From Myxococcota bacterium (GTDB lineage: Bacteria > Myxococcota_A > UBA9160 > UBA4427): a DNA stretch of 64,000 nt. Location of the stretch: positions 1,280,001 through 1,344,000 of the forward strand of contig OZ252299.1 in NCBI GenBank assembly GCA_965250285.1. Reading direction: 5' to 3'. The translations under genes were made by a program, and so were the position numbers. Below the pieces are notes generated by a model, which made no database searches, had not been told where the DNA came from, and was given only the letters and a program-made list of their open reading frames with translations. This document shows positions 1-64,000 of this stretch, one piece after another (positions within the stretch are counted from its first letter, which is position 1; every line of letters begins with the position of its first letter).

Positions 1-1
1 G

Positions 2-745
2 CTGACGCTGTCGCTCACGCTCGACAAGGCGTGGACGCACCGCACGGTCGAGGCGGTGGGTGTCCGCGTGCCCGCATGGGGGTTGCTCGAAGACGGACCC
101 GCGGCCCGCGACGCGGCGCTGCCGGCCGACTTCCCGCTCTTCGTGAAGCCGCGCTGGGAGGGCACCGCCAAGGGCATCGGGCCCGCGTCGAAGGTCGGCG
201 ACCGCGCCGCGCTCGAGGCGGCGGTGGCGCGGGTCGTGCGCGACTACGCGCAACCGGCACTGGTCGAGGCGTTCGTGCCCGGCGCCGAGTACACGGTCAC
301 CGTGGTCGGCCACGCGCCGCGGCGCGCGCTGCCGGTGCTGCAGCGCGCGCTCCATGCCGCGACGGGGATCGGCCTGCACGCGATCGAAGGGGTGCACGAA
401 GCCGACCGCGACGGCGCCGAATCGGCGGTGCCCGCCGACTACGCGCTGCCGGGCGAGCTCACGCCGGCGCTCGAACGCGAGCTGCAGGCGATCGCGCTGC
501 GCATCTGCGAGACCCTCGAGGTGCTCGACTTCGCGCGGCTCGACTTCAAACTCGACGCACGGGGGCGTCCGGTCTTCCTCGAGATCAATCCGCTGCCGAC
601 CTTCGCGCCGGACGGTACCTTCGCGATCCTCGCCGAGCTCGAGGGCAGGGCGACCGGCGAGCTGCTGGGCGACGTGCTGCAGGCGGCGCTCGACCGCGCC
701 GTCGCGGCCCGGTGGCCCGGCGGGCGAAGGCCGTCGCTCGCCTGA
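2..745 (+). CDS. D-alanine--D-alanine ligase family ATP-grasp protein (5' partial)
   Basis: Frame is open from the window start (LTLSLTLDKAWTH...). Ddl-like motifs FPLFVKPRWEGTAKGI, LVEAFVPGAEYTV and ARLDFKLD...FLEINPLP. Confidence 0.85.
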   Translation: MTLSLTLDKAWTHRTVEAVGVRVPAWGLLEDGPAARDAALPADFPLFVKPRWEGTAKGIGPASKVGDRAALEAAVARVVRDYAQPALVEAFVPGAEYTVTVVGHAPRRALPVLQRALHAATGIGLHAIEGVHEADRDGAESAVPADYALPGELTPALERELQAIALRICETLEVLDFARLDFKLDARGRPVFLEINPLPTFAPDGTFAILAELEGRATGELLGDVLQAALDRAVAARWPGGRRPSLA

Positions 746-794
746 GCCGGCGACCTCGTTCACCGACCCACTCCAGCCTCGCGGAGATCCGCTC

Positions 795-1943
795 GTGTCC
801 AGTGCCGTTCCCACCGCTGCATCGAAGCCCGTCCGTGCGCGCGCCGCGACGGCCGGCGACGCGCCCGAAGGCATCGCGCCCGACGACTGGACGAGCTGGC
901 GCTGGCAGATGCAGCACCGCATTCGCGACGCCGAGGCGCTGGCCGAATGGATCCATCCGACCGACGACGAAGCCCGCGCCATCGAGGCGCTGGCCACGCG
1001 CTTTCGCTTCGTGATCACACCGTACTACGCGTCCCTCATGGACCCCGCCGACCCGAGCTGCCCGGTGCGCCGGCAGGTGGTGCCCCGCATGGACGAGCTC
1101 GGTGACGCCGCCGGGCTCGCCGACCCGCTCGACGAGGTGGCCCACTCGCCCGTCAAGAACGTGATCCGCGTGTATCCCGATCGCATCGCGTTCTGCGTCA
1201 ACAACGAGTGCGCGCTCTACTGCCGCTACTGCCTGCGCAAGCGCATGGTCGGCGACAGCGAGTGGACGATGCAGAAGCGCGAGCTCGAGACCGCGCTCGA
1301 CTGGATCGAGCGCACGCCCGAGATCCGCGACGTGCTGCTGACGGGCGGCGATCCGCTCACCTTCGGCGACGACCGGCTCGGCTGGCTGCTCGAGCGGCTG
1401 CGGGCGATCTCGCACGTCGAGATCATCCGCCTCGGCACGCGGCTGCCGGTCACGCTGCCGCATCGCGTGACCGATGACCTGTGCGCGCTGCTCGAGCGGC
1501 ATCACCCCGTCTGGGTCAACACGCACTTCAACCACCCGAAGGAGCTCACGCCGGCCGCCATCGCGGCCTGCGATCGCCTGACGCGGGTGGGCATCCCGGT
1601 CGGCAACCAGTCGGTGCTGCTGCGCGGGTTGAACGACGACCTCGACACGATGAAGAGCCTCTGTGAGTCGCTCGTGCGCGCACGCGTGCGCCCCTACTAC
1701 GTCTATCAGGCGCAGCTGCTCGAGGGCACCGCGCACTTCCGCGTACCGATCGAAGAAGGCCTCGCGCTGTTCAAGCAGATGCGCGGCCGCACGAGCGGCT
1801 TCGCGATCCCGCAGTACGTGCTCGACACGCCTTATGGCAAGGTGCCCCTCGACCATGCCTGGGCGAAGGGGCGCGACGGCGACGACTTCGTCGTCGAAGC
1901 CTGGACGGGCGACCTCTGGCGCGAGCCGAATCCGCGCGATTGA
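795..1943 (+). CDS. KamA family radical SAM protein (lysine 2,3-aminomutase-like)
   Basis: GTG start after GGAG. Motifs WTSWRWQMQHRI, ITPYYASL, CALYCRYC (CxxxCxxC), LLTGGDPL, NTHFNHPKE, GNQSVLLRG and putative PLP lysine GKVP. Confidence 0.92.
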   Translation: MSSAVPTAASKPVRARAATAGDAPEGIAPDDWTSWRWQMQHRIRDAEALAEWIHPTDDEARAIEALATRFRFVITPYYASLMDPADPSCPVRRQVVPRMDELGDAAGLADPLDEVAHSPVKNVIRVYPDRIAFCVNNECALYCRYCLRKRMVGDSEWTMQKRELETALDWIERTPEIRDVLLTGGDPLTFGDDRLGWLLERLRAISHVEIIRLGTRLPVTLPHRVTDDLCALLERHHPVWVNTHFNHPKELTPAAIAACDRLTRVGIPVGNQSVLLRGLNDDLDTMKSLCESLVRARVRPYYVYQAQLLEGTAHFRVPIEEGLALFKQMRGRTSGFAIPQYVLDTPYGKVPLDHAWAKGRDGDDFVVEAWTGDLWREPNPRD

Positions 1944-2063
1944 GCCCGCGGCCTGGGTGGGTCGCCTGCGCCCGTTCGCATGGGGTGGCGGGCGGGTGCT
2001 CTGCGCCTCGCCCTTCGAGGGTGAAGCGACGCGCCTTGCCGCATACTCCGGCCGGGGGGAACC

Positions 2064-3653
2064 GTGAGCGACGACGACGACGCGCGTCCGGACGCGGAAG
2101 ACGAGGGCGAGGGCACGCTCTCGGGTGCACGCGTGGGCGCCGCCGCGCTGCTGCTGGCGGCGAGCGTGCTGCTCTCGCGCGTGATGGGCTTCCTGCGCGA
2201 GATGGTGCTCGCGGCCGAGGTCGGCAACGGTCCTCAGACCGATGCGTACCGCGCGGCGTTCCAGATCCCCGATCTGCTGAACTATCTGCTCGCGGGCGGC
2301 GCCCTCGCCGTCGCGTTCACACCCCTCTACCAGCGCGCCCGATCCGAGGAGGGGCAGGCGGCCGCGACGGCGCTGTATCACGTGGTGATCTCGACCCTCG
2401 GTGCGCTTGCGATCGTCCTCACCGCGGTGCTCTGGTTCGCTACGCCGCGTCTGGTGGCGCTGCAATTCGGGGGCTTCGAGCCCGACGTACAGGCGCTCAC
2501 GTCGTCGCTCACGCGCGTCGTGCTGCCGGCCCAGATCTTCTTCATCACCGGCGGCGTGGCGCGGGCCGTGCTCATGGCGCACGGCCGATTCGCGGCTCAG
2601 GCTGCCGCGCCGCTCGTCTACAACGGCGGGATCATCGTCGGTGGACTCGCCACCGGCACCGTCGAAGGCTTCGCCTGGGGCGCGCTGGCGGGCGCCGCGC
2701 TCGGCCCCTTCCTGTATCCGCTGTGGGCGCTTCGCCGGATCGCGCCGCTTCGCGTCGAGGTGCGTCCGCTCGATCCGCGCTTTCGGCGCTACCTCTGGCT
2801 CGCGCTGCCGCTGATGGCCGGGGTCTCGCTCTCGACGGTCGACGAGTGGCTCGGTCGCTGGTTCGGCGCGCGCCTCGCCGAGGGCACGGTGGGTGCGCTC
2901 GGCTACGCGCGGCAGCTGATGATGGCGCCGGTCGCGGTGATCGGTCAGGCGGCGGCCGCCGCCGCGCTGCCGACACTCGCGGCCCTGTACGCGAAGGGCC
3001 AGGGTCGGGCCCTCGACGATTCGCTCTCACGCACCCTGCGCGTCACGCTCGCGCTCTCGATGCTCGCCGCCGTAGGGCTCGCCCTCTTTGCCAGGGAGAT
3101 CGTCGAAGTCCTCTATTTCAGAGGACGTTTCACGGCGCAGGATGTCGTCGACGTGTCGGCGATCCTGCGGGTTGGCGCGTGCGCCGTGCCGGCCTGGATC
3201 GCGCAGCAGGTCGGGGTGCGGGCCTTCTTTGCACGCAGCGACAACTGGCGACCGATGATCCTGAACAGCGCGCTGCTGGTGGCGTCGATCCCGCTCTATC
3301 TGCATCTCGGTGACCGCTTCGGCGCGCCGGGCATCGCGGGCGCCGGTGCGATCGCGATGACGGTGAACGCGGTGGCCACGCTCGGCTGGGCGCGGCTGCG
3401 CTTCGGCGGCCCCGCGGTCGCGCCGCTAATCGCCACGCTCGCGCGTTCGCTCGCGATCGCCGGCGTCGCCGGTGCGCTCTCGCTGGCGCTCCCTGCCTTC
3501 GACCTGCCGATGCTCGGCGCCGCTTGGGGACGCCTGCTGAGCGCTGGGTTGCTCTACGGTCTCGCCGCGATCGCAGGGGCGATGCTGCTCGGCGACGACC
3601 CGATGAAGGCGGCCGTGGCCACGCTCACGCGCGGGCGACTCGGTCGGCGCTGA
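2064..3653 (+). CDS. murJ: Lipid II flippase MurJ (MviN)
   Basis: LSRVMGFLREMVLA, DAYRAAFQIPDLL, GGALAVAFTP; many TM helices. Confidence 0.88.
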   Translation: MSDDDDARPDAEDEGEGTLSGARVGAAALLLAASVLLSRVMGFLREMVLAAEVGNGPQTDAYRAAFQIPDLLNYLLAGGALAVAFTPLYQRARSEEGQAAATALYHVVISTLGALAIVLTAVLWFATPRLVALQFGGFEPDVQALTSSLTRVVLPAQIFFITGGVARAVLMAHGRFAAQAAAPLVYNGGIIVGGLATGTVEGFAWGALAGAALGPFLYPLWALRRIAPLRVEVRPLDPRFRRYLWLALPLMAGVSLSTVDEWLGRWFGARLAEGTVGALGYARQLMMAPVAVIGQAAAAAALPTLAALYAKGQGRALDDSLSRTLRVTLALSMLAAVGLALFAREIVEVLYFRGRFTAQDVVDVSAILRVGACAVPAWIAQQVGVRAFFARSDNWRPMILNSALLVASIPLYLHLGDRFGAPGIAGAGAIAMTVNAVATLGWARLRFGGPAVAPLIATLARSLAIAGVAGALSLALPAFDLPMLGAAWGRLLSAGLLYGLAAIAGAMLLGDDPMKAAVATLTRGRLGRR

Positions 3654-3719
3654 GCAATCTCGGGTCGAGCCTCGAAGTTGGCTCGAATGGCCCGAATCAG
3701 AAGAGTTTTTTGTGCACCA

Positions 3720-4706
3720 TCAGCGCGTGAGCACGACCCGCCCCTCGAGGAGCAGATCGCGCTTCAACGCGAGAGAGAAGATCTCGTCGTACCAGCCGAG
3801 GCGATCCCAGCACCAGTCGGGCAGGGCATCGGGCTCGAGTCCGCGACCGAGCCGCAGATTGGTTTCGGTCTGGTGCGAGAAGGGGGCCTCGAGCGCGTGG
3901 AGCGGCGTGATCTCGAGCCCGCTGAACCCCGCCGCCTGCGCGTAGTCCTCGAACATCGAGCGCGTGAAGAGCCACTTGTCGTCGATGTCGAGAAAGCCCG
4001 GCGCGCTCGGATCGATGCCCGCGCGAAAGCCGTAGTCGCGCAGCATGTCCTCGAGCAGGCGCATGCCCGGAGCGTCGAAGTCGCGCCGCTCGCGCTCGGC
4101 GCGCTCGAGCAGGTCGGTGTACGCGATGCGCAGCACGGCGCTCCCGTTCTCGAAGGGCTCGAAGAAGATCGCCCGCGCGCCGGGCTCGAGCGCGTGGGCG
4201 AGGGCGCCGATCGCCGCCCTGGGGTCGGGCAGGTGGTGCAGGATCGCGGCGCCCACGGCCAGGCCGAAGCGGCCGGGGGCGTACGGGTCGTGCGTCGCCG
4301 ACATGCACACGGGCGTCACGCGGCCGCGCAGCGCCGGGTCGGCTTCGACGGCGTCGCGTAGGATCTGAAGCAGGTCGGGGCTGATGTCGACGGCGACGAC
4401 ATGCGCTTCGGGCAGCAGTTCGAGGCAGCCGAAGACCGAGTTGCCCGAGCCCGAACCGATGTCGAGCACCAGGTCGCGTGTCGCACCGCCGACCTCGGCG
4501 AAGGCCGTGTCGAGCAGCGCGCGAAAGTAGGCGACGTTCGTGTAGCGCGCGTGGTAGTCGCCGGCGCGGGCGAGGAACTGGTCGGTGACCCCCACCTTCG
4601 CGACGCCGTGCTGCGACTGCGGCACGAAGATACCCGCGAGCGGCGACGCGTCGGCGCCGAGGTCGAGCAGGGGCTCGGCGAAGCAGTCAGCGATCGAAGT
4701 GGGCAT
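3720..4706 (-). CDS. Class I SAM-dependent methyltransferase
   Basis: VLDIGSGSGN motif I, VVAVDIS, AILHHLPDP; ATG at 4706 within ORF 3720..5408. Confidence 0.85.
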   Translation of the reverse strand: MPTSIADCFAEPLLDLGADASPLAGIFVPQSQHGVAKVGVTDQFLARAGDYHARYTNVAYFRALLDTAFAEVGGATRDLVLDIGSGSGNSVFGCLELLPEAHVVAVDISPDLLQILRDAVEADPALRGRVTPVCMSATHDPYAPGRFGLAVGAAILHHLPDPRAAIGALAHALEPGARAIFFEPFENGSAVLRIAYTDLLERAERERRDFDAPGMRLLEDMLRDYGFRAGIDPSAPGFLDIDDKWLFTRSMFEDYAQAAGFSGLEITPLHALEAPFSHQTETNLRLGRGLEPDALPDWCWDRLGWYDEIFSLALKRDLLLEGRVVLTR

Positions 4707-4926
4707 GGATCCTTCGGCGTCGGGGTTCCGGCGCGGCGCGGGGGCGGCGCGAACGTAGGCGAGTTTGCTCGACTGGGCACAGCGCATTGGCGCTTGACGG
4801 GGCGACGCGAGCGTCATTCGCCGAGGTCCGTCAGAATGGGAGAATGGTTCTCGGGATGTGTGACAAGTGCTCGTTCTGCAGCGGTTTTCGCTCGCGCATC
4901 GCATGCGCGCTGACGGGCCCTCGCGG

Positions 4927-8553
<3,627 letters not shown>

Positions 8554-8646
8554 GGGTAGGGCGCGCACCGACGCGGTCGAATCGGGACGCCCGCTGCAGC
8601 GGCGCCGCGCATCCCTGCACACCTCCCCGCTTCGCCCCGCAAACCC

Positions 8647-8674
8647 TTGATTCGAAACGCCATGTGGCTAAAGT
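8647..8674 (+). promoter_or_regulatory. Putative sigma70 promoter of tRNA-Lys
   Basis: TTGATT-16 nt-TAAAGT ending 6 nt before the tRNA. Confidence 0.5.
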
Positions 8675-8680
8675 GCGCCC

Positions 8681-8756
8681 GGGCGCGTAGCTCAATTGGC
8701 AGAGCAAGAGACTCTTAATCTCTAGGTTCAGGGTTCGATTCCCTGCGCGCTCACCA
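8681..8756 (+). tRNA. tRNA-Lys (CTT)
   Basis: Cloverleaf GGGCGCG...CGCGCTC-A-CCA, anticodon stem AGAGA/TCTCT with loop CTCTTAA, T loop GGTTCGATTCC. Confidence 0.97.
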
Positions 8757-8803
8757 CCCACATATGTCGCAGCGAAGAAGCCAACTTGGCTGCGGGCACG
8801 ATC

Positions 8804-8841
8804 AATGCCCCGGCCACCCTCAGCGGTGGTCGGGGCGTTTT
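8804..8841 (+). terminator. Rho-independent terminator after tRNA-Lys
   Basis: Hairpin AATGCCCCGGCCACC / GGTGGTCGGGGCGTT followed by TTTT. Confidence 0.7.
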
Positions 8842-8895
8842 CGTTCGTCCTCGTGATGGTGAGTCTGAGAGCGTGCCGCGAGCAGGCGACGGATT

Positions 8896-9443
8896 TGGAT
8901 GGTCGGGTGGTCGACCCGTCGCCCAGGGAGGTCGGGCGGCTCTTCCTGGCCGACGTACTGCCCAAGCTGCTCTTGCGTTCCTGTCATCGGGTGCTCGTGG
9001 ACGGCCCACTGCTCAGCGTCGCGGGCGACGGCGAATTCGGGCGCACCGACCGGGAGCGCGTCGCCTTGGCTCGCGACCGCAATCGCCGCGCCTTCCTCGA
9101 GGTCCTGCTCGAGCCGGACTGGAAAACGGATCTCACCGGCCAGCAGGCGTTTGCCATCTAAGCCGAAGAGGTCGTTGCGCATCTCGCCAAGGTTCGGGCC
9201 GAGCTCGTGATCGATGGTGAGGTCACCGGTCTGCGTGTGGGCGTGGTCGAACGGATGTGGGACATGATCGCGGTCGCGATGTACCCGAACGGCAGCCGAC
9301 TCACGATCCGTGGGGCGGGGTTCTCGAGCCCGGCGCGACCGCCATCCGCAAACAGGCCGCCGCTCGTGATTCTGACTGGTCCTAGGCATGACCCGCCGAC
9401 CGCGTACGGCCACGCGCACGAGGCCGTGTGGAGCGCCGCATAG
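8896..9443 (+). pseudogene. Possible pseudogene (hypothetical protein broken by TAA at 9159..9161)
   Basis: ORFs 8805..9161 and 9207..9443 share a frame, with G/C-ending codons on both sides of a single stop. Confidence 0.3.
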
Positions 9444-9554
9444 CTTCGGGATGCCCTTCGCCATCGGAGCTAACGTCGGGCGTCATCGAAGCCAGCCCCG
9501 CGGCCGCGCACGACCACCTCGCCCCGCGACCCGGGCCGCATCGAGGAGAAGCCC

Positions 9555-11228
9555 ATGAGCCCCGCCCTGAATGCCACGACCCTCTGCGAAGCGTTCCAGA
9601 ACACCGCCCAGGCGCGTCCCGACGCCACGGCCGTGCGCACACCGGGCGGAGGCACGTCGATCGACTGGTCGGGCTATCGGCAGCGCGTCGAGCGCATCGC
9701 ACGCGGGCTCGCGGCGCTGGGCGTCTCGCGCGGCGACACCGTTGGGCTCATGATGACGAACCGCCCCGAGTTCAGCCTCGTCGACACGGCGGCGCTGCAT
9801 CTCGGCGCCACGCCGTTCTCGATCTACAACACGTCGGCGCCCGAGCAGATCGCGTACCTCTTCGGCAACGCCGAGAACCGGGTCGTCGTGTGCGAAGAGC
9901 AGTTCGTGCCGAGGATCCTCGAGGCGCGGGGCGAGACCGGCCTCGAGCATGTCGTCTGCATCGACGGCGAGCCCGACGGCACCCTCTCGATCGAAGGGCT
10001 CGAGGCGGGCGGAGACCCGAGCTTCGACTTCGAAGCCGCTTGGCGCGCGGTCACGCCCGATGACGTCGCGACCCTCATCTACACGTCGGGGACGACGGGG
10101 CCGCCCAAGGGCGTCGAGCTCACGCACGGCAACATCATCGCCGAGCTGCAGGCCATCATCGGCTTTCTCTCGATCACGCCGGACGATCGCGCGATCTCGT
10201 ATCTGCCCTCGGCGCACGTGGCCGATCGACTCTTGTCGCTCTACGCCAGCATCGGTTTCGGTGTCGAGGTCACGTATCTCGACAATCCGGCGGGCATCCT
10301 CGGCGCGACCATCGACGTGCGACCCACCTTTTTCGGCGGTGTGCCGCGCATCTGGGAGAAGCTGATGGCCGGGCTGCAGGCGGCCGGGGTGGCCGATCCC
10401 GGGGCGCTCGATGACGCCACCCGCCAGGCCACGCTCGAGAAGATCGGCATGGATCAGGTCAACTCGGCAGTGTGCGGTGCGGCCCCGGTGCCGACCGAGG
10501 TGCTCGAGTACTTCCTCGCCTTCGGGATCCGAGTGCAGGAGGTCTGGGGCATGTCGGAGCTGACGGGCGTCGCGACGATCAACCCGAGTGACGACCTGCG
10601 CATCGGCACCGTGGGCGTGGTCGTGCCGGGCACCGAGGTCAAGCTGGCCGACGACGGCGAGCTGCTCTGCCGCGGACCGATCGTCATGCGGGGCTACCGC
10701 AACCAGCCCGAGAAGACCGCCGAGACCATCGACGCCGACGGCTGGCTCGCCACGGGCGATATCGCCGAGATCGACGCGGACGGCTACGTCAAGATCGTCG
10801 ATCGCAAGAAGGAGCTCATCATCAACGCGGCGGGCAAGAACATGTCGCCCGCGAACATCGAGCAGAAGCTGAAGGCGGCGAGCCCCCTGATCGGGCAGGC
10901 CGTGACCATCGGCGACGGCCGCAAGTACAACGTGGCCCTGCTGGTGCTCGACCCCGACAACGCGGCGGCCTACGCGAAGCAGCACGGCCTCGCCGACGCG
11001 TCGGCGGCAGCGCTCGCTGGCCACGCCGATGTGCATGCGCTGATCGAGCAGGCCGTCGAGGCCGCGAACGCCCGGATGGCGCGGGTCGAACAGATCAAGA
11101 AGTTCGTCATCCTGCCGACCGACTGGGTGCCCGGTGGCGACGAGCTGACCCCCACGTCGAAGCTCAAGCGCAAGCCCATCGCCGAAAAGTATGCGGCCGA
11201 GATCGAGTCGCTGTACGCCGAGGGGTAG
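9555..11228 (+). CDS. Long-chain fatty acid--CoA ligase (AMP-dependent synthetase)
   Basis: IYTSGTTGPPKG, VWGMSE, WLATGDI, IVDRKKELII, GDELTPTSKLKR; RBS GAGGAG. Confidence 0.92.
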   Translation: MSPALNATTLCEAFQNTAQARPDATAVRTPGGGTSIDWSGYRQRVERIARGLAALGVSRGDTVGLMMTNRPEFSLVDTAALHLGATPFSIYNTSAPEQIAYLFGNAENRVVVCEEQFVPRILEARGETGLEHVVCIDGEPDGTLSIEGLEAGGDPSFDFEAAWRAVTPDDVATLIYTSGTTGPPKGVELTHGNIIAELQAIIGFLSITPDDRAISYLPSAHVADRLLSLYASIGFGVEVTYLDNPAGILGATIDVRPTFFGGVPRIWEKLMAGLQAAGVADPGALDDATRQATLEKIGMDQVNSAVCGAAPVPTEVLEYFLAFGIRVQEVWGMSELTGVATINPSDDLRIGTVGVVVPGTEVKLADDGELLCRGPIVMRGYRNQPEKTAETIDADGWLATGDIAEIDADGYVKIVDRKKELIINAAGKNMSPANIEQKLKAASPLIGQAVTIGDGRKYNVALLVLDPDNAAAYAKQHGLADASAAALAGHADVHALIEQAVEAANARMARVEQIKKFVILPTDWVPGGDELTPTSKLKRKPIAEKYAAEIESLYAEG

Positions 11229-11367
11229 GGGGGCGAGGGGTCGGGTCGCTGCTCGAGGTCTCCGCGATCTGGCTGGGATATGCGTGAACTCGCGGCCTCT
11301 CTTCCTCGCAACGGCGACCTACAGTGACGCCTGTCGATGTCATCGACTTCAGCAAGGGGCTTGTCGG

Positions 11368-12426
11368 GTGAGAACAGAGTCTTCTTGGCGCGCGAGGATC
11401 GGGCATGGGCGCTCGATTGCAATCATCGGATTCGTTTTGGGGATGCTGGCCCCATCGGTCGCTCTGACCGACGAGCCCTCGATTCGCGACCACCTCGTCG
11501 ACGTCGGTGGCTTCTCGATCAAGAAGATCGAGTCGATCGGCGATTCGGTGCTCGTGCGCGAGATCGACGTGCCCAATGCGTCGCGCGAGGCCGGTTTCGC
11601 GGGTCTCATCCGCATCCAGAGCACGGGTGATGCCCTCGTGCGGGCGCTGGCGAAGCGGGACGTCGCCGTGCTCGGCGACACCCAGGCGGCCGGGTTCTTC
11701 TCCGATCCGGCGAAGGCGAGCGACGTCGACCGACTGACCTTCTCCGATTCCGACTTCGAGGTGCTCGCCGAGTGCCACGTCGGCGACTGCAAGTTCAAGC
11801 TCGGCGAGGCTGGGATCGAGCGCATCGAGTCGATCGACTGGAAGGCGCCGGGCGCCAAGAAGACGGTGACCGATCTGTTCCGCCGTGAAGCGGTCAGCTA
11901 CGTGAATGCGTACCGAGAGCAGGGCGACGCGGCGCTCATCGTCTACGACGACAAGAAGCAGCCGGTCGCCCTCGCCAAGACCTTCGAAGATCTGCTCACG
12001 CAGTTCGTGGCGTTCGAACGCGTGGCGCCGAAGTTCGTCTCGTCGCTGAGCACGTATCCGAAAGGGGAGCGCTCGGGCACCGCCGCCGCGCTCGACTGGT
12101 CGGTGCGCGACTTCGGGCGACGTCCGACGCTGACGATCGATCAGCTGGTGGTCGACGTCGAGCCCGAGGATGCGAACCTCGACCTGCTCTTCGCGTCGAA
12201 GACCCTGTACGCGAACCACTACGTGGCCGCCCGCATCCAGATGGGCGCCGTGATCGAGGGCGACAAGGCGCTCGGCGTGCCCGGTCGCTACATGCTGCTC
12301 GTCGACCGCATCGTCTTCGACGACGACCTGAACGGGTTCAAGCGGGCGCTGCTCGGCCGCGGCCTCTCGTCGGATCTCGAGGATCGAATGAAGGGCCTGC
12401 GCCGCCTCGCCGACGGCGGCCGCTAG
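11368..12426 (+). CDS. Hypothetical secreted protein
   Basis: Hydrophobic signal-like N-terminus (IAIIGFVLGMLAPSVA) and host-like codon usage; start uncertain. Confidence 0.65.
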   Translation: MRTESSWRARIGHGRSIAIIGFVLGMLAPSVALTDEPSIRDHLVDVGGFSIKKIESIGDSVLVREIDVPNASREAGFAGLIRIQSTGDALVRALAKRDVAVLGDTQAAGFFSDPAKASDVDRLTFSDSDFEVLAECHVGDCKFKLGEAGIERIESIDWKAPGAKKTVTDLFRREAVSYVNAYREQGDAALIVYDDKKQPVALAKTFEDLLTQFVAFERVAPKFVSSLSTYPKGERSGTAAALDWSVRDFGRRPTLTIDQLVVDVEPEDANLDLLFASKTLYANHYVAARIQMGAVIEGDKALGVPGRYMLLVDRIVFDDDLNGFKRALLGRGLSSDLEDRMKGLRRLADGGR

Positions 12427-12467
12427 CGGGGGCGGGCCTGCCGGCCGAGGCAGGGTACGCTCTCGCG

Positions 12468-14576
12468 ATGCCTGAGATTCCCACCTTCTGCAGAGTCTGT
12501 GAGCCGAGCTGCGGCCTCGTGGCGACCGTCGAAGACGGTGCGCTGGTCGGCCTGCGTCCCGACGCCGATCACCCCGTCACCGCGGGTTTCGCCTGCAACA
12601 AGGGCCTCGCCGGGCTCGAGCTGCACCGCGATCCCGATCGCTGCGACTACCCCGAGCGACGACGCGAAGACGGCACCTTCGAGCGCATCAGCTGGGACGA
12701 GGCGATCGAGGGGATCGCGGGGCGGCTGCGCAAAATCCTCGACGAGCATGGGCCGGGTGCGGTCGGCTCGTACGTCGGCAACCCGACAGCGTTCAATGCG
12801 CTCGCGGGTCCGGCGCTGGGCTCGTTCCTCGGTCAGCTCGGCGTGCGCTGGAACTTCAGCTCGGGCACGCAGGACTGCGCGAACAAGTTCGCCGGCAGCG
12901 AGGCCGTCTACGGCACGTCGACCTGTCATCCGATCCCCGACTTCGATCACACGGATCACCTGCTCGTTCTCGGCTCGAACCCGCGCGTCTCGCGGATGAG
13001 CTTCGTCTCGATCGCCGACCCGATGCGCAAGCTGCGTGAGATCGGCGCCCGGGGCGGCGTGGTGCGCTTCGTGAATGCCCGCGAGATCGAAAGCGCGCCG
13101 GGCACGGGTGAGGTCGTGCTGGTGCGGCCCGACAGCGACGTGTACTTGCTCGCCGCCATGATCCACGCGATCGCCGCCTCGGGGCGCATCGATCGCGCCG
13201 TCGTCGAAGCGCACGGCGCTCGCGTCGATGCGTTGCTCGACTTCGCGGCGATGTATCCGCCCGAACGCGTCGCCGACGTCGTCGGCCTCGGCGCCGACCG
13301 CATTCGCGAGTTGGCGTTCGAGTTTGCCGATGCACCGAGCGCCTCGGCGACGATGTCGACCGGGCTCAACATGGGCCGACAGGGGACGCTCGCCTACTGG
13401 CTGGTGCAGATGCTCGTCTTCGTAACCGGCAATCTCGATCGCCGCGGCGGCAACGTCTACGGCGAAGGCTTCTACGCCGGTGCGCCGCGAAGCGGCCGAA
13501 CCGAGCCCGAACGCCACTTCTTCGAGTCGCCGTGGGGGCGGATCCGACGGATCCGCGGCTCGCTGCCGGGCAACCTGATCGCCGACGCGGTGCAGACCGA
13601 CGACAACCCGATGCGAGCCCTGTTCGTGGTGGCCGGCAATCCGCTGCTGACCGTCGGGGGTGAGGAGCGTATGCGTGCCGCCTTCGAACGGCTCGATCTG
13701 CTCGTCACCATTGATCTCTACCGCAACGCGACCGGCCAGCTGGCCGACTATGTCCTGCCTGCGACCGACGGCTTCGAGCGCGACGACCTGAACCTCTGCG
13801 GTCTCGGGCTGCAGCACCAGCCGTTCGTGCAGGTGACCCGGCCCGTCGTCGAGCCGCGGGGCGAGCGCCGGCCCGAGTGGTGGATCTTCGGCCGCCTCGA
13901 GCAGGCGCTCGGCCTGAAGAGCGCGCTCGATCGAGGCGAGCGCCCCGCGCTCTTCTCGCGCCTCGACCATATGTTGCGCGGCACCGGGCTCACGACCGAC
14001 GCGATCGCCGAGGCCCCGAGCGCGACAGCGGTGCTGCCGGGGCGCGAGCCCGGTCGGTTCTACGACGATGTCGTGCAGACCGAGGACGGGCGCGTCGACT
14101 GCTACCCGGCGCTCTTCGAGACCGAGGGCGCGATCGAACGCGCCGGCGCGATCTTCGACGAGCTGGCCCGCGAGACCGAGGGACAGCTCAAGCTGATCAC
14201 GAAGCGCGAGCCGTCGATGCACAACAGCTGGTATCAGAACCTGCCGAAGGTGCGCGGTCGCCGGCATCGCGAGCCGCGCCTCTGGATGCACCCGGAAGAT
14301 GCCGCGGGTCGCGGGCTCGAGGTGGGCGATCGGGTGCGGGTATCGAACGCGTGGGGTGAGATCGAGGTCGAGCTGGCGTTCGACCCGGGGCTCGTGCGGG
14401 GCGCCGCGGCGCTGCCGCATGGCGGCGGCAACGCGCGCACGCCGGCGCTCACCTTTGCGAGTGAGGAGCCCGGAGCCAATGCGAATCGGCTCTTGCCGAG
14501 TGGACCGGGCAGCTTCGAACCGATCAGCGGCCAGGCGTTCATGACCGGGATCCCCATCGAGGTCGAGCGCGTGTAG
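12468..14576 (+). CDS. Molybdopterin-dependent oxidoreductase (DMSO reductase superfamily)
   Basis: N-terminal CRVCEPSC...C [4Fe-4S] motif, ISWDEAI, ADYVLPA, C-terminal LWMHPEDAAGRGL binding domain. Confidence 0.9.
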   Translation: MPEIPTFCRVCEPSCGLVATVEDGALVGLRPDADHPVTAGFACNKGLAGLELHRDPDRCDYPERRREDGTFERISWDEAIEGIAGRLRKILDEHGPGAVGSYVGNPTAFNALAGPALGSFLGQLGVRWNFSSGTQDCANKFAGSEAVYGTSTCHPIPDFDHTDHLLVLGSNPRVSRMSFVSIADPMRKLREIGARGGVVRFVNAREIESAPGTGEVVLVRPDSDVYLLAAMIHAIAASGRIDRAVVEAHGARVDALLDFAAMYPPERVADVVGLGADRIRELAFEFADAPSASATMSTGLNMGRQGTLAYWLVQMLVFVTGNLDRRGGNVYGEGFYAGAPRSGRTEPERHFFESPWGRIRRIRGSLPGNLIADAVQTDDNPMRALFVVAGNPLLTVGGEERMRAAFERLDLLVTIDLYRNATGQLADYVLPATDGFERDDLNLCGLGLQHQPFVQVTRPVVEPRGERRPEWWIFGRLEQALGLKSALDRGERPALFSRLDHMLRGTGLTTDAIAEAPSATAVLPGREPGRFYDDVVQTEDGRVDCYPALFETEGAIERAGAIFDELARETEGQLKLITKREPSMHNSWYQNLPKVRGRRHREPRLWMHPEDAAGRGLEVGDRVRVSNAWGEIEVELAFDPGLVRGAAALPHGGGNARTPALTFASEEPGANANRLLPSGPGSFEPISGQAFMTGIPIEVERV

Positions 14577-14643
14577 TCGAGCGCTGCACTGGGCCAGACC
14601 GAGAGCGCGATGGATCATCGAGCGGTGCGTCGTTCGCGTCTGC

Positions 14644-15915
14644 TCAGTGAGACTCGATGGGCTCCTGGAGGGTCACGTCGAGCCCGGTCAGCATCCAGCG
14701 TCCCGTCTTCGACTCGACGATGAGCTCTGCGCGCACGCGATTGCGTCGGGTGTGCGCGAGGCCCCAGTGTCGGTCCGAGCCTTCCACGACCCACGTCGCG
14801 TCGGCGGCGAACCCATCTTCCCATGTCGCGGTCACCTCGAGCGCTTCGAGCGCGACGTTCTTCAGCTTGGCGTGGGCGCCGCCCTGATTCGCGAGCACCA
14901 GGCCGCGCCGGGTCTCGGCGTCAATTCGCTCGAGTAGATCGCCCGATGCGCTCTGCGCGAGTGTGTCGTAGACGCGCGCCTCGTCGCGGTGGTCGAACGC
15001 GCGGTAGACGTTGTGGAGCAGGGCGTGCACGACGTCGTGGCCGCGTTCGGCGTCGACCCGGACACGGCCACCGAACCAGAACGCGGCACCGGTGAGCGCC
15101 GCGACGAGGATCGCGATGGGCGCCCGCCGCCGCATGTCGCGGATGCTCCAGAGCAGCACCCCCGATGCGAGGATCAGCAGCCCCCACGCTCCGTCGGCCG
15201 CCAGCCGCTCGAGGGGGCTTGGTGGGGGCACGACTTCGACGAGCGTCGGCAGCTCGGGCAACGGCCGGGGTCTCTTCCACTCGAGCGTCGGCTCATCGCG
15301 GTCGAGCAGCGTGGCCTTCGATCCAGCGCGATCGAACGAGACCGCACGGATCTGGTCGAGCGGCTCTCGGAAGAGCTCCCACTCGAGGGCCACGTGCTCG
15401 GGGAGGTCGGCGGTCGGGTAGACGAAGACCGCGCCGAGGATCGCGCTGTGCACGTCGAGCGCTTCGGGTGGTTCGATCACCCGGCTCGTGCCCGGCCTGC
15501 GCTCGAGGAAGTGGATGCGCGCGAGGTCGCCGTTCGCCGGCTCTCCGTCGATCTCGACGGGGAGGTGGTCGGCCAGGAACGCGCCCGCGCGGCGCTTCAG
15601 CTCGGACTGCTGCTCCACCGGGATCGTGTCGCGGCCCCCGAGGTCGAGGTCGACCCACTGTTGCAGGTCGAATGGACGCATGACGATCTCCATGCGCACC
15701 TCGTCGGGATGGACGTAGAGAAAAGCGGACGTCGCTGCATCTTCGAGTGACCCAACCGCGATTTCGTCGCGCACCACGCGCTCGCTCGGTTCGATCGACC
15801 CGATGGTGGCGTCGGCGCGAGCCTCGGGCGGCACGACGAACAGGACCGCCCACACGGCGAGCCACGGCCAGCGCAGCCGATTGGCGCCAGAACAATCAAG
15901 GCGGCGGGACTTCAC
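14644..15915 (-). CDS. Hypothetical membrane-anchored exported protein
   Basis: Signal-like N-terminus, two TM helices, C-terminal domain with LLHNVYRAFD; start uncertain. Confidence 0.7.
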   Translation of the reverse strand: MKSRRLDCSGANRLRWPWLAVWAVLFVVPPEARADATIGSIEPSERVVRDEIAVGSLEDAATSAFLYVHPDEVRMEIVMRPFDLQQWVDLDLGGRDTIPVEQQSELKRRAGAFLADHLPVEIDGEPANGDLARIHFLERRPGTSRVIEPPEALDVHSAILGAVFVYPTADLPEHVALEWELFREPLDQIRAVSFDRAGSKATLLDRDEPTLEWKRPRPLPELPTLVEVVPPPSPLERLAADGAWGLLILASGVLLWSIRDMRRRAPIAILVAALTGAAFWFGGRVRVDAERGHDVVHALLHNVYRAFDHRDEARVYDTLAQSASGDLLERIDAETRRGLVLANQGGAHAKLKNVALEALEVTATWEDGFAADATWVVEGSDRHWGLAHTRRNRVRAELIVESKTGRWMLTGLDVTLQEPIESH

Positions 15916-15933
15916 GCGGCGGCGTCGACGGAT

Positions 15934-16935
15934 TCAGCTCGGTCCATCGCGGATCAGGCCCTGCTCGGTGAAGTAGCGCAGTGCGCCAGGATGCACCGGG
16001 GCGACCATGCCTCGCACCATCTGCTTCGGGCCCAGACCGCGCAGTACCGGGTCGAATCGGCCGAGCTCTCCCACGTTCTCGAACACGGTCTTGGTGACCT
16101 CGTAGACGAGATCGTCGGGCGCGCTCGCAGACGTGACGAAGACGGTCTTGACTCCGACCGTCTCGACGTCGGTCTCGTTCTCGATGCCGGGGTAGAGCTC
16201 GGGTGAGATCGTGACCCGGTTGTAGAAGGGCTGGCGACGAGCGACCTCGTCGGCGTGCTCGACGGGGACGAGCCGCGCGCGCGGCATCGAGTTCACGGCG
16301 AAGAGGATGTCACTCGTCGGGTGACCGACGGTGGTGAAGAACGCGTCGAGGTCACCGCGCAGGTACATGGCCGAGCGCTCGTCGGGTTTCGCCTCGCTGA
16401 TCTGCGACTGCTCTCGCCAGTCGGCGCGAATCGCATCGAGCACGTGCACGGCGTTGCTGTTCGCGCCCGACTCGGCGTGCCCGATGTCGACGCGGCGTCC
16501 GATCAGATCGGCGGCCGACACGATCCCCGAGTCTCGCGTAGCCACGATCGTGACGGCCTCGGTATAAAGCGTGAAGACCGATCTCAGCTCGCGCTGGGGG
16601 CCGCGCTCGGCCCAGGGGCCCGTGCCGTCCACCGCGTCGAACTCGACGTCGGCCTGGGCGAGACCGAACGTGACGTCGCCCGAGAGCACGCCGTCGATGT
16701 TCGCGACCGAGCCCGAGGTCGGGACATCGCTCAGGCGCATGCCCGAATCGGGGTTCTTTTGGTTCACCACCCGGGCGATCGCCGTCGCGGTGGCCGAGTA
16801 GCTCCCGGCCGTGCTGCCCGAGCCGATGCCGACCACCGTCGGCTTGCGCTCGGTGCACGCGACCGCCGCGAGCAGCAGAGCTGCCACGGCGACGATCGCC
16901 GTGCGGCGGTCCCAAGATTCGATTCGTGCGCGCAT
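15934..16935 (-). CDS. TAXI family TRAP transporter solute-binding lipoprotein
   Basis: Lipobox-like LAAVAC, IGSGSTAGSY, TSGSVANI, AQADV, PVHPGALRYFTE. Confidence 0.9.
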   Translation of the reverse strand: MRARIESWDRRTAIVAVAALLLAAVACTERKPTVVGIGSGSTAGSYSATATAIARVVNQKNPDSGMRLSDVPTSGSVANIDGVLSGDVTFGLAQADVEFDAVDGTGPWAERGPQRELRSVFTLYTEAVTIVATRDSGIVSAADLIGRRVDIGHAESGANSNAVHVLDAIRADWREQSQISEAKPDERSAMYLRGDLDAFFTTVGHPTSDILFAVNSMPRARLVPVEHADEVARRQPFYNRVTISPELYPGIENETDVETVGVKTVFVTSASAPDDLVYEVTKTVFENVGELGRFDPVLRGLGPKQMVRGMVAPVHPGALRYFTEQGLIRDGPS

Positions 16936-16964
16936 CTTCCCCCCGATTCGATCCGTCGGCTGCA

Positions 16965-18536
16965 TCACAGCACCCGCGTCTCGTGGCCCTTCCAGTACTC
17001 GTCCTTGAGCAGCCGCTTGTAGAGCTTGCCGGTCGGATGCCTCGGCAGCTCCTCGCGAAAGTCGATGCTGCGTGGACACTTGACGTCGGCCAGATGGTCG
17101 CGGCAGTAGGCGACCAGCTCACGCTCGAGCGCCTCGCTCGCTTCGCTCATGTCGATGGGCTGGACGACCGCCTTCACCTCTTCGCCGAAGTCGGTGTTCG
17201 GGACGCCGAAGACGGCGACGTCCTGCACCTTCGGGTGCATGGTCAGCACGTTCTCGGCCTCTTGCGGGTAGATGTTCACGCCCCCGCTGATGATCATGTT
17301 CGCCTTGCGGTCGGTCAGGTAGAGAAAGCCGTCTTCGTCGAGCTTGCCGATGTCGCCGAGTGTGCTCCAGTCGCCGAGATAGCTGTTCGCCGTCTTCTCC
17401 GGGTCGTTGTGGTACTCGAATGCGCTGCCGCCGGCGGGTGTGGGCGACTCGAAGTAGATGCCGCCTTCCTCGCCGACGCCGAGCTCGTGGCCTTCGTCGT
17501 CGACGATGTGGATCGTGCAGTTGATCGGCTTGCCCACGCTGCCGGGGTGCGCGAGCCAGTCACCCGGCGAGCAGTAGACGAAGCCGTTGCCCTCGGTGCC
17601 CGCGTAGTACTCGTGGATCACCTCGCCCCACCACTCGAGCATCTTGCGCTTCACGTCGACGGGGCAGGGCGCGGCCGCGTGCACCGCCATCTTCAGGCTC
17701 GACACGTCGTAGCGAGCCCGGGTTTCTTCGGGCAGCTTGAGCATGCGGACGAACATCGTCGGGACCCACTGGCTGTGCGTGACCCGGTGCTGCTCGATGG
17801 CGGCGAGGGCGCCCTCGGCGTCGAAGTGCTCCATCACGACGATCGTCGCGCCGACGCGAAGGAACTGGGTGCAGTAGCGCAGAGGCGCCGAGTGGTAGAG
17901 CGGCGCGGGGGACAGATAGACGCTCTCGTCGTTCGCACCAAAGAGCCCGGCGATCAGGCCGAGAAGCGCCTCGCCGCTGCCGAGCGGCTTGCCCGGCACC
18001 GTGAGCTTGACGCCCTTCGGGCGACCGGTCGTGCCCGACGAGTACAGCATCGGCAGCGACTCGATGCGGCCATCGAGCGGCTCGTTCGATTGTGCGGCGA
18101 TCGCGTCTTCGAACGATGCGAAGCCGGGCAGATCGCCGCCCACCGAGAGCTTGACGTCGAGGCGCTCGAGGGCGGGCGCGATCGCATCGATCACGTCGGC
18201 TTTGTACGGGCTGGTGATGAAGGCGCGGCTGCCGCTGTCCTCGATGATGTAGGCGATCTCGTCTGCCGTGAGCCGAGAGCTGATGGCGGTGTAGTAGAGC
18301 CCCGCATAGTGAGCGCCCCACATGATCGGCAGATACTCCGCACGATTCTCCATGCAGAAGGCCATGTGATCGCCGGGCTTCAGGCCCGCGTCACGGAACA
18401 CGCGCGAGAGGCGATTCGCCATGTCGTCGAGCTGGGCGTAGGTCACGACATCGCCGGTCTCGTGCATCACGATGGCCGGCTTGTCGGGTGTCTTCGCGGC
18501 CCAGGTGCCGGGGTAGAACTCGGGTGCATCGCTCAT
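16965..18536 (-). CDS. Acyl-CoA synthetase (AMP-binding)
   Basis: MLYSSGTTGRPKGV, PLYHSAP, EYYAGTE, DRKANMIISGGVNIYPQE, PTGKLYKR. Confidence 0.93.
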   Translation of the reverse strand: MSDAPEFYPGTWAAKTPDKPAIVMHETGDVVTYAQLDDMANRLSRVFRDAGLKPGDHMAFCMENRAEYLPIMWGAHYAGLYYTAISSRLTADEIAYIIEDSGSRAFITSPYKADVIDAIAPALERLDVKLSVGGDLPGFASFEDAIAAQSNEPLDGRIESLPMLYSSGTTGRPKGVKLTVPGKPLGSGEALLGLIAGLFGANDESVYLSPAPLYHSAPLRYCTQFLRVGATIVVMEHFDAEGALAAIEQHRVTHSQWVPTMFVRMLKLPEETRARYDVSSLKMAVHAAAPCPVDVKRKMLEWWGEVIHEYYAGTEGNGFVYCSPGDWLAHPGSVGKPINCTIHIVDDEGHELGVGEEGGIYFESPTPAGGSAFEYHNDPEKTANSYLGDWSTLGDIGKLDEDGFLYLTDRKANMIISGGVNIYPQEAENVLTMHPKVQDVAVFGVPNTDFGEEVKAVVQPIDMSEASEALERELVAYCRDHLADVKCPRSIDFREELPRHPTGKLYKRLLKDEYWKGHETRVL

Positions 18537-18573
18537 CGGGCGCTCCTCGTGCGCCGCGAGACCGGCGCGCCGG

Positions 18574-19164
18574 TCAGGTGTAGCGAAGTCGGCGTACGCC
18601 TCGCCCGAGTGCGACGAGACCCAGCGCGAGGAGCAGCGCCGTGCTCGGCTCGGGGATCGGTGTGCTCGTCACGATGATGTCGCCGGCGGACCAGAGTTCG
18701 AGGGGCGCCGTGAGGTTCGACGCGATCGTGACGTGAAAGGGGTCGGCGCTGAATCTCGTGTCGCCGTCGGCGAAGGGTTCGCAGCCCCCCGCGCAGAGCT
18801 CGACGTGGCCCATGCCGACGTCGAGCTGCACCGACGCGTCGACGACGACGTCGCCGTTCGCGCGCCAGTCGAGGCCGGGCGCCGAGAAGACGCCCGACGG
18901 CACGTGGACCACCATCAAGCCAGCGGTCGAGATCGGCGTGCCCAGCGTCGATGGGCCGAGCACCACGTGGAACACGCCGCCCGGATCGATCGGGCCGATG
19001 CCGCCCGGATCGATTGGGCCGATGCCGATCGGTGGCGCGAGCTCGGCCGGCGGCAGGCCCGGGGAAGAGCCGCACGGCGCGAAGCAGATCGTGATCGCCG
19101 ACGCGGCGGGGGGCATCCCCGTCAGGGCGAGCAGCGTGACGAGCGTTGCGAAGGAAGGGCGCAT
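18574..19164 (-). CDS. PEP-CTERM sorting domain protein
   Basis: Signal peptide MRPSFATLVTLLALTGMPPAASA; C-terminus PIPEPSTALLLALGLVALGRGVRR. Confidence 0.85.
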   Translation of the reverse strand: MRPSFATLVTLLALTGMPPAASAITICFAPCGSSPGLPPAELAPPIGIGPIDPGGIGPIDPGGVFHVVLGPSTLGTPISTAGLMVVHVPSGVFSAPGLDWRANGDVVVDASVQLDVGMGHVELCAGGCEPFADGDTRFSADPFHVTIASNLTAPLELWSAGDIIVTSTPIPEPSTALLLALGLVALGRGVRRLRYT

Positions 19165-19239
19165 GGAGGAGTGTGGTCCGGCGGCCTCGAAAATGGCACG
19201 CCCAACTCGAGCGCGTCCCGTGAATGGAGGAAGACCGTG

Positions 19240-19899
19240 ATGGCCCAGATCGACCTCTACGAAGCGATGTCGACGACACGGGCCGTGCGCCGTCTGCGCC
19301 CAGACCCGATCCCCGACGCCGTGCTCGAGCGCGTGCTGCAGGCCGCGACCTGGGCGCCCTCGGGCGGCAATCGGCAGGCGTGGCAAATCGTCGTCGTACG
19401 CGACGCAGCCACGAAGGCGCAGCTGGGCGCGTGGTACGCCGAAGGTTGGTCGCGCTACCGCGCGCATCAAGAAAAGCCGCTCGCTGCGGCGCCGCCCGAC
19501 ATCGCAGCGCGCGCGCGGCGTTCGCTCGACGCCGGTAGCCATCTCGCCGAGCACTTCGCCCAGACACCGGTCGTGCTCGTCGTCTGCTTCGACCCGAACG
19601 GTCTCGCCGTGACCGATGCCGGGCTCGACCGCGTGAGCGTGGTGGGCGGCGGCTCGATCTATCCCGCGGTGCAGAACCTGCTGCTCGCCTGCCGGGCCGA
19701 GGGGCTCGGTAGCGTGCTGACGACGTTGCTCTGTGCGCGCGAGGCCGACGTCAAGGCGCTGCTCGAGATTCCGGACGAGTGGGGCACGGCCGCCACGATC
19801 CCGATCGGGTACCCGGTGGGCCGGGGGCATGGACCGCTTCGGCGCCGCGGCGTCGAAGAAACGGTGTTTGCCGACCGTTGGGGTCGCGCATGGACCTGA
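19240..19899 (+). CDS. Nitroreductase family protein
   Basis: TTRAVRRL, APSGGNRQAW, SIYPAVQNLLLACRAEGLG, IPIGYP; RBS GGAGG. Confidence 0.9.
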   Translation: MAQIDLYEAMSTTRAVRRLRPDPIPDAVLERVLQAATWAPSGGNRQAWQIVVVRDAATKAQLGAWYAEGWSRYRAHQEKPLAAAPPDIAARARRSLDAGSHLAEHFAQTPVVLVVCFDPNGLAVTDAGLDRVSVVGGGSIYPAVQNLLLACRAEGLGSVLTTLLCAREADVKALLEIPDEWGTAATIPIGYPVGRGHGPLRRRGVEETVFADRWGRAWT

Positions 19900-19948
19900 A
19901 GGTGCGCGCTGCCGAGGCACAGTGTCGATCGAGTAAGCTCGTTCCCCC

Positions 19949-21367
19949 ATGACGAGCTTCGACGAACGCCTCAGCGCGAGCCTCGCGCGCTCGATCCCCG
20001 ACTTCGATCGGCTCGTGAAGGCGAGGCGTCTGAGCGGCGGCGCGAGCCAGGCGACCTACCGCGTCGAGATCGAGACGACCCGAGGGCCCCGCACGCTCGC
20101 CGTGCGACGGTCGGCTCTCGGCGGGGCGACGCTCAACGAGGGGCCGGGCATCGAGGGCGAGGCCGAGCTCTTTCGTGTCGCGCGCGCGGCGGGGGTCCCC
20201 GAACCCGAGATCCACCACGTGTTCACGCCCGACGAGGAGCTGGGCGAAGGCTTCGTGATGGAGTGGCTCGATGGGGAGACGGTGGGCAGCCGGATCCTGC
20301 GCTCCCCCGATCTCGAGGCGGTGCGCCCGAAGCTCGCGCGACAGTGCGGCGAGATTCTCGCGCGGATCCACGGCATCGATCCCGCCTCGACCGGCCTCGA
20401 CCAGCGGCTCAAGACCGTGACGACCGAGGCCTTCGTGCGTGAGGTCTGGGAGCGGTACCAATCGTTCGGCACGTCGATGCCGATGATCGACTACACCGCG
20501 CGCTGGCTGCTCGATCACCTGCCTGACGAAGCCGCACCTCGGCTGGTTCACAACGACTTTCGCAACGGCAACATCATGGTCGCGCCGGAGGGCGTCGTCG
20601 CCGTGCTCGACTGGGAGCTCGCCCACCTCGGCGACCCGGTGCGCGACATCGGCTGGATCTGCACGAACTCGTGGCGCTTCGGTCGGTACGAGCACCCTGT
20701 CGGTGGCTTCGGTCGGCTCGAGGACCTGCTCGACGGTTACGAGCACGTCTCGGGCGTACGGGTGCCCGCCGAACACGTGCACTTCTGGGAGGTGTTCGGA
20801 TCGTTCTGGTGGGCCGCCTCGAGCCTCGCCATGGCCGCGTTCTGGCGGGCGGGCGCCGACAAGACGGTCGAGCGGCCGGGCATCGCCCGCCGCAGCAGCG
20901 AGTGTCAGGTCGACTGCGCGAACCTGATCATCCCCGGTCCCGTCGAGCTCGTCGAATCGAGCCCCGTCGCGACGAGCGTCGACATGCCGCGGGCCGACGA
21001 GCTGCTCACCAGCGTGCGCGACTTCTTGCGCGAGGACGCGCGCAAGGCCCTCGACGGGCGCAATGCCTTCCTGGCGCTCGTCGCGTCGAACTCCCTCGAC
21101 ATCGTGCTGCGCGAGCTCGAACGTGGCCCCGCGCATCTGCAGGGGGAGCTCGCTCGGCTCCAGGCGTTGTACGCCAGCGACGAGGGGCTCGAACCGCTGC
21201 GCGCTCGCCTGTGCGCCGAGCTTCGTGCGGGCGAGATCGCGCTCGATGCGCCGGGGCTGGCGGCGCACCTGCGCACGACCGCGGCGAATCAGCTCGCGAT
21301 CGATCAGCCGAAGTACTCCGGGCTCGCCGCCGCGCTGGCGTTCGACAACGAGGAGGGGGCGGCGTGA
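19949..21367 (+). CDS. APH-family phosphotransferase with C-terminal DUF6285-like domain (LvaA-LvaB-like fusion)
   Basis: LSGGASQ, LVHNDFRNGN, VLDWELAHLGDP; C-terminus NQLAIDQPKY. Confidence 0.85.
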   Translation: MTSFDERLSASLARSIPDFDRLVKARRLSGGASQATYRVEIETTRGPRTLAVRRSALGGATLNEGPGIEGEAELFRVARAAGVPEPEIHHVFTPDEELGEGFVMEWLDGETVGSRILRSPDLEAVRPKLARQCGEILARIHGIDPASTGLDQRLKTVTTEAFVREVWERYQSFGTSMPMIDYTARWLLDHLPDEAAPRLVHNDFRNGNIMVAPEGVVAVLDWELAHLGDPVRDIGWICTNSWRFGRYEHPVGGFGRLEDLLDGYEHVSGVRVPAEHVHFWEVFGSFWWAASSLAMAAFWRAGADKTVERPGIARRSSECQVDCANLIIPGPVELVESSPVATSVDMPRADELLTSVRDFLREDARKALDGRNAFLALVASNSLDIVLRELERGPAHLQGELARLQALYASDEGLEPLRARLCAELRAGEIALDAPGLAAHLRTTAANQLAIDQPKYSGLAAALAFDNEEGAA

Positions 21368-21816
21368 TCCCCGACCTCGAGGCGATGGAGGCACTCGTCG
21401 GGCATCGGTTTCCGGGTGGGCGTTACCGCATCGAACACTGGGAGAACTTTCTGCTGAGCGACGCCACCGGCGTCGCGCCCCTGCCGGACGGTCTCGCGCA
21501 CCCCGTGCACCTGTTTCACGTGCCGATCAGCGGTTCGGGGACGAGCATCACCGAGCTGTTCAAGCTGGCGCAGGCGCAGCGGGCGGCGCCGGTCAGCATC
21601 GACTACTACGACTGGAAGATTCACGCGCCCCTGCGCGAGAACGAGCTCTACGCCCTCGATGGGGGGATCACCGCCGTCGAGCGCACCGAGCGCGAGAGCG
21701 CCCCGACCGTCGACTCGTTCACGTACGAGATCGACGTGCGCGACGCATCGGGTTCGCTCGCCGCCGAGGTGGCCTTTCGGTGGCACTTCTGGCGGCTCGG
21801 AGGCACCCCCTCATGA
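21364..21816 (+). CDS. Hypothetical protein, probable hot-dog (MaoC N-terminal-like) fold
   Basis: GTG overlaps the upstream stop; predicted beta-strand pattern; lies next to a MaoC gene. Confidence 0.6.
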   Translation: MIPDLEAMEALVGHRFPGGRYRIEHWENFLLSDATGVAPLPDGLAHPVHLFHVPISGSGTSITELFKLAQAQRAAPVSIDYYDWKIHAPLRENELYALDGGITAVERTERESAPTVDSFTYEIDVRDASGSLAAEVAFRWHFWRLGGTPS

Positions 21817-21850
21817 TCCGCGGGGGCGAGCGGCCGAGGGGAGACGCGTC

Positions 21851-22270
21851 GTGAACGTCGAAGTGGGCGATTCGATCCCGCCTTTCGTGATGGAGCGAGT
21901 CAGCGCCGACCGAATGAAGACGGTGGCGGCGATCTTGCGTGACCCGACGCCCATTCACTGGGACCGCGATGCGACCCGGGCGCTCGGTCTCGACGGGCGA
22001 CTGCTCAACCAGAGCCCGATCAACCTCGGGTACATCGTGAACATGCTGATCGCCTGGGCCGGGCCGACGTGCCTGCGGCGCATTCGAACCGAGTTTCCGC
22101 AGCCGGTCTTCGACGGCGATCGGGCCGAGGCGGGTGGGCGGGTCGTCGCCGTGACGCGAGAAGGCGACGAGCGCGTAGCCGAGTGCGAGGTCTGGCTCGA
22201 TCGCGCAGACGGCACGCGCAACGTCGCCGCCCGGGCCTGGGTGGCCGTGCCCGAAGCAGGAGGAAGCTGA
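21851..22270 (+). CDS. MaoC family dehydratase
   Basis: DPTPIHWD motif and PVFDGD strand. Confidence 0.8.
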   Translation: MNVEVGDSIPPFVMERVSADRMKTVAAILRDPTPIHWDRDATRALGLDGRLLNQSPINLGYIVNMLIAWAGPTCLRRIRTEFPQPVFDGDRAEAGGRVVAVTREGDERVAECEVWLDRADGTRNVAARAWVAVPEAGGS

Positions 22271-22271
22271 C

Positions 22272-23543
22272 ATGGACTTCGATCTCCCCGAGCACCTCGT
22301 GGCGTATCTCGCCGAGCTCGATGCGTTCATCGAGAGCGAGATCGTTCCCCTCGAGCAGCAGGACGACAACATTCGCTTCTTCGATCATCGCCGCGAAGAT
22401 GCGCGCACCGACTGGGAGCGCGGCGGCTTGCCCAACGAAGAGTGGGAGGCCCTGCTCGGCGAGGCGAAGCGCCGCGCGGACGCGGCGGGGCACTACCGAT
22501 ATCCCTTTCCGAAGGAGTGGGGCGGCCGCGAGGGTACGAACCTCGACATGGCGGTGATTCGGGAACATCTCGCACGCAAGGGGCTCGGGCTTCACAACGA
22601 CCTGCAGAACGAGCACTCGGTCGTCGGCAACAATGTCGGCCTGCTGCTGCTACTGCATTACGGCAGCGACGCGCAAAAGGCAGAGTGGCAGGATCGACTC
22701 GCCACCGGACAAGGCGGTTTCACCTTCGGCATCACCGAGAGCGCCCACGGCAGCGACGCGACGCACATGGAGACGAGCGGCGTCCGCGATGGCGACGAGT
22801 GGGTGCTGAACGGCGAAAAGTCGTGGAACACCGGCATCCACAAGGCGAGCCACGCGATGGTCATGGCCCGCACGAGTGGCGCGCCGGGGGACGGCCACGG
22901 CATCACCGCGTTTCTCACGCCAACCGATGCCCCGGGCTTTCGCGTCGAAGAGATGCTCTGGACGTTCAACATGCCGACCGACCATGGTCGCTTCACGCTG
23001 AACGACGTACGGGTGCCGCACGCGGCGATCTTCGGCGAGGAGGGCCGGGGGCTGCAGATCGTGCAGCACTTCTTCAACGAGAACCGCATCCGACAGGCCG
23101 CCTCGTCGCTCGGCGCCGCGCAGTTCTGCATCGATCGCTCGGTCGAATTCGCCCGCCACCGAAAGCCGTTCGGCAAGGCGCTCGCGACGAATCAGGGCAT
23201 TCAGTTTCCGCTCGTCGAGCTGCAGACCCAGTGCGAGATGCTGCGAGCGTTGATCCACAAGACTGCCTGGCAAATGGATCGTGACGGTGCGTTCTCGGTC
23301 TCGGACAAGGTCTCGATGTGCAACTACTGGTCGAACCGACTCTGTTGCGAGGCGGCCGATCGCGCCATGCAGGTGCACGGCGGCATGGGCTACTCGCGGC
23401 ACGAGCCCTTCGAGCACATCTACCGACACCACCGGCGCTACCGCATCACTGAAGGCGCCGAAGAGATCCAGATGCGACGCGTGGCCGGCTACTTGTTCGG
23501 CTTCATGAAGCAGCAGGCGCCGAAGGGTGTCACGACGGACTGA
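22272..23543 (+). CDS. Acyl-CoA dehydrogenase
   Basis: FGITESAHGSD, WVLNGEKSW, RKPFGKALA, QVHGGMG, RITEGAEEIQ. Confidence 0.93.
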   Translation: MDFDLPEHLVAYLAELDAFIESEIVPLEQQDDNIRFFDHRREDARTDWERGGLPNEEWEALLGEAKRRADAAGHYRYPFPKEWGGREGTNLDMAVIREHLARKGLGLHNDLQNEHSVVGNNVGLLLLLHYGSDAQKAEWQDRLATGQGGFTFGITESAHGSDATHMETSGVRDGDEWVLNGEKSWNTGIHKASHAMVMARTSGAPGDGHGITAFLTPTDAPGFRVEEMLWTFNMPTDHGRFTLNDVRVPHAAIFGEEGRGLQIVQHFFNENRIRQAASSLGAAQFCIDRSVEFARHRKPFGKALATNQGIQFPLVELQTQCEMLRALIHKTAWQMDRDGAFSVSDKVSMCNYWSNRLCCEAADRAMQVHGGMGYSRHEPFEHIYRHHRRYRITEGAEEIQMRRVAGYLFGFMKQQAPKGVTTD

Positions 23544-23558
23544 CGAGGCCGGGGTGAC

Positions 23559-23993
23559 TCACGCCTCGGTTTCGACGAGCGTCGCGGTGCGTCGCATCCC
23601 GCCGCGAATCGCGGCGTACAGCCCGAGGCCGACGGGGCCCATCATCAGCGTGAAGGCAAGGCACGGCAGGACGATCAACGGGTGGATGCCGCGCCGCACG
23701 GCGTCGCGGCTGATCCAGGCGCCGACGAAGAGATCGAATACCAGGTAGTGCACCCAGCCGGCCAGCAATGCGCGGGGGTCGGCGAAGGCCGCCCCGAGCC
23801 CGGCGAGTGTCGAGATGTCGCCTTCGGCGTCCGCGCCGAGCAGCAGCCACAGATAGATCGGCGCATAGACCGCGACGATCACGACCGAGTGCGTCAATCG
23901 ACGCGTCCATTCCCAGCGAGGGGCGACGGCGAGCAGCACCCAGAAGGGCAGGACGGCGGTATTCAGAATCGTGAAGAGCGTCTCGAGGTTCAT
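23559..23993 (-). CDS. ABA4-like (DUF4281) membrane protein
   Basis: Signatures GWVHYLVFDLFVG and TLMMGPVGL. Confidence 0.85.
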   Translation of the reverse strand: MNLETLFTILNTAVLPFWVLLAVAPRWEWTRRLTHSVVIVAVYAPIYLWLLLGADAEGDISTLAGLGAAFADPRALLAGWVHYLVFDLFVGAWISRDAVRRGIHPLIVLPCLAFTLMMGPVGLGLYAAIRGGMRRTATLVETEA

Positions 23994-24055
23994 GCGGAGC
24001 CTCCCTGTCGGAAAACGTTCGCGCAGCTCAGATCGCGGCGCTCGACACTCGAGGC

Positions 24056-24670
24056 TCAGCCCGAGCTGTCGGCCTTGCGCTCGAAGTACTGCAGGTCGAC
24101 GAACAGGCCGGCTGCGAGCAGCAGCAGGCGATCGTCGTCGGTGAGCGACGGGTCGACGAACTCGATCTTGAAGTTGTCGGCGTCGAGGAACGCCTCCTTC
24201 ATGAGGCCCGACCAGCGCTTGCGCACGAACGCCAGCTCGCGACCTTCGCGCTCGAACGGGAAGGTCCAGGGCCTCCAGAGCGGGCTTGCGACTCGCAGAC
24301 GCACCTCGCCCATCGCATCCTCGACGTCGAAGCGTTTGTGAAGCAGCGAGAAGCGCTGTTGCAGCGCGCCGAGGGGACGCCCTTCGGCTGTGTGCACCTC
24401 GAGTCGCTGGAAGAAGAAGCGCCACGGGTGCACGGCCACGGCCACGAGTGCCCGCTGCATGTCGAAGATGTGAATCTCGAACGTTCGCCAGTGGCCGAGG
24501 AACATGCGCGCGAGCAGCGCGCCGAAACCCTTGCCCTGCTCGGCGGCGAACCCGAGCGGGGCGCCGTCGCCGCCGAAGATCTCGAACTTGTTGCGCGTCT
24601 CGAAGCCGGCCAGCTCGGCGAGCTCGCGGCGCTGCTGCAGGACGATCTCGGTCTGCGAGGCGAGGTGCAT
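24056..24670 (-). CDS. Phospholipid scramblase / LURP-like protein
   Basis: GFETRNKFEI, KRWSGLMKEAFLDADNF, DLQYFE. Confidence 0.85.
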   Translation of the reverse strand: MHLASQTEIVLQQRRELAELAGFETRNKFEIFGGDGAPLGFAAEQGKGFGALLARMFLGHWRTFEIHIFDMQRALVAVAVHPWRFFFQRLEVHTAEGRPLGALQQRFSLLHKRFDVEDAMGEVRLRVASPLWRPWTFPFEREGRELAFVRKRWSGLMKEAFLDADNFKIEFVDPSLTDDDRLLLLAAGLFVDLQYFERKADSSG

Positions 24671-24702
24671 GAGAGCGAGGGTACCGGGGCGATCCGGGCG
24701 TG

Positions 24703-25278
24703 CTAGCGCGCGCCGAGATCCTGCCCGCCCGACTCGACGAGCCGCTCGAAGCGCGCGGGGCGGGGGTCTGCGTCGTCGACGATGCGGCCGATCCAGTGGC
24801 GCACGTAGTCGAGGTCGAGCTCACCGTCGGTTGCGAACACGACCTCGGCGAGGTCGCGCCAGTCCTTCTCGCGGTCGAAGACGATCTTGTAGATCATCAG
24901 GTCTTCGGCCGAGAGCACGTGGATTTCGTCTCCGCCGAAGTCGACGCGGCGTCGGCGCTCCATCGAGCTGTCGTGCAGCGGGTCGTACGAGAAGAAGAGG
25001 TCGAGCGGCGTGCGGTCCCAGTACAGCCGCGTCTGTCCGTGGTGCTCGATCGCTTCACGCACGCGATCACCGCCCGGCGACACGCCGAGGTCTTCGAGCA
25101 CCGACAGCACTTCGTTCGCGCGCGACGCCGCGACGAAGACGTTGAGGTCGATATCGTGGGTCGCCCGCGGCGTGCCGTAGTAGGCGAGGGCGTGCGCACC
25201 GCCGAAGGCATGCGGCAGGTCGGCGGCGTCCAGCGCGTGGCCGATGGCGACGATCTTCTCGTCGAGCAGCATCGCCAT
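24703..25278 (-). CDS. Putative nucleotidyltransferase (DUF6036 / AbiEii-like)
   Basis: GGAHALAYYGTPRATHDIDL (GG...DxD), EDLMIYK, REKDWRDL. Confidence 0.8.
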   Translation of the reverse strand: MAMLLDEKIVAIGHALDAADLPHAFGGAHALAYYGTPRATHDIDLNVFVAASRANEVLSVLEDLGVSPGGDRVREAIEHHGQTRLYWDRTPLDLFFSYDPLHDSSMERRRRVDFGGDEIHVLSAEDLMIYKIVFDREKDWRDLAEVVFATDGELDLDYVRHWIGRIVDDADPRPARFERLVESGGQDLGAR

Positions 25279-25281
25279 CGT

Positions 25282-25779
25282 TCAGTGCGCAGGCTGCGAG
25301 CTGAAGCGCGGGAAGGGCTCGGGCTCGGCCACGCGAAGCGGCCGCCGCGACTGCACGATGCGATCAGCCGTGCGCAGGAGGCCCCGCAGCGCGGCACCCC
25401 GCTCGCGCTCGGGCTGGCCGATCCAGTCGGCCGCATCGCTCAGATGCTCGGGGACGGGTTGGGCGTCGAGCGCGTCGAGCGCTTCGCGGAGCAGGCCGAC
25501 GAGGGTCGGCTCGAGCTCACCGCCGCGCTGCAGCCGCGCGAGCAGGCGCCGTGCGTTCGGGTGCCGGCGTCGCATGCGCACCGGTAGGCCGAGCTTCTCG
25601 GCGCGGGCGATCAGGGCCTCGCGGTCGAAGGGGCGTCGGGCATTCGACTCGGCCTCGTCGAGGATCTCGGGCGTCAGGCTGTCGCGAAAACGTGCGAGGG
25701 AGCGTTGGCGCGGCCCGCGCTCGGTCGGCACGCACTCGCGAATCTCGTACAGGTCGCGCTGTCTACGAATCGACGCCAT
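25282..25779 (-). CDS. Hypothetical protein, candidate antitoxin partner of the NTase
   Basis: ATG after GGAG; Arg-rich; stop 3 nt before the NTase start. Confidence 0.7.
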   Translation of the reverse strand: MASIRRQRDLYEIRECVPTERGPRQRSLARFRDSLTPEILDEAESNARRPFDREALIARAEKLGLPVRMRRRHPNARRLLARLQRGGELEPTLVGLLREALDALDAQPVPEHLSDAADWIGQPERERGAALRGLLRTADRIVQSRRPLRVAEPEPFPRFSSQPAH

Positions 25780-25927
25780 GGGGCTTCTCCGGTCGTTCGG
25801 CGGGCGAATGGACCACCCGAGTGGATCGGACACCGAGAAAGTACTCATGAGGACTGAATTGGCAAACGCCCCGCGGGCGGCGAGCCTCGATCCGCCTGTG
25901 CGGCGAATGCTACGGTGCGCGCCACGT

Positions 25928-26009
25928 GCCGGGGTGGCGAAACTGGTAGACGCAGTGGCCTTAGGAGCCACCGCCCTTGGGCGTGCAGGTTCGAGTCCTG
26001 TCCCCGGCA
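25928..26009 (+). tRNA. tRNA-Leu (TAG), CCA not encoded
   Basis: GCCGGGG...CCCCGGC-A, anticodon loop CTTAGGA, long variable arm, GGTTCGAGTCC. Confidence 0.96.
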
Positions 26010-26117
26010 CCCTTCCGCGTTGCATTCATGCAGCTCAGCCCCGCGAGATCTTCGGCGGGCCGCATCTGCCATCGCATCGGAAAGCACGAGGCGGCCCCAG
26101 GTCAACGACGTCACGGC

Positions 26118-26987
26118 TCATGGCCCCTCCGATGCCCCTCGGAGGAAGGCCAACAGCGCCTGCACCTTCGGTGTCCTGTGCTGATCGACGTGGGTCACGA
26201 GCCAGAACGGTACATCCCAGGTGGGGTCGGGTGGGTCCACTTCGATGAGTTCCGGGTCGTTCGCCGCCACGTACTCAGGGCAGAACCCGATGCCCAACCC
26301 GGACCGAATCGCCTCCATGTTGAGCCGGGGATTGGCGCTGGCGAAGGCGATCTTCGCATCGTCTCGCCCTTGAACCCAGCGAGCGAACGGAAACGGGCTG
26401 TCTGCGCCGGGGTCTCCGACGAACCGGTGGTCGGTCACGTCCGCACCAAAGTCCGGCATGCCTCGAGCCGCCACGTAGGACCGGTGCGCATACATGCCCG
26501 ATCGCAGCGTCAGGAAGGGCATCACCACGTAGTCTGGGTGATCGGGCCGGATTCGGGCACGGATGGCGACGTGCGCCTCGCCGTACTCGAGATTGAGCGC
26601 CCGGTCGCTCGAGTCGTAACGCACACGCATCCGAGGGTTCTCAGACAGGAACCGATCGAGCGCCGTCATCACCAGGGGAGCGATGATCTCGACCGACGTG
26701 ACGACGACTTCTCCTGAAAGCCGGGCGGACGCTCCGCGCAGGCGTCCCTCGAAGGCCGAGAACTCCTCCTCGGTCGCATCGGCGACGCGCAATAGATCGC
26801 GGCCCGCCTCGGTCGGCTCGTAACCGCGGGCATGCCGCAGGAAGAGCCGTTCGCCGAGCTCTTGCTCCAACGCATCGACATGGCGGATCACGGTGGCGCG
26901 GTGAAGCCCCAGGGCCTTCGCTGCCGCAGTGACGGTGCCGAGCTTCGCCACGAGATGCGCGGTTCGGACCTCTGTCCATCGCTCCAT
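26118..26987 (-). CDS. LysR family transcriptional regulator
   Basis: HTH GTVTAAAKALGLHRATVIRHVDALE, LFLRHARGYEPTEAG. Confidence 0.92.
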   Translation of the reverse strand: MERWTEVRTAHLVAKLGTVTAAAKALGLHRATVIRHVDALEQELGERLFLRHARGYEPTEAGRDLLRVADATEEEFSAFEGRLRGASARLSGEVVVTSVEIIAPLVMTALDRFLSENPRMRVRYDSSDRALNLEYGEAHVAIRARIRPDHPDYVVMPFLTLRSGMYAHRSYVAARGMPDFGADVTDHRFVGDPGADSPFPFARWVQGRDDAKIAFASANPRLNMEAIRSGLGIGFCPEYVAANDPELIEVDPPDPTWDVPFWLVTHVDQHRTPKVQALLAFLRGASEGP

Positions 26988-26994
26988 GACGGGA

Positions 26995-27052
26995 TGTTAC
27001 ATTTTCGCACACTGGCCGCGCCTGAACTCGACTTGTGTCGAATTTCTGCACA
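26995..27052. promoter_or_regulatory. Two putative LysR binding sites
   Basis: TGT-N11-ACA at 26995..27011 and 27036..27052 in the divergent intergenic region. Confidence 0.55.
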
Positions 27053-27088
27053 GGGAATGATTCATCCCGTTCGAGCTGGAGGATCGGC

Positions 27089-27559
27089 ATGAATGGAACA
27101 TCCGCGGCGCTCAGGGTCGCCGCTGTGCTCTGGATAGTCTGGGGACTCGTTCACATCCTGGCCGGGGTCATGACGATCTCTCAGGACGCGAGTGGAGCGG
27201 TACAGGGCATCGCGGACGCGGTTGATCCTGCCGAGCTGGTGCGTGACTACCCGCCTGCTGCTGCGGCCATCTTCAATCAGCATGGGTGGAACCTGGGCTG
27301 GATCGGTCTGACCACGCTCGCCTGCGCACCCTTCATCTGGCGAGGCGATGCGCAAGCCATCTTTCTGGCGGCCTTGGTTGGGGGCCTCGCCGACGTCGGC
27401 TACTTCGTCTTCATCGATCTGGGCGGCTTCGCCCGGTTGATCCCCGGCACCCTGATGACCGTGTTCTCCGCCAGCGCCATCGTGCTCAGCTTCTGGGCTT
27501 ACTTCAGCTCGAATCGATCGACAGACCCCACATCCGCTGACATCGAGTATTTGACTTGA
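27089..27559 (+). CDS. Hypothetical membrane protein
   Basis: RBS GGAGG; about 4 TM helices. Confidence 0.75.
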   Translation: MNGTSAALRVAAVLWIVWGLVHILAGVMTISQDASGAVQGIADAVDPAELVRDYPPAAAAIFNQHGWNLGWIGLTTLACAPFIWRGDAQAIFLAALVGGLADVGYFVFIDLGGFARLIPGTLMTVFSASAIVLSFWAYFSSNRSTDPTSADIEYLT

Positions 27560-28281
27560 TCGGGGGCGAACCCCGAGATTTCGACGCGCGCCGGGACTCG
27601 AAGCTCCGGGTCATCGTCTTCGGCGCGACGGGTGGATTGGGTCAATGGGCCTGGAAGGCGGCCGTCGCAGCTGGCCACGACGTCGTCGCATTCGCCCGTT
27701 CTCCAGACAAGCTCGACTCGAGCGCCTTGGAGTACTCGAAGCTTCGCGTTGCTGTGGGGGACGTGATGGACGCCGCGGCCGTCGAGGAAGCCAGCAGCGG
27801 CTGTAAAGTCGCCATCAACTGCACTTCGCCGGCAGGTGGCAACTCGGCCCTCGAGATGGCTCGGTCGATCGCGAGCCGTGCTTCGGCAAGCGGCGTCGAC
27901 ACCTTCTACATGGTCGGTGGGGTGGGGGCGCTGTGGGTGCCCGGAAGTGGGCAGACAGTCTTGGTTCAGGACGCTGATTTCACCGACGAGCTGGCGAGGT
28001 TCGGGTTGCCGCCCGGGATGTCCAAGGAGCGAATTCAGGAAATGACCAAGGGCCATCTAGCTTCGATGGCGTACATGGCGAGTACCGGACTCGACCATAC
28101 GTTCGTGTGTCCTGGGGTCATGGTGGAGGGGCCGGCGACGTCCGAACGGGTGGTGACGCTTGACGAGCTCGGCGGGGCCGCCGTCATGCGCGTGAACATG
28201 GGCGACATCGCGGATGTGATCGTGGGCGATCTGGGCAAGCGCGAACTGATCGGCCACCGCGTCTGCGTGGCAGCCTCGTGA
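27556..28281 (+). CDS. NAD(P)H-binding protein (atypical SDR / flavin reductase-like)
   Basis: VIVFGATGGLG Rossmann motif, GHDVVAFARSPDKL, VGGVGAL. Confidence 0.85.
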   Translation: MIGGEPRDFDARRDSKLRVIVFGATGGLGQWAWKAAVAAGHDVVAFARSPDKLDSSALEYSKLRVAVGDVMDAAAVEEASSGCKVAINCTSPAGGNSALEMARSIASRASASGVDTFYMVGGVGALWVPGSGQTVLVQDADFTDELARFGLPPGMSKERIQEMTKGHLASMAYMASTGLDHTFVCPGVMVEGPATSERVVTLDELGGAAVMRVNMGDIADVIVGDLGKRELIGHRVCVAAS

Positions 28282-28650
28282 CGATTCGACCGGCGCCCTC
28301 GATCTAGCCAGAGCGGCGAAGGACGCGGTCGGCGTCCGCGATCGTTCTGGGCGCTCGACAAGGAACGGGCGCGGTCGCGGGGGCGGAACCGTCGCATCCT
28401 CTCATGCGGTCGTTCGGCCGCGAAACTGCCGATCCGCCTGCGGCGGAACGCTCTCGCCGTTGCGCGGAGACGCCCTGCGAGCAGACCGGTTGGTGGAGAG
28501 CTTCGGGCGCGTCGCCAGCCGATCCACCAACAGCTACAACTCCAATCCAATCGGCACGCGCAGTAGGGCGACGCCCAAAAAGGCTGTGGAGTTCCGGTCC
28601 ACCCTGGCCTCGGCAGCCAGACATTCTCTCTCGCGGATGGGTTTCGACGC

Positions 28651-29475
28651 TTGGATGATCCCAGCCAGCTCGCGTTCTGGGCCAGCCTCCTCGCCGGGGC
28701 CGTGATCGGCGCGTGGGCGGGCTTCTCGGCGACGTCGGGTTGGATCGTCGTCTTCCCGCTGCTCTTCGTCGTGGCCGAGCGACCGCTCTTCGAGTGCCTG
28801 CTCGCGTCGCTCGTCGTCGACTGGTCGTGCGCCTTCGTGGCGGCCGTGTCGTACGTGCGCCGCGGCGACGCCGACGTCGGCTTCGCGGTGCGCTGGGCCG
28901 CCATCTCGGTCCCCCTGGTGCTGCTCGGCGTGGGCATCGCGGTGAGCGTGCTGCCGCACCTCGACTCGCTGCTCGGTGGCATCTCCGGGCCGATCGCGAT
29001 CGGCATGGGGCTGCTGCTGTTGCGACGAGCGTGGCGCTCGGGCGCACCGCCGACGGTCGATGCCCAGGACGCTCAGCCGACGGAGGGCCCGCGCCACGCG
29101 ACGGGGGTGCTCCGCGCCGGCCTCGTCGCCAACGGCACGCTGATGGGCATTCTCGGTCAGAGCGGCGGACTGAATACGGCGCTGCTGCTCATCTGGCTGC
29201 GGGGCAAGCCCACGCGCGCCGCCGTCGCGACGGCGGTGCTGCTGGGCGCGATCGTGCTGCCCGTGGGCATCGCCGCCTATCTCTGGGTGACAGCGGGGGC
29301 GGGGGGGCTCTGGCCGGTGCTCGGCCCCTTTGCCCTGGCCAGCATCGCGGCTTCGGCGACGGCGGCGCACCAGGTCGCGCACATTCCCGAGCGCAGGCTC
29401 GAGTTCGTCGTCGCCTTCTGCGTGTTGCTCGCCGGCACCGTCGCGACCGCGCAGCGCTGGATCATGCCGGTCTGA
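28651..29475 (+). CDS. Sulfite exporter TauE/SafE family membrane protein
   Basis: About 8 TM helices with an internal duplication (GAWAGFSATSG / GTLMGILGQSGG). Confidence 0.65.
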   Translation: MDDPSQLAFWASLLAGAVIGAWAGFSATSGWIVVFPLLFVVAERPLFECLLASLVVDWSCAFVAAVSYVRRGDADVGFAVRWAAISVPLVLLGVGIAVSVLPHLDSLLGGISGPIAIGMGLLLLRRAWRSGAPPTVDAQDAQPTEGPRHATGVLRAGLVANGTLMGILGQSGGLNTALLLIWLRGKPTRAAVATAVLLGAIVLPVGIAAYLWVTAGAGGLWPVLGPFALASIAASATAAHQVAHIPERRLEFVVAFCVLLAGTVATAQRWIMPV

Positions 29476-29524
29476 GAGGGGCGAGCCGGGCGCGGGATCG
29501 GGTCGATCCGCGCTGCCTGCGGTC

Positions 29525-30649
29525 CTACAGACCGAGCTGATACATCCGGTGCACCTTCCGCACCTGGCCGTTCAGCGACTCGACGTTGCTGAGCATGCGG
29601 GCCGTCGTCTCCTGGATCTGCACCATCTCGAGATCGGTGAACTGGTCGTGCTCTTTCAGTGTGTTCTCGAGCTCCTGGTAGAGCATCATGTTCGCGCCCG
29701 TCCCCTGGAACTCCGGCAGGATGCCCATGCCATTGACCAGCAGCCACGGGGTGCGCTTGATCTCGCGCCAGAGCCTGAAGAGATCGAACACCCCCACCGT
29801 TCCGCCGCTGCGCTGAAGCACCGACGACAGGTCGTAGAAGCCGAAGAGGAAGCCGACGACCTTGTCGTCGTGGGCGATCAGCTTGATCAGCTCGGGGCGC
29901 GCGATCTGCAGCAGGCTCTTCTTCAGATAGGCGATCTCGTTGGGCGAGAGCTCGTAGTTGCCCGGGTGATCGGCGAGCGTCTCGTAGAACAGATGGACGA
30001 CGTCGTCGGCGAGCCGCTCGAGCTCCTTCTTCTTGCGCAGGCGAAGCACACGAAAGTGGCCGTCGGCCGCCGCCGCATCGGCGCGCTCGCGAAGCGGTTC
30101 AGGCAGCCGTGCGGTCGTGGGCAGATGGAACGAGAAGTTGTCGAGATACTTCTCGAAGCCGAAACCCTCCATGAGAGCGGGGAGCCACGGCCCGTTGTAG
30201 GGCATCATCGTCATCGAGGCGCGATGCTCGAAGCCCTCGACCAGCATGCCGCCGCCGGTCACACCCCCGAAGCCCATTGGGCCGATCAGCTGCTCGAGCC
30301 CGCGGTTGCGCGACCAATCGCGTGCCGCTTCGAGCAGGCGATCGGCCACCGCCCGATCGTCGACGCAGTCGAAGAAGTAGAAGTGTGCGCACTTCATGTC
30401 GTGGGTCGCGTTGTAGCGCGGGTTCTCGAACACGAAGATGCGACCGAGCGCGCGGCCCTCGTGCATCGCCACCAGGAACTCGCCGTGGGCGTGCTCGAAG
30501 AGGGGATGCCGGCGATCGACGAGCTCGGCGACGTCGCCCTTCAGCCACGGCACCCATTGCGGGTCGTCTCGGTGAATCGACGCCGGGAGCGTGTAGAAGT
30601 GCTCGAAGGCAGGGCCCTTCGCATTCTCGACCTTCACGATCTCGGTCAT
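29525..30649 (-). CDS. GNAT-like (YghO-like) protein
   Basis: DPQWVPWL, HPLFEH, GMLVEGFE, MMPYN, GILPEFQGTG; RBS GGAGG. Confidence 0.75.
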   Translation of the reverse strand: MTEIVKVENAKGPAFEHFYTLPASIHRDDPQWVPWLKGDVAELVDRRHPLFEHAHGEFLVAMHEGRALGRIFVFENPRYNATHDMKCAHFYFFDCVDDRAVADRLLEAARDWSRNRGLEQLIGPMGFGGVTGGGMLVEGFEHRASMTMMPYNGPWLPALMEGFGFEKYLDNFSFHLPTTARLPEPLRERADAAAADGHFRVLRLRKKKELERLADDVVHLFYETLADHPGNYELSPNEIAYLKKSLLQIARPELIKLIAHDDKVVGFLFGFYDLSSVLQRSGGTVGVFDLFRLWREIKRTPWLLVNGMGILPEFQGTGANMMLYQELENTLKEHDQFTDLEMVQIQETTARMLSNVESLNGQVRKVHRMYQLGL

Positions 30650-30784
30650 GCGGTCACCTCCATCGTCGGCGTGTCGGGTGGGTCCAAAGGCGCATATCAA
30701 CGCTATCCCACGCGGCGCCAGGCGGCCGCGGGGCCGAAGCCCCGGTCGCTGCTCGGGTCGCGGTGCACCCACCTCATCGGGGCG

Positions 30785-32005
30785 TCAGCGTGATCGGCGG
30801 GCAGCCGACACGCGCAGCGCGATCTGGTGAAAGATCGAGCGAGCAAAGCCGAGCGGGTGGCTTCGCAGCTGGCGCAGGAGCAGCCGGCGAAAATGGGGGG
30901 CGCCGTCCATCGTCGACTTGCGCTGACCGGTCTCACCATGAAACGCGAGGTCGGGCATGTCGACGGGCTCGAGCCCGACATCGAGCGTGAAGTGCTCGGT
31001 GCGCGGTGCCAGGCAGCTGGTGTCGGTGCACGCCTGATAGTGCACGGTCACGTCGATCGGCACCGAATCATGGTCGACCGGTCGACACTCGCTGACGAGC
31101 TCGGCCCGCGGGTAGAATGGGACCACGATGTCGACTCCGTCGTCCCACACGTTCAGCGTCAGGTCGAGCCCGTCGAGCCGCAGGGGACGGGTCGGCGGAA
31201 CCTCGGGGTCGAGCGTCACGAGGCCGTCGGGCCCCGACACCTCGACCCGTGTGGCCACCATACCTTCGGGCACGGGCTCGCCATAGACGTGCAGACCGTC
31301 GCCGAGCGAGAAGCGCACGACGAGCTTGCGAACGATCCCCTGACGCAGGGTGCCGCGACCACCGTGCACGAAGGTCTCGATGCGCACGTCGTCGTCGCCG
31401 CCCGTGAGGGGCGTGTCGTCGGGGCCGGCGAGCACGCCGCCGAGCGCTGCGTCGATCAGACTCTCGGCGCTGTCTCGCTTCTTGTAGCTGTCGTGGAAGA
31501 ACTTCTCGACGACGACGCCGTGCTCGTCGGTGACGTACGTGCCGGGCCAGGGCACGCCGTAGGCCGGGATATCGCCCGGCTTGAGGGCCGTGTTGAGGAT
31601 GCCGTAGCGGCGGATGACCTCGGAGCCCGCGTCGGAGAGCATCGGGTACTCGATGTCGTACGTCTCAGCGAACGCGGCCAACGCGTCGACGTCGTCATAC
31701 GAGATGGCGTAGAGCTTGATGCCCGCCGCCTCGAACTGGGCCTGTGCATCGCGCAGCTCGACGAGCTGCGTAAAGCAGGGGGGTCACCAGACCGCCGATC
31801 GAAAGAACACGACGGCGGCCTTCGAGTCGCCGCGGTCAGCGTGAAAGTCGACCGTGCGCCCGGTGTGGTCGGTGAGCACCCAGTCGGGCAGCCGCTCGCC
31901 GATCGCGGGGCCGGTCGGCGCCTCGTCGGGCATGTTCGCGCGGCCGGGGTGCCCGAGCGGGGCCGGCGCGTCGAAGCCGAGATGGTCGCGTTCGTGAAAG
32001 CTCAT
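30785..32005 (-). CDS. Putative selenoprotein: AhpC/TSA-like redoxin (UxxC) fused to a DsbD-N-like domain
   Basis: ORFs 31784..32005 and 30785..31681 are in frame; reads FFRSAVW-UGA-PPCFTQLVEL; C-terminal YQACTDTSCLAP. Confidence 0.88.
31752..31770 (-). promoter_or_regulatory. Putative bacterial SECIS element
   Basis: CGCAGCUC-GUC-GAGCUGCG hairpin 13 nt after the UGA, with G first in the apical loop. Confidence 0.75.
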
Positions 32006-32048
32006 CGGGTCGAATCCTCACTCGGTGTCGACGTCGAGTCGGTGCGGT

Positions 32049-32618
32049 CTACTCGCCCTTCGGAAAGTTGAAGAGCGGAAAGACCGGCAGGAAACCGTTC
32101 TGGGCGATGTTGAGGAAGCCGATCTGCACGTTCTCGATGTGCTCGGTCATGTTCAGGAACCCGATCTGGGTGCCCGAGCGTTCAGAGACGACGACCCCGG
32201 AGAGGTCGAATGCGCTCGTGCCCTGGATCGCATTGACGAAGGCGATGTTCGCGCCCTGGGGTGCGTCGTTGACGACGTTGATGAAGCCGAGGGTGGCGCC
32301 GCTCGCTTGGCCCTGAACGAGGTTGGCGAACGAGCAGAGGCAGCCGTTCGAATCGCCCTCGACGTACGCCATCGCGAACCACGGGCCGGCGCCCGTGAAG
32401 TCGCGGCTGCGCGCGAGAAGCGCGCCTGCGAGATCGAAGCCGCTCATGCGCTCGCTGTCGCCGTAGAGCAGCGAGAAACGAAACCCGTCGACATTCGGGT
32501 CAGCCGGCGCACGCAGCCCGGCGAACTGGATCTGGGCACCGGCGTCGCCCAGCGCGGGCGCGGCCCACAGAGTGCCCGTCAGCAGACTGATCGACCAGAA
32601 CGCGGCGGCTCGCTTCAA
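32049..32618 (-). CDS. Secreted Gly/Asn repeat protein (LA_2272/VC2662-like)
   Basis: Signal peptide; repeated GxQIGFxN units; FLPVFPLFNF terminus. Confidence 0.7.
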   Translation of the reverse strand: MKRAAAFWSISLLTGTLWAAPALGDAGAQIQFAGLRAPADPNVDGFRFSLLYGDSERMSGFDLAGALLARSRDFTGAGPWFAMAYVEGDSNGCLCSFANLVQGQASGATLGFINVVNDAPQGANIAFVNAIQGTSAFDLSGVVVSERSGTQIGFLNMTEHIENVQIGFLNIAQNGFLPVFPLFNFPKGE

Positions 32619-32705
32619 GGCGTGTCTCCTTCAGGCATGGGGCGGGCTCGGCAAGACGCATAGCGCACGGTGAATCCGCCGACGGCCCCCACGCCCCCGA
32701 ACGCC

Positions 32706-33422
32706 TCAGCCGAAGAAGATCGAGAAGTCGTCGCGAAGGATCATCCAGATCGCGAGCGCGCCCGTCCAGAGCGGAAACACCGTCCAGACGAGGTTCGAGA
32801 GCCCGATGAAGACGAACAGGTCGAACACGCGATGCCCCTCGTACCGGCGGTTGATGATGAAGCTCGTGAAGTAGAGCGCGGTGCCGTAGAACATCTGCCA
32901 GCTGAAGATCACGATGACGATCCCGAGCCACTGCGCCGGAACCCACTCGAAGACGATCGCGATCGGGACCAGCAGCGAGGGCAGCAGCGTCGTGTAACCG
33001 TTGCCGATGTCGATGGCGAAGCCGAACGAGCGCTTGTCGGCGTAGGCCGGGTCGATGACGGCGTAGGCGGCCCACACGCTCGACCACGGGGCAAGCGTGA
33101 AGATCTCGCGCGTCTCGATGCGCCGCGCGAAGAACGAGAAGATGTGTTTCAGCTCGTGACCGCGGGCCGCTTCGCGAGCCGCTTCGTACTCGGCGCGAAT
33201 CGCGTCGGCGTGGCGATGCAGCGCGAGCTCCCAGAAGGCGATCAACGCATTCACGGCAAAGAAGAAGGCGGTCCCGACGAAGTGCACGCTCGGGCTTCGC
33301 CCGGCGAGCCCGGCCAGGGCGAGTGGGATCAGCGTGCCGGTCACGACCAGCAGGGCCACGATCGACCAGATGGGCCAGCTGCGGGCCTGCACCGATGCGG
33401 CGGGGAGGGTGGCTTCCGTCAT
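32706..33422 (-). CDS. EXPERA / emopamil-binding protein (EBP)-like membrane protein
   Basis: WAAYAVIDPAY, QMFYGTALYF and NLVWTVFP resemble EBP motifs; RBS GGAG. Confidence 0.7.
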   Translation of the reverse strand: MTEATLPAASVQARSWPIWSIVALLVVTGTLIPLALAGLAGRSPSVHFVGTAFFFAVNALIAFWELALHRHADAIRAEYEAAREAARGHELKHIFSFFARRIETREIFTLAPWSSVWAAYAVIDPAYADKRSFGFAIDIGNGYTTLLPSLLVPIAIVFEWVPAQWLGIVIVIFSWQMFYGTALYFTSFIINRRYEGHRVFDLFVFIGLSNLVWTVFPLWTGALAIWMILRDDFSIFFG

Positions 33423-33840
33423 GCGGCAGCTCCTTCGAATGCGGAGACGCGATCGGCGGCCCCGCGCCGATTCTGCCGTGCCTCGACGCCTTCGGCTCTT
33501 CGGGTCGGCCCGGGGGCCGGGCGACCGCCCGACGCGGATGCCTCCCGCGGTCCGATCGCCTGATCGGCCGCGCCGGCTGCGCATCCGGCCCGTGGGGGCT
33601 ATGCTGCGCAGCTCGCGACGAGGCCCGAATGGGGGCCGAGGTCCCCGGCGGGACCAGCCCCGTCCCCGATGCCTCCGGCATCCGAGATCACCTCGTCGCC
33701 CAGCTGCGAACACCCGCGAACCACCGCGACGTCGTGGGCGCCGGCGCGCCCGATCCGCCGAGTGCGGGCTCTGGCGTCGCGACCAACGACATCGACGTTC
33801 ACCGCGCCCGTCGCGTGAATAGAAAGACGAGACTGCCGCC

Positions 33841-35208
33841 ATGGCCACCGACCAAGCACTGGATTTCGACCTCGACGGGGTCACGATCGACACCGAAGAG
33901 ACCAGCCCCGTCGTGCGCACCCTCGAGGTCACCGTCGACGCGGCCCGCGTCGACCGCGCCTTCGCCCGCGTCTACGACGAGCTGAAGAAGACGGCGCGCA
34001 TCAAGGGCTTCCGCCCCGGCAAGGTGCCCCGGCCCGTGCTCGAGCGGATGTACGGCGCCACCGTGCCCGACGAGATCGAGCGCGTGCTGGTGAGCGAGAC
34101 GCTGGCCGGTGCGATTCAGCAGGCCGATGTGGCGCCGCTCAGCGAGCCGTCGGTCGACGCCGGCACCCCCGAGCCCGGGACCGTCTTCAGCTACAAGGCG
34201 CGGGTCGAGGTGAAGCCCGAGGTCGAGCTGCCCGACTTGACCGCGATCACGGCCGAGCGCCCGATCGTGTCGGTCGGAGACGACGAGATCCAGGCCGAGA
34301 TCGAACGCATTCGCGATCAGCTCGCGCCGCTGGTCGAGGCCGAAGAGGGCACGGCCCTCGAAGACGGACACACCGCGGTCATCGATTTCGTCGGGCGGGT
34401 GGATGGTGAGGCGTTCGAGGGCGGCACGGGGGACGGCGTCGAGCTCGAGATCGGCTCGGGACGATTCATCCCGGGCTTCGAAGAGCAGCTGGTCGGTCAC
34501 GCGAGCGGCGACGACGTCGAGGTCAACGTGACCTTCCCCGAGGATTACGGTCACGACGAACTCGCCGGCAAGGACGCCGTGTTCTCGACGACGATCCAGG
34601 CGGTGAAGCACAAGCAGCCCGCTGAGCTCGATGACGAGTTCGCCAAGGACGTCGGCGAATTCGACACGCTCGCCGAGCTCGAGCAGCGCATCCGCGATGA
34701 TCTGACGAAGCAGCGCGAAGAGGCCTCGACCGAGGCGCTCAACCGGTCGCTGATGGATGCGATCCTCGATCAGGTCGACTTCGAGGTGCCGCCCGGCGTG
34801 GTCGAGCGACAGCTGCGCAACCACATGGAGCAGACGCACCGGCAGTTCCAGGGGCGCGTGCCCGACGAGGTGCTCCGCGATCAGCTGATGCGCCTGCAGG
34901 AAGACGGGCGCCCCCAGGCCGAGCGGCGGGTCCGCGAAGCGTTCGTGCTCGAGGCGGTCGCGCGCGAGAACGACGTGGAGGTCGAGGACGCGGCGCTCGA
35001 CGAGCGCCTGGGCGAGCTCGCCGAGGCGCAGGGTGTCACGGTCGACAAGTTCAAGCAGACGGCCGAAGAGCAGGGCTGGATCCAAGCGATCCGAGAGCAG
35101 CTCCTCGACCAGGCCGTGTTCGGCTACCTGGCCGGGCAGGCCACGGTGAACGATGTTCAGCCGACGCCCGAGACGTCGGGGGTGGCCGACGACGGCAGCG
35201 AGGCCTGA
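33841..35208 (+). CDS. tig: Trigger factor
   Basis: IKGFRPGKVP, IDFVGRVDGEAFEGG, FIPGFEEQLVG, VTFPEDY. Confidence 0.97.
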   Translation: MATDQALDFDLDGVTIDTEETSPVVRTLEVTVDAARVDRAFARVYDELKKTARIKGFRPGKVPRPVLERMYGATVPDEIERVLVSETLAGAIQQADVAPLSEPSVDAGTPEPGTVFSYKARVEVKPEVELPDLTAITAERPIVSVGDDEIQAEIERIRDQLAPLVEAEEGTALEDGHTAVIDFVGRVDGEAFEGGTGDGVELEIGSGRFIPGFEEQLVGHASGDDVEVNVTFPEDYGHDELAGKDAVFSTTIQAVKHKQPAELDDEFAKDVGEFDTLAELEQRIRDDLTKQREEASTEALNRSLMDAILDQVDFEVPPGVVERQLRNHMEQTHRQFQGRVPDEVLRDQLMRLQEDGRPQAERRVREAFVLEAVARENDVEVEDAALDERLGELAEAQGVTVDKFKQTAEEQGWIQAIREQLLDQAVFGYLAGQATVNDVQPTPETSGVADDGSEA

Positions 35209-35509
35209 CGCGCGCCGGCGAAGGCCGCCGATCGGGTCGCGGCGCTCGGTCGGTCGCCCGCGTCCCGATCGCGCGGATGCGTGTGCCAGGGTCGGCGTGC
35301 ACGGGCGCGCCGGCGTCCAGATTCGGGGCTTCGGGGCGCGAAGAACCGGGGCCGAATTCGGCCGGTCGGGACGTGACTTCCGCGTCAGTGAATGCGCACG
35401 AGTTGCGCGCGCTGAGGCCCCGTTCAGCGCCGTCTCCCGAAGCGATCGCGCGTTCGAACCCCTCGACTTTGCGACCCGAAGCGGTGGGTCGATCCTCTCG
35501 GGGCGAAGC

Positions 35510-35538
35510 TTGCCAATACGCGCGGCCTGACGAAGAAT
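35510..35538 (+). promoter_or_regulatory. Possible sigma70 promoter upstream of clpP
   Basis: TTGCCA-17 nt-AAGAAT in an AT-richer patch. Confidence 0.35.
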
Positions 35539-35723
35539 AGGCTTTGGATGAGGCGTCCAGGGGGGGATGCTCCTGTCGCTGTCGCCGCCCATCGATCGAC
35601 GTCCGGTCGGTGGAGACCACGCGCGTGGTCGTGCGGTCGGACGGGGTCGCCATGCGGCCGTCGACGTGTCGCGGGCTCGGAGAGCCCCCGCCCATTCGCG
35701 GCATCCAAGGAGCGAGCAATCAC

Positions 35724-36344
35724 ATGCCGGTCATTCCGTACGTCATCGAGCAGAACCAGCGCGGCGAGCGCGTGTTCGACATCTACTCGCGCCTGCTGCG
35801 CGACCGCGTGATCTTTCTGGGCACCGAGGTGAACGACGACGTGGCGAACGTCATCGTCGCCCAGCTGCTCTTCCTCGAGGCCGAGGATCCCGACCAGGAG
35901 ATCCACCTCTACATCAACTCGCCGGGCGGCTCGATTACGGCCGGGCTGGCGATCCTCGACACGATGAACTTCGTGCGACCCCAGATCTCGACCACCTGCA
36001 TCGGAATGGCGGCGTCGATGGCGGCCTGGCTGCTCGCGGCCGGTGCCCCGGGCAAGCGCAATGCGCTCACCAATTCGCGCGTGATGATCCACCAGCCGAT
36101 GGGAGGTGCTCGAGGTCAGGCCTCGGACATCGACATCCAGGCGCAGGAGATCTTGAAGATGCGCGAGCGGATGAACGAGATCCTCTCGCAGCTGACGGGG
36201 AAGCCCCTCGATCAGATCGCGGCCGATACCGAGCGCGATTACTATATGTCGGCCGACGAGGCGCGGGATTATGGCCTCATCGACGTCGTGACCGGTGAGC
36301 GCCCCGGCGCTTCCGGAGGCGAGCGCAAGGACAAGGCGGCTTGA
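35724..36344 (+). CDS. clpP: ATP-dependent Clp protease proteolytic subunit
   Basis: [35 protein letters not shown]. Confidence 0.97.
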
Positions 36345-36450
36345 GCGAAGCGGTCGGCCGCGAGCGATTCGACGTAGCCCGAGAGCCCGGGCTGCGGGGG
36401 TGCAGACCACACGGCCCGAGCGACCGGGTCAGGCGGGAGAGCGAAGCGTC

Positions 36451-37698
<1,248 letters not shown>

Positions 37699-37775
37699 CA
37701 CAGCCTGCCTGCTCCCGTAACACCGGAGCGCCCCAGGCATCGTAGTCGGACCACCTCGGACCAAATGGGGGATCC

Positions 37776-40274
<2,499 letters not shown>

Positions 40275-40493
40275 ACCCGAACGGCGTCGCGCCTGCGTGA
40301 CCCTGGCGGCCGGTGCCCTGAGTGGTGCCGGCCGCTCGCATTTCAGGCGAGGCCACCCCACCCCCCATGCCTTCGTGCCGCGAACAACATCACCGCGAAC
40401 CACATCACAGAGGCGGCCAGCGCCGCTATCCTCCGCCGTCCTTGGCAGGGGCGCGCCGACCGAGCGCGCGTGAGGCCAGACGCCTTACCCTGG

Positions 40494-40570
40494 GGACGTG
40501 TAGCTCAGCTGGTTAGAGCATCTCGTTTACACCGAGAGGGTCCGCGGTTCGAATCCGTGCACGTCCACCA
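40494..40570 (+). tRNA. tRNA-Val (TAC)
   Basis: GGACGTG...CACGTCC-A-CCA; anticodon loop TTTACAC. Confidence 0.97.
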
Positions 40571-40689
40571 GGGTCGCCTGCACGCCGACTTCACCGAGAC
40601 TTGAAACGCTCTCCGTCACTCGGGCTCCGCCCTCGGCCCGCTGTGTGATAGGGTCGAATTCTTGTGCGATCGACCAGAGGGGGCGGGGC

Positions 40690-42036
40690 GTGCGCTGGAT
40701 CCGAACGGGGGGGCTGATCTGCGGGCTGCTGGGCGCCGCGGCCCCCGCACTCGCCGCCTCGGTCCAGGAGACGTTCACGTTCGAATCGACGATTACATCG
40801 ACGTTCGTCGGACCGATCGAGCTGAGAGCCGAGCTCAACTACGACGACGCGCGCGCGAACGCTCCGATCGCCGTCGTCATGGCGGGCTTCTCGCCGACCA
40901 ACGGCAACCTGAGCGCCGTGCGCCCCCATGCTCAGCGACTGCGCGATGACGGCTTCTTCTCGGTCACGGTCGCCATGCGAGGCCGCGATGGGTCGGAGGG
41001 CGTGCGCGACTCGGGCGGGCTCGAGATCCACGACATCTGGGACGCCGTCGAGTCGGTCAAGCAGGCGTACGCCGGCCTCGTCGACCCGACGAACGTCCAC
41101 ATCACGGGCTATTCGGGCGGGGGCGGCAACGCGATGTCGGCCGTCGTGCGGCTGCCCGACTACTTTCGGGTCGCATCCTCGTACTTCGGCATGTCGGACT
41201 ACGGCCTCGATCCCATCGAGGGCTGGTACAACAATGGCGCCGCGGGCCGCACGAGCATCCTCGACCGCGACATCGGCAATCCGAACCTCGGTGACCCCGA
41301 CGTGCTCGACCGGTATCGAGCGCGCGCTTCGAACCTGGCGGCGGCGAACGCCAGCGCAGCCGAGATCCATCTCTTCGTGAACGACAACGAGACGATCTGC
41401 CCGCTCGTGAATCACGCGCGCTTCGCGCAGAATGGCGGACCGAACGTGACCCACCATGTCGGCATCTCGGCGGCGCCGACGTTCGAAGACTTCAACGGCA
41501 ATGGCGTCGAAGACCCGGGCGAACGGCAGTCATGGCCGCACGGGTTCCCGTCGGCCAATCAGCAGGACGCGGCGGAGCAGTGGTACCGCGATCGGCTGCT
41601 GGCGGGCGAGATCCCGCAGCCCCAGATCGCGCCGAGCGGGCTCTTCGTCGTCCCTGGCTTCCTCAAGACCCGGCACTTCGAGGTCTATGCGGGCGATGGT
41701 CAGGACGCGGCCGGCACCGTGAACTACGCGCTCGCGGATGATGGCGCCCAGTTCAGCCTCAGCCGGACGACGAGCAACGCCGCCGCGCGCTTCGCCGTCG
41801 TCGTACTGAGTGACTTCATCGAGCCCGCAGGCGCTCAAGTCGTCGCACGCCTGAACGGGGAGTGGGTCGACACGTTCGAGGCCGGCACACGCCGGGTGTT
41901 CTTCGATCTCGATGACGGCGACGTGCTCGAGCTGGAGCGCTTCGCAGAGCCCGTCGGGCCGGCCATGGCGCCGGGGCTCCTGCTGCTGCTGCACGCTGGG
42001 CCGATCGGCTGGCTGGCGTGGCGCCGACTTCGATGA
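40690..42036 (+). CDS. Secreted alpha/beta hydrolase with C-terminal membrane anchor
   Basis: Signal peptide, GYSGGG nucleophile elbow, DFNGNG Ca-loop-like motif, hydrophobic tail ending WRRLR. Confidence 0.8.
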   Translation: MRWIRTGGLICGLLGAAAPALAASVQETFTFESTITSTFVGPIELRAELNYDDARANAPIAVVMAGFSPTNGNLSAVRPHAQRLRDDGFFSVTVAMRGRDGSEGVRDSGGLEIHDIWDAVESVKQAYAGLVDPTNVHITGYSGGGGNAMSAVVRLPDYFRVASSYFGMSDYGLDPIEGWYNNGAAGRTSILDRDIGNPNLGDPDVLDRYRARASNLAAANASAAEIHLFVNDNETICPLVNHARFAQNGGPNVTHHVGISAAPTFEDFNGNGVEDPGERQSWPHGFPSANQQDAAEQWYRDRLLAGEIPQPQIAPSGLFVVPGFLKTRHFEVYAGDGQDAAGTVNYALADDGAQFSLSRTTSNAAARFAVVVLSDFIEPAGAQVVARLNGEWVDTFEAGTRRVFFDLDDGDVLELERFAEPVGPAMAPGLLLLLHAGPIGWLAWRRLR

Positions 42037-42051
42037 GCATCCGATGAGAAG

Positions 42052-42081
42052 AGGGCGGGGAGCCGGTTGGCCCCCCGCCCT
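42052..42081. terminator. Hairpin between convergent genes
   Basis: AGGGCGGGG / CCCCGCCCT inverted repeat. Confidence 0.5.
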
Positions 42082-42135
42082 GATCTCACTCGGCGCCTCG
42101 CGTCGCAACGCGCGGCGCTCGACGCCTACGCGCGC

Positions 42136-44706
42136 TCAGCGCCTGCGCACCCGGTGCAGGCCCACGAGCAGGCCGAGACCCGACACGAACCCGAGCCAGA
42201 TCGAGGGCTCGGGGGCGGCGAGCGCGAACCCGTTCAGGATCGGTCGCACCGCCGGGGCCGGCAGGTCGGGGTTGGCGATGCGGATCACCACCGGGTCGAG
42301 GCCGTTCGACTCGAAGACGACCGAGGCGAAGCTCAGGCCGGCCGGGTCGGGGGTCGTGCTGTGGTCGAACACGACCGGGCCGACGCCGAAGGTGAGGCCG
42401 CCATCCTCGCTGACCGTCAGATCGGCTTCGCCCTGATCCACGTCGCTGTCGTGGAACACGCCGCTGAACACGTAGCTACCCGGCTCGAGGCCATCGAGCG
42501 TGATGTCCAGGTTCGGCTCGAGCGAGAAGATGAAGTCTCGCGCGAGCGGGCTGCCCGTCTGGCCGGGGGCGAGGGCACCGCGGTCGCGACCGTCGAGGGC
42601 CGCTCCGGGGGTGATGCCATCGCTCGAACTGACGGAGAGCCGGGCCGCGCCGAGATCGACCTCGCTGCCGTCGGCGACGGTGGCGAGGTCGACGGCGAGG
42701 AAGCCTGGCTGGACAGGCGAGAAGCCCTTGTCGAGATCGAAGAAGTCGACGTGGACCGCGTCGTTGTCCGCGTCGAACAGGACGAGATCGAACCCGTTCA
42801 GCACCGGCCGCACGCTCGGTGCCGGGAGGTCCGGGTTCGAGACGCGCAGCACGACGTCGCTCGTCCCGTCGGTTTCGAACACGAACGTCTCGGTGGTGAT
42901 GGCGGGCGGGTTCGTCGTCGTCGAGTTCGTGACCGTGACCGGTCCGACCGCGAAGGTCGCTCCGCCATCGAGGCTCAGCAGCAGGTCGGAGTCGCCCTGA
43001 TCCGCCGTGTTGTCGTGGAAGTAGCCGGTCAGCGTGTAGCGGCCGGCGGACAAGCCACCGAGGGTCAAGTCGAGGTTCTCACCGAACGCAAAGGCGAAGT
43101 CGCGCGCGAGATCCGACAGCGGCTGGCTCGGGTCGAGGGCGCCACGATCGCGACCGTCGGTCCCCGTGCTGCCCACCTCGGTGCCCGTGCTCTCGAGCGC
43201 CACCGCGAACCCGTTCACGACGACTGGCGTGCCATCCGATGCATCCTCTTCGGTCACGCCGGTGTAGCCCTCCTGCACGGGGCCGGGCGGATGGTTCGCC
43301 GACGAGAAGTCGACGTGCGCAGACCGGATCGGCGCGGCCTCGCGCAGGTCGAAGCCGTTCAGGATCGGCCGCACTGCCGGCGTCGGCAGGTCGGAGTTCG
43401 AGATGCGGACGACGACCGCGGCACTGCCATCGGTCACGAAGCGCGTGCGCAGGGTCTCGATTCGTTCGGGGTCGGTCGTCGTGCTGTGGCTCGTCGGCTC
43501 CGGCCCGTAGTCGAAGGTGACGCCTCCATCCGTACTCAGGCTGATCGTCGCCACGCCCTGGTCGACCGTGTTGTCGTGGAAGTAGCCCGTCCACTCGTAG
43601 AAGCCGGGCTCGAGGCCATCGAGCGTCAGCACCAGATCCTCGCCCCACGCGAATGCGAAGTCGCGCGCGAGGTCGGAGAGTGCCTGGGTGCCGGCGAGGG
43701 CGCCGCGGTCGCGGCCATTGATACCCGTGTCGTCGGTCTCGACACCAGCGCTCGCCAGTGAGATGTCGACACCATTCACGTTCACGGGGGTGCCATCGGA
43801 GGCATCGGTGCCGTCGACGCCGGTGTAGCCGGCCTGGACGGGCGCGGGGCCCTGATTCGACGAGATGTCGACGAAGAGCTCGCTCGGACCGGGGGCGGCC
43901 GGTGCTTCGAAGTCCCACGTCGTATCGACCGCGGAGGGGCCGCTTGTCGTCAACGCGACCTGGTCGACGTAGCCGATCTGGTCGAGGTTGGCCGTGCCCA
44001 CGCCGACGCCGATCTCGACGAGAAACGCATTGAGGAAGGACGGATCGAGGATCGCGCGCCAGTCCGCGAGCGTCCGCAGCGGCGGTCCCCCGCCGCTACC
44101 GGGCTCGCCGAAGCCGCCCGTCGACCAGAAGAGGCCCGACGACTCGGTGATGTTCACCGTGGTCCAGGCGCCGGTCGGCGGATTCGTGCTCACGCCTTCG
44201 TTGCCCGGCTGATTCCACGACGGTTCGTAGACCAGCGTCGCGAAGCAGTCGCCATCGGGCGATGGGCACGGACCGACCGGGTCGAAGAAGACCAGCTTCA
44301 GAGCCGGCGCAGGGGCCGCGTCGCCGCTGGCCTCCTTGTAGTACGAGTACGAGATCACGAGATCGCCGTCGATCACATCGGCGGCGAAGCCGAAGGGCCC
44401 ACCGATCGAGATCTCGGCTCTGTCGGCGGCATCGGCGCCGGTCGTGAGCAGGGCCGCGCCGGTCGGAAGCGGTGCCCCGGACTCCAGGTCTCCGCCGAGC
44501 CCGGTCAGATCCTCGATGGATGCTTCTCCGCCGGCGAGGCTGTTGGCGTCGTACCAGACACCTGACGCCGGTGCGGCTTCCAATCCGGTCACGACCTCGG
44601 TCGCGGCCCATGCGGTCATGGGGAGGAGCCAGAGGGCTGCGGCGACAACGAGGGCTGCGCGGCTTCGAACCAGCAGGTGGGACAACTTCGGTTTCATCGA
44701 TTGCAT
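42136..44706 (-). CDS. Large PEP-CTERM surface protein with three tandem ~185-aa repeats
   Basis: Signal peptide ending TAWA; repeats with GRDRGAL, LARDF, YFHD, RPILNGF; tail APEPSIWLGFVSGLGLLVGLHRVRRR. Confidence 0.88.
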   Translation of the reverse strand: MQSMKPKLSHLLVRSRAALVVAAALWLLPMTAWAATEVVTGLEAAPASGVWYDANSLAGGEASIEDLTGLGGDLESGAPLPTGAALLTTGADAADRAEISIGGPFGFAADVIDGDLVISYSYYKEASGDAAPAPALKLVFFDPVGPCPSPDGDCFATLVYEPSWNQPGNEGVSTNPPTGAWTTVNITESSGLFWSTGGFGEPGSGGGPPLRTLADWRAILDPSFLNAFLVEIGVGVGTANLDQIGYVDQVALTTSGPSAVDTTWDFEAPAAPGPSELFVDISSNQGPAPVQAGYTGVDGTDASDGTPVNVNGVDISLASAGVETDDTGINGRDRGALAGTQALSDLARDFAFAWGEDLVLTLDGLEPGFYEWTGYFHDNTVDQGVATISLSTDGGVTFDYGPEPTSHSTTTDPERIETLRTRFVTDGSAAVVVRISNSDLPTPAVRPILNGFDLREAAPIRSAHVDFSSANHPPGPVQEGYTGVTEEDASDGTPVVVNGFAVALESTGTEVGSTGTDGRDRGALDPSQPLSDLARDFAFAFGENLDLTLGGLSAGRYTLTGYFHDNTADQGDSDLLLSLDGGATFAVGPVTVTNSTTTNPPAITTETFVFETDGTSDVVLRVSNPDLPAPSVRPVLNGFDLVLFDADNDAVHVDFFDLDKGFSPVQPGFLAVDLATVADGSEVDLGAARLSVSSSDGITPGAALDGRDRGALAPGQTGSPLARDFIFSLEPNLDITLDGLEPGSYVFSGVFHDSDVDQGEADLTVSEDGGLTFGVGPVVFDHSTTPDPAGLSFASVVFESNGLDPVVIRIANPDLPAPAVRPILNGFALAAPEPSIWLGFVSGLGLLVGLHRVRRR

Positions 44707-45459
44707 GGAGGTCTCCATCGCGTATCCGACGGGCTGCAAGAGAGACCGCTCGATGGAGCATTTCTCCAACGTGCTCGATCGCTCGCACCCGGGGACACTG
44801 GGTCGCTGTGTCATGCGAGCGCAGGACGTCGGGGCGTGCCCGGGGAGGAGCGACGTCGATGACCGAGAAGCGGTTCGACAACTGGCAGTCGGCCCGCATC
44901 GAAGTCAGATCATCGTCGCTGTCGCTCGTTCCCCTGCGGCGGGCACACCCCGGCGTGTTCGTCCCTGCACCGCATTCCAACACTCGATGTATCACGACCA
45001 GCAGAGAATGTGTAAGGCAATTTCAAGCCTTACCCGAGTGTTTTGCGTATGCATCACCGAAGATGCGAAGGCAGAGAGGTGTGCGAAGGAATGGTGTCAT
45101 TCGTGCAAGCAAGTGCACGATCTGGTGTGGCGACACGCGCGCGTGTGGGATCAGCGGACCGGTCTGCGCCCCGCATATGGGAGGTGAGTGGGAACCCGGT
45201 CACCCCATTTCGGGTGGGTGTGGCATGGACCATGTTGAAACACGGTGTGTGTCCGAGACGCGACTTCGGAACGCATGCGTGGGCCGCGCGAGTCCCGCAG
45301 CGCCGACGTCGCGTGATGCGCGCGCTTGCGCTGATGATTCTGACGGAGTCGGGCTCGGGTGGGAGCGGGACGGCGGGAAGACGTGCGCGGTTGTGCGCGT
45401 GCCGAAGCCTGCGCGATCGTTCGTCGCCTCTGGATTCTCGGCGCTCGTCCGGCGCTCGG

Positions 45460-45492
45460 CCGTCTCTCGTCCGTCTCTCGTCCGTCTCTCGT
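45460..45492. repeat. Tandem repeat (CCGTCTCTCGT)x3
   Basis: Three exact 11-bp copies. Confidence 0.85.
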
Positions 45493-45534
45493 CGGCGAGC
45501 TCGTCGAGCCGGCGTGCTGCTGTGCCGCTGTGCG

Positions 45535-46053
45535 CTACGCGAGATCCGGCGTCGGCTGCACGTGCACGGGAATCTCGTCGGGTAGACCACCCAGCGAAAC
45601 GGCGATCTTCGAGAAGCCCATGAAGAGCGCCACGCCCGCGGTCAGCTCGATGACCTGCGCGGGTGAGAAGTGCGATTCGAGGCGTTCGCGAAGCGCGCGA
45701 TGATCGCCCGAGGGTTCGGTGATGAAGGCATCGACCCAGGCGAGCACCGCCTTGTGGCGCGCTTCGAGCCCGGCCTCTTCGTAGCCGTCGTGAATCAGGT
45801 CGACGATCGACTCCTCGAGGCCTTCGGCGCGCGCCCCTTCGAAGCGAATCGCCTTGCAGATCGGGCAGTTCACGGTGCGCGCGTTGCGCAGCCGGGCCAT
45901 CTCCTTCGTGAACTGATCGACCTCGCCGTGGCGCCAGAGCGTGCCGTAGAGGTCGGTGAACGCAGCGAGTAGGGCGGGCTGATGCGCGAGGACGCTGCCC
46001 GCGATCGGATCGTCGGTGTCGACGTCGGGCGGATCGACGCGGGGTTCGATCAT
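45535..46053 (-). CDS. Carboxymuconolactone decarboxylase / AhpD family protein
   Basis: KEMARLRNARTVNCPIC (CxxC), FSPAQVIELT. Confidence 0.85.
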   Translation of the reverse strand: MIEPRVDPPDVDTDDPIAGSVLAHQPALLAAFTDLYGTLWRHGEVDQFTKEMARLRNARTVNCPICKAIRFEGARAEGLEESIVDLIHDGYEEAGLEARHKAVLAWVDAFITEPSGDHRALRERLESHFSPAQVIELTAGVALFMGFSKIAVSLGGLPDEIPVHVQPTPDLA

Positions 46054-46484
46054 GGCCGGGCTCCTTCGGGCTCGAGGCCGAGCATCGAGCAGAATCGGGT
46101 GAAGCCGTCGAAGATCGCGAGCGCTTCGACGAACGCGATCATCCCCGCATCGCCGAGCGCCTCGACGACCGGCTTTGCGATGGCATCGTCGATGCCGTTC
46201 GGATCGATTGCGAACTGCTCTGCAAAGGCGAGACAGGCGCGTTCGAGGTCGCTGAAGGCGTCGCTCTTCCACCAGGCGTCGAGGGCGTCGATCTGTGCGC
46301 GGTCGAGCACCGGGCCAGTCGAGCCCGGGAGGGCGCGCGTACCGTTCACCTGGGCCAGGCGTCGTCGGCAGAGCGCGTAGATCTCGGGGCGGGCGCCCTC
46401 GGCTTCCCACAGCAGCGCCTCGAAGCGCTGCCACTGCTCGAACAGATTGGGGCGCTTCGAGAAGGCACCGTCGAAGCTCGTCAT
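46050..46484 (-). CDS. CMD/AhpD-like protein lacking CxxC
   Basis: WWKSDAFSDLERACLAFAEQFAIDP; ATGA overlaps with both neighbours. Confidence 0.75.
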   Translation of the reverse strand: MTSFDGAFSKRPNLFEQWQRFEALLWEAEGARPEIYALCRRRLAQVNGTRALPGSTGPVLDRAQIDALDAWWKSDAFSDLERACLAFAEQFAIDPNGIDDAIAKPVVEALGDAGMIAFVEALAIFDGFTRFCSMLGLEPEGARP

Positions 46485-47689
46485 CCGACCACCACGGGTA
46501 CGCGGTGATAGCCGCGCACGGTGCTCGTGTGCACCCACTCGGTCTCGTCCCAGACGACATCCCACTCGGGGAAGCGCTTGAGGGTCTCCTCGATGGCGAT
46601 GCGGCCCTCCATTCGCGCGAGGGAAGCGCCGAGGCAGAAGTGCGTTCCGAAGCCCAGCGCCACGTGGCGATCGATCTTGCGGTCGACGTCGAACCGGTCC
46701 GCGTCGGGATACTCGCGTTCGTCACGGCCGGCCGAGCCGGTCAGCAGCAGCACCCGACTGCCGGGCTCGAGGGTCTCGCCGTGCACCTCGACCGGCCGAT
46801 TCACCCAGCGCGCCTGCACGGGTGAGGGGGCCTCGTAGCGCAGCAGCTCTTCGACGGCGGCCGGGATCTTCTCGGGCGCCGCGACGAGCTTGGCGCGCTC
46901 GCCCGGGTTGCGCGCGAAGAGCACGCCCACCCAGCCGAGCAGCCGAGCCACCGTCTCGTTGCCGGCGCCCGACAACAGGCCGATGAACGCGAGCAGCTCG
47001 GTATCGGTCAGCCGCCGCCGCGCGCCATCTTCGCCCTCGACCTCACCGTTCATCAGCACGGTCATGATGTCGTCGCGCGGCTGCTTTCGGCGCTCGGCGA
47101 CATACTGCGCGAAGTAGCCCCAGAGGTTCGCGCTCACTTCATCGTGGCGCTTGCCCATGTCTTCTTCGCCCTCGTCGCGGTGCAGCAGCGCATCGGTCCA
47201 GTGCCGGATGTCCTCGCGGTCGGCTTCGGGGACGCCGAGCAGCGTGCTGATCACCATCACGGGCAGCTTGTTGCCGAAATCTTCGAGGTAGTCGAAGCGC
47301 TTCTCGCCGACGACGGCGTCGAGATAGCCGGCGGCGATGCGGCGGATCTCGGGCTCGAGCTTCGCGATCTGTCTGGGCGAGAAAGCGCGGCTCACGAGCT
47401 TGCGCAGGTGCGTGTGCTCGGGCCGATCGAGAAAGATCATCATCGGCGAGGTGTTCGCCTCTTCGGTCATCAGCTCGAGCACGGTTCCGTGGGCCGAGCT
47501 GTACGTCGCATCGTCGAGCGATGCCTGCATGACGTCGTCGAAGCGCGAAAGCGCCCAGAAGTCGTACTTGTCGTTGCGGTAGAGCGGGGCCTCGTCGCGC
47601 ATCCGCCGCCACACGGGGTGGGGGTCCGCGTCGATGCCGTAGTCGTACGGGTCGTAGTAGAGGTCGGGCGTGGCGTGGGCTTCGGACAC
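46481..47689 (-). CDS. Cytochrome P450
   Basis: AGNETV, EELLRY, FGTHFCLG heme motif; GTG after AGGAG. Confidence 0.95.
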   Translation of the reverse strand: MSEAHATPDLYYDPYDYGIDADPHPVWRRMRDEAPLYRNDKYDFWALSRFDDVMQASLDDATYSSAHGTVLELMTEEANTSPMMIFLDRPEHTHLRKLVSRAFSPRQIAKLEPEIRRIAAGYLDAVVGEKRFDYLEDFGNKLPVMVISTLLGVPEADREDIRHWTDALLHRDEGEEDMGKRHDEVSANLWGYFAQYVAERRKQPRDDIMTVLMNGEVEGEDGARRRLTDTELLAFIGLLSGAGNETVARLLGWVGVLFARNPGERAKLVAAPEKIPAAVEELLRYEAPSPVQARWVNRPVEVHGETLEPGSRVLLLTGSAGRDEREYPDADRFDVDRKIDRHVALGFGTHFCLGASLARMEGRIAIEETLKRFPEWDVVWDETEWVHTSTVRGYHRVPVVVG

Positions 47690-47831
47690 GAGGGTCTCCT
47701 GGCGATCCGGACGGAGCCCGGACGGCACACGCCCGCTCACCACCGCAGGTGTGCGGGGTCGACGGGCCGTCGCCAGACTAGCTCAATAAACATTGCATGC
47801 GAAATGTAAATGCCGACCGGGCGGATCGGAC

Positions 47832-48953
47832 TCAGCCGCGTCGGCGCCGCGCCATCCCGAGCCCCGTCGCGCCGAGCAGGGCCGCCAGTGCGGCCGCCCC
47901 GGCGCCCGGCAGGACGGGCACGACCGGGGCCCCGCCGACCGAGGTCATGGTGAACTGGGCGGGCGTCGTGTCGAGCGTCAGCCGGAGCGGAAACGCGAGG
48001 AGATCGGCCGTGTCGACGCTGGGCGAGATGCCGCGCACAGAGAAGTGCGTCACCCCGCCGCCCGGCCAGGTCGTGAAGTCGACCGAGTCGCCCGGACCGA
48101 ACTGGCCGACCAGGTCCCCTTCGACCCACACGTCGAATGGGGCATCGAAGCCGGTCGGGAAGTCGTCGATCGCCGTGAACCGCGCCCCGCCGCTCGCTTC
48201 GTAGTCGAAGCCGTCGGCGATCGGCGGATCGATCCAGCACGCGACCGTGCAGGGCGTGTCGAAGAACCATCGCTCGGCGCCGCCCGCCAGCGTCGTCGTC
48301 GCGATCGGCAGCACGGGTGCGTCGAGCGTGCCGAGCACGTCGATGCGATCGATCGTCATCGCGAGCGTGCTGCCGTCGGCCCCGAGCACCACGCTGTTCG
48401 TCGTCGAGAAGGCGCCCGGATCCGGGGGCGTGACCGGCTGGGCGTCGCTCGCGAAGATGGCAGGGGGCGACGCCGCCTCTTCGTAGAGCGTCAAGACGAG
48501 CGAGAAGGCCGCGGCCGCGCAGGGGGCCGGCCAGCTCTGCAGGTTGAGGTAGTCGACGGCGTAGCGGTCGGCGAAGTTGGAGGCGACGGGATCGTCGTTG
48601 AAGACCTCGACGCCGCCCGCGTTGCCGACCGCGGCCTCGTTCACGTCCGCCGTGACGAAGCGCCACGCGTCGACCGACGCATAGGCGCCCCGGGTGGGGA
48701 GCGGATTCAGATCGAAGACCACGCCCTCGAACTGGTAGTCGAGTCGAAACGACGCACCGACCTGAGCGCTCGGCAGGCAGCCCGCATCGAACACCGCGCC
48801 GCTGCGCTCGGTGATGGTCCCCTGGACCACCCAGTCCTGGGGCGCTGCGCGAGCGACCCAGGGCGCGAGCACGAAGGCGACGCCAGCGAGCAGAGCGGCC
48901 AGGGTGGCGTGCGGCCGCTCGACCGAGCGGTGCGTGGGGATCCGGGTTCTCAT
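47832..48953 (-). CDS. Secreted protein with IPTL/PEP-CTERM-like sorting tail
   Basis: Signal peptide ending VARA; tail VPVLPGAGAAALAALLGATGLGMARRRRG. Confidence 0.8.
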   Translation of the reverse strand: MRTRIPTHRSVERPHATLAALLAGVAFVLAPWVARAAPQDWVVQGTITERSGAVFDAGCLPSAQVGASFRLDYQFEGVVFDLNPLPTRGAYASVDAWRFVTADVNEAAVGNAGGVEVFNDDPVASNFADRYAVDYLNLQSWPAPCAAAAFSLVLTLYEEAASPPAIFASDAQPVTPPDPGAFSTTNSVVLGADGSTLAMTIDRIDVLGTLDAPVLPIATTTLAGGAERWFFDTPCTVACWIDPPIADGFDYEASGGARFTAIDDFPTGFDAPFDVWVEGDLVGQFGPGDSVDFTTWPGGGVTHFSVRGISPSVDTADLLAFPLRLTLDTTPAQFTMTSVGGAPVVPVLPGAGAAALAALLGATGLGMARRRRG

Positions 48954-48974
48954 GCGGGGACGTTCCACTCTGGT

Positions 48975-48998
48975 CTCTCTCACTGACTCTCTCACTGA
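48975..48998. repeat. Tandem repeat (CTCTCTCACTGA)x2
   Basis: Two exact 12-bp copies plus a partial copy, just upstream of the 48953 start. Confidence 0.75.
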
Positions 48999-49359
48999 CT
49001 CACTCGCTCTCTTCGCCGCGCTCTGGCCGAGCCGCACTCGATCGCGCCGCGAAGCTAGGCGCATTCGCGCCCGCGGGTGGATCATTCCCGCTGAATTCGT
49101 GCCCCGGGCGGGGACGTTCCTCTCCCGCCCGAAGCTGGGATGCTGCGACGCTCCGACTGGTTCGCGCGTCGCCGCGCTCGGGTGGACGTCTCGTGAGTGC
49201 ACCGAGAAGGTGGTCGGGTGGCGAAAATCGCGCACGGGCAGGCAGATTCCCGGCAAGCGAGACCGGAAAGGCGTGACGCGCCGATGCGGCGTATTCTGAG
49301 AAACTTGCGCCGTCGGCCCGGACGCCGACGGGCTCGACCGTGACCAAAGGAGCCTCCGC

Positions 49360-50484
49360 GTGTCCCAGAACGATGCCCGTGCCGCTGCCGCCATCCGCGA
49401 GCTGACGTCGCTCCTCGACGAGGCGAACACCCGGTGGGTGAGTGAAGAATGGAACCTCACGACACCCGAAGATCATGCAGACGCGCGCCGCGCGCTGATG
49501 CATATCCTGCAAGGTTCCCTGCTGAGTTACTTCGAGACCGACCCCGCACGACCCGACTTCAGACCCATCGTTTCGCCGTACCGCAAGTTCACCGGCGACA
49601 ACTCAGACGCCCTCTACTACGACGCGCCGGTGTCGTCCGAGTACGAGTACGTCGTGCGCGGCCGACTCGACGGTGCCGTGTACACGTCGTTCACCATCGA
49701 GCTGAACGCAGCCGACGGGGCGATCGCCAACGAGACGGGGGGCGTGCTCAATGACGAGCACTTCGATGTCGACGCCGACGGCCGCTTCGAGATCCGCCTC
49801 GGCGGAGAGAAGGCAGAGCGCAACTGGCTCGAGCTGCCGGTCGGCGCCTCGCGCGTGACGACGCGGCACTACTACGAGGACGTCCGGTGCGGGGCCGCTG
49901 ATCCGACGAACAACCCGCTGCTCACGATCGAGGTCGTGGGCGGGCCCCGTGTCGATGCGCCACCGCCGGTCAGCGACGACACCGTGGCCGAGGGCATCGA
50001 GCGCGTCATCAACTTCGTCCGTTCGCGCACCCTCGACATGCCGCCGATGGCCGACAACGATCCGCCGCCCTTCGTGTCGAAGGTGCCGAATCAGTTCCCG
50101 AAGCCGGTCGTGCCGGGTGACTTCGGCCTGGCTGCGTTCGATGCGCACTACAGCATGGCGCCGTACCTGTGCCCGGAAGGCCACGCGGTCGTGCTGACCG
50201 GTGCGTGGCCTGAGTGCAGGATGGCCAACGTGTGTCTGTGGACCCGTCAGATGCAAACGTTCGACTACGTGAACCGCACGGTGTCACTGAACCGAAAGCA
50301 GACGCAGCTCGAGCCGGACGGCAGCTGGCGCATCGTGATTGCGCACGAGGATCCGGGCGTCGGCAACTGGCTCGAGACCGAAGGGCGCCCGATCGGCATC
50401 GTGTTCTTCCGCTACATGCTCGCGACCGGCGACGTCGCGACGCCGCGGGCCGAAGTCGTTCCGCTCGATCAGCTTCGCGGCTGA
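49360..50484 (+). CDS. DUF1214 domain protein
   Basis: DNSDALYYDA, DGRFEIRLG, DGSWRIVIAHEDPGVGNWLET; RBS AAGGAG. Confidence 0.8.
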   Translation: MSQNDARAAAAIRELTSLLDEANTRWVSEEWNLTTPEDHADARRALMHILQGSLLSYFETDPARPDFRPIVSPYRKFTGDNSDALYYDAPVSSEYEYVVRGRLDGAVYTSFTIELNAADGAIANETGGVLNDEHFDVDADGRFEIRLGGEKAERNWLELPVGASRVTTRHYYEDVRCGAADPTNNPLLTIEVVGGPRVDAPPPVSDDTVAEGIERVINFVRSRTLDMPPMADNDPPPFVSKVPNQFPKPVVPGDFGLAAFDAHYSMAPYLCPEGHAVVLTGAWPECRMANVCLWTRQMQTFDYVNRTVSLNRKQTQLEPDGSWRIVIAHEDPGVGNWLETEGRPIGIVFFRYMLATGDVATPRAEVVPLDQLRG

Positions 50485-50503
50485 TCGGCGCGAGCACAGT
50501 CGG

Positions 50504-51595
50504 TCAAAACGAGCGCGTCTCGCCGACGTCGAAGATCCACGTCGACGCCGCGTCGTAGCCTTGCTCGGCAGCGGCCGCTCGGAAGCGCTTCGGTGGTTCG
50601 TCGAGGGGTTCGTCGCTCAGGTCGAACGTACCGAAGTGCATCCCGATCGCCCGCTGTGCGTCGAGGTCGCGCGCGGCCCGGGCCGCCTCTTCGGGGTTCA
50701 TGTGCGACTCCTGCATCATCGCTCGAGGCGCGTAGGCGCCGATCGGCACCGCCGCCAGGTCGAACGGGCCAAGGACGTCCGCGATGCGGGCGAAGCCGTC
50801 GAAGTAGCCGGTATCGCCCGCAAAGAAGAAGCGACGTTCGTCGCTGATCACCGCCCACGAAGCCCAGAGGCTCCGTCGCTCGTCGCCCAACCCGCGCAGG
50901 CTCCAATGCTGCGCGGGGAGGCAGTACACGGTGACCCCGTCGATCTCGATCGACTCACCCCAGTCGAGCTCGGTCACGTTCTCGATGTCGCGACCGGCGA
51001 GCAGGTGTCCGTTCTCGAGCGGCACGAGAAACCGCGTCTCGGGATTGCGCTCGGCGAGTGCTTCGAGCGTCGGTAGATCGAGGTGGTCGTAGTGGTTGTG
51101 CGAGACGACCACGAAGTCGATGGGCGGGAGATCGGCGAGGGCGATGCCGGGCGGCACGTGACGCTTCGGCCCGGCGAACGCGACCGGGCTCGGGCGGTCG
51201 CTCCAGATGGGGTCGGTGAGGAACGTGAGGTGCCCCATCTGCACCAGGAGCGTCGCGTGGCCGACCCACGTGATGCTCGGCTCGCTATGGGTCGCATTCT
51301 GGCGAAGCCAGCCCCCATCGTTGGTGACGACGGCCGGCTTGCCCGGTCGCGATCGAAATGCGCCGGCGATGCGTCGGAACATGAAGGGAAAGCGGACGCC
51401 GAACGTGCCGTGGGTGAGGCCGCCGACGGGATTCGTGAAGCGGCCTTCCTCGTCCCGCAGCGAGGGGCCGAGCGACGCGGCGCTCGGCCGAGCCGCGGCC
51501 GAAGCACGCGAGGGCTCGGGCATGTGGCCGGCCCCCGCGGCGCCGAGCCCCGCGATGAGGGCGCACGTCAGGATCGCTCGCAGCACCCGGCTCAT
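50504..51595 (-). CDS. MBL-fold metallo-hydrolase (NAPE-PLD / RomA-like), exported
   Basis: TWVGHAT, SHNHYDHLD, PAQHWS, FAGDTGY, GMHFGTF. Confidence 0.92.
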   Translation of the reverse strand: MSRVLRAILTCALIAGLGAAGAGHMPEPSRASAAARPSAASLGPSLRDEEGRFTNPVGGLTHGTFGVRFPFMFRRIAGAFRSRPGKPAVVTNDGGWLRQNATHSEPSITWVGHATLLVQMGHLTFLTDPIWSDRPSPVAFAGPKRHVPPGIALADLPPIDFVVVSHNHYDHLDLPTLEALAERNPETRFLVPLENGHLLAGRDIENVTELDWGESIEIDGVTVYCLPAQHWSLRGLGDERRSLWASWAVISDERRFFFAGDTGYFDGFARIADVLGPFDLAAVPIGAYAPRAMMQESHMNPEEAARAARDLDAQRAIGMHFGTFDLSDEPLDEPPKRFRAAAAEQGYDAASTWIFDVGETRSF

Positions 51596-52479
51596 GCCGT
51601 GGGTTCGTTTTCGAGGCGAGTGAGCCAGTGGTGCGCGTCGAACGTCTCGTCGCCGATGAGATGGCGCCACAGCTTGATTCGGTTGATGAACTCGAGTCGG
51701 CCGGTGTCGAGCTCGAACCACTTTTCGAAGCCGCAAAGGACCTTCTGCACGTCACTCGGGTCGCGGTCGAACATCTCTGCGAAAACGAAGATCGGCTGAG
51801 GCGCGGCCATGTCGTCGGTGAGGTCATCGGTGTTCCAGAGTCGAGTCTGGCGGACGATGGGGTTCATCCGGATCTTCAGCATGAAGCGCGTCTGGTCGCT
51901 GCGATTGATCTCGCCCCCATGCCACACGCCGTGGTGCATGAAGATCAAGGTGCCGGCCGGGCACACGACCTTCTTCTGGCCGGCGACGTTCTGATAGCGG
52001 GCACACGCCATCTCGCTCACGCGGCGGAGATGGGTGCCGGGCACGAAGCGAGTGCCGCCCATCTCGGGGGTGACGGCGTGCGGGTAGTAGAACATCTGGA
52101 CGTCGAAGGCGTGCTCGCGCACGTCGATCGTCGAGTCTTGATGAGTGTGCTGCGAGAGCACGCGCATCCCGGTCTCGACCAGCAGCTTCGACGGCACGCT
52201 GAAGTGCGTACCCTGGTGGTCGTACAGGCAACCCGGACCGACGAGGCTCTCGATCACGCCTTCGACGGCGGGCAGACGCAGGATCTCGCTCACGACCGAG
52301 TCGGGGTAACAGTCGGCCAGCGGCGTGCCGGCGGGGGACGCCTTCGGGACGCCGGCTTCGACCTCGGTGAGAAAACGCTGGTTCAGCTCCTCGGGGACGA
52401 TGGCGTCGAAGCGCAGGAAGCCGCGAGCCACGAACTCGGCCATCTGCAGTGTGTTCAGCAGGTGTGCACGGTCAGCCAT
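51592..52479 (-). CDS. Phytanoyl-CoA dioxygenase family (Fe/2OG) protein
   Basis: HQD (HxD), GGTRFVPGTH, distal WHG. Confidence 0.88.
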   Translation of the reverse strand: MADRAHLLNTLQMAEFVARGFLRFDAIVPEELNQRFLTEVEAGVPKASPAGTPLADCYPDSVVSEILRLPAVEGVIESLVGPGCLYDHQGTHFSVPSKLLVETGMRVLSQHTHQDSTIDVREHAFDVQMFYYPHAVTPEMGGTRFVPGTHLRRVSEMACARYQNVAGQKKVVCPAGTLIFMHHGVWHGGEINRSDQTRFMLKIRMNPIVRQTRLWNTDDLTDDMAAPQPIFVFAEMFDRDPSDVQKVLCGFEKWFELDTGRLEFINRIKLWRHLIGDETFDAHHWLTRLENEPTA

Positions 52480-52783
52480 CGTGATGCGCCTCCTCCGCCT
52501 GCTTCTTCGAGACCTTCACGCGCTTCTCGAAGGCGAACTCGTACTTGAAGTAGGACGTCGTGAACTCGTCCCCGCTCGGCTCGGGTCGGATCGGCGACAT
52601 CTGGAACAGGCGCCAACCGTCGAGCAGAGCATCGAGCCCCGTCTCATAGGGCGGCTCGTCGCTATCGCCCGACATGTGCAGCGTCTCGCCCGTGCCGTCG
52701 TAGCGCGCCCACGCGATCACGTTCGATTCGAGCGAGCTGTCGGCGAGGTAGAGGATCAGCACCTGCTGTCGTTTCGGCATCAC
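52472..52783 (-). CDS. Hypothetical protein
   Basis: Host-like codon usage; overlaps the PhyH start. Confidence 0.75.
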   Translation of the reverse strand: MMPKRQQVLILYLADSSLESNVIAWARYDGTGETLHMSGDSDEPPYETGLDALLDGWRLFQMSPIRPEPSGDEFTTSYFKYEFAFEKRVKVSKKQAEEAHHDG

Positions 52784-52882
52784 CCGATTCTCGCAGACAC
52801 GCCGGGCCCTCGCTTCGCCACGCGATTCGCTATCAATGGGCGCTCACCGACGCATGCATGCGTCCAGCTCGAGATTCGACCG

Positions 52883-53560
52883 ATGCCCAGCTTTCCCGAC
52901 GCCCCCGTTTCGCCCGCGACCTTCATGGAGGAGGTGGTCCCGCGACTCTTCTCCGAAGTGGAACATCCGCCGGAGCTGGCCGAGGTCGATCTCAGCCTCG
53001 GCGTGCAGCTCGACGGCCAGGATGGCGGAGAGTGGGTGATGCACATCGCGGGCGGCGACCTCGAGATCACGCCTGGCTCGCGCGAGGACGCGTCGTTCAC
53101 CGTGGTGCAGACCGTGGAAGATTGGCGGGGCGCACTCTGGGAGGGCCGCGGGGGGGTCGTGGGTGAGGTCGCTTCCTCACTCTTCCGTCAGGCGGGTGCG
53201 GGCGGGCCCGGCCTGCCCGGGCCAGCCGCAGGCGGCGCGCCCGATCCGGCGTTGATGGCTCAGCTAGAGGCGCTGAACGGCCTGATCCGCGTGGTCGTCA
53301 CGGGAGGCTCGGGGGGCGACTGGTCGACGGCCGTCAAGCTCGGGCCCGGTGACATCCCCGATGAGCCGACGACGACGGTCCAGATCAGCGACGCCGACGC
53401 ACGTGCGATGCAGTCGGGCGAGCTCGACGCGATGCAGGCCTTCATCGGTGGCAAGATCCTGGTCGCGGGCGACATGGGGTTGATGATGCAGATGCAGGCG
53501 ATCGCGATGCAGGCCGCTGCCGCCGCCGCGCAAAAGGCGCGGGAAGAGGGCGACGACTGA
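52883..53560 (+). CDS. SCP2 sterol-binding domain protein (two SCP2-like domains)
   Basis: GQDGGEWVMHI...; GELDAMQAFIGGKILVAGDMGLMM. Confidence 0.85.
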   Translation: MPSFPDAPVSPATFMEEVVPRLFSEVEHPPELAEVDLSLGVQLDGQDGGEWVMHIAGGDLEITPGSREDASFTVVQTVEDWRGALWEGRGGVVGEVASSLFRQAGAGGPGLPGPAAGGAPDPALMAQLEALNGLIRVVVTGGSGGDWSTAVKLGPGDIPDEPTTTVQISDADARAMQSGELDAMQAFIGGKILVAGDMGLMMQMQAIAMQAAAAAAQKAREEGDD

Positions 53561-53618
53561 CCTACGCAGCACGTGCTTGTACGCGCCTTCGCGCGCCGGG
53601 GAATTCACCCGAGCGCCT

Positions 53619-53647
53619 TTGCGCCCCCCAACGACCCCTGCTAAAAC
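53619..53647 (+). promoter_or_regulatory. Putative sigma70 promoter of tRNA-Asp
   Basis: TTGCGC-17 nt-TAAAAC with extended -10 TG. Confidence 0.5.
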
Positions 53648-53664
53648 CTGCCTTCCGATCGCGC

Positions 53665-53741
53665 GGGGCGGTAGTTCAATTGGTTAGAGCACTGGCCTGT
53701 CACGCCAGAAGTTGCGGGTTCGAGTCCCGTCCGCCCCGCCA
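53665..53741 (+). tRNA. tRNA-Asp (GTC)
   Basis: GGGGCGG...CCGCCCC-G-CCA; anticodon loop CTGTCAC. Confidence 0.97.
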
Positions 53742-53864
53742 TCATCGGCCCAACTGATCAGCCCTCCGGATCGGCCCACCCGAACAGCTTCGAAGCTCGT
53801 CCCAAACGTCGCAGTCGACGGTGCGGACGGGTCCGCCCAAGCGCGGTCCCGCGGGGTTCTGCGC

Positions 53865-54278
53865 TCATTCGCTCGGCGGCGTCAGCGTGGCGAGGAACTC
53901 CTCGCCCGTGAGTCGCGCGTGATCGCCCGCGAAGTGATACGACGGCGGCTTCTCGTCGACGTAGATCTCCATCGTCAGCTCGAACGCGCCCGGATCGTCG
54001 AACGAGCCGAGCCAGACCGTGTAGTGATCCGGCTCCTTCAGCCGATAGAACAGGTTCGTGCCGCAGCGCGTGCAGAACCCGCGTTCGGCCCAGGGCGACG
54101 AGTCGAAGCGACCGAGCGACGCTTCGTCTTCGAACTGGATCGACGCGACGTTCACGCCCATGCCCGGCCCCCCCGACCAGCCGACACACATGCTGCAGTG
54201 GCAGGCGTGGATCTCCTTCGACACGCCCTCGGCTTCGAATCGAATCGCGCCACAGCGGCAGCCGCCTGAAGTCGACAT
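53865..54278 (-). CDS. GFA family protein
   Basis: GGCRCGAI, CHCSMC, RGFCTRCGT. Confidence 0.9.
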   Translation of the reverse strand: MSTSGGCRCGAIRFEAEGVSKEIHACHCSMCVGWSGGPGMGVNVASIQFEDEASLGRFDSSPWAERGFCTRCGTNLFYRLKEPDHYTVWLGSFDDPGAFELTMEIYVDEKPPSYHFAGDHARLTGEEFLATLTPPSE

Positions 54279-54422
54279 CGTCGCGCCCTCCTGTGCGTCC
54301 GCTCCAAGCGTCGCGCGTGTCGCGGCGACGAGCGACCCGGGCAGGCGGTCGTGCGGACACGGCGTGTCAGCAGTCGGGCACCCGGCGCCTCGCATGCCCG
54401 TCGCCTCGGGCGGCGACGCGCG

Positions 54423-55700
54423 CTAGCGGCGCTCGAACTCGATCCAGACCGAGGGGTAGCTTCGCAGGATCATGCTGGGCTCGACCTCGGGCTCGGGATG
54501 CGACGTCGACAATCGAAGGTGCTGGAGCCGATCGAGCAGCGCGGCGAAGCCGCGGTTGAGTTCTTGCCGGGACAGCGGCGCGCCGGGGCAGTGGTGTGTC
54601 CCCGAGCCGAACGAGAAGTGCGAGCCCGGGTTCTTGCGGTGAAGATCCACGGCGTCGGGGTTCGGAAACTGACGTTCATCGCGGTTCGCCGCCCCGAATC
54701 GCAGCATGATCATGTCGCCCTTCGCGAGCTTCACGCCGCCGAGCTCGGTGTCTTCGGTGACGAGCCGCGGCAAGCCCTGCACCGGCGCCTCGAGGCGGAG
54801 CGCCTCTTCGACGAAGGCGCGCAGCGCCTTCGCGTCGCCGCGGATCTGATCCTGCAGCTCGGGCTGGCGACACAGCAGCTCCATCGCGAAGCCGAACGAG
54901 CTCGCGGTGGTCTCGTGGCCCGCGACGAGGAACTGGTTGAGGATGCTCCAGAGCTCGGCCGCGTCGAGCCCGCGGTCTTCGCCCTCGAGCAGCCCCTGGG
55001 CGAGCACCGTGGCCATGTCCTCACGCGGATCGTCGCGGCGAGATTCGACGAGGGCGACCATGTCGTCCTGAAGGTCGGCGAGCACCGTTGCGCGGCGCAG
55101 CGTTTCTTCGGGGGGATGGGTCGTCATGCGGAGTGTCGAGGCGGACACGGTCGCCCCCTCGTAGAAGCGCTCGCGATCCGCCTCTTCGACGCCGAGCCGG
55201 TCGGCGATCACCCGAAGCGGCACTGGGTTGCCGAAGGCGGCCATGAAGTCGACCGGCCCGTCGGTCTCGATGAACGCGTCGATCGCTTCATGGATGATCG
55301 CGTCGACCTGGGGCTGGGCCTGCTTGACGCGCCCGGCCGTGAAGAGCTGGCTCACGATCGAGCGGTAGCGGGTGTGCACCGGCTCGTCGGCGGTCAGCAA
55401 CGTGTCGACGGGCATGTGCATGCGTCTTCGCTGGGCGGTGAGCGCCTCCTTGATGTCGGCGGGAATCTCGCCCGCGCCGCCGCCCGCGCCCGCGAGAAAG
55501 AGGCCGAACTGACTGGAGTAGGTCTTCGTGTCGCGGATCGCCTCGTTCACGAGGTCGTACCGGGTCACGACCTTGATGCCGGCGCCCGGGATCTCGTAGA
55601 CGGGCACGTGATCGCGCAGCTGCTTGTACGTCGACCACGGGTCGATGAGGGTCTCGGGTGCGAAGAACGAGATGGCGCCGAGGTCGGGGGCCGAGCTCAT
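54423..55700 (-). CDS. Cytochrome P450
   Basis: AGHETT, EEALRL, FGSGTHHCPG. Confidence 0.95.
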   Translation of the reverse strand: MSSAPDLGAISFFAPETLIDPWSTYKQLRDHVPVYEIPGAGIKVVTRYDLVNEAIRDTKTYSSQFGLFLAGAGGGAGEIPADIKEALTAQRRRMHMPVDTLLTADEPVHTRYRSIVSQLFTAGRVKQAQPQVDAIIHEAIDAFIETDGPVDFMAAFGNPVPLRVIADRLGVEEADRERFYEGATVSASTLRMTTHPPEETLRRATVLADLQDDMVALVESRRDDPREDMATVLAQGLLEGEDRGLDAAELWSILNQFLVAGHETTASSFGFAMELLCRQPELQDQIRGDAKALRAFVEEALRLEAPVQGLPRLVTEDTELGGVKLAKGDMIMLRFGAANRDERQFPNPDAVDLHRKNPGSHFSFGSGTHHCPGAPLSRQELNRGFAALLDRLQHLRLSTSHPEPEVEPSMILRSYPSVWIEFERR

Positions 55701-56575
55701 GATGCGTCCTCCGCGCGCTTCGCCTGTTCACGAATGATGCGCGCGCCTGCGGGATCGACGGGGATGCCGTGTACCTGCACGTTGTGCGAGTGCCCGAGCT
55801 GCTGCAGCGACATCGCGGCCTGGAGCGCGTTCCAGAGCCCCTGGGCATCCTGCGCTTGATTGACCGACTGCTTCGCCAGCTTGAGACCCATCGACGGTCG
55901 ACTCGCGATGCGAGAGGCGAGGTCGAGCGTGAAATCGGCGAGATCGCTCGGCGTGACCACGTGGTTCACCATGCCGAGCGCCTTGCCTTCTTCGGCCGAG
56001 ATCGCGTCACCGGTGAAGAGCATCTCTTTCGCTTTGCGCACGCCGAGCTCCCACGGATGCGCGAAGTACTCGACGCCGTTCACGCCGAACGCGACGACCG
56101 GGTCGCTGAACGTCGCGTCGTCGCTCGCGACCACGAGGTCGCAGACCCAGACGAGCATCAGGCCGCCGGCGATCACCTTGCCCTGCACCTGCGCGATCGT
56201 CGGCTTGGGCAGATTTCGCCAGCGCCAGCACAGACCGAGGTAGATCTCGTGCTCGACGGCCATGTGGCCTTCGGCGCCCGGCAGCGTGAACCCGCCCCAG
56301 GCCCCCACCGGCTCGAAGTCGTCGACCGCGCTGCGGTCGCGCAGGTCGTGCCCGGACGAGAAGTGCGGGCCGTCGGCCGCGAGCACGATGCAGCGCACGG
56401 CGTCATCGCGCGCTGCGCGGTCGAACGCCGCGTTCAACTCGTACGTCATGCGCTTGTCCTGTGCATTTCGGGCGTCGGCGCGGGCGAGTACGATGCGCGC
56501 GACCCCCTCGGCCGGCGTCTCCCAGCGGACGTGCTCCCACGCGCTCGGCGCGTCGGGCGAGATGGCTTCGGACAT
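55697..56575 (-). CDS. Enoyl-CoA hydratase/isomerase
   Basis: FSSGHDL, PKPTIAQVQG, AGGLML, KEMLFTG. Confidence 0.92.
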   Translation of the reverse strand: MSEAISPDAPSAWEHVRWETPAEGVARIVLARADARNAQDKRMTYELNAAFDRAARDDAVRCIVLAADGPHFSSGHDLRDRSAVDDFEPVGAWGGFTLPGAEGHMAVEHEIYLGLCWRWRNLPKPTIAQVQGKVIAGGLMLVWVCDLVVASDDATFSDPVVAFGVNGVEYFAHPWELGVRKAKEMLFTGDAISAEEGKALGMVNHVVTPSDLADFTLDLASRIASRPSMGLKLAKQSVNQAQDAQGLWNALQAAMSLQQLGHSHNVQVHGIPVDPAGARIIREQAKRAEDAS

Positions 56576-56680
56576 GGCTCTCCTCGGCGGGCAGTCCAGT
56601 TGATTTTAACGCGTGCAAATGCTCTCATGAAAGCCCGGATTCGGGCCTTCGGCGAGTCCGGGCACACGGAGGGCCGCGCC

Positions 56681-57652
56681 ATGGATCTCTCGCGGGACGA
56701 CCTGATCGGCGTCTACCGCCGGATGCGCACGATCCGCTCGTTCGAGGAGAAGCTCCTCGAGCTCGTCTCCGCCGGAAAGATCGGCGGCTTCATGCACCTG
56801 TACGCCGGCGAAGAAGCCGTGGCGGTGGGCGTCTGCGACCAGCTCGGCGACGCCGACTGGGTCGGCTCGACCCACCGCGGTCACGGTCACTGCATCGCGA
56901 AGGGCGTCGACGTGAAGGGCATGGTGGCCGAGCTCTTCGGGCGCGCGACCGGCACGAACCGCGGCAAGGGCGGCTCGATGCACATTGCCGACGTGCACAA
57001 GGGCATGCTCGGCGCGAACGGCATCGTGGGCGGGGGGATTCCGCTGGTCACCGGTGCGGCGCTGACCGCGCAGGTGCAGGGCACGCGCAACGTGGCGGTC
57101 GGGTTCTTCGGCGATGGCGCGACGAACCAGGGGCAGTTCCACGAATCGCTCACGATGGCTTCGAACTGGGGCCTGCCTGCGCTCTACGTGTGTGAGAACA
57201 ACGGTTTCGGTGAGTTCACGCCCACCGAGTTCGTCGTGCCGGTGAAGGACATCATCGAGCGCGCCGCCGCCTACGGCATGCGCGCCGTCATCGCCGACGG
57301 CATGGACTACTTCGACGTCGCCGCGAAGGCGGCCGAGGCGATCGAAATCGCGCGCGACGGCGGTGGCCCCACTTTGCTCGAGTGCAAGACGTACCGCTTC
57401 TACGGCCACTACGTCGGGGACCCGGTGGTGTATCGCAACAAGGAAGAGGCCGAGGACTGGATCCAGAACCGCGATCCGCTCGCGCTCTTCGAGACGAAGG
57501 TCACCGAGTCGGGGGTCGTCGACGGCGATGCGCTGCGCACGGTCGACGGCGAGGTCGAGCAGCTGATGCGCGAGGCGGTCGAAGAGGCCGACGCGGCCCC
57601 GTTCCCGAAGCCGGCCGACGTTCTGACCGACGTCTACACGAGGTACGAGTGA
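56681..57652 (+). CDS. acoA: TPP-dependent dehydrogenase E1 alpha (AcoA-like)
   Basis: HLYAGEEA, STHRGHGH, GKGGSMH, FGDGATNQG, TYRFYGH. Confidence 0.88.
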   Translation: MDLSRDDLIGVYRRMRTIRSFEEKLLELVSAGKIGGFMHLYAGEEAVAVGVCDQLGDADWVGSTHRGHGHCIAKGVDVKGMVAELFGRATGTNRGKGGSMHIADVHKGMLGANGIVGGGIPLVTGAALTAQVQGTRNVAVGFFGDGATNQGQFHESLTMASNWGLPALYVCENNGFGEFTPTEFVVPVKDIIERAAAYGMRAVIADGMDYFDVAAKAAEAIEIARDGGGPTLLECKTYRFYGHYVGDPVVYRNKEEAEDWIQNRDPLALFETKVTESGVVDGDALRTVDGEVEQLMREAVEEADAAPFPKPADVLTDVYTRYE

Positions 57653-57730
57653 TCGGTCCGGACCGAACGCGCGCGTTCGCTCCCCAACCGATGATGGCTC
57701 AGTTCGACACGCACACGAGGTACGAGTGAT
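57636..57730. repeat. 18-bp direct repeat flanking a 59-bp palindromic insert
   Basis: ACACGAGGTACGAGTGAT at 57636..57653 and 57713..57730. Confidence 0.85.
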
Positions 57731-58736
57731 GGGACGACAGCTTCCCTTTGGCGCTGCGGTCAACGAGGCGATCGCGATCGCGATGCGCAGCGATCCCAAC
57801 GTGATCCTGATCGGCGAGGACGTCGCCGGCGGCGGCGATCGCACGAAGGACGGCACCGAGGAGATGGGCGGGGTGCTCGGCACGACCAAGGGCCTCGTGG
57901 GTGAGTTCGGGATGAATCGCGTGCGCGACACGCCGATTGCCGAGATGGGACTCATCGGCACCGCGGTCGGCGCCGCCGCCACGGGTCTGCGGCCCGTCGC
58001 CGAGCTGATGTTCATGGACTTTCTCGGGACGAGTCTCGATCCGCTGCTCAATCAAGCGGCCAAGCTCCGCTACATGCTCGGCGGCAAGGTCAAGGTGCCG
58101 CTCACGGTGCGCACGGTGAGTGGGGCCGGCATGCAGGCCGCGGCCCAGCACTCGCAGTCGCTCTACTGGATGACGACGGGTATCCCCGGCATCAAGACGG
58201 TGATCCCCTCGAACCCCTACGACGCCAAGGGGTTGCTGCTCGCCTCGATTCGCGACGACGACCCCGTCGTCTTCTGTGAATCGAAGGGGGTGCTCGGCAC
58301 GATGGCCGAGGTGCCCGAAGACGACTATGAGCTGCCGATCGGCCAGGCGCACGTGGTGCGCGAGGGCAGCGACGTGTCGCTCGTCGGGTTCGGTGCCACC
58401 GTGAAGGTCGCGCTCGCGGCGGCCGAGGCCCTCGAAGGCGCCGGAACCAGCGTCGAGGTGATCGATCTGCGCTCGCTCTCACCGATCGACGAGGCGACGC
58501 TGCTCGCGTCGCTCGAGAAGACCGGCCGCATGGTGATCGTCGACGAGTCGACGCCGCGTTGCTCGGTGGCGCGCGACATCGCCGCGGTCTGCGTCGACAA
58601 GGGCTTCGACTTTCTGAACGCGCCGGTCAAGTGCGTGACGGCCCCCCACACGCCGGTGCCGTTCAGCGGCCCCCTCGAGCAAGCCTTCATGCCGAGTGCC
58701 CAGGACGTGCTCGACGCCGTCGGGGAGATGGGCTGA
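57729..58736 (+). CDS. acoB: TPP-dependent dehydrogenase E1 beta (AcoB-like)
   Basis: IGEDVAG, DTPIAE, ELMFMDF, AAQHSQS, PHTPVPFS. Confidence 0.88.
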   Translation: MGRQLPFGAAVNEAIAIAMRSDPNVILIGEDVAGGGDRTKDGTEEMGGVLGTTKGLVGEFGMNRVRDTPIAEMGLIGTAVGAAATGLRPVAELMFMDFLGTSLDPLLNQAAKLRYMLGGKVKVPLTVRTVSGAGMQAAAQHSQSLYWMTTGIPGIKTVIPSNPYDAKGLLLASIRDDDPVVFCESKGVLGTMAEVPEDDYELPIGQAHVVREGSDVSLVGFGATVKVALAAAEALEGAGTSVEVIDLRSLSPIDEATLLASLEKTGRMVIVDESTPRCSVARDIAAVCVDKGFDFLNAPVKCVTAPHTPVPFSGPLEQAFMPSAQDVLDAVGEMG

Positions 58737-60019
58737 TGGGGGCCCACGCCATCGCGATGCCGAGCCTCGGCATGACCATGGAAGAGGGCACGGTGCTCGA
58801 CTGGCCGCTCTCGGTGGGCGACGCGGTCGCCAAGGGCGACGTCGTGCTCGTGATCGAGTCGGAGAAGACCGAAAGCGAAGTCGAGGCCGTCGCCGCGGGC
58901 TTCTTCCGCCACGTCTACGTCGACGCCGATGAGACGGTGCCCTGCGGCACGCTGCTCGGGGCGATCACCGACACCGCCGAAGAGCCCTTCGACGCCGAGG
59001 CGTTCCGCGCCGAGCACGATCGGCCGAGCGAGTCGACCGGCGGGCTCCAGGTGCGCGGCATCGGGAAAGCTGCGCCCGACGAGCAGGTCGCTCCCGCGGC
59101 GCGCGCCGACAAGCCGGTGGCCCCGGCGGCGCGCGCGGCCGCGAAGAAGCTCGGCGTCGATCCCCAGCAGATCCCGGGCACCGGCCCGAAGGGTCGCGTG
59201 ACGAAGGAGGACGTCGAGGCGTTCGCTGCCGCGCGCGAGGCGCTCGTCGACGTCGGCGACGGGGTTGCACTCGAGGTCTTGAGCGAGGGGCAGGGCGACC
59301 GTGTGGTGCTGTTGCCGGGGCTCGGGACCGACGTGTCGGCGTTCGTGCGTCAGACCCCGATGCTCGCCGAGCGCTTCGAAGTGCACGCCGTGAACCCGCG
59401 CGGTGTCGGGCTCTCGGATGCGCCCGAAGCCGACGTCTACGACGTCGGCCGCATGGCGACCGAGGCGGCCGCCAGCTTCGAAGGCGCGGCCCATGTCGTC
59501 GGCGCGAGCCTTGGCGCGGCCACTGCCCTCGAGCTCGCCCTCGCGCACCCCGGACGCGCCCGCTCGCTCACGCTGATCACGCCCTTCGTCGAAGCGAGTG
59601 CGCGACTGCGCGCGCTCGCCGACGGCTGGTCACGGGTGGCGGGCGAGGCGTCGGCCGAGACCCTCGCCGCGTCGCTGCTGCCCTGGTTCTTCTCGGCCGG
59701 CTTCCTCGCCGACGAGACTGCGCGCGGTCGGACACTGCGCGGCCTCGCGCAGACGGTGGCCCGGGTACCGGCGTCGACGATCGCTCGCATGGCGGCCGGG
59801 ATCGCGGCGTGGTCGGGTTCACGGGTCGAGGATCTCGCCCGAATCGACGCACCGACGCTCGTGATCGCCGCCGGTGACGATCTGCTGACGCCCGGCGCCG
59901 AGGCGATCGCACAGGCGATCCCCGGTGCGAAGCTCGTCGTCGTGGAAGGCGCGGGGCACGCCGTCGCGCTCGAGGCAGCCGAAGCGGTCAACGAAGCCCT
60001 GGCCGCACATCTCGGCTGA
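58736..60019 (+). CDS. acoC: AcoC-like E2: lipoyl domain, E3-binding domain and alpha/beta hydrolase
   Basis: MPSLGMTMEEG...IESEK lipoyl domain, GTGPKGRVTKEDV, GASLG, GAGH. Confidence 0.82.
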   Translation: MGAHAIAMPSLGMTMEEGTVLDWPLSVGDAVAKGDVVLVIESEKTESEVEAVAAGFFRHVYVDADETVPCGTLLGAITDTAEEPFDAEAFRAEHDRPSESTGGLQVRGIGKAAPDEQVAPAARADKPVAPAARAAAKKLGVDPQQIPGTGPKGRVTKEDVEAFAAAREALVDVGDGVALEVLSEGQGDRVVLLPGLGTDVSAFVRQTPMLAERFEVHAVNPRGVGLSDAPEADVYDVGRMATEAAASFEGAAHVVGASLGAATALELALAHPGRARSLTLITPFVEASARLRALADGWSRVAGEASAETLAASLLPWFFSAGFLADETARGRTLRGLAQTVARVPASTIARMAAGIAAWSGSRVEDLARIDAPTLVIAAGDDLLTPGAEAIAQAIPGAKLVVVEGAGHAVALEAAEAVNEALAAHLG

Positions 60020-60073
60020 GGCGATCCCACGCGGGCGTGCTCAGCGCGTCGCGGTCGAGCTGGAGAAGCCCAG

Positions 60074-61597
60074 ATGGTCGCCTTCGCGAAGCAGCGAGCC
60101 GAAGCCCACCCCGACGAGATCGCGCTGCGCGATCCCGACCGGGCCTTCACGTGGGCCGAGGTCGATGCACTGCTGAACCGCGTGGCGAACGCGCTGCTCG
60201 CGGTCGACCTCGGCGTGCACCACCGCATCGCGGTGTTCGCCGAGAACGCCGCCGAGACGGCGCTGGCCCACATGGGCGGCCTGATCGGCGGCGCGTCGAC
60301 GGTGCCGGTCAACTTTCACCTCACCGCCGAAGAGGTGGCGTACATCCTCGAAGACTCGGGGGCGACCCTGCTCTTCGTCGGCCCCGAGACGGCCGAACGC
60401 GGCGTTGTCGCCGCGCGCCGCGCGGGTGTCGCCGACGTGATCGGCTGGCGCTGCGACGGCGTCGAGGGCGTGCGGTCATGGGTCGACTGGCTCGCGGAGA
60501 GCCGCGACGACGATCCGCCGACTGGCCACGCCCCGCGGCCCAACCTGCTCTACACGTCGGGCACGACCGGGCGACCCAAGGGCACCGAGCTGCCGCCGAC
60601 GATGTTCGCGGCGGGCGAGACCATCGCCGAACACCTCGAGAACGTCGCCAAGAGCCCGCTGGCTGCGCCGGGGATCCACGGCGTCGTCGGGCCGCTCTAT
60701 CACACGGGTCCGCTCGCGGGCTCGCGCAGCCTGGTGGCGGGAGTGCCGATCGTGATCCTCGGTCGCTTCGACGCCGAAGCGACGCTGCGCGCGATCCAGG
60801 ATCATCGCATCGCGGGCACCGTCATGGTGCCGACCCACTTCGTTCGTCTGCTCGCCCTGCCCGAACCCGTGCGGGCGCAGTACGACCTGTCGAGCTTGCG
60901 CGTCGTGTCGCACACCGGTGCGGCGTGTCCCGTCGACGTCAAGCGGGCGATGATCGACTGGTTCGGGCCCGTGCTCTTCGAGGCGTACGGCGCGAGCGAG
61001 GTCGGCACGACGTGCGCGATCACCTCGCAGGACTGGCTCGAGCACCCGGGCTCGGTGGGACGCCCCCTGCCGCCCTTCGAGGTGCTGGTGGTCGATGACG
61101 ACGGCCACGAGCTGCCCGCCGGCGAGGAGGGGCGGCTCTACTTCGTCGACACGACGGGCCGCGGGGTCGTCTATCACAACGACCCCGAGAAATCGGCGGC
61201 GGCGCACCTGCGGCCCGGCGTCTTCACGCTGGGCGAGATCGGCTATGTCGATGCCGACGGCTTCGTCTTCATCACCGATCGCTTCAGCGACATGGTGGTG
61301 TCGGGGGGCGTGAACATCTATCCCGCCGAGAGCGAGAAGGAGCTGATCAACCATCCGGGCATCGCCGACGTGGCGTGCATCGGCGTGCCTCACACCGAGA
61401 TGGGCGAAGAGCTCAAGGCGCTCGTGATCCCCGAAGACCCAGCGGCGCCCCCCGGCGAGCGCGAGATCCTCGACTGGATCCGCGCGCGGATCGCGACCTA
61501 CAAGTGCCCGCGCAGCGTCGAGTTCGTAGGCGACCTCGGCCGCAACAGCATGGGCAAGATCAACAAACGAAAGCTCCGGGCGCCCTACTGGGATTAG
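60074..61597 (+). CDS. Acyl-CoA synthetase (AMP-binding)
   Basis: YTSGTTGRPKG, YGASE, SGGVNIYPAE, MGKINKR. Confidence 0.92.
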   Translation: MVAFAKQRAEAHPDEIALRDPDRAFTWAEVDALLNRVANALLAVDLGVHHRIAVFAENAAETALAHMGGLIGGASTVPVNFHLTAEEVAYILEDSGATLLFVGPETAERGVVAARRAGVADVIGWRCDGVEGVRSWVDWLAESRDDDPPTGHAPRPNLLYTSGTTGRPKGTELPPTMFAAGETIAEHLENVAKSPLAAPGIHGVVGPLYHTGPLAGSRSLVAGVPIVILGRFDAEATLRAIQDHRIAGTVMVPTHFVRLLALPEPVRAQYDLSSLRVVSHTGAACPVDVKRAMIDWFGPVLFEAYGASEVGTTCAITSQDWLEHPGSVGRPLPPFEVLVVDDDGHELPAGEEGRLYFVDTTGRGVVYHNDPEKSAAAHLRPGVFTLGEIGYVDADGFVFITDRFSDMVVSGGVNIYPAESEKELINHPGIADVACIGVPHTEMGEELKALVIPEDPAAPPGEREILDWIRARIATYKCPRSVEFVGDLGRNSMGKINKRKLRAPYWD

Positions 61598-61681
61598 GGT
61601 GTTTCGGGCGCGAAATCGGCGCCTCGGCGCGCTCACGCGCTTGACGGCCCCGCGCTTTATCGTGTTAAAATCGGTTCGACC

Positions 61682-62353
61682 ATGACCCGTGTCGCCGAGC
61701 AGATGGCCGAGCGCCGAGAGCGCATCCTCGAGGCCGCCCGTGAGATCGTCGCCGAGCGCGGCTTCGACGGTCTGACGGTGCGCGAGCTCGCGCGCGTCGC
61801 CGGGGTGACCGCCCCGACGATCTACAACCTCGTCGGCAACCGCGATCAGGTGCTCGTGGCCGCCGTGGCAGAGCAGACCGAGCGCTTCCTGGCCAGCATC
61901 GAGCGCGCCGAAGGCGACGTGCTCGCCGTCGTCGACGCGAACCTGAACGAGCTGCTGCGCCGTCCGCGCTACTACCGCTCGCTGCTGCGCCTGTTGGTCA
62001 GCAGTGAGGCAGCGGCGCCGGCCCGTCGAGACGTCAGTCGCGCACTCCAGGGTCAGCTGCGCGACGCCCTCGGTGAGCTCGCCGAAGAGGGCGGCGTCGA
62101 AGCCTGGGTCGACCTCGACGCGCTGACCGCCCAGCTCGGGAGCGTGCTCTGGGGGGCCAGTGTGGGCTGGGCGCACGAGTGGCTCTCGGATGAGCGCTTC
62201 GCGCGCCAGGAGCGACTGGGTGTCGCCTACCTGATGGTCGGCGCGACGCTGGGCGCGGCGCGAACGCAGTACGTCGACGTCGTCGAAGCGCTGCAGTCGG
62301 GCGACACCGATGCGGGTCTGGCCCCCGTCACCTCACTCGAGGGCCGCAGATGA
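61682..62353 (+). CDS. TetR/AcrR family transcriptional regulator
   Basis: RERILEAA...LTVRELARVAGVTAPTIYN. Confidence 0.92.
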   Translation: MTRVAEQMAERRERILEAAREIVAERGFDGLTVRELARVAGVTAPTIYNLVGNRDQVLVAAVAEQTERFLASIERAEGDVLAVVDANLNELLRRPRYYRSLLRLLVSSEAAAPARRDVSRALQGQLRDALGELAEEGGVEAWVDLDALTAQLGSVLWGASVGWAHEWLSDERFARQERLGVAYLMVGATLGAARTQYVDVVEALQSGDTDAGLAPVTSLEGRR

Positions 62354-62619
62354 GAATGCAGCACCCGCTCACCCAGGCGATGTACCGCCTGATCGACGAC
62401 GACCTCGTCGAGGTCGAGCTCGAAGGGCGCACGGGGGTGTTTCGAGCCGATGGTCGCCATGTGCGCGGCGATCTCAAGGCGGCCGACCCCCACCTGATCG
62501 TCTTCATGATCGGCTCGGAACGCATGGCGCGACGGAGAACCCGGCGCGCGTCCACGAACGATGGCGTGGCTCTCCCGACGCTCGGGACCGGCACGCGCGG
62601 AAGAGGGAGCAAGAGTTTC
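62350..62619 (+). CDS. Small hypothetical domain running in frame, without a stop, into the SDR
   Basis: ATGA overlap with tetR; about 60 aa of protein-like sequence, then a linker. Confidence 0.5.
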
Positions 62620-63378
62620 ATGGATCTCGGACTCGAAGGCAGGAAGGCGGTCATCACCGCCGCGTCGCGCGGTATCGGTCTCGCGATCGCCCAGCAGCTC
62701 GCCGATCTCGGCTGCGACATCGCGATCTGCGCGCGCAGCGAGGGGGGCCTCGAATCGGCGCGCAAGGATCTCGAAGCGCGCGGCGCCACCGTGTTCACGA
62801 GCGCGCTCGACGTCGGGGATGGCGAGGCGCTTCAGCAGTTCGTCGCCGATGCGGCGAGCGAACTCGGCGGCATCGACATCTACGTGGCGAATGCCTCGGC
62901 GGGCGGCGCCCCGGGCGCCGACGCCTGGCAGGCGAACTTCGACATCGACGTGATGGGTGCCGTACGCGGTGTCGACGCGGCGCTGCCGAGCCTCGCCGAG
63001 AGCGACGCAGCGAGCGTCGTTTTCATCAGCTCGACCGCCGCGCTCGAGTTCCTCGGCGTCCCCCAGGCGTACAACGCGATGAAGGCGGCGCTGATCACCC
63101 ACGCCGGCGACCTCAGCCAGGCGCTGGCCGGGCAGGGCGTGCGCGTCAACGTCGTGTCGCCGGGGCCCGTGTACTTCGAGGGCGGCAACTGGGACATGAT
63201 CAAGAACGCGATGCCCGCGATCTACGAGAACGCGCTGTCACAGTGCGCGATCGGCCGCATGGGCACGCCCGAGGAGGTGGCGCGGGCGGTCGCGTTCCTG
63301 TCGAGCCCCGCTGCGAGCCTGATCACCGGCGCCAACCTCGTCGCCGACGGGGGCTTCACCAAGCGCGTGCCCTTCTAG
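62620..63378 (+). CDS. SDR family oxidoreductase
   Basis: VITAASRGIG, YNAMK (YxxxK), VNVVSPG, GANLVADGG; own RBS GAGGGAG. Confidence 0.92.
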   Translation: MDLGLEGRKAVITAASRGIGLAIAQQLADLGCDIAICARSEGGLESARKDLEARGATVFTSALDVGDGEALQQFVADAASELGGIDIYVANASAGGAPGADAWQANFDIDVMGAVRGVDAALPSLAESDAASVVFISSTAALEFLGVPQAYNAMKAALITHAGDLSQALAGQGVRVNVVSPGPVYFEGGNWDMIKNAMPAIYENALSQCAIGRMGTPEEVARAVAFLSSPAASLITGANLVADGGFTKRVPF

Positions 63379-63425
63379 GTCGCGTGCACGGTCGCGCCGT
63401 TCGCGGCGCAACGGGGAGGAACGGC

Positions 63426-64000
63426 ATGGCCATGGAGCCGCTCGTCGAGATCGAAGCCGGCCAGGGGCCGCGCTCCACCGGGATCCCATATCAGGCGCTG
63501 CTCGACCTCGAGTCTCGCCCCGTGCCCGATACGCTGCGCATCGAGTCGGCGCGCGAGATCCCCGCCGTCAAGGTGCCGATCGAGCGCTACACCTCGCGCG
63601 CCTTCCACGACCTCGAAGTCGAGAAGGTGTGGAAGAAGACCTGGCAATTCGCGTGTCGCGAGGAGCAGATCCCCGAGCCCGGCGATCACTTCGTATACGA
63701 CATCGCGAACCTCTCGCTCGTGATCGTGCGCGGCCCCGATCGAGAGATTCGCGCCTTTCACAACGTGTGCCTGCACCGCGGGCGCAAGCTCAAGGACCAT
63801 GCCGGCGGCGGTCACGAGCTCCGCTGTCCGTTTCACGGCTGGACCTGGGATCTCGACGGTTCGCTCAAGACCGTCCCCTGTCGTTGGGACTTCCCGCACG
63901 TCGATCGCGACGACTATGCGCTGCCCGAGGCGAAGGTCGGCACCTGGGGCGGCTTCGTGTTCGTCAACATGGACCCGAACTGCGACTCGCTCGAGTCGCA
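63426..64000 (+). CDS. Rieske aromatic ring-hydroxylating oxygenase alpha subunit (3' partial)
   Basis: Not in the ORF track; translated by hand: MAMEPLVE...NVCLHRG...CPFHGW; RBS GGAGG. Confidence 0.92.
   Translation, partial: MAMEPLVEIEAGQGPRSTGIPYQALLDLESRPVPDTLRIESAREIPAVKVPIERYTSRAFHDLEVEKVWKKTWQFACREEQIPEPGDHFVYDIANLSLVIVRGPDREIRAFHNVCLHRGRKLKDHAGGGHELRCPFHGWTWDLDGSLKTVPCRWDFPHVDRDDYALPEAKVGTWGGFVFVNMDPNCDSLES

Follow-up and report, generated by a model that had tools for sequence, protein, structure and literature searches.

The stretch of 64,000 nucleotides analysed here (the window) carries on its minus strand a gene that begins with an ATG at 32005-32003, ends with a TGA at 30787-30785 and contains a single internal TGA, codon 74 (31786-31784), within the peptide VFFRSAVW-U-PPC-FTQLVEL (Table 1). 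This one frame, broken at one codon, had been recognised in a preliminary description that omitted the strand, and it stands as read. Without read-through, a list of open reading frames of at least 80 aa contains only a 298-aa piece downstream of the internal TGA. The two domains proposed in the same description, a Prx-like (AhpC/TSA) redoxin and a DsbD-N-like domain containing YQACTDTSC (residues 323-331), were both recovered by Pfam models and predicted folds, the second with an invariant Cys pair.

Table 1. Features of the predicted selenoprotein gene (window coordinates).
Feature	Position	Strand	Basis
Whole gene, 406 codons, one UGA read through, second TGA as stop	30785..32005	-	Frame reading; orthologues
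Shine-Dalgarno-like GAGGA, 9 nt 5′ of the ATG	32015..32019	-	Sequence reading; presumed function
Polar N-terminal arm, residues 1-31, conserved; not a signal peptide	31913..32005	-	Invariant residues; hydropathy
AhpC/TSA (Prx-like, thioredoxin-fold) domain, residues 35-167	31505..31903	-	PF00578, E = 5e-30, 104 bits (cut-off 26)
Codon 74, an in-frame UGA predicted to encode the Sec of U-P-P-C	31784..31786	-	TGA in 80/80 loci; Cys in homologues
Cys77, second residue of the UxxC motif	31775..31777	-	Invariant in 80/80
Hairpin resembling a bacterial SECIS (8-bp stem; GUC loop beginning 21 nt past the UGA)	31752..31770	-	Published model; synonymous constraint; one compensated pair
nDsbD-like immunoglobulin domain, residues 198-350	30956..31414	-	PF11412, E = 8e-7, 29.5 bits (cut-off 25); Foldseek
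Cys326-x4-Cys331, aligned to nDsbD Cys103/Cys109	31013..31030	-	Both invariant in 80/80; profile alignment to 1L6P
Extension at the C-terminus, predicted as a hairpin plus two basic helices, of which the first is amphipathic	30788..30955	-	Model; shorter in other relatives

Upstream on the same strand, 43 nt away, lies a gene for an exported-looking VC2662/LA_2272-repeat-like protein (32049-32618; 123.8 bits against a cut-off of 140), and downstream, also on the minus strand, a GNAT-family acetyltransferase-like gene (29525-30772; PF00583, E = 2.5e-6); neither is a conserved neighbour. About 45 nt past the gene's stop there is a G+C-rich hairpin with a UUCG loop and no T-run (30729-30742, minus strand), a possible RNA stability or termination element, and a promoter scan of 29000-33200 returned no sites. 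A look through RNA runs listed none that carries the gene, which is neutral as evidence. No neighbour was conserved across 82 loci: the commonest family occurs in 17 of them, with no fixed side or strand, and the neighbours seen in the window are absent from the 45 largest clusters; no conserved neighbour in these loci names a donor or a substrate. In one Halieaceae record (L061, from position 4992 onward; protein P0100) the reading frame continues into a glutathione S-transferase to give a 725-aa protein, either a real fusion or an assembly error, and genes resembling glutathione S-transferases lie near several other loci.

Conservation and predicted decoding of the in-frame UGA

Full-length orthologues were found in 11 of 40 relatives, each with one TGA at codon 74 and with a terminator that varied in place and codon (TAG, TAA or TGA). 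In a GTDB scan, from which the best 80 of 155 relatives were taken and in which one of the two search patterns demanded a Cys codon, TGA stood at codon 74 in all 80 loci. These loci share 49-99% pairwise identity (median 61%) and span Myxococcota, Halieaceae and other Gammaproteobacteria, Rhodospirillaceae and single records of other phyla; they are related by descent, so that counts over them overstate independence. Among the carriers a named strain, and not a metagenome bin, is the marine gammaproteobacterium HTCC2080 (L101). A Cys-homologue query matched 35 of 151 genomes of the order, and all 39 listed matches contain TGA, and the 30 loci fetched from these matches all have it at codon 74, a set that overlaps the 80 loci and is not additive to them. 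U74, C77, C326 and C331 are invariant in the 80 loci.

Cys was found at the UGA position in protein P0095 and in locus L119 (TGC), the latter being the one full-length homologue among six matches of a metagenome scan for a Cys version; 38 of 46 longer representatives, hand-picked from 150 matches plus P0095, read CxxC. The host genome (6.25 Mb, 68.6% G+C) encodes selA (492 bits), selB (317 bits), selD (281 bits) and selC, the tRNA-Sec gene (62.6 bits), each scoring above its curated cut-off. A relaxed tRNA scan of this genome gave many noise matches, which were set aside. The selD match (C1:5312234-5313154) has no internal stop and sits within a 781-codon open frame; this could represent a fused SelD without Sec, comparable to the Ndh-SelD forms treated in passages of PMC2398784. 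Among 50 carrier genomes, hand-picked from the 80 loci for spread and mostly metagenome bins that may be incomplete, selA was present in 48, against one scoring genome among 14 controls.

The preliminary description had named three observations that would speak against selenocysteine, and in each case we found the reverse: the genome has the Sec machinery, homologues carry TGA or Cys at the UGA position, and assembled contigs from three public runs of one study show TGA and no other letter at 31784-31786; two of the three bridge the codon by the rule of the tool used, and one may be the source of the same DNA.

It is very improbable that the TGA is a genuine stop, arose by sequencing error or has been reassigned, by which the locus would be a pseudogene, a pair of genes or a gene with UGA as Trp or Cys. 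Against these explanations stand the public-run contigs, which read TGA, and the 80 loci, drawn from several phyla, all of which have TGA at codon 74 and keep both halves of the gene in frame. Termination at codon 74 would leave a thioredoxin fold truncated at the active site, and reassignment is at odds both with the gene's own terminator, which shows that TGA is still a stop in the host, and with tRNA-Sec being the only tRNA with a UCA anticodon at the default threshold. What favours these explanations is that read-through is deduced here from sequence and that the protein-database entries are for the most part downstream pieces of some 320-340 aa. Gene callers split the gene at the UGA, nearly all of 120 listed database matches beginning downstream of the active site. 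In a search of NCBIfam none of the 12 matched models reached its cut-off, the SelL-related NF040769 scoring 32.9 against 120 and the WAxxUGC model NF041054 15.5 against 300. Codon 74 is very likely read as selenocysteine, and the gene is a real, well-supported predicted selenoprotein of a kind already known.

The same genome holds a paralogue (L125; C1:2345597-2346712, minus strand) with 48% identity, a TGA at UxxC and the C-terminal Cys pair kept; its hairpin has 6 bp and a loop of 5 nt, and it groups with the Cys form P0095. Four more candidate Prx-like selenoproteins, with TGA at 2320738 (-), 2490359 (+), 3873825 (+) and 4544202 (+) of C1, read W-U-P-x-C and have hairpins 16 nt downstream. 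The host also has two separate full-length DsbD-type genes, one of them near a Sec redoxin with a hydrophobic N-terminus: the candidate at 3873825 has such an N-terminus, a full-length DsbD-type gene being some 2 kb away.

A SECIS-like hairpin behind the UGA

The stem starts 13 nt 3′ of the UGA and the loop 21 nt 3′ of it, so that the 8-bp hairpin with a G-led loop described earlier is as reported. In the passages of PMC13188914 that set out the bSECIS model, the loop has 3-9 nt with G in one of its first two positions, the stem 4-16 bp, the distance from the UGA is 16-37 nt and the energy at most -7.5 kcal/mol; with a 3-nt GUC loop, 8 bp, 21 nt and a centroid energy of -17.5 kcal/mol the hairpin fits this model in a scripted rendering of it, used in place of bSECISearch. 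By itself the hairpin is weak evidence, because its fold energy is ordinary (80-nt fold, z = -0.20 against shuffles, 85 of 200 shuffles being as stable) and because hairpins of at least eight Watson-Crick pairs with the same geometry follow 1789 of 126,687 genomic TGA triplets, or 1.4%; with six pairs as the minimum the share is 24%.

It is conservation of the hairpin, and not its energy, that carries the case for a SECIS element, and selection on silent sites is the strong evidence. Thr79 is encoded by ACG in 79 of 80 loci and Glu83 by GAG in all 80, both as the stem demands, whereas none of 128 conserved columns outside codons 74-87 reaches 97% use of a single codon and the commonest codon accounts for 53-66% at each of the four remaining conserved Glu columns. 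Covariation is thin, with one of 10 pairs doubly changed, in two of 12 sequences. In a count over 79 loci, which left out one with an N, 19 have A.G as top pair, their loop being widened to 5 nt by it; pairing is lost at 19:33 in five loci and at 21:31 in two. The stem is broken in the TGC-bearing L119, a single natural control and the only Cys-codon homologue with DNA. A shorter alternative hairpin, favoured by the folding program in some loci, was rejected with its loop about 11 nt from the UGA, under the model's 16 nt.

Domain architecture and predicted location

The full-length predicted model (pLDDT 84, pTM 0.85) places the U/CxxC motif at the start of the active-site helix, and its N-domain matches structures of BCP, ResA and AhpE, the closest solved structures being BCP/PrxQ and AhpE peroxiredoxins. 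The peroxiredoxin motif PxxxT/SxxC is absent from all 80 loci, which read S70-x-x-x-U74-x-x-C77, and so is the catalytic Arg that precedes the penultimate strand, the invariant Pro154, which we take to be the thioredoxin cis-Pro, being aligned with the Arg of 2CX3, 2YWN and 5ID2. Since both are missing, a disulfide reductase is likelier than a classical peroxiredoxin, and the N-domain likely combines a Prx-like fold with a disulfide-reductase role.

The Pfam DsbD_N match covers residues 226-341. Folded alone, the C-domain reached a pLDDT of 90.5, and its ten best Foldseek matches were all nDsbD or ScsB-alpha (E = 4e-6 to 1e-5; TM 0.48-0.56 by query length), followed by adaptin ear domains from E = 5e-5. 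A profile search of the PDB returned just three sequences, all nDsbD, at non-significant E values of 1-1.6, and a single-sequence search of the PDB gave nothing significant. In the profile alignment His239, Tyr241, Gln324, Cys326 and Cys331 correspond to nDsbD Tyr40, Tyr42, Gln101, Cys103 and Cys109, active-site residues whose roles are discussed in sections of PMC3137068. A hairpin at residues 273-288 of the model could serve as the cap loop, which in DsbD and ScsB shields the Cys pair with an aromatic residue, in a region where the profile alignment is unreliable.

Residues D7, G10, A13, P14 and R22 of the N-terminal arm are invariant among 67 aligned rows. A crude hydropathy test found a hydrophobic stretch 5′ of the active site in none of the 80 loci, which agrees with the preliminary statement that no signal peptide was evident, and a search for transmembrane segments found no 19-residue window with a mean hydropathy above 1.65 in any of them. 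A start codon lies at most 13 residues from the conserved arm motif in 70 loci, the pattern finding no such start in the other 10, and at most 12 open codons precede the motif in 26. By a similar crude test, the N-terminus is signal-like in 27 of the 38 CxxC relatives and not in the other 11. A cytoplasmic location is probable on these features: with no signal peptide and with the basic amphipathic tail described below, the clade likely uses in the cytoplasm an nDsbD module that is normally periplasmic.

The tail that follows the last Cys is about 70 residues long in the group of Sec rows and P0095 and 16-35 residues long in other matched relatives, one tandem protein excepted. Its helix 369-382 has a family mean net charge of +5.0 and a hydrophobic moment of 0.54, and the second tail helix is missing or cut in eight of the 80 loci. 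A tree of 46 rows, made by a quick method, unites the 20 Sec rows and P0095 in one group (SH-aLRT 100) and gives a Myxococcota bin as the gene's nearest named row. Two signal-peptide-bearing relatives, P0189 and P0195, keep a version of the N-terminal arm with an altered first motif (SxxC in P0195) and may mark a link between exported and cytoplasmic forms. In P0125 the redoxin/Ig unit is duplicated in tandem in one 616-aa chain, the second copy having the motif WSSYC.

Known relatives and a proposed thiol-disulfide relay

Both the selenoprotein subfamily (2008) and the fusion type (2021) are already known. Supplementary dataset S1 of Zhang and Gladyshev (2008; PMC2398784), drawn from the GOS dataset, contains 13 reads with RSAVWU, listed as predicted selenoproteins after the heading 'Prx-like 1', a group that shares the PF00578 domain and the UxxC motif with the gene. 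Twelve of these reads were examined, and 10 belong to this subfamily, most of them with the same N-terminal arm and with WUPPCWTQLGELRDA; of the remaining two, one is paralogue-like and one a signal-bearing relative. The reads are partial, and the full architecture, location and tail of the subfamily are not described in the sections available of that paper. Passages of PMC13188914 catalogue Prx-like UxxC oxidoreductases, with a rhodanese fusion as their sole mention of DsbD. Passages of Xu et al. (2021; PMC9402790) report Prx-like (U/CxxC) proteins fused with Pfam11412, there called 'DsbC' (DsbD_N in our copy of Pfam), and suggest that the extra conserved Cys are redox-active. These and the gene product have the same two Pfam domains in one chain, and the fusion of those passages may be this clade or an exported one, signal-like N-termini and short tails being common in relatives and absent here. 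Literature searches, with most subscription papers outside their coverage, returned no study of a cytoplasmic form, and the less explored part is the signal-less form with its basic amphipathic tail and inferred internal relay.

The gene product shares with the DsbD/ScsB alpha domain the Ig fold, the active-site residues and the pairing with a thioredoxin-fold domain. Unlike DsbD and ScsB, it has neither a transmembrane domain nor an export signal, its cysteines are spaced Cx4C against Cx5C in DsbD, and its thioredoxin-fold partner is N-terminal and Sec-bearing. Plant SOQ1 and human NHLRC2 (thioredoxin-like, NHL and nDsbD-like C-terminal domains) also hold both folds in one chain; they use Cys and have an NHL propeller that the gene product lacks. 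The likeness is taken as one of analogy only, and SOQ1 is absent from the 36 matches shown of the C-domain fold search. According to portions of its bioRxiv report (10.1101/2021.03.16.435614), the two domains of SOQ1 bind each other with a Kd of 8.76 uM and interdomain disulfide exchange is proposed.

The product is likely a cytoplasmic thiol-disulfide reductase with its own predicted nDsbD-like recharging domain. We propose that SelB-tRNA-Sec would bind the hairpin so that Sec74 is inserted; that the Sec74 selenolate would attack an oxidised substrate, most likely a disulfide, with Cys77 resolving to give an Se-S bond; that Cys326 and Cys331 would reduce this bond, within one chain or between subunits; and that a cytoplasmic thioredoxin-fold donor, proposed because nDsbD exchanges with thioredoxin-fold partners, would re-reduce the Ig domain. 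The basic amphipathic tail may tether the enzyme to the membrane on its inner side. The relay is not literally 'self-contained', as it had been called, because an outside electron donor and a substrate are needed. Electron exchange between the redoxin and Ig domains is reasonably probable. Flow from the Ig domain to the Sec domain is a tentative choice of direction, close to evenly balanced, and the complete sequence, from attack by Sec74 and resolution by Cys77 to recharging by Cys326/Cys331 and by cytoplasmic thioredoxin, is held just as provisionally, somewhat short of an even chance.

In the main rival reading electrons flow the opposite way: the Sec domain, with thioredoxin reductase, thioredoxin or a small thiol as its donor, would hand them to the Ig domain, and this to another thioredoxin-fold protein, as in a soluble DsbD without its membrane domain. 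We regard this as rather unlikely, given that no conserved client gene lies nearby and that Sec usually occupies the substrate-attacking position. In its favour, the same four redox residues are invariant, and thioredoxin fold to Ig domain is the direction of DsbD and, as proposed, of SOQ1 (PMC3137068; bioRxiv 10.1101/2021.03.16.435614). A Sec-dependent peroxidase, in which a selenolate that lacks the peroxiredoxin triad would reduce membrane-associated lipid hydroperoxides or H2O2 and be recycled by the Ig domain, gains from the peroxiredoxins closest in structure to the N-domain and from a tail that could bring the enzyme to lipids; it is improbable all the same, with PxxxTxxC and the catalytic Arg missing and with the Caulobacter PrxL, a Prx-like Cys protein of a different CDD subfamily, having shown no peroxidase activity (PMC3322552). 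Least probable of the three is that the domains do not exchange electrons, the Ig domain being a binding or oligomerising module and C326-C331 a structural pair or one for a separate partner. The pTM of 0.85 suggests a fixed, rigid arrangement of the predicted domains, which is the counterpoint to a relay, and sequence similarity to solved nDsbD is weak; against this, both Cys and the residues flanking the nDsbD active site are invariant, and a structural disulfide is unlikely in the cytoplasm.

For the family as a whole there is a broader and more speculative reading, which we consider possible though doubtful: a widespread clade in which the periplasmic DsbD-alpha electron shuttle would have moved to the cytoplasm, joined a Sec redoxin and docked on the inner membrane by an amphipathic tail, as a minimal bacterial counterpart of the thioredoxin-to-nDsbD relay proposed for SOQ1 and NHLRC2, with Se-S/S-S exchange in one chain. 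If the relay is true, the protein would offer a small soluble system in which selenosulfide/disulfide exchange could be measured for an nDsbD fold that is not periplasmic. A full-length model of the gene would correct annotation in at least 35 of the 151 genomes of the order that were searched, and in Halieaceae, Rhodospirillaceae and others.
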